This document shows positions 1 to 27,799 of a stretch of DNA of 27,799 bases, one piece after another (the first letter of the stretch is position 1; every line of letters starts with the position of its first letter). Made by a program: the position numbers and the translations under genes. Source of the DNA: Lysobacterales bacterium (GTDB lineage: Bacteria > Pseudomonadota > Gammaproteobacteria > Xanthomonadales > SZUA-36); NCBI GenBank assembly GCA_041584255.1, contig JBFHEJ010000001.1:1-27799 (forward strand). Reading direction: 5' to 3'. The notes under the pieces were generated by a model that searched no databases, had not been told where the DNA came from, and saw only the letters and a program-made list of their open reading frames with translations.

Positions 1-707
1 GAAGTGGTGTAGCCGATGCCGGAATACCCGATGCCATTCAGGGAGGCACTGACGGCCTGAACCACTGAGGCGGAGCCCGGCTGCTCATTGACCGAATTCT
101 TGAAGTCCCCCTTGCACAACGCCCGCTGTTTGAAATACCCGTAGGTCCCGGAAACGGAGTTTCGGCCATAAAGCTGCATGGAGCGGTCCTTCCATCCGCC
201 CTCCAGGCCGAGCTGGCCCCAGTTGTTGATGTCGTTTGGCCCGCCGCAGGTTCTGGTGCCAGAAAATATGGCGTCCACCTGGGGGATGGTCAGGCCGGCG
301 ATGGGATTGTCCTTGTGTACGAATATGGCCAGGGCGTCGATGGCGACTGCGATCGGTGTGGGCTTGTAACCGTGGCGCCGTTCGAATGCTTCGATTTCCT
401 GGTCCTTCATGAGCCGGCTCATCGGGCCCAGGTTCGCGGTACCCTCGGAGAGCGCCGGCGGGGCCGTGGACGAACCGGCCGCCTGGATCTGGACGTTGAC
501 GTTGGGATAAACACGTTTGAATTCTTCAGCCCACAGCGTCATCAGGTTAGCCAGGGTGTCTGACCCCACACTGGAGAGATTTCCGGAGACTCCGGCGCTT
601 TTGGCATATTCGGGAAGATTGGCGTCAGTTTCGGGCTGCGCCCAGGCGACACCTGAGGTCATCAGTCCGATGGCGAGGAAAATGCGGCAAGAAACGGCGG
701 GCTTCAT
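1..707 (-). CDS. pstS: Phosphate ABC transporter substrate-binding protein PstS (3' end truncated by window edge)
   Basis: Manual translation from ATG at 707, missing from the ORF track because it runs off the edge: [24 protein letters not shown] (signal peptide)...[18 protein letters not shown]...[17 protein letters not shown]...[15 protein letters not shown]...[13 protein letters not shown], all typical PstS motifs; lies just downstream of phoR. Confidence 0.95.
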
Positions 708-744
708 GATCGGTTCACTGGTTTCGCAATCGCTATTGGCGCTG

Positions 745-778
745 ATTGTACGGGCCGACTATTACGGTCTCGTTACGC
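745..778 (-). promoter_or_regulatory. Pho box and -10 element of the pstS promoter
   Basis: Minus strand GCGTAAC-GAGA-CCGTAAT (778-761) is two CTGT(C/A)A(C/T)-like half-sites at 11-bp periodicity, followed 10 nt later by TACAAT (750-745), the PhoB-activated promoter geometry. Confidence 0.7.
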
Positions 779-789
779 TGCCCTGGTGC

Positions 790-2094
790 TCACATTCGCT
801 GCTCTCGGGACGCAGCAAGACAGGTCCGCTCTGGTGGAAAAATGCACCGAAATTCGCTGCCTTCGCCCAGCTCACTGGTGACGTGAAGCCTGGCCTGGTG
901 TGCGTTGAGAACGTGCTTGACGATGGAGAGGCCGAGGCCGGTACCACCAGAAGTGCGCGCACGGTCATTGGAAACACGAAAGAAGCGCTCTGTCAGGCGG
1001 GGAATGGCTCGGCTTGGAATACCGATACCGGTGTCGGCAACGCTGAAAACGGCGCCCTCAGGGGATGATTGCCAGCCAACGGTGATGGCACCCCCTTCCG
1101 GAGTGTAGTTCGCGGCGTTCAACAGGAGATTCCTGAAGGCACTCTCGAGATCGGAAGCGATACCGCGCAGCTTCAAGCCTGGTTCGATGCGGAATTCAAG
1201 TCGATGCCGGTTTCGACTGACCTCTTCGAGTTGTTCACGCAGTTGAGCCAGCATGGCCTCGACGTCCACTTCGTCTTCCTCACCGGATATGCGGTCGCTC
1301 TGCAGTCTCGAGAGCTCGAGCAGGTCGGCCAGCAGCTCACGCATCTGTTCCGCCTGGGACCTCATTTTTCCGACCATTTCGCCTGTTTCGTCGTCCGAAT
1401 CCTCGAACATTTCCAGGTAACCCAGCAGAACCGTTAGCGGAGTCCTGAGTTCATGGGAAATATTCGCCACAAAATCTCGCCGCATTTGGTTGACGTTGTG
1501 CACATCGGTGATATCGCGGAGGATCAGCAGACGCAGGTCTTCGCTGTAATCGACCGCGGTGATGCTGAGCCAGGTGCTGTCATCGACAGGGGAGGCCATC
1601 TCCAGCCTGCTCCTGAGTTCTCTCTGCACCGCAAGCCAGTCCGCGAAGTCCGAGCCGCGCAACAGGTTGGTGACGGGTTGGCCCAGGTCGTCGGGCACCT
1701 TGAGACCGAGTAACGATCTCGCGGTGCTGTTGAACCACTTGAGGTTTTCGTTTCCGTCCATGATGAGGGTCGCATCCGGCAGCGCATCGGCAAGACTCTG
1801 GTAGTCGCGAATCATGGCCCGGTACTGGTCAGCCTGCTTATGCCGGGATTTCTCGAGCCGGTTGATGCGGTCGAATATCTCCGACCAGATACCAACACTC
1901 TGGGGTACTTGAAGGTCGGGCCTCTCAAGCCAGCGATGAAGTCGAACGACGTTGGCCAGGCCCCAGAGCCCATAAAGTGCCAGGACTGCAAGCAGGGTGA
2001 TCAAGGGGTAACCCAGCAACCAGCCGGCGGCAAGGGCGATCGTGCCGGCCACAGCAAACCGGACGATCAGCCGCTTCGCGCTCTTCGAAGGCAT
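790..2094 (-). CDS. phoR: Phosphate regulon sensor histidine kinase PhoR
   Basis: N-terminal TM segment, PAS-like region, H-box FVANISHELRTPLTVLLGYLE, N-box NLLLNAANYT, G1 DTGIGI, G2 GGTGLGLSIV; between phoB and pstS. Confidence 0.96.
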   Translation of the reverse strand: MPSKSAKRLIVRFAVAGTIALAAGWLLGYPLITLLAVLALYGLWGLANVVRLHRWLERPDLQVPQSVGIWSEIFDRINRLEKSRHKQADQYRAMIRDYQSLADALPDATLIMDGNENLKWFNSTARSLLGLKVPDDLGQPVTNLLRGSDFADWLAVQRELRSRLEMASPVDDSTWLSITAVDYSEDLRLLILRDITDVHNVNQMRRDFVANISHELRTPLTVLLGYLEMFEDSDDETGEMVGKMRSQAEQMRELLADLLELSRLQSDRISGEEDEVDVEAMLAQLREQLEEVSRNRHRLEFRIEPGLKLRGIASDLESAFRNLLLNAANYTPEGGAITVGWQSSPEGAVFSVADTGIGIPSRAIPRLTERFFRVSNDRARTSGGTGLGLSIVKHVLNAHQARLHVTSELGEGSEFRCIFPPERTCLAASREQRM

Positions 2095-2111
2095 CAGCCT
2101 GAGGGTGGTAG

Positions 2112-2810
2112 CTACGACTCGGCCGTGAACCGGTATCCGTGGCCGCGTACGGTCTGCAGATAGTCGCTCGCGCCAACCGGTTCAAAAGCCTTTCGCAGTC
2201 TGCGGATGTGAACGTCGACGGTGCGTTCTTCCAGGTAAGCGTTCGGTCCCCAGACATGGTCGAGCAGTTGGCCCCGGCTGTAAGCCCTGCCCGGGTTGCT
2301 CATGAAGAACTCGAGCATGCGGTATTCGGTCGGTCCGAGGTGGATCTCTTGGCCGTGGTGCAGTACCCGTCTGGAAACGGTGTCCAGTGTCAGATCCCCC
2401 TGTATGATCTTTCCATCGGCGTCGGTGGAGCTGGCGCGGCGCATGACCGCCCTGATCCGCGCCATCAGTTCACGTGGCGAGAAAGGCTTGATGATGTAGT
2501 CGTCCGTGCCTGCTTCGAGGCCGGCAACCTTGTCATCTTCGGTCACCTTGGCTGTCAGCATGATGATGGGAATGTCAGCAGTGTAAGGATCCCGGCGCAG
2601 CCGGCGTGTCAGTTCGATGCCGCTGATGCCCGGCATCATCCAGTCCATCAGCACCAGGTCGGGCCGCTCGTCGTTGATGGCCAGCAATGCTTCGCGTGCG
2701 TCAGCGGCAGAGGCGCAAGACATTCCCGCCCTTTCCACAGCAAAAGAGATCATGTCACGTATGGCGGACTCGTCGTCGACTACGAGGACCAGCGGTTGCT
2801 TCTTGGACAT
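2112..2810 (-). CDS. phoB: Phosphate regulon response regulator PhoB (start 2810, or 2834 if leaderless)
   Basis: Receiver domain LVVDDE...LMDWMMPG...DDYIIKPFS and winged helix LGPTEYRMLEFFM...EERTVDVHIRRLRK...TVRGHGYRF; upstream of phoR. Confidence 0.97.
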   Translation of the reverse strand: MSKKQPLVLVVDDESAIRDMISFAVERAGMSCASAADAREALLAINDERPDLVLMDWMMPGISGIELTRRLRRDPYTADIPIIMLTAKVTEDDKVAGLEAGTDDYIIKPFSPRELMARIRAVMRRASSTDADGKIIQGDLTLDTVSRRVLHHGQEIHLGPTEYRMLEFFMSNPGRAYSRGQLLDHVWGPNAYLEERTVDVHIRRLRKAFEPVGASDYLQTVRGHGYRFTAES

Positions 2811-2840
2811 GACGGAACCCGGGACTGCGGCCATCATCCC

Positions 2841-2873
2841 ATTATAAGGACCTAAATGACAGGATTATGACAG
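2841..2873 (-). promoter_or_regulatory. Pho box and -10 element upstream of phoB (autoregulation)
   Basis: Minus strand CTGTCAT-AATC-CTGTCAT (2873-2856) has two perfect half-sites; TATAAT (2846-2841) follows 9 nt later. Confidence 0.9.
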
Positions 2874-2890
2874 TCGGTAAGTGGTCGGAT

Positions 2891-4402
2891 TTATCCCGGG
2901 CGTCCGGGACCGTCCAGTTTCGCAAGCTGTTTCTGCATCTCGTCCATCCGGGCGGTGATCCTGGCCCGCTGGTAGTAGGTCAGGTCGTCCTGCTCGGACA
3001 GCCTGGTTAACTGCAGGATGGCTTCACGCACCTGGCCGCGCAGGAAATAGGCCTCGGCGATGGCTTCTGAGGCGCGAACCGCCTGGCCGGAATAATTGGA
3101 AGCCTGCGCATACATCTCCTGAAGCAGGGGGTCATCGCCCCGACTAAGAAGCTGGTTGCGCAGCACCGCCTCGGCTTTTCGCGCCCTTTGCGCGTCGCGC
3201 TTTTGCAGCAATGCACGCCCGTACTGCATGACGATGGCGTGGTTGCCGGGAAAATCGCTGTGCAGCTGATCGAGGCGCTCGATGGCCGCAATGTCGTAGC
3301 CCGACGCCAGATCGAGATCTGCCAGCTGCAATTCGTAGGCCAGGTGGTCGCGGTGGGCCAGCAGGCTGTCGAGCGTTTTCCGCGCCTGGTGATACTCGCC
3401 GCTCCTTTGCAATGCGATGGCGGTGCCGTACTCGATGGCCTCGGCTTCTTCCTCGCTGATGTCTGCCCGCTGTTTGCGGTCAGCAAACCACTTGAGCGCT
3501 TCTGGCGGCGACTCGGTGACCAGGGCGCGCAGCCTAGCCTGCATCAGGAAAAAGTCCAGCTCGCTGGTCGGCTCGGGCCTTGCCATTTTGAGCGCGCGGT
3601 CTTCCGCTTCGGCAATTCGACTGACATTGACCGGGTGGGTCCGCAGGTATTCGGGCGGGCCCTGGCCCGCGGAGCGCGTCACGCGGTCCATTTTTTCGAA
3701 GAACTCAGCCATGCCGTCAGGGTTGTAGCCGGCCTGGGCAAGCGTGCCGATACCGATGCGGTCCGCTTCTGCCTCGTGCTGCCGGGTGAAATAAATCTGC
3801 GCCTGCTGCAGAGCCGCGCTGCCGCCAACCAGTGCCCCCTGGATCGCCTCGCCGCTGCCACCGCCGGCGAGCACCAGGCCCAGCATGGCGAGCGCAATGG
3901 GAATGCTCATCGCCTTGGTCTTTTCGAGGGTACGGTAGAGGTGCAGCTGGGTGATGTGGGCGATCTCATGCGCCAGCACGGCCGCGATCTCGCTTTCATC
4001 GTCGGCGGTCAGGATCATTCCCGAAAACAGCGCGATGACGCCGCCCGGCGCGGCGAATGCATTGACCACGTCCTCGTCGAGCACGACAAAGGTGAAGGCC
4101 TTGTCCGGCCGTTCACTGTATGCCACCAGGCGGTAGCCCATGTCCGAGAAATAGGCCGCGATCTGGGGATCCTCGATCAGCACATCATAGGCGCGCATCT
4201 GCATCAGCAGGCTGCGTGCGTACTCTTCTTCTTCCTTTCGCGAAAGGATGCTGTCGGCCGATGCGCCCATGTCCGGCAGCGTGACGTTGTCGGTCGTCTG
4301 GGCGCCGGCTGCAAAGGTGACGGCCATGATGGCGAGGCTGAGCATGGCGCGAATCATCCACCCGGGGACGACGATTCTCATTTTCGAAAAGGGTTTGGGC
4401 AT
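2891..4402 (-). CDS. bepA: M48-family periplasmic metalloprotease/chaperone BepA (YfgC) with TPR-like C-terminus; start uncertain (4402, 4381 or 4357)
   Basis: Signal peptide ...MIRAMLSLAIMAVTFAAGA-Q, TLPDMG, VNAFAAPGG, zinc motif VLAHEIAH, FTRQHEAEADRIG, EYLRTHP. Confidence 0.9.
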   Translation of the reverse strand: MPKPFSKMRIVVPGWMIRAMLSLAIMAVTFAAGAQTTDNVTLPDMGASADSILSRKEEEEYARSLLMQMRAYDVLIEDPQIAAYFSDMGYRLVAYSERPDKAFTFVVLDEDVVNAFAAPGGVIALFSGMILTADDESEIAAVLAHEIAHITQLHLYRTLEKTKAMSIPIALAMLGLVLAGGGSGEAIQGALVGGSAALQQAQIYFTRQHEAEADRIGIGTLAQAGYNPDGMAEFFEKMDRVTRSAGQGPPEYLRTHPVNVSRIAEAEDRALKMARPEPTSELDFFLMQARLRALVTESPPEALKWFADRKQRADISEEEAEAIEYGTAIALQRSGEYHQARKTLDSLLAHRDHLAYELQLADLDLASGYDIAAIERLDQLHSDFPGNHAIVMQYGRALLQKRDAQRARKAEAVLRNQLLSRGDDPLLQEMYAQASNYSGQAVRASEAIAEAYFLRGQVREAILQLTRLSEQDDLTYYQRARITARMDEMQKQLAKLDGPGRPG

Positions 4403-4502
4403 CGTTGCAGGATTGCGGTTACCCGACTCAGACCTCAAACTAAACGCCAGGTTCGGCAAGTACCTATTATGCGTCATCCATTCTCCTGTCATCAGCTTAT
4501 TC

Positions 4503-4850
4503 GTGAATATCGTCCTTCTCGTCAATGACAGCCCCTGGGGGTCCACACTGGCTGCCACCGCACTGAGGGTGGCCGGCGCGATGACCGCCGCCGGGCATCA
4601 CCTGGACGCAGTCTTTTTTCGCGGTGACGGGGTCTACAACGCCGCTGCCGGCACGGCTTCGGGCTCCGGCCAGGTCGATGTGGCCAGCCGGTGGTCCGAA
4701 TTGGCCAAGACCAGTGGGGCGCGGCTCATGCTGTGCCAGGCTTCCGCGCAGCGGAGGCTTGGCAGTGCGGTGCCCGAGCCGTTCGAACTTGCCGGCCTGG
4801 TCGAGCTGGCTGATCTCGCGATTGATTGCGACCGCGTGGTGACGTTTTGA
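4503..4850 (+). CDS. tusD: Sulfur relay protein TusD/DsrE
   Basis: GTG start at 4503 inside track ORF 4248-4850: VNIVLLVNDSPWGS...VFFRGDGVYNA...LMLCQASAQRR (the Cys matches the Cys78-type active site)...F-LAGLVEL...CDRVVTF. Confidence 0.88.
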   Translation: MNIVLLVNDSPWGSTLAATALRVAGAMTAAGHHLDAVFFRGDGVYNAAAGTASGSGQVDVASRWSELAKTSGARLMLCQASAQRRLGSAVPEPFELAGLVELADLAIDCDRVVTF

Positions 4851-5215
4851 CGGCCGCCCCGAAACCGCTCGGATTCGTCGTCAGGCATGCGCCCTACGCC
4901 CGGCACTCGCCGCGCAGCCAACTCGACGTGGTGCTCGCGGCGGCCACCCTGGAGCTGCCGCTCGAGGTCTTTTTTCTCGGCGAGGGCATCTGGCAACTCG
5001 CCGCCGGCCATGACCCGGGGGCGGCGGCCCTGCCGGTGGGCCTGAAAGGCTGGGGTGCGGTGTCGGGCCTCACCGAGGCCCGGTTTTTTGCCGAACAAGG
5101 GGCACTTGCGCGGCTTATCGGGCTGGGCGCTGAACCCATCGTGCCGGTCGTTGCACTCGATGGTCGGTCGATGGCGGACAAATGGCGGCACTGCGGCCAG
5201 GTGATGTCGCTGTGA
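4847..5215 (+). CDS. tusC: Sulfur relay protein TusC/DsrF
   Basis: TTG start overlapping the tusD stop (TTGA); FVVRHAPY...LDVVLAAA...VFFLGEGIWQL; second gene of the DsrEFH-type cluster. Confidence 0.82.
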   Translation: MTAAPKPLGFVVRHAPYARHSPRSQLDVVLAAATLELPLEVFFLGEGIWQLAAGHDPGAAALPVGLKGWGAVSGLTEARFFAEQGALARLIGLGAEPIVPVVALDGRSMADKWRHCGQVMSL

Positions 5216-5514
5216 CCCAGGCCAGCGGCATTTTGCACCTGTTGCTCAGGGCCGAGCCGGGCGTGTGGCGGGATTGCCAGCGCTGCTGCGCGGACGACGA
5301 CACCGTGGTCCTCGCAGACGCCGCGGTCATGGCCGTTGTCAGCGAGGATTTCGAGGGGCGACCGCGCATGCCGTGTGCGGTCGTGTTCAGCTCCCCTGAT
5401 GCCTCTGCCCGTGGCGTGACCGGGGCGGCCGCGTCTCGCGGCATGCGGGCGGTTGACGACGATGAGCTGGTGGCCCTGATCGAAATGCATGGCCGCTGCC
5501 TGAGCTGGCGCTAG
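5212..5514 (+). CDS. tusB: Sulfur relay protein TusB/DsrH
   Basis: GTG start overlapping the tusC stop (GTGA); ILHLL...DC...VVLADAAV...DASARGV...VDDDELVALIEMHGRCLSW, a DsrH-like pattern; position in cluster. Confidence 0.75.
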   Translation: MTQASGILHLLLRAEPGVWRDCQRCCADDDTVVLADAAVMAVVSEDFEGRPRMPCAVVFSSPDASARGVTGAAASRGMRAVDDDELVALIEMHGRCLSWR

Positions 5515-5862
5515 ATGGTGCCGGAACAGCTGTTGAAACTGGAGGATGGGCGCCGGCTCGCCGTTGACGAGAAGGGCTACCTGGTGGACCGGGGCGCTTG
5601 GGATCGCGGCGTCGCCGAGCACATGGCCCGCGCCGACGGCATCATGCTCACTGACGAACACATGGCGGTGATCGAAATCTTCCAGGAGTACTTCGATCGC
5701 TATGAAATCGAGCCGCCGATGCGCGCCTTGGTTAAACTTGTCGCCGAAAAGCTGGGATCGGAGAAAGGCAACAGCCGGTTTCTGTATCGATTGTTCCCCG
5801 AGGGTCCGACGACCCAGGCCTGTCGGTACGCAGGATTGCCGCGGCCGCTGAGTTGTATCTGA
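5515..5862 (+). CDS. tusE: TusE/DsrC-family sulfur carrier with two C-terminal cysteines (C-X10-C)
   Basis: DEKGYLVD..W...AEHMA...LTDEH...EYF...PPMRALVK...GNSRFLYRLFPEGP..QACRYAGLPRPLSCI; ATG directly follows the tusB stop. Confidence 0.93.
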   Translation: MVPEQLLKLEDGRRLAVDEKGYLVDRGAWDRGVAEHMARADGIMLTDEHMAVIEIFQEYFDRYEIEPPMRALVKLVAEKLGSEKGNSRFLYRLFPEGPTTQACRYAGLPRPLSCI

Positions 5863-5900
5863 GTGAGAACCAGCACACCGACCACCAGGAGAGGTTATTC

Positions 5901-6905
5901 ATGAGTACACGCATTACCGTGATCAGGGGCGATGGCATCGGCCCGGAAATCGTCGACGCCAGCCTTCGCGCCCTGGACGCGCTGGACGCCGGCCTGGAAT
6001 ACGAGTTCGCCGAGGCCGGTCTGGCTGCCCTGGAAAGCGGCGACGAGTTGATTCCGGAGGACACGCTGGAGTCGATCCGCCGCAACACGATCGTGCTCAA
6101 AGGGCCCCTGACCACCCCGGTGGGCAAGGGCTTCAAATCGATCAACGTCACGCTGCGCAAGATTTTCGACCTCTACGCCAATGTCAGGCCGGTGCTGTCC
6201 ATCCCCGGCACGCGGGCACGCTACGACGACGTCGACATCATCACGGTGCGGGAGAACACCGAGGGCGCTTACCTGGCCGCCGATTCCCATATCAGCGAGG
6301 ACGGCAGCCGGGCAGAGTCGAAAATGGTGGTGACGCGAAAGGGCTGCGAGCGTATCACCCGCTACGCTTTCGACCTCGCCCGCTCGGCGGGACGCAAGAA
6401 GGTCACCATCGTCCACAAGGCTAACGTGCTCAAGGTGGTTTCCGGCCTGTTCCTGGACGTCGCCCGTGAAGTGGCGGAAAAATACCCGGACATCGAAGCC
6501 GAGGAGATGATCGTTGACGCCACCTGCATGAAGCTGGTGCTCGACCCGGAACAGTTCGACGTCATCGTCACCACCAACCTTTTTGGCGACATCATTTCCG
6601 ACCTGTGCGCCGGCTTGGTGGGTGGACTGGGCCTGGCGCCGGGCGCCAACATCGGCAAGGACGCCGCCATGTTCGAAGCGGTGCACGGCTCGGCTCCCGA
6701 CATCGCCGGCAAGAAGATCGCCAATCCCTGTGCGGTCATGCTGGCCGGCGCCCTGATGCTTTCGCACCTTGGCATGGAGGACCGGGCAAACCGGCTGCGT
6801 GCGGCCATCCGCGAGACCGTGGCGGCGGGCGACCGGGTGACGCCGGATCTCGGCGGCAGTGGCACCACAGGGTCGATTACGGACGCCATTATCGAGCGTC
6901 TCTGA
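5901..6905 (+). CDS. icd: Isocitrate dehydrogenase, NAD-type (isocitrate/isopropylmalate dehydrogenase family)
   Basis: SD AGGAGAGG before ATG 5901; GDGIGPEI, KSINVTLRK (S-x-N-x3-R isocitrate pattern), HKANVLK, NLFGDIISDLCAGLVGGLG, FEAVHGSAPDIAGK (Asp-Ile indicates NAD preference). Confidence 0.85.
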   Translation: MSTRITVIRGDGIGPEIVDASLRALDALDAGLEYEFAEAGLAALESGDELIPEDTLESIRRNTIVLKGPLTTPVGKGFKSINVTLRKIFDLYANVRPVLSIPGTRARYDDVDIITVRENTEGAYLAADSHISEDGSRAESKMVVTRKGCERITRYAFDLARSAGRKKVTIVHKANVLKVVSGLFLDVAREVAEKYPDIEAEEMIVDATCMKLVLDPEQFDVIVTTNLFGDIISDLCAGLVGGLGLAPGANIGKDAAMFEAVHGSAPDIAGKKIANPCAVMLAGALMLSHLGMEDRANRLRAAIRETVAAGDRVTPDLGGSGTTGSITDAIIERL

Positions 6906-6936
6906 TCTCGCCTGGATTTTGCGCTGAGGCAAGCGC

Positions 6937-7719
6937 TCAGGGAAGCAGGTGCAGGTTGCCCTTGAGCGGCAGGCGGGCTTCCGCGATCGCGCCCTGGACG
7001 TGTTCGATGCCAAACTCCACCGCTTCAAAGAGTGATGCACCCAACGCCATGCGCGCTGCAATGGCGGCGGACAAGGTGCAGCCGGTGCCGTGGTATTCGC
7101 CCGGCTGGTTCGCATGCTCGAACCGGGCCATGCCTTGCGCTGTGATCAGCCGATCGACGATGGTGTCCGCCTCGCCGTGGCCGCCCTTGAGCAGTACTCC
7201 GCCGCAGCCGGTGTCCAGCAGGCCGCGTGCGCCTTCGATTGGATCCTCGCTAGCGCTCAGCGCCGCGGCCTCGGCGAGATTGGGCGTGATCAGGCTGGCC
7301 AGGGGAAACAGGTGGTCCCTGAGTGCCGAAATCGTGTCCTCGACGGTCAATGAGGCGCCGCTGGTGGCGATCAGGACGGGATCCACGATCAGGGGGACGT
7401 TGCTGCAGCGGCTTTGAAAGATTTCGCTCACTGATTCGATGGCGGCGGCGTCTGGCAGCATGCCGGTCTTGATGGCACGAATGGGAAGATCGTCGAGAAC
7501 GGCCTCGAGTTGCGCGACGATGACGGCGGCCGAAATCGGTTGCGTGGCGCTGACCTTCAGCGTGTTCTGGGCCGTCACGGCCGTGACCACGCTGGCGCCA
7601 TGAACGCCGAGGGTATGAAACGTCCGTAGATCCGCCTGGATGCCCGCACCGCCACAGCTGTCCGAGCCCGCGATGGTCAGAGCGGCGGTGGTCAGCTTGG
7701 GGCTGGATTCATCGATCAC
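6937..7719 (-). CDS. thiD: Hydroxymethylpyrimidine/phosphomethylpyrimidine kinase
   Basis: LTIAGSDSCGGAGIQADLRTF, AIKTGML, VDPVLIATSG, LITPNLAEA, LLKGGH, HGTGCTLSAAIAA. Confidence 0.95.
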   Translation of the reverse strand: MIDESSPKLTTAALTIAGSDSCGGAGIQADLRTFHTLGVHGASVVTAVTAQNTLKVSATQPISAAVIVAQLEAVLDDLPIRAIKTGMLPDAAAIESVSEIFQSRCSNVPLIVDPVLIATSGASLTVEDTISALRDHLFPLASLITPNLAEAAALSASEDPIEGARGLLDTGCGGVLLKGGHGEADTIVDRLITAQGMARFEHANQPGEYHGTGCTLSAAIAARMALGASLFEAVEFGIEHVQGAIAEARLPLKGNLHLLP

Positions 7720-7837
7720 TGAGTACGGTCTCCGCCAGGTTGTTGTATATTAGCAACGCTTGTGGTCGCGCTGCCGTTGGCCGTGATCCTGAACGGCGCA
7801 CCCGCCGGTGCCGGGTCGGCGAACATTGGTCTTTAGA

Positions 7838-7850
7838 AAACAGTCACTTG
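7838..7850 (+). promoter_or_regulatory. Possible IHF site in the thiD / outer-membrane gene intergenic region
   Basis: AAACAGTCACTTG has one mismatch to WATCARNNNNTTR. Confidence 0.3.
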
Positions 7851-7903
7851 CCCAGCGTGTGATGACACTTGATCGCAACCGCGACAGGCCTCCCGGGATT
7901 CCA

Positions 7904-7932
7904 TTGACACGCTGTTGTATTCCTGCCATATT
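7904..7932 (+). promoter_or_regulatory. Sigma70-type promoter for the FadL-like/AI-2E operon
   Basis: TTGACA (7904-7909)-N17-CATATT (7927-7932), with TG at the extended -10 position. Confidence 0.6.
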
Positions 7933-7967
7933 CCACTATGAGTAAGTGCAGTCAACTAAAAGGTAGG

Positions 7968-9167
7968 ATGCCTGAAGTGCGATCCAAAGTCGCCAAAAAG
8001 CTGCTGATTTCCCTGCTCATGCTGCCTGGACTGGTGTCGGGCGCGCATGCCGGTGTCCTGTTGCCGGCCGGTTTTGCCGGTGGCGGCGGCGGCCTCACGT
8101 CTTTCTACGTGATCGGGTTTGAGCTGGGACCGTGGCAGGATTACCTTGCGCGCGAGTTGACGCCCAGCTACCTGTTGCCGGAACAGGTGGCGCCGATCCA
8201 CGTGTCCTGGTTGCATCGCGACGAGGTCATGATCCTGCCCGATTTCGGCATCGCTCTCCTCAACAACCGGAACTTCGACCTCAAGCTGGACATGCAGTGG
8301 CAGTCGACCTCCGAATTCATGTGGCCTGACTTTGAGCCTGAGTCCATTTACGACGGCAGCCGCTTCGAGCGGCAGTATTTTGCGCCGGGCCTGGAGAGCG
8401 CTTTTGGCGACAACGGCATCCTGGGCGTATCCGCTGTCATCGCCTATCAGCGCTACTCGGCCGCCGGACTCGGTTTGCGGGCGGCGGATTATCCGGACAA
8501 CAGCTTCTTCGAATATCCCAGCTACCGGCCTTACCAGGAGTCCGGATACGGCACCGGCGTGCGTCTTGACCTGAGGCAGGAAGTCACGCAGGGCTTCGCC
8601 CTTGACGCCGGCTACCAGTCGCGCATCGACATGGAAGAGTTCGCCGCTTTTCACGGCGTCTACTCGAACCCGGCCGACCTCGACATCCCGGCCCGCGCCA
8701 GGCTTGGCCTGGCCTTTCAGGCGAGCCGGAATTCGTGGCTGAATCTCGCGGTGGAGCGCGTGATGTACAGCGACATCAGCGCCTTCCCGAGCCGCTACCT
8801 GCCCAACCGCTTCTTGTCGCTCCTGGGTGACTCCAGCAGCCCGCAGTTCTCGTGGGACGACCTGACGGTTTACACCGTCGGCTGGGCCTGGAGCGACGGA
8901 CTCGACCAGCAATGGCACATCGACCTGAGCTCGGCCACGCAGCCGCTGCCGACGTCGTATTCACTGAGCCAGGCACTGGCCGGTGAACTGGCCGACAGCG
9001 CCATGACCATCGGCTATTCACGCCGCACCGGCGCGCAGAGCTGGCTGCGGTTCAACGCCGCATGGGCGCCGTCCGAATTCGCGTTCGGCGGCAGCGTGCT
9101 TGGCGTAACCACGGACAACCTGGACCAGAACATCGAAATAGAAGCCCTCTGGACGCTTGATTTTTGA
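7968..9167 (+). CDS. Outer-membrane beta-barrel protein, FadL/OmpP1-like, divergent N-terminus
   Basis: SD-like AGGTAGG before ATG 7968; signal peptide ending AHA; alternating amphipathic strands; FadL-family-like segments (QYFAPG...GVSAVIAYQRYSAAGLG, GYQSRIDM..F, DLDIPA, FSWDDLTVYTVG); C-terminal beta-signal WTLDF. Confidence 0.7.
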   Translation: MPEVRSKVAKKLLISLLMLPGLVSGAHAGVLLPAGFAGGGGGLTSFYVIGFELGPWQDYLARELTPSYLLPEQVAPIHVSWLHRDEVMILPDFGIALLNNRNFDLKLDMQWQSTSEFMWPDFEPESIYDGSRFERQYFAPGLESAFGDNGILGVSAVIAYQRYSAAGLGLRAADYPDNSFFEYPSYRPYQESGYGTGVRLDLRQEVTQGFALDAGYQSRIDMEEFAAFHGVYSNPADLDIPARARLGLAFQASRNSWLNLAVERVMYSDISAFPSRYLPNRFLSLLGDSSSPQFSWDDLTVYTVGWAWSDGLDQQWHIDLSSATQPLPTSYSLSQALAGELADSAMTIGYSRRTGAQSWLRFNAAWAPSEFAFGGSVLGVTTDNLDQNIEIEALWTLDF

Positions 9168-10261
9168 ATCTGTTCACTGACTGGTTCAAGCGGTCATTTT
9201 CCGACCCGCAAGTTGTAATTCTCGGCCTGTTCCTGATCATCGGCCTGGCCATCATTATTGGCCTGGGCAGCTGGCTGGCGCCGATGTTCGCCGCCGTCGT
9301 GATCGCCTACCTGCTCGAGGGCATCGTTGGCCGGCTGCGCAAATTCGGCATGCCGCGCCTGCCGGCGGTGATCCTGGTGTTCCTGCTGTTCCTGGCGGTG
9401 CTGGCCTTCATGCTGCTGGGGCTGGTGCCGATGCTTTCCCGCCAGCTCACCCAGCTGGTGCAGCAATTTCCGAGCTACATCAGCCAGGGCCAGGTGCTTC
9501 TCAAGGAGTTGCCGGCCAATTACCCGCAGCTGATTTCCGAGCAGCAGGTCCAGACCTTCATCGCCAGCCTCGGCGACGAGTTCGCCAGCCTCGGCCAGCG
9601 CGTTTTGAGCTGGTCGCTGGCCTCGGTGGCCGGCGTGGTGGTGCTGGTGGTCTACCTGATCCTGGTGCCGGTGCTGGTGTTTTTCCTGCTCAAGGACAAG
9701 CGCCTGTTGCTTGACTGGGCGTTGAACTACCTCCCCAAGGAGCGCCACCTCGCGTCGGTGGTGTGGGCCGAATCCGAAGCGCAAATCGCCAACTACGTGC
9801 GCGGCAAGGCTACCGAGATCCTGATCGTCGGCGCCGTAACGTACATCACATTCAAATTCCTCGGCCTGCAGTACTCCGCGCTGCTGGCCACGCTGGTCGG
9901 GTTCTCGGTGCTGATCCCCTACATCGGCGCCGCGGTGGTCACCATACCCATCGCCTTCGTGGCCTATTTCCAGTACGGCTGGAACTGGGACTTCGGCCAG
10001 GTCCTGATCGCCTACGCCATCATCCAGGCGCTCGACGGCAACGTGCTGGTCCCGCTGCTGTTCTCCGAGGTCGTCGACCTGCACCCCATCGCCATCATCC
10101 TGGCGATCCTGGTGTTCGGCGGCCTGTGGGGCTTTTGGGGCGTGTTCTTCGCCATCCCGCTGGCCACCCTGGTCAACGCCATCCTGCGCGCCTGGCCGAA
10201 GAAGTCACCGCCACCCCCAGACGACGAATCCACCGAACCCGAACCCGAAACCGCCGGATAG
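9164..10261 (+). CDS. perM: AI-2E family transporter (PerM/YfgO-like)
   Basis: Multi-TM protein with NYVRGKATEIL, FSVLIPYIGA, IIQALDGNVLVPLLFSEVVDLHPIAIILAILVFGGLWGFWGVFFAIPLA; TTG start overlaps the upstream TGA. Confidence 0.9.
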   Translation: MNLFTDWFKRSFSDPQVVILGLFLIIGLAIIIGLGSWLAPMFAAVVIAYLLEGIVGRLRKFGMPRLPAVILVFLLFLAVLAFMLLGLVPMLSRQLTQLVQQFPSYISQGQVLLKELPANYPQLISEQQVQTFIASLGDEFASLGQRVLSWSLASVAGVVVLVVYLILVPVLVFFLLKDKRLLLDWALNYLPKERHLASVVWAESEAQIANYVRGKATEILIVGAVTYITFKFLGLQYSALLATLVGFSVLIPYIGAAVVTIPIAFVAYFQYGWNWDFGQVLIAYAIIQALDGNVLVPLLFSEVVDLHPIAIILAILVFGGLWGFWGVFFAIPLATLVNAILRAWPKKSPPPPDDESTEPEPETAG

Positions 10262-10269
10262 CCAAGCGG

Positions 10270-10458
10270 TCCAGTTCAATGTCCCGAGGCCAAGGGCGGA
10301 CAGTCCCTTCGCCCACGATCGAATGGTCCGCGAGGGACTACCCTCGCTCGTCATCGCTTTGTGCGCACGCCCATACACCACGTCCCTGTGCTGGATGGGC
10401 TAATTTCGCTTCCATGCGAAATTACGCAGTCGCTCCTGGCTCGCTCGGCATTCTCAAC
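10270..10458 (-). repeat. Structured intergenic repeat, copy 1 (GGA-loop hairpins read on the minus strand)
   Basis: Hairpins gcccat/atgggc (10369-10400) and taatttcgc/gcgaaatta (10401-10424); minus-strand loop contexts ACAGGGACGT and GCATGGAAGC; the segment ccctcgctcgtcatcgctttgtgcgcacgccc aligns with copies 2 and 3. Confidence 0.7.
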
Positions 10459-10507
10459 GTGGCCGAATGAACTGATCCGCCCTTGACCGGACAGTGCCGG
10501 AGAGCGC

Positions 10508-10730
10508 CGATGCCGGATGGTGGTATTGGCATTTGTCGATTTGGGAGCGCCGAGCGACGCAGCTGCGACTGGACAGCGAGGCAGGAGTCGAGCTAGCGAA
10601 TGCAGAACACGGACGTTCTGTCATTCGCGTGTCCACCAAGCGGCAAGAAGCGAGGGGAGCCGCGTAGCGGCCGCGGATACATGAGACGAGTGGCAATACC
10701 ACCATCCGGCATCGCTGGAGAATGGGAACC
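10508..10730 (+). repeat. Structured intergenic repeat, copy 2, bounded by a perfect 21-bp inverted repeat (MITE-like or ncRNA)
   Basis: cgatgccggatggtggtattg (10508-10528) is the exact reverse complement of 10694-10714; internal 13-bp hairpin 10596-10628 with loop context ACACGGACGT; homologous to copy 1 in the opposite orientation. Confidence 0.75.
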
Positions 10731-10740
10731 CCTTGTTGGC

Positions 10741-12135
10741 TCAGAGTGCGTCGGAGGCGAAGTCGGCCAGCCGCGAACGCTCGCCGCGGCGCAGCGTGAT
10801 GTGGCCGGAGTGGTCCCAGGTCTTGAAGCGGTCGACCGCGAAGGTCAGCCCGGAGGTGGTCTCGGTGAGGTAGGGGGTGTCGATCTGCTCGACATTGCCC
10901 AGGCACACCATCTTGGTGCCGGGGCCGGCGCGGGTCAGCAGGGCCTTCATCTGCTTGGGCGTGATGTTCTGCGCCTCGTCGATGATCACGAAGCGGTTGA
11001 GGAAGGTGCGCCCGCGCATGAAATTCAGCGCTCGTACCTTCACGCGGCTGGCCAGCAGATCCTGGGTCGCGGCGCGGCCCCATTCGCCGCCTTCCTGGCC
11101 CTCGGTGAGGACTTCGAGGTTGTCGGTCAGGGCGCCCATCCACGGCGTCATCTTCTCTTCCTCGGTGCCGGGCAGGTAGCCGATGTCTTCGCCGATGGAC
11201 ACCGTGGCACGGGTGACGATGATTTCGCTGTAGCGCTTCTCGTCCATGGTCTGGGCCAGCCCTGCCGCCAGGGTCAGCAGCGTCTTGCCGGTGCCGGCCG
11301 TGCCCATCAGCGTGACGAAGTCGACATCCGGGTCGGTCAGCAGGTTGAGGGCGTAATTCTGCTCGCGGTTTCGCGCATGGATGCCCCACACGTTTCTTTT
11401 GCCGGAATAATATTCGTCGGCGAGCTGCAGCAGGACGCTGTCCTTTTCGACCACCTTGACCACCGCCTCGATCGGGTTGGAATCGCCGATCACCACGCAT
11501 TGCCGGGGATACCAGTCTTCGCCATTGCTGCGCGGGACGCGGTAGAAGGTCTTGCTGCCCTCGTTCCAGGATTCCAGGTCGGGCGATTGTTCCCAGAAAT
11601 CGTCGGGCAATTCCCTGATGCCCTTGTACAACAGGCTGAGGTCGTCCAGCGCCTTGTCGTTGTAATAGTCCTCGGCGTGCACGCCCAGGATCGCGGCCTT
11701 GATGCGCAGGTTGATGTCCTTGGAGACCAGCACGATCTGGCCGTGGCCGTTCTGGTCCTGCAGGGCGAGGGCGGTGCTCAGAATCTCGTTGTCCGCAAAC
11801 GAACCGTCGCGCAGCAAACTCGAGTGGATCTCGGGCATGCTGGTCTGGAAATAGAGGTGCCCGGTTCCGACATCGAGTTCCAGGCCTTCCGGCTGCTTCA
11901 GGGCCAGCCCGTTCTCGAGATCGTCGACGCCCTGGCGCTGCATCAGCTCGCCGATGAAGCGGCTGACCTGGCGGACGTTGCGAGCCACCTCGGAAAGACC
12001 TTTCTTGGCGGCGTCGAGTTCCTCGAGCACCATCATGGGGATGAAGACGTCGTGTTCCTCGAAGCGGAATATCGCGCTGGGATCGTGCATCAGCACGTTG
12101 GTGTCGAGGATATACAGGCGCGTGTTCTTGCCCAT
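10741..12135 (-). CDS. PhoH-family protein with N-terminal PIN domain (PhoH2/YlaK-like)
   Basis: PIN acidic residues in LDTNV, VLEELD, ADNEIL, SKDINLR; PhoH ATPase Walker A GTAGTGKT, FMRGRTF, IIDEAQN, KMVCLGNVEQIDTPYL. Confidence 0.92.
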   Translation of the reverse strand: MGKNTRLYILDTNVLMHDPSAIFRFEEHDVFIPMMVLEELDAAKKGLSEVARNVRQVSRFIGELMQRQGVDDLENGLALKQPEGLELDVGTGHLYFQTSMPEIHSSLLRDGSFADNEILSTALALQDQNGHGQIVLVSKDINLRIKAAILGVHAEDYYNDKALDDLSLLYKGIRELPDDFWEQSPDLESWNEGSKTFYRVPRSNGEDWYPRQCVVIGDSNPIEAVVKVVEKDSVLLQLADEYYSGKRNVWGIHARNREQNYALNLLTDPDVDFVTLMGTAGTGKTLLTLAAGLAQTMDEKRYSEIIVTRATVSIGEDIGYLPGTEEEKMTPWMGALTDNLEVLTEGQEGGEWGRAATQDLLASRVKVRALNFMRGRTFLNRFVIIDEAQNITPKQMKALLTRAGPGTKMVCLGNVEQIDTPYLTETTSGLTFAVDRFKTWDHSGHITLRRGERSRLADFASDAL

Positions 12136-12170
12136 GGTCGTCGGTCAGTTGGAAAGGGCGCTGAAAAAGC

Positions 12171-12644
12171 TCAAAGCGCGCGGACGGCTTCGAGCACTTC
12201 GTCGACGTGGCCAGGCACGCGGACTTTTCGCCATTCCTGGCGCAGCACGCCTTTCTTGTCGATCAGGAAGGTGCTCCGTTCGATGCCCATGACCTTGCGG
12301 CCGTACATGTTCTTTTCCTTGATGACGTCAAACTGGCGGCACAGCTCTTCGTCCGCGTCTGACAACAACTCGAAAGGAAACTTTTGCTTGGCCTTGAAGT
12401 TTTCATGGGCCTTGAGGCTGTCACGCGACACGCCGAGGATCTCGGCGCCGGCGGACTTGAATGGCTTGTAAGCGTCGCGAAAATCCTGGCCTTCGCGCGT
12501 GCAACCGGGCGTGTTGTCGCGGGGATAGAAGTAAAGTACGAGGTGGCGGTTCTTGAAGTCCTTGAGGGAAAGTGTCTTGTCGCCGGTGGCGGGAAGCGAG
12601 AAGTCAGCGACTTTTTCGCCTACCCGGGGTGTTTTACTTGCCAT
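12171..12644 (-). CDS. bcp: Peroxiredoxin Bcp/PrxQ
   Basis: VLYFYPRDNTPGCTRE (PxxxTxxC), GVSRDS, FELLSD, IERSTFLID. Confidence 0.95.
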   Translation of the reverse strand: MASKTPRVGEKVADFSLPATGDKTLSLKDFKNRHLVLYFYPRDNTPGCTREGQDFRDAYKPFKSAGAEILGVSRDSLKAHENFKAKQKFPFELLSDADEELCRQFDVIKEKNMYGRKVMGIERSTFLIDKKGVLRQEWRKVRVPGHVDEVLEAVRAL

Positions 12645-12645
12645 A

Positions 12646-12658
12646 AATCAATGATTTC
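12646..12658 (+). promoter_or_regulatory. Possible IHF site between bcp and dapA
   Basis: AATCAATGATTTC matches WATCAANNNNTT but ends in C rather than R. Confidence 0.3.
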
Positions 12659-12732
12659 CAGTGGCCTTGGCCAATCAGTCAAATGACGGGGATTCCCGCG
12701 GCAGGGGCCGGGGTCGGTCGGGTGCAGGATAC

Positions 12733-12761
12733 TTGTCAGTCCGGGACGCCGCAAGTACCAT
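12733..12761 (+). promoter_or_regulatory. Sigma70-type promoter for dapA
   Basis: TTGTCA (12733-12738)-N17-TACCAT (12756-12761), 30 nt upstream of the likely ATG. Confidence 0.6.
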
Positions 12762-12790
12762 GGCCGGCACTTTTGGCAGGTACCCGGCGC

Positions 12791-13678
12791 ATGTTTCACG
12801 GCAGTATCGTTGCCCTGATTACCCCATTCACGGATGACGGAGGCATTGACTTCCCGGCCCTCGAGAGGCTGGTGTCTTTCCATGTCAGCGCCGGGACAGA
12901 CGGGTTGGTCGTGGCCGGCACCACCGGCGAGTCCGCAACCCTGGAGGAAAGCGAGTACGCGCGCCTGGTCGAGGAGACTGTCCGCCTGGCGGACGGACAG
13001 GTGCCGGTGATCGCCGGCTCGGGGTCGGCCTCCACCAGGCATTCAGTCGAACGGAGTCTTACGGCGGAGAGGCTGGGGGCGTCCGGCGTGCTGGTCGTGA
13101 CCCCGTACTACAATCGCCCCACCCAGGGGGGTCTGGTGCAACACTTCACCGTCATCGCGGATGCGATATCGATTCCTCTCCTCCTGTACAACGTGCCATC
13201 CAGGACTTCGGTGGACCTCAAGCCGCAGACCGCGGCGGCGCTGTCCCGGCATCCGCGCATCGTCGGTTTCAAGGAAGCCTTTGCCGACATGGACCGGATC
13301 AAGTTCCTGGTTGCCGCCTGCGGCCCTGATTTCGTCATTCTCAGCGGCGACGATCCCAGTTGCCTCGAGGCCATGCGGTTGGGGGCCCGCGGTGTGGTCT
13401 CGGTGGCGGCCAACATCGTGCCCAGCGAGATGCACGAATTGTGCGAGGCCGCCCTGGTCGGTGACTGGGGCCGCGCTGAGGGCATCGACGGCAAACTCGG
13501 GCATCTCTATGAAACCCTGGCGCTCGAAACCAATCCAATTCCTGTAAAATGGGCTGTTTTCGAAATGGGCCTGGCCGGCGCTGGCATCCGGTTGCCGTTA
13601 ACGCCTCTCGACGCGGACAATCGCGGCACGATCCGGGATTGCCTGGACCGGCTGGAAATTTCCCGCATGGAACACTGA
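12791..13678 (+). CDS. dapA: 4-hydroxy-tetrahydrodipicolinate synthase
   Basis: MFHGSIVALITPF, GTTGES, VTPYYNRP, LYNVPSRT, catalytic IVGFKEA, LSGDD, ETNPIPVKW. Confidence 0.97.
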   Translation: MFHGSIVALITPFTDDGGIDFPALERLVSFHVSAGTDGLVVAGTTGESATLEESEYARLVEETVRLADGQVPVIAGSGSASTRHSVERSLTAERLGASGVLVVTPYYNRPTQGGLVQHFTVIADAISIPLLLYNVPSRTSVDLKPQTAAALSRHPRIVGFKEAFADMDRIKFLVAACGPDFVILSGDDPSCLEAMRLGARGVVSVAANIVPSEMHELCEAALVGDWGRAEGIDGKLGHLYETLALETNPIPVKWAVFEMGLAGAGIRLPLTPLDADNRGTIRDCLDRLEISRMEH

Positions 13679-13719
13679 CGAAGGCGGCGCGCCTGAGTGG
13701 CGCGGCGTCCGGGTAAACG

Positions 13720-14334
13720 ATGAAAATAACCAGTAATTTGTGGATTGTAATGGTGCTGACAGCACCCCTGCTGGCGTCCTGTGGCCTCTTCGGGGACAAG
13801 GATCCGGAGTACTACGGCGTGGCTGAAGTTCAGCTGCTGACCGTGCCGGATGGCATGGATTCCCCCATTGCGCCGACGGCCCTGATCATCGACATCCCTC
13901 CCATGCCACTGCCGCAAAGCGAACTGAACGATGTGCCCCCGCGCGTGCTGGCCAACCAATCGGCCAAGAACGCCAATACCAGCCTGCACTGGTCGGCCGA
14001 CGGCGTTTACATCCTGGTGAAGGACTCCGCCGACAGCGTTCAGCGCCGCCTGGGTTATGTGATCGAACGCAGTGGCATGGGCTTGCTGGGGCGCGGCCCG
14101 GACGGCAATTACCGTTTCGAATACCGCCACGTGCGTCCCGAGGGCAACGAGGGATTTTTCAGCAAGGTGGCTTTCTGGCGTGACGACCCACCCGACTACA
14201 GCGGCAGCTACGAAACGCTGCTGCGGCCCGAGGGCCAGAACACCCGGGTATTCGTCCGTTATGCCGATGGTGGCGAGGTGCCGATGGAAGCTGCAGAACA
14301 GGTGCTTGCCATCCTCAAGGAGCGTCTCGGCTAG
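13720..14334 (+). CDS. Outer-membrane lipoprotein, short BamC/NlpB-like
   Basis: Lipobox LLASC; L-VP-G-D-P N-terminal pattern; directly downstream of dapA like bamC in other Gammaproteobacteria; only 204 aa. Confidence 0.65.
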   Translation: MKITSNLWIVMVLTAPLLASCGLFGDKDPEYYGVAEVQLLTVPDGMDSPIAPTALIIDIPPMPLPQSELNDVPPRVLANQSAKNANTSLHWSADGVYILVKDSADSVQRRLGYVIERSGMGLLGRGPDGNYRFEYRHVRPEGNEGFFSKVAFWRDDPPDYSGSYETLLRPEGQNTRVFVRYADGGEVPMEAAEQVLAILKERLG

Positions 14335-14349
14335 CGTTCCTGGCCGGGC

Positions 14350-14673
14350 TTACTTTTCCAGGAGCTGCAGTTTCCCTTCTTTGCCGTCCCACTCGACCGC
14401 ATCGGCCGGCGGCTCCTGGCGCTCCGTGATCACCGGCCATTCCAGTGACAATTCGGCGTTGAGTTCGAGAAAGTGTTCCTGGCCCGGAGGGATGTCGTCT
14501 TCGGGGTAAATCGCCTCGGCCGGGCACTCCGGTTCGCACAGCGTGCAGTCGATGCATTCCTCGGGGTCGATGACGAGGAAATTCGGACCTTCATGAAAGC
14601 AGTCCACAGGGCAGACTTCCACGCAATCCGTGTATTTGCACTTGATGCAATTTTCAGTAACGACAAAAGTCAT
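14350..14673 (-). CDS. fdxA: 7Fe ferredoxin ([3Fe-4S]/[4Fe-4S])
   Basis: [26 protein letters not shown]...[22 protein letters not shown]. Confidence 0.97.
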
Positions 14674-14761
14674 TCAAAGCGTCTCACGCGACGAATTTGC
14701 CGGCTAATTACACACCTTTGGTCCTTGCATCACGCCGGCTCGGGCCTGCTTTTCCTTGCTC

Positions 14762-14786
14762 CGCAGGCAAAGCCATATTGCCTGCG
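14762..14786. other. 9-bp perfect hairpin between tRNA-Glu and fdxA
   Basis: cgcaggcaa-agccata-ttgcctgcg; no U-tract on either strand, so more likely a processing/stability element than an intrinsic terminator. Confidence 0.45.
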
Positions 14787-14824
14787 AAGGCGGCTGCGCT
14801 CGACGGGGTCAATTTTGAAAGACC

Positions 14825-14899
14825 TGGCGCTCCCTACGAGAATCGAACTCGTGTTTCCGCCTTGAGAGGGCGGCGTCCTGACCGCTAGACGAAGGGAGC
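14825..14899 (-). tRNA. tRNA-Glu (anticodon CUC), CCA encoded
   Basis: Minus strand GCTCCCT..AGGGAGC acceptor stem, anticodon arm CCGCC-CTCTCAA-GGCGG, T-loop GTTCGATTC, 3' GCCA; 75 nt. Confidence 0.97.
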
Positions 14900-15049
14900 G
14901 ATGCGGGCCTTATGGATCAATCTATGTTGACCGGGCGCTCATGTTAAACTAGCGCGCCCAAGGTCATCAATCCTGAAGTCATCATTAATTACACGCGCGA
15001 TAAGACCGATTCTTAAGATAGCGACTTACCGAATTCCTGGAAGGCCATC

Positions 15050-16345
15050 ATAACTGAACTCAAGACCATTCCGGCGTCCGAACACCGGATCGCCATCGAC
15101 CAGCTGTGCCCTAAGGCTACCGAAGTGGTGCGCGAGCTCCAGGAGGCCGGTTACCAGGCATTCATCGTCGGTGGCAGTGTCCGCGACCTGCTGCTCGGCA
15201 AACAGCCAAAAGATTTTGACGTCGCCACCGACGCCACCCCCGAACAGGTCAAACGTGTTTTTCCGCGCTGCCGCCTGATCGGGCGCCGTTTCCGGCTGGC
15301 GCACGTGCGCCGCAACGGCGTTTTAGTCGAGGTGGCGACGTTTCGCGGCGCACACGACTCGGAAAACGGCGAGCACCACAGCGGCAGGATCATTCGCGAC
15401 AATGTCTGGGGAACGCTGCAAGAGGACGCCTTGCGACGCGATTTCACCATCAATGCCCTGTTCCTCGACCCGGTCGGCGGCGACATCTCTGACTTTACCG
15501 GTGGCTACGAAGATCTGGCCGAGCGGCGCCTCAGGCTGGTTGGCGATCCCGAAACCCGTTACCGCGAGGACCCGGTTCGCCTGTTACGGGCCGCCCGCTT
15601 CGTGGCCAAGCTGGGCGTGGAAGCCGATCGCAAGACCGCCGGGCTGATCCCCAGGCTGGCGCCGCTTCTGGCGGATATGCCCCCGGCGCGCCTGTTCGAG
15701 GAAGTGTGCAAGCTGTTCCTGACCGGGCACGCCATGCGCAGTTTCGAGGCGCTGCAACGCTTTGGGCTCAGCGCCACCCTCTTTCCTGCTTTGCAGCCAT
15801 CGAGTGCGGCGGGCAAGGTCGTGGCCGATCCCCTGTTCATGGATGCACTGCGTAATACCGATGAACGCGTCGGCAAGGATCTGCCGGTGACGCCCTCCTT
15901 CCTGTTCGCGGCGCTGTTGTGGGCACCGGTCTGGGCGTCTGCGCAGGACCACATCCGGCGTGGCGCGAGCATGCACGACGCCCTGCTGCTCGCCAGCGAC
16001 CCGGTGTTTGACCGTCAAACCAAACGTACGGCCATTCCGCGCCGGTTCAGCGCAGTCGCACGGCAGATCTGGGTCATGCAGTCGCGTTTCGAGCGGATGC
16101 GCGGAAAGCGCACCAAGAGGATACTTTCAGACCGGAGCTTTCGCGCGGCCTATGACTTCCTGCTGCTGCGCGCAGGGCAGGATGAGACGCTCAAGCCGCT
16201 GGCTGAGTTCTGGACCGAGGCGCAGAAGGGCCATGACTTCTCGAGACCGGCGGCCAGGGCAGGAACCGCAAAGCCATCCACCCGCGGGCGCCGCGGCGGC
16301 AGGCGGAGGCGCGGGGGTCGAAAGCGGGGCGGGCAAAAGGGCTGA
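15050..16345 (+). CDS. pcnB: Poly(A) polymerase I; true start probably non-canonical and upstream of the track start 15125
   Basis: GGSVRDLLLG..PKDFDVAT, PAP-specific LIGRRFRLAHV, RRDFTINAL, RYREDPVRLLRA, FRAAYDFLLLR, basic Arg/Gly tail; the conserved TIP..EH.I..L...A..V motif lies at 15065-15125. Confidence 0.93.
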   Translation: MTELKTIPASEHRIAIDQLCPKATEVVRELQEAGYQAFIVGGSVRDLLLGKQPKDFDVATDATPEQVKRVFPRCRLIGRRFRLAHVRRNGVLVEVATFRGAHDSENGEHHSGRIIRDNVWGTLQEDALRRDFTINALFLDPVGGDISDFTGGYEDLAERRLRLVGDPETRYREDPVRLLRAARFVAKLGVEADRKTAGLIPRLAPLLADMPPARLFEEVCKLFLTGHAMRSFEALQRFGLSATLFPALQPSSAAGKVVADPLFMDALRNTDERVGKDLPVTPSFLFAALLWAPVWASAQDHIRRGASMHDALLLASDPVFDRQTKRTAIPRRFSAVARQIWVMQSRFERMRGKRTKRILSDRSFRAAYDFLLLRAGQDETLKPLAEFWTEAQKGHDFSRPAARAGTAKPSTRGRRGGRRRRGGRKRGGQKG

Positions 16346-16351
16346 CCTCAC

Positions 16352-16855
16352 TTGAGCGCTGACTCCCACAGGGCGTTCGTTGGGCTGGGAAGCAACCTCG
16401 TTGGGCCCCTCGGGCGCTCGGCCGATTACATATCAGCAGCCTTGTCCCGGCTGGCGGAAGCCGAAGGCGTCCTCAATGTCCGCCATTCACGGCTCTATCG
16501 CTCCGCGCCGTGGGGTAACTCTGATCAGGCTGACTTCACCAATGCAGTTGCTGAGTGCCGCTGCGCCATTCCTGCGGAGCAACTGCTCGACACCCTGCTG
16601 GGCATCGAGGACTCGCTCGGCCGCCGGCGTGGGGAGAAGTGGGGCCCCCGCCTGATCGACCTCGACCTGCTGACTTTCGATGACCTGGTGTGGCACAGCG
16701 ACCGGCTCACTCTGCCACACCCATTAATGCACCAGCGGGCTTTCGTCTTGCAACCGCTGCTGGAGCTCGATCCGGACTTCGTCATCCCCGAGATTGGCCG
16801 CGCCGATGCGTGCCTGGCTGCGCTGGATGTGGCGCAGCTGGCCAAATCCCTCTGA
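16352..16855 (+). CDS. folK: 2-amino-4-hydroxy-6-hydroxymethyldihydropteridine diphosphokinase
   Basis: AFVGLGSNL, SRLYRSAPWG..Q.DFTNAV, KWGPRLIDLDLL, LTLPHPLMHQRAFVLQPL. Confidence 0.96.
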   Translation: MSADSHRAFVGLGSNLVGPLGRSADYISAALSRLAEAEGVLNVRHSRLYRSAPWGNSDQADFTNAVAECRCAIPAEQLLDTLLGIEDSLGRRRGEKWGPRLIDLDLLTFDDLVWHSDRLTLPHPLMHQRAFVLQPLLELDPDFVIPEIGRADACLAALDVAQLAKSL

Positions 16856-16858
16856 GGT

Positions 16859-16887
16859 TTCGCCACGGCGGGCGGATTCGTTAAACT
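16859..16887 (+). promoter_or_regulatory. Possible internal sigma70 promoter for panBC
   Basis: TTCGCC-N17-TAAACT in the folK-panB gap. Confidence 0.4.
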
Positions 16888-16923
16888 GCGAGGCGCGCAG
16901 AGCGCGGTGCACGGAGCAGGCAA

Positions 16924-17721
16924 GTGGCAGGCAAAGGCAATCTGACGATCACTGACCTTACGGCCATGAAGCAGCGAGGCGAGAAAATGGCCATGCTGAC
17001 CTGTTACGACGCCACCTTCGCCGCGGTGATGGACGAGGCCGGCGTCGACATCATCCTGGTGGGCGATTCACTTGGCATGGTGGTGCAGGGGCGCGAGACG
17101 ACCGTCGCTGTCACGGTCGACGACATGGCTTACCACACCCGTGCGGTTGCACGGGGAATCCGCAGGGCGTTTCTGCTCGCCGATATGCCCTACGGCAGTT
17201 ACCACAACGCCGCAACGGCGATGGCCAATGCCCACCGGCTGATGGCCGCCGGCGGCCACATGGTCAAACTGGAAGGCGCCGGCCCCTACATTGAAGTGGT
17301 CGAGTACCTTGCCAGCCGTGGGGTGCCGGTGTGCGGGCACCTGGGACTGACACCGCAGAGCGTGCATCAGCTCGGCGGATTCAAGGTTCAGGCGCGTGAA
17401 GACGCGGCAGCCGAACAACTACGCCAGGACGCCCGCGCGCTGCAGCAGGCCGGGGCGCAAATGCTCGTCCTCGAAGCCATCCCTTCGCCGTTGGCGGCTG
17501 ATGTGACGCAGGACCTGGATATCGCCGTTATCGGCATCGGCGCGGGTCCCGACTGCGATGGCCAGGTGCTGGTCATGCACGACATGCTTGGCCTCAGCAA
17601 ACGGCTGCCGAAGTTCGTGCGCAATTTCATGGCGGGGCAAGCCGATATTGCTTCGGCATTCGGGCAGTACGTCGCCGACGTCAGGAGCGGCGCCTTCCCT
17701 GCCGAAGAACACCAGTACTGA
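16924..17721 (+). CDS. panB: 3-methyl-2-oxobutanoate hydroxymethyltransferase
   Basis: [63 protein letters not shown]. Confidence 0.97.
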
Positions 17722-17729
17722 TCCCCTCC

Positions 17730-18581
17730 ATGGAGTCCATATCGGATCGCCGATCAATGCGTGAGCGGGTTTCCGGCTGGAAGGGCCGGGGACATCGCGT
17801 GGCACTGGTGCCTACTATGGGCAATTTGCACGAAGGACACCTGTCGCTGGTGCGCGTTGCCCGCCGGCTTGCCGACCGCTGCATCACCAGCATCTATGTG
17901 AACCCCGCCCAGTTCGGCGAGGGCGAGGATTTCGCGCGCTACCCGCGCACCCTGGAGGCCGACCTGGAGAAACTCGAGCGCTCAGGCTGCGACGCGGCCT
18001 TCGTGCCTGATACCGCCACGCTGTATCCGTACGGCCTCGAGCGTGCCACGCTGCTGCGCGCCGCGCCCGATCTGGCCCAACGCCTCGAAGGCAGATTTCG
18101 GCCGGGCCATTTCGACGGCGTCGTCAGCGTGGTGGCCAGGCTGTTCGCCGTGGTGCAGCCGGATATCGCGGTGTTTGGTGAGAAGGACTTTCAGCAGTTG
18201 CTGGTCGTGCGCAGGATGACCCGCGACCTTGGCTTCAACCTCGAGATTTATGGTGCCGAGACCATACGGTCCCAGGACGGGCTGGCACTGAGCTCTCGCA
18301 ATGCTTATCTCGACGAGGCCCAGGTCGGCGCCGCCAACACACTCAACCTGGTGCTGGCGGAGGCGGCAGCCGCCGCATCCGAAAGCGGTACCGTGCTGGA
18401 GACGCTGGAAACCGCGGCCACCCAATCACTGGAAGCCGCGGGCCTCAAAGTCGACTACCTGGCGATCCGGCGTGCCGAAGATCTGGCGCCACCGGACGAT
18501 GCGGACAAATCATTGCGTGTGCTGGCGGCAGTCTGGTGTGGTTCGACGCGGTTGATCGATAACGTTGCCGCGGAGCGGTAG
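17730..18581 (+). CDS. panC: Pantoate--beta-alanine ligase
   Basis: VPTMGNLHEGHLSL, SIYVNPAQF, RPGHFDGV, FGEKDFQQL, DGLALSSRN, RLIDNV. Confidence 0.97.
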   Translation: MESISDRRSMRERVSGWKGRGHRVALVPTMGNLHEGHLSLVRVARRLADRCITSIYVNPAQFGEGEDFARYPRTLEADLEKLERSGCDAAFVPDTATLYPYGLERATLLRAAPDLAQRLEGRFRPGHFDGVVSVVARLFAVVQPDIAVFGEKDFQQLLVVRRMTRDLGFNLEIYGAETIRSQDGLALSSRNAYLDEAQVGAANTLNLVLAEAAAAASESGTVLETLETAATQSLEAAGLKVDYLAIRRAEDLAPPDDADKSLRVLAAVWCGSTRLIDNVAAER

Positions 18582-18632
18582 CTCGGAACGATCATCCGGA
18601 GCGGGGCGAATCGAAGCAGTGTCGCAAAATAG

Positions 18633-18660
18633 TTGCAATCGGGCCCGGTAGTGGTATCAT
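18633..18660 (+). promoter_or_regulatory. Sigma70-type promoter for the candidate sRNA
   Basis: TTGCAA (18633-18638)-N16-TATCAT (18655-18660) with TG at the extended -10 position. Confidence 0.6.
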
Positions 18661-18665
18661 TACAA

Positions 18666-18771
18666 CCGACCTTGGCAAAACTGCAACGTTTTCCAAGGTT
18701 GCAGGGCGCGAAAGACGGGTACATCACTCCAAAAGCCTGCCTCTCCCAAGCAATTGGGAGAGGTTTTTTTT
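18666..18771 (+). ncRNA. Candidate ~105-nt small RNA (or pgi leader/attenuator), family unassigned
   Basis: Bracketed by the promoter above and an intrinsic terminator; 5' hairpin accttgg-c-aaaac/tgcaac/gtttt-ccaaggt; no SD-led ORF on this strand. Confidence 0.55.
18740..18771 (+). terminator. Rho-independent terminator
   Basis: cctctcccaa-GCAA-ttgggagagg (10-bp perfect stem, GNRA loop) followed by T8. Confidence 0.92.
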
Positions 18772-18800
18772 GTTCAAAAATTTGTATAAAAAACCAAATA

Positions 18801-18813
18801 AAACAAATAGTTA
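18801..18813 (+). promoter_or_regulatory. Possible IHF site in the AT-rich region upstream of pgi
   Basis: AAACAAATAGTTA (one mismatch to WATCAANNNNTTR), preceded by A-tracts. Confidence 0.35.
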
Positions 18814-18963
18814 AATCATTTGGTCCGCGCCATGAAGTGTCTCATTGGTCACAAATGATGCGCCCTTGGGCTGCTGTATCGATCCTCGCCATCACGCACA
18901 AGCAGGCTGCCGCCAGGCCGAAAAATATGGTCCAATGCCCCGCAGTACACCCGGTTTGAGCCC

Positions 18964-20619
18964 ATGAATGCACCCGAAAAAGCCTCTGAAAGCGTGAAAA
19001 TCGGCCACTTGTTGCAAAATTACAACAATTCCCGTCCGCCCATTGGACATTTGCTGGACGAGGATCCGCAGCGATTTGAGCGATTTTCGAGGAATGCCTG
19101 TGGCCTATTGCTGGACTACAGCCGCTGTGGGCTGGACAGCGAGTCCTTCCAAAACCTCGTTGATCTCGCCCGGGCCTGCGATGTGGCGGGACAGCGCGGG
19201 CGCATGTTCGGTGGGGAGGCCATTAATTTCACCGAGAAGCGGCCTGTGCTTCATCGGCTGTGGCGTGATCACTGCTTTGGCGACCTGCTTCCCGCGGAGC
19301 AGGCCAAAAACCTGAACCGGGCCGTCGAGCGCATGGGCCATGTCGCCGGCGCTTTGCGGCGCGGGGCACTGCCAGATGGTGGTGCGGGTCGAATCACGGA
19401 TGTGGTGCACATCGGTATCGGCGGTTCATTGCTGGGTCCACGGTTGCTGGTCGAGGCGTTCGCCGGCGAGGGCCATGATGGTGAAGTCCAAGTGCCGCGG
19501 ATTCATTTCCTGAGTTCGGTCGACCCAGGGCCACGCGAGTTTTTGCTAAAAAGCCTCGATCCGGAGACCACCGCGCTCATCGTGGTGTCGAAGAGCTTCA
19601 CAACGGCTGAAGTCATGACGCATGCACGGGCTCTGTTCGACTGGCAGGAAACGGCGCTCGACAGCGGCGAAGTTGCGCGCCGTCGTTTCGGCGTCACATC
19701 CCGCCCGGACAAGGCCGCCGCGTGGTCCATTCCCGATAATCACCTGCTGGAGATGGGCGAATGGACGGGCGGGCGATACTCGTTGTGGTCGCCCGTCGGG
19801 CTGACCGCGGCCATCGTCATGGGGCCCCAGGCATTCGAGCAGCTACTTGCGGGTGGGGCGGCGATGGACCGTCACTTTCGGGAAACCAGGTTGGCGTCCA
19901 ACCTGCCGGTCATCGCGGCCATGCTCGATGTCTGGCACCGCAACGCCTGCGGCCTGCCGAACCTGGCCGTCATTCCGTACGACAGCCGGCTCGCCGAGTT
20001 GCCCGGCTGGCTGCAGCAGGTGACGATGGAGTCGAACGGCAAGCACAGCAAGATCGATGGCAGCCATGTCGACAGCGAAACCTCGCAGGTGATTTTCGGT
20101 GATTGCGGCACCGACGCCCAGCATTCCTTTTTCCAGGCCTTTCACCAGGGCACCAGCGTGGTGCCGGTGGATTTCATCGGCGTTGCACAGTCCGGTCACG
20201 CGGACAACGAGGCCAAGGCGCGTCTGCTTTCGCACATGCTGGCCCAGGCCACTGCGCTGGCCCGGGGAAGGACCCTCGATGAGGTCCGTGACGAGATGCG
20301 CAGCCAGGGCGTTGCCGGAGATGAGATAGACCGCCTCGCGGTGCACCGGGTGATGCCGGGCGACCGGCCGTCCAACGTCATCGTGATGGATGATTTCAGC
20401 CCCGCAACGCTGGGCGCCCTGCTGGTGTTCTATGAGCACCGCGTATTCGTGCAAAGCGTGATCTGGGGCATCAACGCCTTCGACCAGTGGGGCGTGGAGC
20501 TGGGCAAGACGCTGGCGGACGCCATCGAGCCTTCAGTGGCCGACCCCTCAACGCCTCCCCCGGATTCGCTACCGGAACTGAAGGGCCTACTTACCCACAT
20601 CCACAGCAAGAGCGGGTAA
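18964..20619 (+). CDS. pgi: Glucose-6-phosphate isomerase
   Basis: INFTEKRPVLH, HIGIGGSLLGP, VSKSFTT, GGRYSLWS, QQVTMESNGK, GTDAQHSFFQ..HQG, NAFDQWGVELGK. Confidence 0.96.
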   Translation: MNAPEKASESVKIGHLLQNYNNSRPPIGHLLDEDPQRFERFSRNACGLLLDYSRCGLDSESFQNLVDLARACDVAGQRGRMFGGEAINFTEKRPVLHRLWRDHCFGDLLPAEQAKNLNRAVERMGHVAGALRRGALPDGGAGRITDVVHIGIGGSLLGPRLLVEAFAGEGHDGEVQVPRIHFLSSVDPGPREFLLKSLDPETTALIVVSKSFTTAEVMTHARALFDWQETALDSGEVARRRFGVTSRPDKAAAWSIPDNHLLEMGEWTGGRYSLWSPVGLTAAIVMGPQAFEQLLAGGAAMDRHFRETRLASNLPVIAAMLDVWHRNACGLPNLAVIPYDSRLAELPGWLQQVTMESNGKHSKIDGSHVDSETSQVIFGDCGTDAQHSFFQAFHQGTSVVPVDFIGVAQSGHADNEAKARLLSHMLAQATALARGRTLDEVRDEMRSQGVAGDEIDRLAVHRVMPGDRPSNVIVMDDFSPATLGALLVFYEHRVFVQSVIWGINAFDQWGVELGKTLADAIEPSVADPSTPPPDSLPELKGLLTHIHSKSG

Positions 20620-20642
20620 GCGTCAACGACAGGAATCGCGGT

Positions 20643-20750
20643 TTTCCCATCTGTCTCATGGGTTCGCGGCCCCTTTGGGGCTGCCCTCACTCGTGGCCGC
20701 TTTGTGGACACGCCCCTCACAGTGCTCGCAGCGGCGTCGCCGCCTAATTT
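20643..20750 (-). repeat. Structured intergenic repeat, copy 3 (partial), between convergent pgi and the DUF853 gene
   Basis: Plus-strand gtctcatg-ggtt-cgcggcc...ct-gccctcact-cgtggccgct-tt-gtggacacgc aligns with the reverse complement of copy 2 (gtctcatg-tatc-cgcggcc...ctcccctcgct-tcttgccgct-tg-gtggacacgc) and with copy 1. Confidence 0.65.
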
Positions 20751-20819
20751 CCGGACCTGCGGTCCTTTCATCACGGCGGCTTTTGCCAGCGACTGTGCAG
20801 ATGTTCGTCGTATGAGCGG

Positions 20820-22277
20820 TCAGCGGGATTTCTTGAGCACGCCGAGCAGGCCGCGCATGATCTCGCGGCCGAGCATGGAACCCATCGAGCGCAGGGTGCT
20901 CTTGACCATCGCTTCGCTGGGTGACTGACGTGAGCTCTTGCGTGCTGCTTTCTTTGCCGGGGTCTCGCCGGACTTCTCCAGCTCCTTCGCTATTTGCTCG
21001 GCACGGGCCTGCAGTACCTCGGCGGCCGACTCACGATCGAGCGGCATGTCATAGCGGGTGCCGACCGGGCTGCGGCCGCGCACCTCGTTGAATTCCTCCT
21101 CGCTTGCCGGTCCGATTCGTGACGTCGGTGGCCGAATCAGCGTGCGGTCGACGATACCCGGGATGCCTTTCTCCTGCAGGGTGGACACCAGGGCCTCCCC
21201 CACGCCGAGCTGCGTGATGGCTTCCTCGACATCGAGATTGGGGTTGCTGCGGAAAGTCTGCGCCGCGGCGCGCACCGCCTTCTGATCGCGGGGCGTGTAG
21301 GCGCGCAACGCGTGCTGGATGCGATTGCCGAGTTGCCCCAGCACGCTGTCGGGAATATCGAGCGGGTTTTGGGTGACGAAAAACACGCCCACGCCCTTGG
21401 AACGGATCAGGCGAACGACCTGCTCGACTTTCTCCAGCAAGGCGCGCGGCGCGTGGTCAAAAAGCAGGTGGGCCTCGTCGAAGAAAAACACCAGCTTGGG
21501 CTTGTCGGGGTCGCCCACCTCCGGTAACTCCTCGAACAACTCCGAAAGTAGCCACAGCAGGAAAGTCGCATAAAGCCTCGGATTGTTGATCAGCGAATCG
21601 GAAGCCAGTGCATTGATCACTCCGCGCCCGTTGAGGTCGGTGCGCAGCAGGTCGGAAAGCTCCAGAGCTGGTTCGCCGAAAAATTCCTCGGCGCCCTGGT
21701 CTTCCAGCACCAGGAGGCGCCGCTGGATGGCGGCGACGGAGGCCGGACTGACGTTGCCATACTGGTGGGAGAGCGTTTTTGCGTTCTGTGCCACGAAACG
21801 CAGCAGGGCCTGCAGGTCTTCGAGATCGAGCAACAGAAGGCCGTCCTCGTCGGCCACGCGGAACGCGATGTTGAGCACGCCCTCCTGCGTGTCGTTGAGT
21901 TCCAGCAGGTTGGCCAGCAGCAGCGGACCCATTTCGGAGATCGTCGTGCGGATCGGATGACCCTTGATGCCGAACAAATCCCAGTAGACCATCGGCCAGC
22001 TGGTCGGGGCGAAGTCCGGGATGCCAATTTTTTCCAGGCGCTCGTCGATCTTGGGATGCGGGCTGATGGGCTGGCTGAGGCCGGACAGATCGCCTTTCAC
22101 GTCGGCCAGGAAAACCGGCACGCCGATGCGCGAGAATCCTTCCGCCAGCACCTGCAGTGTTACGGTCTTGCCTGTGCCGGTTGCCCCGGTGATCAGGCCG
22201 TGTCGATTGGAGTAGCCAGGCCGCAGCCATTGCTTCTGTTCACCTTTACCAATCAGGATGGGAGATATTTCACTCAC
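20820..22277 (-). CDS. DUF853/YjgR-family HerA-like P-loop ATPase
   Basis: GTG 22277 with SD AAGAGG; [19 protein letters not shown] (Walker A), [20 protein letters not shown] (Walker B), [32 protein letters not shown]. Confidence 0.9.
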
Positions 22278-22375
22278 GGCGGACGCCTCTTTTTTATAGC
22301 GGTACGGTCGGTTAAGCTTCCGGACTTTCCTTGCGCCTTCCCGGGCCGACGAAGATAACCGAGCCAGAGTAACCA

Positions 22376-24994
22376 ATGGAGCAACAGGCCTACAAGCCCA
22401 GCGAGATCGAAATCCAGGCGCAGCAGCGCTGGGATGACAGCGGTGCGCACAACGCCGACGAGGAAGGGCCGGGTGAGAAATTCTATTGCCTGTCGATGCT
22501 GCCGTACCCCTCCGGCGCCCTGCACATGGGCCATGTACGCAACTACACCATCGGCGACATCGTCAGCCGTTTCCACAAGATGCAGGGCAAAAACGTCCTG
22601 CAGCCGATGGGCTGGGACGCGTTCGGCCTGCCGGCGGAAAATGCCGCGATCAAGAACCAGACAGCGCCTGCCAGGTGGACGCGCGAAAACATCGCCCGCA
22701 TGCGCGGGCAGCTCAAGCGCCTGGGCTTTGCCTATGACTGGCGGCGTGAAGTCACGACCTGTGATCCCGATTATTACCGTTGGGAGCAGCAAATGTTCAC
22801 GCGCCTCATGCGCAAGGGCCTGGCCTATCGCAGGGACGCCGAGGTCAACTGGGATCCTGTCGACCAGACGGTACTGGCCAACGAACAGGTGGTTGATGGG
22901 CGAGGCTGGCGCTCGGGTGCTGTGGTCGAACGCAAGTCCATACCCCAGTGGTTCCTGAAGATTACCGATTACGCCGAGGAGCTGCTCAACGGGCTGGATG
23001 ATCTCGAGGGCTGGCCTGAAGCCGTCAAGATCATGCAGCGCAACTGGATCGGTCGGTCCGAGGGCATCGATTTCGTCATGCCGATTTGTGACGAAAAAGG
23101 CCGACCCGACCCTCCGGGGCGCACTGTCGAAGTATTCACGACACGCCCCGACACCGCCTTTGGAATGACCTACGCGGTGCTGGCGCCAGAGCATCCCCTG
23201 GTGGCGCAAGTGACCAGTAACGAGCAGCGCAGCGTCGTGGAGGCGTTTGTTCAGAATGTGAAGAAGGCTTCCGAGGCGGACCGCCTGACCATCGAAGCCG
23301 GCAGCGCCGCGATGAGCAAGCGCGGCGTCTTCACCGGCGCGTACGTGGTCAATCCCTTCAACCGCAAGCCGGTGCCGCTCTACATCGCCGATTATGTCCT
23401 GATGGGCTACGGCACGGGCGCGATCATGGCCGTGCCGGGCGAGGACGAGCGCGATTGGGTTTTTGCCACGGCGCACGATCTTCCCATTATCCGTACCGTT
23501 CAGCCCCCCGAAGACTGGGAAGGCGGCGCTTTCACCGACGAGGGGCCGAAGATCAACAGCGACTGGCTGGACGGCCTGGACATCGATGAGGCCAAGAGTA
23601 AGGCCATCGAATGGCTGGAAGGTGAGGGCATCGGCAGCCGCAAGGTCAATTACCGGCTGCGGGACTGGGGAGTCAGCCGCCAGCGCTACTGGGGCTGTCC
23701 CATCCCCGTTATTTACTGCGATGCCTGCGGTGCCGTGCCGGTACCGGATGATGAGCTGCCGGTGGTGCTGCCCGAGGACGTCACCTTCATGGGCGTGCAG
23801 TCGCCGATCAAGGCCGATCCCGAGTGGCGCAGGACGACATGCCCCGAATGCGGTGCAGATGCCGAGCGGGAAACCGACACCTTCGACACCTTCATGGAGT
23901 CGTCTTGGTACTACGCGCGTTATTGTTCACCCGGCGCGGACGCCATGATCGACGACCGCGCCGAGAAGTGGTTGCCGGTCAACCAGTACATCGGCGGCAT
24001 TGAACACGCCATCCTGCACCTGATGTATTTCCGCTTCTATCACAAGCTGTTGCGTGACGCGGGCATGGTGTCTTCTGACGAGCCTGCCACGCGCCTGCTG
24101 TGCCAGGGGATGGTGGTGGCCGAGACCTACTATCGTGATGGCGATGCGGGCGGCCGCGTGTGGATTCACCCCGACGATGTCGAGGTCAGCCGTGACGACA
24201 AGGGCAGGGTGACGGGCGCCACGCTGAAGAGCGACGGCAGGCCGGTGGAGATTGGCGGCGTCGAGAAAATGTCCAAGTCGAAGAACAACGGCGTCGATCC
24301 CAGGGGCCTGGTCGACCGTTACGGGGCCGACACCGTGCGGCTGTTCTCGGTTTCCGACTCGCCGCCCGATCAGTCGCTCGAATGGTCGGAAGCCGGCGTC
24401 GAGGGCGCCCACCGGTTTCTCAAGCGGGTTTGGTTCCTGGTTCAGCAGCATGCCGCCGCCGGGCCAGGCCCCGAACTCGATCGCGAAGCTCTGGACAAGC
24501 AGCAAAAAGACATGCGGCGTCTCGTGCATGACGCCATCGCCAAGGTGGGCGACGATGTCGAACGACGGTTTACCTTCAACACTGCAGTGGCCGCCATCAT
24601 GGAATTGTGCAATCACCTGTCCCGTTTTGACGACGACAGCGCGCAGGGGCGCGCCGTTCAGCAGGAGGCCTGGCTGGCCATCGTACGCATGATCTGGCCC
24701 TTCACGCCGCACATCAGCGAGGCGCTGTGGGCGGTTCTGGGGCAGACCGATGACATTGCCGTGGCTGGCTGGCCGGCGATCGATGAATCCGCGCGGGTCA
24801 GGGAACAGATCACCCTGGTGGTGCAGATCAACGGAAAACTGCGTGCCCGCCTCGACACACAGCCGGGCGTCAGCAAGGACGAGGTGCTGGCCCAGGCCCG
24901 GGCACTCGACAACGTGCAGCGACACATCGAGGGCAAGGAGGTCCGCAAGGTCATCCATGTGCCGGACCGGCTGCTGAATATCGTCGTCGGCTGA
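22376..24994 (+). CDS. leuS: Leucine--tRNA ligase
   Basis: [13 protein letters not shown] (HIGH motif), TTRPDT editing motif, [29 protein letters not shown]. Confidence 0.98.
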
Positions 24995-25494
24995 TGCATC
25001 GTGGCCTGATGAAACGGATTTCCGCATTGCTGCTGGCTTCAATCATGCTGACCGGCTGTGGGTTCCAGCTGCGCGATCGTGCCGACCTGCCCCCGGAAAT
25101 GGCGCAGACCCACCTCGTGGTGGAAGGGGAGTACAGTGCCCTGGCCCGCCGCCTGCGCGTGCTGCTCGAACAGAGCGGGGCGGTGTTGGTGGGTCCGGAC
25201 CAGGCCCTTTCCATTCTCGAAATTCCGGTCAACCGGGCGGTGACCGAAGTACTGACCATCGGCGACAATGCGCGCGTGCGCGAGTACCGTGTCAGTCATA
25301 CCGTTGAATTCCGTCTGCTCGACGCTTCGGGCACCGAGATCATCCCCATGCAAACGTTGCGTCAGACGCGCGAGATTTCCTTCGACGAGCAGGAAATCCT
25401 CGGTGACACGCGCGAGCAGGAATACATGCAGCGAGACCTGGCCAACACCCTCGCCCGGCTGATCCTGCGGCGGCTCGAGGGTTCAGGGGACTGA
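24994..25494 (+). CDS. lptE: LPS assembly lipoprotein LptE (start 24994 or 25009)
   Basis: Lipobox MLTGC-GFQLR; leuS-lptE-holA order. Confidence 0.9.
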   Translation: MHRGLMKRISALLLASIMLTGCGFQLRDRADLPPEMAQTHLVVEGEYSALARRLRVLLEQSGAVLVGPDQALSILEIPVNRAVTEVLTIGDNARVREYRVSHTVEFRLLDASGTEIIPMQTLRQTREISFDEQEILGDTREQEYMQRDLANTLARLILRRLEGSGD

Positions 25495-25495
25495 G

Positions 25496-26527
25496 GTGCC
25501 GATCCGCCTCGCACAGCTGCCCCAGATGCTGGCGCAGTCAATCGCGCCTGTCTACCTGATTGCCGGTGCAGAACCGCTGCTGGTGCAGGAAGGTCGCGAG
25601 CGCGTGATCCACGCCGCCGGGGACCAGGGATTCGAAGAGCGCCAGCTCATCGTCGTCGATCGCAAATTCAGTTGGGACAGCGACCTCGGCGCGGCGGCGG
25701 CGCCGTCGCTGTTTGCCCGGCGCAAGGTCATTGATCTGCGGCTTGCCAGCGGCAAGCCGGGCAAAAGCGGCGCGCAGGTGCTGACCAAGTGGGCGGAAGA
25801 TCCCGATCCCGACACTGTTTTGGTGCTGTCATTCGGCGGTTGGGACGCGGCTTCACGCAAAACCAAGTGGGCCCAGGCGCTCGACCGGGCCGGCGTTTTG
25901 GTCGAGGTGTGGCCGCTCAAGCCCGAGGAACTTCCCGGCTGGATCAATCAACGGCTGAAGGCGGCGGGGCTGGATGCCGACCGCGAGGCCGTGGTCATGC
26001 TGGCGGAGTTGGTCGAGGGCAACCTGTTGGCTGCCCAGCAGGAAATCGACAAGTTGGCTCTGATTGCTGCGGGACGCCCCCTCAGCGCGGCGGATATCGA
26101 GAAGGCGGTGGCCAGCAGCGCCCAGTTCAGTGGTTTTCGGCTGGCCGAATGCGCCCTGCGCGGTGAAGCGGAAACCAGCCTCCGGGTGGCGGCGGGACTA
26201 TTGCGCAACCATGTTGCGATTCAGCCGGTCGTGGCGGCCTTGTACAACGAGCTGGTGCTGACACGGGCGCTGCTCGAGGTGCGCGAGGAAGGAGGGGACG
26301 AGCGAAGTTTTTTCAGCCGCGCAAGGGTCTGGCCGCAGCGACAAGCGCCGATGAAAATGGCGGCGCAGCGGCTGCGTGCTGCCGATATGGACCAGGCTTT
26401 TCATCTTCTCGCCAGGATCGATCTCCAGGGCAAGGGTCGGGCGCCCGGCGACCCCTGGCGCACGCTCGATGCGCTCCTGATGTTGCTTTGTCGGCCCCGG
26501 GACCGGCTGCTTCAGGCGGAAGCCTAG
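25496..26527 (+). CDS. holA: DNA polymerase III subunit delta
   Basis: PVYLIAGAEPLL, SLFARRKVIDLR, VEGNLLAAQQEIDKL, D...KG...GDPW..L; conserved position. Confidence 0.95.
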   Translation: MPIRLAQLPQMLAQSIAPVYLIAGAEPLLVQEGRERVIHAAGDQGFEERQLIVVDRKFSWDSDLGAAAAPSLFARRKVIDLRLASGKPGKSGAQVLTKWAEDPDPDTVLVLSFGGWDAASRKTKWAQALDRAGVLVEVWPLKPEELPGWINQRLKAAGLDADREAVVMLAELVEGNLLAAQQEIDKLALIAAGRPLSAADIEKAVASSAQFSGFRLAECALRGEAETSLRVAAGLLRNHVAIQPVVAALYNELVLTRALLEVREEGGDERSFFSRARVWPQRQAPMKMAAQRLRAADMDQAFHLLARIDLQGKGRAPGDPWRTLDALLMLLCRPRDRLLQAEA

Positions 26528-27172
26528 ATGCCGACTCGCGGCGCAATCGGCATTTTTGGCGGCACCTTCGACCCGGTTCACTTCGGACACCTGCGGGCTG
26601 CAACTGAAGCGTTCGAGAAGCTGCCCCTGAACGAATTTCGGCTGCTGCCGGCAGGAGCTCCGCCGCATCGATCGCAAACCTGGGCCAGTGCAGACGATCG
26701 CCTCGCCATGCTGCGGCTGGCGGTCGATGAGTACGACGACCTGGTGGTCGATGACCGTGAAGTGCGCCGCGAGGGATTCTCGTACATGGTCGACACCCTG
26801 GCGGAAATACGTGAGGAGGAAGGCGATGCGCCGCTGATCCTGATGGTTGGCCAGGACGCGGTCAATCAACTCGACAGCTGGCACCAATGGCGCAGGCTGT
26901 TCGACCTCGGGCATCTTGCGGTGATGCGCAGGCCCAAATCGAACCACGTTTACTCCGGCGAACTCTTTGAGGCCCTGCAACCGCGCCTCGTGGACGATGC
27001 CGCCGCCCTGCAGCGTGCACCGCATGGCCTGGTTTTGCCGCTGGAAGTCACGCAGCTGGAGATCTCCTCCACCGGCATTCGGACGCTGATCAGGGACGGC
27101 CGTTCACCGCGGTTCCTGCTGCCCGAGGCGGTCATTCGCTACATCGAGGAGCGCGGCCTGTATGCGAACTGA
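26528..27172 (+). CDS. nadD: Nicotinate-nucleotide adenylyltransferase
   Basis: IFGGTFDPVHFGHL, PAGAPPHR, SYMVDTL, VGQD...WHQW, EISSTGIR. Confidence 0.97.
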   Translation: MPTRGAIGIFGGTFDPVHFGHLRAATEAFEKLPLNEFRLLPAGAPPHRSQTWASADDRLAMLRLAVDEYDDLVVDDREVRREGFSYMVDTLAEIREEEGDAPLILMVGQDAVNQLDSWHQWRRLFDLGHLAVMRRPKSNHVYSGELFEALQPRLVDDAAALQRAPHGLVLPLEVTQLEISSTGIRTLIRDGRSPRFLLPEAVIRYIEERGLYAN

Positions 27173-27195
27173 ACATTCGCGAGGCGTGGATGGTT

Positions 27196-27224
27196 TTGCG
27201 ACGCCGGCGCTCACGGGATAGAAT
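27196..27224 (+). promoter_or_regulatory. Sigma70-type promoter for rsfS-rlmH
   Basis: TTGCGA (27196-27201)-N17-TAGAAT (27219-27224); AAGGAA SD downstream. Confidence 0.6.
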
Positions 27225-27256
27225 CAGGCTTCGAGTCAAAAGGAATCACTCGTCTA

Positions 27257-27637
27257 TTGAGTAAACAACTTTCCTCGGCCGCCCCGTCGGCCGAAAATCT
27301 TCGCGACCTGGTCGTCTCCGCCCTGGAAGACCTGAAGGCCATCGACATTCACACCATCGACGTGCGCGGTCAAAATCCACTGACCGACATGTTCGTCGTG
27401 GCAACCGGAAATTCCAACCGTCACGTCAAGTCGATTGCCGACAAGGTGATTGCCCGGGCCAAGGAGAAGGGGTACCAACCGCTCGGTATCGAGGGCCACC
27501 GTCAGGGTGAGTGGGTGCTGGTCGATCTCAACGACGTGATCGTCCACATCATGCTGCCGCAGACGCGGGCTTTCTATAACCTGGAAAAGCTCTGGGAGGT
27601 CACAGAAGCTCACCGGTCCAGCGCTTCTGCGGGCTAG
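27257..27637 (+). CDS. rsfS: Ribosome silencing factor RsfS
   Basis: [46 protein letters not shown]...[10 protein letters not shown]. Confidence 0.96.
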
Positions 27638-27638
27638 C

Positions 27639-27657
27639 CCGGCGAGCGGCTCGCCGG
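27639..27657. other. GC-rich palindrome between rsfS and rlmH
   Basis: ccggcgag-cgg-ctcgccgg, followed by an AT-rich run without a clean U-tract. Confidence 0.35.
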
Positions 27658-27675
27658 AATATTGATTTTGCGGTC

Positions 27676-27799
27676 GTGAAGTTCATCGTCGCTGCGGTCG
27701 GCCAGCGGATGCCAGGCTGGGTGAACGCAGCCTGGAAAGACTATGCACGCCGGTTCCCGCCGTCGCTTCCACTGGAACTCAGGGAAATTCGGATGCCGC
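27676..27799 (+). CDS. rlmH: 23S rRNA pseudouridine-1915 N3-methyltransferase RlmH (partial, runs off window)
   Basis: GTG start: [36 protein letters not shown], the typical RlmH N-terminus; follows rsfS. Confidence 0.9.

Follow-up and report, generated by a model that had tools for sequence, protein, structure and literature searches.

Positions 18633-18771 on the forward strand of the window (the whole 27,799-nucleotide stretch of Lysobacterales DNA analyzed here) very probably hold a genuine, selected gene for a small RNA (sRNA). The explanation that we favor, and consider probable, is an independent gene with its own promoter and terminator that encodes an RNA of ~103-106 nt, a regulator acting in trans by Hfq-type base pairing. 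The initial annotation had proposed a self-contained ~105-nt sRNA between panC and pgi, and the comparative data uphold this proposal: the whole interval bounded by the -10 box and the U-tract is conserved throughout the order, and both of its hairpins covary. The element stands apart from chance because it is conserved, rather than because of the pattern scan, which found one sigma-70-like site in 18300-19200 (the promoter of the element) versus 0.4 expected from shuffles.

Promoter and RNA structure

Pfam assignments give the gene order in the window as pcnB, folK, panB, panC, the element, pgi, and a convergent HerA-like ATPase gene, with PanC at 17730-18581 and Pgi at 18964-20619. A tRNA gene (Rfam RF00005, 64.9 bits) lies just upstream of pcnB at 14828-14899 on the reverse strand. 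The features of the locus are listed below.

18633-18660, forward strand: sigma-70-type promoter from the pattern scan, with -35 TTGCAA (18633-18638), a 16-nt spacer, TG (18652-18653), and -10 TATCAT (18655-18660)
18661-18668, forward strand: discriminator (T)ACAACC(G); ACMACC stands 3' of the -10 box in almost all homologues
18667-18701, forward strand: 5' hairpin from the minimum-energy fold and covariation, with loop motif GCAAC (18683-18687)
18700-18738, forward strand: mostly unpaired conserved core, with CAGGGCGC (18702-18709) and the seed UCACUCC (18724-18730) within ACAUCACUCC (18721-18730)
18739-18771, forward strand: intrinsic terminator from the scan, with stem 18739-18764, a GCAA loop, and U8 (18764-18771)
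20820-22376, reverse strand: HerA-like ATPase gene (PF05872, 744 bits), convergent with pgi and directly 3' of the sRNA where pgi is absent from the locus

Judged by its sequence, the conserved block upstream of the RNA reads as an extended -10 sigma-70 promoter. Nearly all homologues in the order share the -10 block, (T/A)GTGGTAnnnT(T) with ACMACC after it, and its core TGTGGTAnnnT is conserved across families together with the RNA. In f1, the window's family, and f7, the Wenzhouxiangella family, this block is preceded at a distance of 17-18 nt by a TTGGCA/TTGCAT-like -35 element. From the distance to the -10 box, we infer a transcription start at ~18666-18669. Readings of this promoter as a Fur box or as a sigma-E or sigma-54 site were rejected by eye on spacing and sequence. 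We take the discriminator to resemble those of rRNA promoters.

Elsewhere in the same genome (G000), the TGTGGTAnnnT extended -10 block also occurs in AT-rich intergenic DNA at G000:C18:4136 and G000:C161:133, with no sRNA-like sequence after either site. Four loci of another family, f11 (L061, L065, L071, and L072), carry a duplicated GCAACA-N2-4-TGT(A/G)TGG motif at about -45 and -20, upstream of the sRNA, that could be a putative regulator binding site.

The 109-nt RNA folds with a free energy of -41.9 kcal/mol (z = -3.99), and none of 200 dinucleotide shuffles folds as well. Each part of the architecture given in the initial annotation was recovered: the promoter TTGCAA-N16-TATCAT with its extended TG lies at the same coordinates, the 5' hairpin placed at 18669-18699 falls inside the predicted hairpin, the supposedly unpaired stretch ACAUCACUCC (ACATCACTCC at 18721-18730) is unpaired in the minimum-energy fold, and both the scan and the sequence return a 10-bp GCAA-loop terminator with U8. 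The terminator stem has 11 pairs counting the closing G-U, 10 of them Watson-Crick.

Covariation supports both hairpins. In the order-wide alignment, which was fitted to the covariance model and so is biased towards structure, 19 of the 20 modelled pairs show double changes, and 92% of cells are paired; shuffling the columns lowers this share to 67%, and sliding the partners to 60% or less. Taken separately in that alignment, the 5' hairpin has compensatory changes at all six outer pairs (91% of cells paired) and the terminator at nine of ten (99%). An independent, unfitted MAFFT alignment agrees, with double changes at 14 of 26 pairs versus 5.4 expected. Nearly all homologues retain a U-tract of ~7 to 9, which is interrupted in a few.

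Between the hairpins, a block of ~38 nt (GCAGGGCGCGAAAGACGGGTACATCACTCCAAAAGCC) is almost invariant among 26 sequences from 19 genera, and ACAUCACUCC includes the near-invariant core UCACUCC. UCACUC(C/U) is present in 53/53 order-wide homologues with a mean unpaired probability of 0.63, and AGGGCG(C/U) in 51/53 with a mean of 0.46; GCAAC lies in or near the loop of the first hairpin in 34/53, mostly unpaired. Two variants of the seed are found among homologues, GGUACAUCACUCC and GGUAAUCGUCACUCC. At one locus of the Lysobacteraceae-type family (L204, G175:C1:2683559-2683677) the seed is degraded, with GUCUUUAC in place of GUCACUCC; this homologue may be a decaying copy, and most genera of its family are without the gene.

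The element does not appear to encode a protein: the transcript contains neither ATG nor GTG, and indels among homologues are not multiples of three. An open reading frame on the reverse strand (18455-18727) was rejected as a gene, its start not being conserved and its frame being broken by indels in other families.

Conservation and distribution

A query with the whole intergenic region matched every other sampled genome of the window's family (24 genomes, 19 genera) and one genome of another family. All of these alignments are limited to 18649-18771 of the window and have 76-95% DNA identity; at the same loci, protein identity is 48-60% for PanC and 36-67% for Pgi. Conservation spans the stretch between the -10 box and the U-tract, and the alignment shows none upstream of the -35 region or 3' of the U-tract. 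A pattern search of a second sample found the gene in 31/31 genomes of the family, which consists of metagenome-assembled genomes (MAGs) only; the window itself occurs in marine metagenomes. Searches of its own genome returned a single copy of the element, with no second copy and no sibling sRNA or shared promoter motif elsewhere.

Two covariance models were built, R1 from 26 sequences and the broader R2 from 53. Of 151 genomes from the order (Xanthomonadales/Lysobacterales), 100 contain exactly one good match to R2, and 10 of the 12 sampled families are represented among them. Matches were found in 17/17 genomes of f1, 8/8 of f3, 16/17 of f4, 4/4 of f5, 2/2 of f6, 16/17 of f7 (which includes Wenzhouxiangella, the homologue being present in the cultured Wenzhouxiangella sp. 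15190 and W. limi C33), 14/15 of f8, 1/1 of f10, 14/17 of f11 (which includes MAGs labelled Lysobacterales and "uncultured Rhodanobacteraceae"), 6/17 of f12 (which includes a MAG labelled Lysobacteraceae), 1/18 of f2, and 0/17 of f9. Match panels were checked for about nine families beside f1 (f2, f3, f4, f5, f6, f7, f8, f10, f11, and f12, with f18 lying outside the order). The checked matches adjoin panC and/or pgi, and nearly all contain CAGGGCGC and (A/G)UCACUCC. The position of the homologues is almost always between panC and (panD-)pgi. Sampling of 150 other families of the class yielded one further true homologue, also between panC and pgi, and one spurious match.

The element is scarce in two families. 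Within f12, the Lysobacteraceae-type family, it is present in 7 of 41 genomes and 5 of 30 genera, and an unfiltered model search found none at the panC locus of five negative genomes. A second family, well sampled with complete genomes, is almost entirely without it.

Part of the sequence is present in 14 sequencing runs, ten of which are RNA libraries from soil, estuary, sediment, wetland, and seawater. Contigs of four RNA libraries, from relatives of the window, match within 18649-18771 and then run into unlike flanks, at a low depth of 4-7x. These contigs could be DNA carry-over or longer transcripts; they show that relatives were present in those samples.

Predicted function and alternative readings

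In the mechanism that we propose, the sigma-70 promoter, a strong one with an extended -10 box, would start transcription at ~18666-18669, giving an RNA made up of the covarying 5' hairpin, the ~38-nt largely single-stranded core, and a Rho-independent terminator with a U8 tail. This RNA would act in trans as an Hfq-type base-pairing regulator. UCACUCC looks like AUCACCUCC, the 16S anti-Shine-Dalgarno sequence, less one C, and we therefore predict that it occludes GGAGUGA-type ribosome-binding sites; pairing there would either prevent translation or lead to decay. CAGGGCGC and the GCAAC motif of the loop may serve as a second seed or a protein contact, and the A-rich stretch before the terminator would bind Hfq together with the U-tail. 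That the sRNA pairs with ribosome-binding sites in concert with Hfq is the view towards which we lean on this analysis.

The Hfq-type architecture suggested in the initial annotation agrees with the build of the element (5' hairpin, open core, A-rich stretch, and terminator with U8) and with the presence of hfq in the genome, where a PF17209 match of 100.8 bits lies at G000:C9:7142-7327. Two features expected of a class I-like Hfq-dependent sRNA are present, namely a terminator with at least 6-7 U (here U8) and a conserved, accessible single-stranded seed.

Searches for targets covered several scales. Across the 31 family genomes, matches to the complement of the 14-mer seed at 13 or more of 14 bases included no recurrent site beyond the gene itself, the rest being at chance level. 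In a low-power screen of 1059 orthologous 5' regions shared by the window's genome (76% complete) and 2.4 Mb (83%) of a second genome (G003), shared seed matches did not exceed those of shuffled seeds. Duplex energies of the whole core on the 5' regions of its own genome were uninformative, dominated by GC-rich noise, and the only site with complements of both motifs was the antisense strand of the gene itself. Genes of the same genome with GGAGUGA at the Shine-Dalgarno position were listed as candidate targets; of these, a DUF4156 lipoprotein, a DUF1508 protein, and MsrB were rejected, their GGAGUGA sites not being kept in orthologues.

Two further observations concern the same genome. Three of ~6 complete genes for IPTL-CTERM (PF18203) surface proteins have a UUGGAGU(GA) ribosome-binding site, which is complementary to the sRNA seed and makes these genes candidate targets:

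G000:C188:312-330, G000:C213, and G000:C205 (own genome): 5' ends of IPTL-CTERM genes with UUGGAGU(GA)

The other is a 15-mer, AGGGCGCGAAAGACG, at G000:C146:1792-1806 on the reverse strand that is identical to the sRNA core (window 18703-18717; BLAST E 0.06) and may be due to chance. Located within a long hairpin that precedes a U-tract, it belongs to the 3' region of another gene (524 aa) and has the same sense as the sRNA, and it was rejected as a target on this ground.

A protein-binding or otherwise non-base-pairing RNA, in which a protein would recognize the long invariant core (CAGGGCGC...UCACUCC) or the core would mimic the 3' end of the 16S rRNA, is an unlikely reading that nonetheless draws on three observations. 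The ~38 consecutive nucleotides that are almost invariant across 19 genera extend far beyond the usual length of a seed, three separate motifs are conserved order-wide, and the screens revealed no conserved mRNA target. However, those screens had low power, covering one 76%-complete genome and 83% of a second; the RNA lacks reiterated protein-binding motifs, GGA or others, of the sort that CsrB/RsmZ-type RNAs have; and it is built like a base-pairing sRNA, with a 5' hairpin, an open core, and a U-tailed terminator. We likewise think it quite improbable that the element is an order-wide core RNA that does not pair with mRNAs, its center being read by a protein or serving as a decoy of the 16S anti-Shine-Dalgarno end. 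On that view, the discriminator of its promoter, with its likeness to those of rRNA promoters, could tie the RNA to growth rate. If true, the protein-read or decoy reading would imply a type of housekeeping regulatory RNA that has not so far been described in the order.

The neighborhood of pgi bears on another alternative, a cis-acting leader or attenuator in which transcription from the conserved promoter would stop at the hairpin unless a signal permits read-through into panD and/or pgi. The element runs in the same direction as pgi, ~130-190 nt upstream of it, both in the window's family and in the Rhodanobacteraceae-labelled family, and the scan returned no second consensus promoter between the terminator and pgi. 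In a Wenzhouxiangella-family genome (L047:1611-2068), the sRNA lies between panC and a PanD-like ORF (MQIQLLKAKIHRATVT...) whose start is ~75 nt past the terminator, with pgi next; the window's family is without panD at this site. Against such a leader, pgi is absent nearby in 6 of the first 26 loci, and in three checked genera a convergent HerA-like gene stands immediately downstream of an element that is 83-90% identical to that of the window. The order is pcnB, folK, element, and convergent HerA-like gene in genus g4; pcnB, element, and HerA-like gene in genus g6; and panB, panC, element, and HerA-like gene in another genus, so that the element is retained at loci without pgi or without panBC. 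The downstream gene varies among families, and alignment showed no conserved spacer between the element and pgi. Complementarity between the sRNA core and the pgi 5' regions of seven loci did not exceed shuffled controls. Minimum-energy, centroid, and consensus folds contain no antiterminator helix competing with an arm of the terminator, and the core is single-stranded. Taken together, these points make attenuation very unlikely. From the position before pgi, the initial annotation had taken a hint of control of carbon metabolism, a link that finds no support in the several genera with the HerA-like gene, rather than pgi, downstream. Its other suggestion, a terminating leader for pgi, fared no better: panD intervenes in another family, and the element is kept where pgi is missing and therefore does not read as a pgi leader.

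The operon upstream raises a different question about how the RNA is made. A scan found no other terminator-like site between the panC stop (18581) and the hairpin of the element. With no other terminator found 3' of panC, transcripts of pcnB-folK-panBC probably stop at this hairpin as well, and some of the sRNA could arise from them. A stronger version, in which the sRNA is cut from the panC 3' UTR of the pcnB-folK-panBC transcript and the promoter-like site contributes little, is a variant of our main explanation that differs only in the making of the RNA. Operon transcripts must enter the element and end at its hairpin, and irrespective of the downstream gene, the element is always found after the pcnB-folK-panBC cluster. 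But a processed 3' UTR would not be expected to show the order-wide conservation of a -10 block and a -35-like element seen here, and several loci have pgi downstream without panC upstream; we regard this origin as highly doubtful.

It is barely credible that the element is no gene at all but just a folK-panBC terminator with a fortuitous promoter match upstream: the hairpin is indeed the sole terminator after panC, but ~90 nt 5' of its stem, with a second hairpin that covaries and with invariant motifs that are unpaired, are conserved across ten families, and the conservation data, as we read them, already contradict this view. The initial annotation had named a lack of conservation 5' of the terminator as grounds for this view, and what we found there is clearly the opposite.

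Relation to known RNAs and significance

Our preferred reading, a trans-acting base-pairing sRNA, places the element in a known type, and we file it as a new family of that type (Hfq-type base-pairing sRNAs) rather than as a member of any described one. A search of the window with the Rfam 15 covariance models gave the tRNA elsewhere as the only match; around the element the best matches had E values of at least 1 and scored far below the gathering thresholds of their families. No Rfam family was found at 17 homologue loci or at five panC loci without the element. The initial annotation did not recognize the RNA as Spot42, PrrF, RsmZ, 6S, or SRP, and the Rfam scan concurs, also giving no match to CyaR, MicA, or the Xanthomonas sX RNAs. 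In the parts of the literature covered, which include surveys of Xanthomonas sRNAs, we found no sRNA at panC, panD, or pgi.

The closest likeness in design is to the CyaR (RF00112)-type Hfq-dependent sRNAs of Gammaproteobacteria, which share a length of ~100 nt, an own promoter, a 5' hairpin, an unpaired anti-Shine-Dalgarno-like C/U-rich seed, an A/U-rich stretch, an intrinsic terminator with a long U-tail, and one syntenic site. They differ in taxon and genomic site, neither sequence nor covariance model matches, and the invariant core of the element is much longer. MicA (RF00078) is an enterobacterial envelope-stress sRNA whose 5' region pairs with the ompA ribosome-binding site. The core of the element (GAAAGACG...AUCAC.UCC) loosely resembles that region in our estimation. 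However, there is no Rfam match at E up to 10, the location differs, and the promoter is a sigma-70 extended -10 rather than a sigma-E promoter, and we treat the resemblance as coincidence.

The sRNAs described in Xanthomonas (sX1-sX15, sRNA-Xcc1-4, RsmU, and others) come from the same bacterial order and are of similar sizes, but their Rfam families match neither the window, nor the 17 homologue loci, nor the five Lysobacteraceae-type panC loci. DapZ and MicL, of the 3' UTR type with an own promoter, offer a further parallel: the element also lies directly 3' of a biosynthetic operon, in the same direction, and shares its terminator. Unlike in those RNAs, the promoter of the element is intergenic instead of inside the upstream coding sequence, and in some genomes the upstream gene is not panC.

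The element is a single-copy, syntenic sRNA kept in about two thirds of the sampled genomes of the order. If the model plant pathogens belong to the element-poor families (the Lysobacteraceae-type family and the other family of complete genomes), this would explain why it was overlooked. Its covariance model is ready for use in annotating many environmental genomes. The value of the finding lies in a well-defined, testable new family rather than in a new principle. We know of no sRNA biology in Wenzhouxiangella, in the Rhodanobacteraceae-labelled MAGs, or in the uncultured marine and sediment groups, and in all of these the element is a candidate core post-transcriptional regulator.

Follow-up and report, generated by a model that had tools for sequence, protein, structure and literature searches.

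The leucyl-tRNA synthetase (LeuRS) encoded by the window, by which we mean the whole 27,799-nucleotide stretch of DNA analysed here, carries a foreign CP1 editing domain inside a gammaproteobacterial body. The CP1 differs from the E. coli-type CP1 far beyond chance, and the swap is shared by the whole of the window's family (f1) and by most of a second family of the same order (f8), rather than being confined to the window's genome. We consider it very probable that the resident CP1 was replaced, in an ancient event, by an Acidimicrobiia-type CP1 and that the resulting hybrid has since been inherited vertically. A mosaic of this kind had been proposed in a preliminary description of the same DNA. 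The proposal has held: CP1 and body trees, when built separately, are strongly incongruent, and AU tests reject the exchange of topologies in both directions.

An intact leuS gene composed of two sequence types

The window is one entire contig of a MAG that is 76% complete and consists of 321 contigs. Its open reading frame at positions 22376 to 24994 of the forward strand is leuS, which is complete and encodes an intact bacterial LeuRS of 872 amino acids, followed by a stop codon. The protein scored 1076.4 bits against TIGR00396 (leuS_bact), well above the curated cutoff of 548.4 bits, and therefore belongs to the bacterial type. Pfam identified tRNA-synt_1, the LeuRS editing domain PF13603 (aa 222 to 415, E = 3.5e-56), and an anticodon-binding domain. 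Both class I motifs are in place, HMGH at aa 50 to 53 and KMSKS at aa 631 to 635. All of the motif strings quoted in the preliminary description, namely, these two, RNWIGRSEG, TTRPDT, the motif at aa 346 to 360, and VNYRLRDW, were present in the translation.

Five consecutive segments can be distinguished along the forward strand. The N-terminal catalytic body (positions 22376 to 23038, aa 1 to 221), which contains HMGH, is of the native gammaproteobacterial type as judged from identities and from the body tree; it is 63 to 74% identical to LeuRSs of the same order and 53 to 55% identical to Acidimicrobiia-type LeuRSs. It is followed by the left junction, the invariant RNWIGRSEG (positions 23039 to 23065, aa 222 to 230), and by the foreign, Acidimicrobiia-type CP1 (positions 23066 to 23644, aa 231 to 423), which was assigned on the basis of identities, CP1 trees, and an AU test. 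The right junction is the invariant VNYRLRDW (positions 23645 to 23668, aa 424 to 431); at both junctions, the types of the flanking sequences place a crossover inside the motif. The C-terminal body (positions 23669 to 24994, aa 432 to 872) comprises the rest of the Rossmann fold, the leucine-specific domain, KMSKS, and the anticodon-binding and C-terminal domains and is again native according to identities and a sliding comparison.

Two editing motifs lie within the foreign segment. The Thr-rich TTRPDT (positions 23138 to 23155, aa 255 to 260) is conserved in all aligned rows; its role is assigned from established LeuRS enzymology, with T247, T248, and T252 as the E. coli counterparts. The second editing-site motif, 15 residues in length (positions 23411 to 23455, aa 346 to 360), contains conserved Asp residues and has E in place of the His of the gamma-type PGHD.

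Downstream of leuS, NCBIfam matches identified lptE, holA, and nadD on the same strand (positions 24994 to 27172). The gene order leuS-lptE-holA is typical of Gammaproteobacteria, which argues against import of the whole gene. An assignment of the upstream gene as lnt was dropped, as NCBIfam gave only weak HerA/VirB4-like ATPase matches. No match to a second LeuRS was found in the 76% of the window's genome that is represented in the MAG.

Sequence identity breaks at the borders of CP1

To delimit the foreign segment, leuS sequences were taken from 30 relatives and aligned. The CP1s of 17 f1 genomes and one f8 genome were of the same type as that of the window, with 60 to 77% identity. For eight LeuRSs belonging to further families of the order, identity to the window amounted to 63 to 74% over aa 1 to 225 and 55 to 78% over aa 426 to 640, whereas it was 34 to 38% in CP1. 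The preliminary description had located the departure from the E. coli type at positions 23065 to 23650, corresponding to aa 231 to 425, in agreement with this drop. The best CP1 matches listed from nonrelatives, mostly Acidimicrobiales MAGs, were 56 to 62% identical to the window in CP1 and 33 to 57% identical in their bodies.

The same break is reflected in the ranking of solved structures. For full-length LeuRS, the scores were 1057 bits for 6q89, 1041 bits for 3zgz and 4aq7, and 804 bits for 1h3n. For CP1 alone, the order was reversed, with 142 to 159 bits for 4k47, 3o0a, 5agr, and 1h3n, 108 bits for 6q89, and 100 bits for 3zgz. We take 4AQ7 and 3ZGZ to be the LeuRS of E. coli and 6Q89 to be that of N. 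gonorrhoeae. Two f8 genomes, G393 and G401, have bodies that are 67 to 68% identical to that of the window, at the level of other f8 genomes (66 to 68%), and their CP1 identity is 36% instead of 60 to 65%. In ordinary vertical pairs, CP1 evolves faster than the body, with identities of, for example, 59% versus 67% and 65% versus 74%.

The window LeuRS was compared, in a sliding frame of 20 aa, with the eight same-order LeuRSs and with the six best foreign CP1 matches. The nearest group flipped at aa ~221 to 240 and flipped back at aa ~421 to 430. Together with the alignment, this localises the breakpoints to aa 222 to 230 and aa 424 to 431, within two motifs, RNWIGRSEG and VNYRLRDW, that are invariant across the bacterial LeuRSs aligned here. 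Upstream of RNWIGRSEG, the f1/f8 residues (GWPxxVKTMQ) are of the gamma type, and directly after SEG they are of the Acidimicrobiia type (AEFxM-like). At the other end, a donor-like sequence of 12 residues precedes VNYRLRDW and a gamma-like sequence of 13 residues follows it, where the donor type has L[IV]SRQR. The exchanged piece is thus the structural CP1 domain plus its linkers.

The swapped CP1s also carry donor-type signatures, comprising a string of 16 residues with a 2-residue insertion, ADYVL, and PG[QE]D for PGHD. Where the gamma-type CP1s invariably have the His of PGHD, every swapped CP1 and every Actinomycetota/Planctomycetota-type CP1 has Q or E. No swapped copy has lost TTRPDT or the D-x-R-D motif, which bears out the earlier observation that the editing Thr and Asp residues are retained.

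Phylogenetic affinity of the foreign CP1

The affinity of CP1 was evaluated using a quick tree of 129 rows and a careful bootstrap tree of 59 rows, the results of which agree. In the 59-row tree, the 19 remaining CP1s of gammaproteobacterial origin cluster together (100/100), set apart by a long stem that amounts to 0.6 to 1.0 changes per site in the CP1 trees. All swapped CP1s, from f1 and f8 alike, fall into one clade (97/90), a result in favour of one origin for the imported domain. They have short branches and lie inside a clade (98/94) with four Acidimicrobiia (Acidimicrobiales) MAGs and four further MAGs, assigned to Actinomycetota, Rokubacteria, Dehalococcoidia, and Thermoanaerobaculia (Thermoanaerobaculales). 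The next branch out from this clade is the Acidimicrobiia MAG L070 (99/95). The donor-type clade, of 23 rows, is an open polytomy inside, and its lineage labels derive from MAG taxonomy alone. These placements support an Acidimicrobiia-type affinity of the foreign CP1, as the preliminary description had suspected.

Candidate donors were sought by scanning one genome per species with the CP1 alignment as a query; the scan yielded at least 600 stretches and at least 80 named loci. The best CP1 matches listed, with their identities by BLASTP, were from a Dehalococcoidia MAG (62%), a Thermoanaerobaculales MAG (60%), and a Rokubacteria MAG (58%), followed by an Actinomycetota MAG (57%) and two Acidimicrobiales MAGs (56%). 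The bodies of these top matches were 53 to 57% identical to the window in their N-terminal and central parts and 33 to 39% identical in their C-terminal part. No close donor of CP1 was found, the best identity among the matches listed being 62%. A protein search restricted to CP1 likewise gave no closer donor: the best 120 matches listed were all of the f1/f8 type, with CP1 identities of 60 to 99%. In a CP1 search of a representative library, which returned mostly fragments, the nearest CP1s from outside the family were ~45 to 55% identical.

Phylogeny of the body and topology tests

The body tree was built from 71 rows using everything outside aa 230 to 424. In this tree, f1 and the f8 row L018 are grouped (SH-aLRT of 96) and nested in clades of the same order (96 and 97), which in turn sit within a clade of the whole class (100). 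Acidimicrobiia-type bodies form a separate clade (99) outside the class clade.

When f1 and f8 were held with five same-order sisters as in the body topology, the CP1 data rejected this arrangement (ΔlnL of 190, p-AU of 4.9e-52). Conversely, the body data rejected the CP1 topology (ΔlnL of 450, p-AU of 5.2e-36) in a test of 40 rows under LG+G4, a weaker model than a mixture model. A looser constraint, class-wide monophyly including f1, was not rejected by CP1 (ΔlnL of 13.7, p-AU of 0.245). CP1 alone is therefore compatible with an f1/f8 type that is sister to the long-branched gamma type; simple retention is ruled out because f1 and f8 nest within the order. It should be noted that the groups compared by AU testing were chosen once the first trees had been inspected, whereas the partition into CP1 and body had been set beforehand by the preliminary description. 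In an order-level body tree, G393 and G401 fall inside the f1 and f8 group with weak support (81 to 83), which allows, but does not prove, a single gain without reversal or allele transfer.

Distribution, age, and selective constraint

A survey of the order with CP1 as the query included 150 genomes from 12 families. CP1 identity was bimodal without intermediates, at 60 to 75% in all 17 f1 genomes and 11 of the 15 f8 genomes and at 37 to 48% in 118 genomes from the ten other families, none of which carried the mosaic CP1 (0/118). The remaining f8 genomes were G393 and G401, with gamma-type CP1s, and two in which no match was obtained. The close relatives to which the preliminary description had pointed thus share the CP1 type of the window. 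Across the class, no mosaic CP1 was detected among 300 genomes from ~240 families, ~288 of which gave a match, and the best identity was 47%. Among the genomes counted are G068 and G324, which are unpublished; both are ordinary, and none of the conclusions depends on them.

This mosaic was observed, with unchanged junctions, in at least 28 independent genomes of two families, among them single-contig genomes (e.g., G003). Replication on this scale excludes an assembly artefact at the junctions, which the preliminary description had named as a possible objection. The mosaic also occurs in a cultured species, Elongatibacter sediminis, with 70% identity in CP1 and 63 to 79% identity in the body regions. 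This species is placed in Wenzhouxiangellaceae in the NCBI taxonomy, and the named database matches of the clade are Xanthomonadales/Lysobacterales MAGs; f1 probably corresponds to Wenzhouxiangellaceae.

No compositional trace of import was detected in CP1. Its GC content was 0.629, compared to 0.617 and 0.639 in the flanks, and its GC3 was 0.790, compared to 0.799 and 0.810. An old event that has since been ameliorated would not be expected to leave an anomaly. The dN/dS ratio ranged from 0.09 to 0.17 for CP1 and from 0.04 to 0.18 for the body, at dS values near saturation. Uniform GC3, low dN/dS, and the retained editing motifs indicate that the swap is ancient and that CP1 is under purifying selection.

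Proposed history and alternative explanations

We hypothesize that a common ancestor of f1 and most of f8 acquired a segment of a foreign leuS by recombination with its own, gammaproteobacterial leuS. The source would have been an Acidimicrobiia-type lineage or some other organism with a CP1 of this type, and the foreign gene may have been acquired transiently, with homologous or microhomology-guided recombination replacing exactly the CP1 editing domain (aa ~231 to 423). With crossovers inside RNWIGRSEG and VNYRLRDW, the hinge to the Rossmann fold would have been kept intact. The hybrid would then have been fixed as the sole LeuRS of the cell and passed on vertically under purifying selection. 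The native body is predicted to activate leucine and charge tRNA-Leu, and the imported CP1 is predicted to hydrolyse mischarged tRNA-Leu. The intact motifs, the CP1 dN/dS values given above, and the lack of a second LeuRS match in the 76%-complete MAG suggest that the hybrid is probably active in aminoacylation and post-transfer editing. With both the Thr-rich and the Asp/Arg/Asp motif preserved, the chemistry of editing has presumably stayed the same.

The most serious competitor of this history, and still an improbable one, is that nothing was transferred: f1 and f8 would have kept the original CP1, and the long-branched E. coli-type CP1 would be the derived form. The compatibility of the CP1 data with class-wide monophyly and the very long stem of the gamma type both suit this explanation, as does the position of Acidimicrobiia-type and gamma-type bodies in one large subtype (SH-aLRT of 100). 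However, f1 and f8 lie several supported nodes deep within the order and the class in the body trees, genome taxonomy concurs, and imposing this nesting on CP1 lowers the lnL by 190 units (p = 5e-52). Under retention, the derived CP1 would have had to appear or be disseminated separately in ten or more sister families and in ~240 other families. Alternatively, a vertically inherited f1/f8 CP1 might have come to look actinobacterial through accelerated or convergent evolution, an idea that gains something from the faster evolution of CP1 in ordinary vertical pairs (59% versus 67%, 65% versus 74%). We regard it as very improbable, given that the domain would need to reach 56 to 62% identity to one foreign clade while falling to 34 to 38% with its sisters, recreate shared indels and signature motifs, and switch sharply at the domain borders. 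The dN/dS of CP1 is ordinary, the branches of the swapped clade are short, and the AU test of the CP1 data against the body topology also disfavours convergence.

The direction of transfer could in principle be the opposite, with a CP1 type born in f1/f8 and exported to Acidimicrobiia and other phyla, and the poor resolution of the 23-row clade leaves some room for this. Nevertheless, we give export very little credence: the swapped clade is nested, L070 being placed outside with support of 99/95, and Actinomycetota make up most of the wider clade. The Acidimicrobiia enzymes hold together whether the tree is built from the body or from CP1, and PG[QE]D is common to all Actinomycetota-type CP1s. 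Finally, the incomplete and fragmented state of the window's MAG might suggest an assembly or binning chimera, or else the whole gene might have been imported. Neither explanation is realistic. A chimera is contradicted by the recurrence of mosaic and junctions in the independent genomes, including single-contig assemblies and the cultured isolate, and whole-gene import is contradicted by a body that is native both by its tree and by the 3' lptE-holA-nadD genes. Replacement of CP1 in an ancestor of f1 and most of f8, followed by vertical inheritance, thus remains our preferred explanation.

Comparison with known LeuRS enzymes and mosaic genes

The window LeuRS has the same architecture and length as the canonical gamma- and betaproteobacterial enzymes (4AQ7/3ZGZ and 6Q89), along with HMGH, KMSKS, and the leucine-specific and C-terminal domains, and its body is highly identical to theirs. 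It differs from them in that its CP1 is of another lineage, has other indels, and contains PG[QE]D instead of PGHD. With Acidimicrobiia-type LeuRSs (MAG loci L063, L064, L068, L070, and L071), it shares the CP1 clade and signature motifs, and the CP1s of L061, L062, L065, and L066 are also of this type. Most of these CP1s are 55 to 62% identical to that of the window, the values for L068 and L071 being 52 to 54%. The Acidimicrobiia-type bodies, in contrast, are 33 to 57% identical to the window body, do not have the leucine-specific stretch at aa ~580 to 630, and fall outside the gammaproteobacterial clade.

Horizontal transfer of whole aminoacyl-tRNA synthetase (aaRS) genes is commonplace. 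In a full-text literature search, we found no report of a natural swap of the nested CP1 between bacterial phyla. Natural LeuRS chimeras have been described in haloarchaea, namely, NmLeuRS1 and NmLeuRS2 of Natrialba magadii (Fang et al. 2014, PMC4005665). Similarly to the window LeuRS, these enzymes combine domains of different origins, which is explained by a transferred gene that then underwent fusion or recombination, joining an archaeal C-terminal tRNA-binding domain to a bacterial N-terminal region that includes CP1 (PMC4005665). In the window LeuRS, unlike in NmLeuRS1/2, the exchange, probably across two bacterial phyla, concerns the internal, nested CP1 and leaves native sequence on either side. 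Mosaic genes that arise by partial horizontal transfer are also represented by the penA alleles of Neisseria (PMC10926701; see also the methods paper PMC3241670). In both penA and the window leuS, intragenic recombination places a foreign segment in a resident essential gene. Mosaic penA is recent and involves close species and nearly identical DNA, whereas the window leuS is cross-phylum, ancient, ameliorated, and coincident with a domain.

Further disagreement between CP1 and body was noticed among the donor-type loci. L061 (Dehalococcoidia MAG) and L062 (Thermoanaerobaculales MAG) share 73% identity in CP1 and 52% in the body; the corresponding values for L062 and L066 are 68% and 53%. In ordinary vertical pairs, CP1 identity is at or below body identity. 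The body of L061 groups with that of the Dehalococcoidia LeuRS L130 (SH-aLRT of 95), although the CP1 of L130 occupies a different part of the CP1 tree. L061, L062, L069, and L130 form a group in the body tree that was chosen post hoc and that is rejected by the CP1 data (p-AU of 0.0025). It is conceivable, although we are inclined to doubt it, that CP1 is an exchangeable cassette and that the Acidimicrobiia type was installed independently in the LeuRSs of several phyla. If true, repeated CP1 replacement would point to recurrent selection on editing, for example, by norvaline stress or natural editing-site inhibitors, and CP1 would be able to function in LeuRS bodies that are only distantly related.

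In LeuRS, an essential enzyme, CP1 protects the genetic code from norvaline and isoleucine and is the target of benzoxaborole antibiotics. The suggestion in the preliminary description that the swap affects norvaline/Ile proofreading or benzoxaborole sensitivity is speculation. Domain-level exchange may also confound single-gene aaRS phylogenies and resistance predictions. An evolutionarily successful cross-phylum transplant of CP1, cut at the hinge motifs, suggests that the editing module can be exchanged with viability kept. The natural chimera, together with sister taxa that have the native CP1, could serve as a model for communication between the editing and synthetic sites. For the family itself, the swapped CP1 may provide a clean shared-derived marker of the Wenzhouxiangellaceae-like clade.

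Sequence features of the mosaic LeuRS

Within the editing domain (CP1, aa 231-423) of the LeuRS encoded by leuS (22376-24994, + strand), comparison of CP1 sequences singled out the His column of the PGHD motif (aa 355, window 23438-23440, + strand). This His was present in every gamma-type (E. coli-like) and Bacillota CP1 examined, and it was replaced by Q or E in all swapped, Acidimicrobiia-type CP1s, as well as in all CP1s of the Actinomycetota/Planctomycetota type examined. In the alignment, the leucine-specific insertion preceding KMSKS (aa ~580-630, nt ~24113-24265, + strand) was found in the window LeuRS and in gamma-type LeuRS; its column was entirely gapped in LeuRS of the Acidimicrobiia type, which probably supplied CP1.

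In the neighbouring family f8, two genomes, G393 (locus L141) and G401 (L142), kept a gamma-type CP1 with 36% identity to that of the window. Their LeuRS bodies were as close to the window body as those of f8 members carrying the swapped CP1. The order-level body tree placed these two genomes relative to the swap with weak support (81-83).

A MAG from the window's own family, with 3% contamination, carries a second, partial LeuRS-like frame on a small contig (G015:C109:37-1338; 51% identity across aa 308-581). Either the contig is a possible contaminant or the frame may represent an additional leuS copy. The 722-aa ENA protein P0153 scored 408 bits in the CP1-restricted search, nearly the self-match score, despite only 60% identity in its best BLASTP alignment; it may be frameshifted or duplicated.

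Directly upstream of leuS lies a 518-aa ORF (20820-22376, - strand). This ORF is not lnt; its NCBIfam matches were weak (E 1e-12 to 1e-6), scored far under curated cutoffs, and were all to HerA/CedD/VirB4-type DNA-translocating ATPases.

CP1/body discordance outside Gammaproteobacteria

Discordance between CP1 and body was also noticed outside Gammaproteobacteria, at leuS loci L061, L062, L066, L069, and L130. L061 (Dehalococcoidia MAG) and L062 (Thermoanaerobaculales MAG) shared 73% identity in CP1 versus 52% in the body. The body-tree grouping of L061, L062, L069, and L130, which was chosen post hoc, was rejected by the CP1 data (p-AU 0.0025). Together, this identity contrast and the AU rejection suggest that CP1 may have been exchanged repeatedly.
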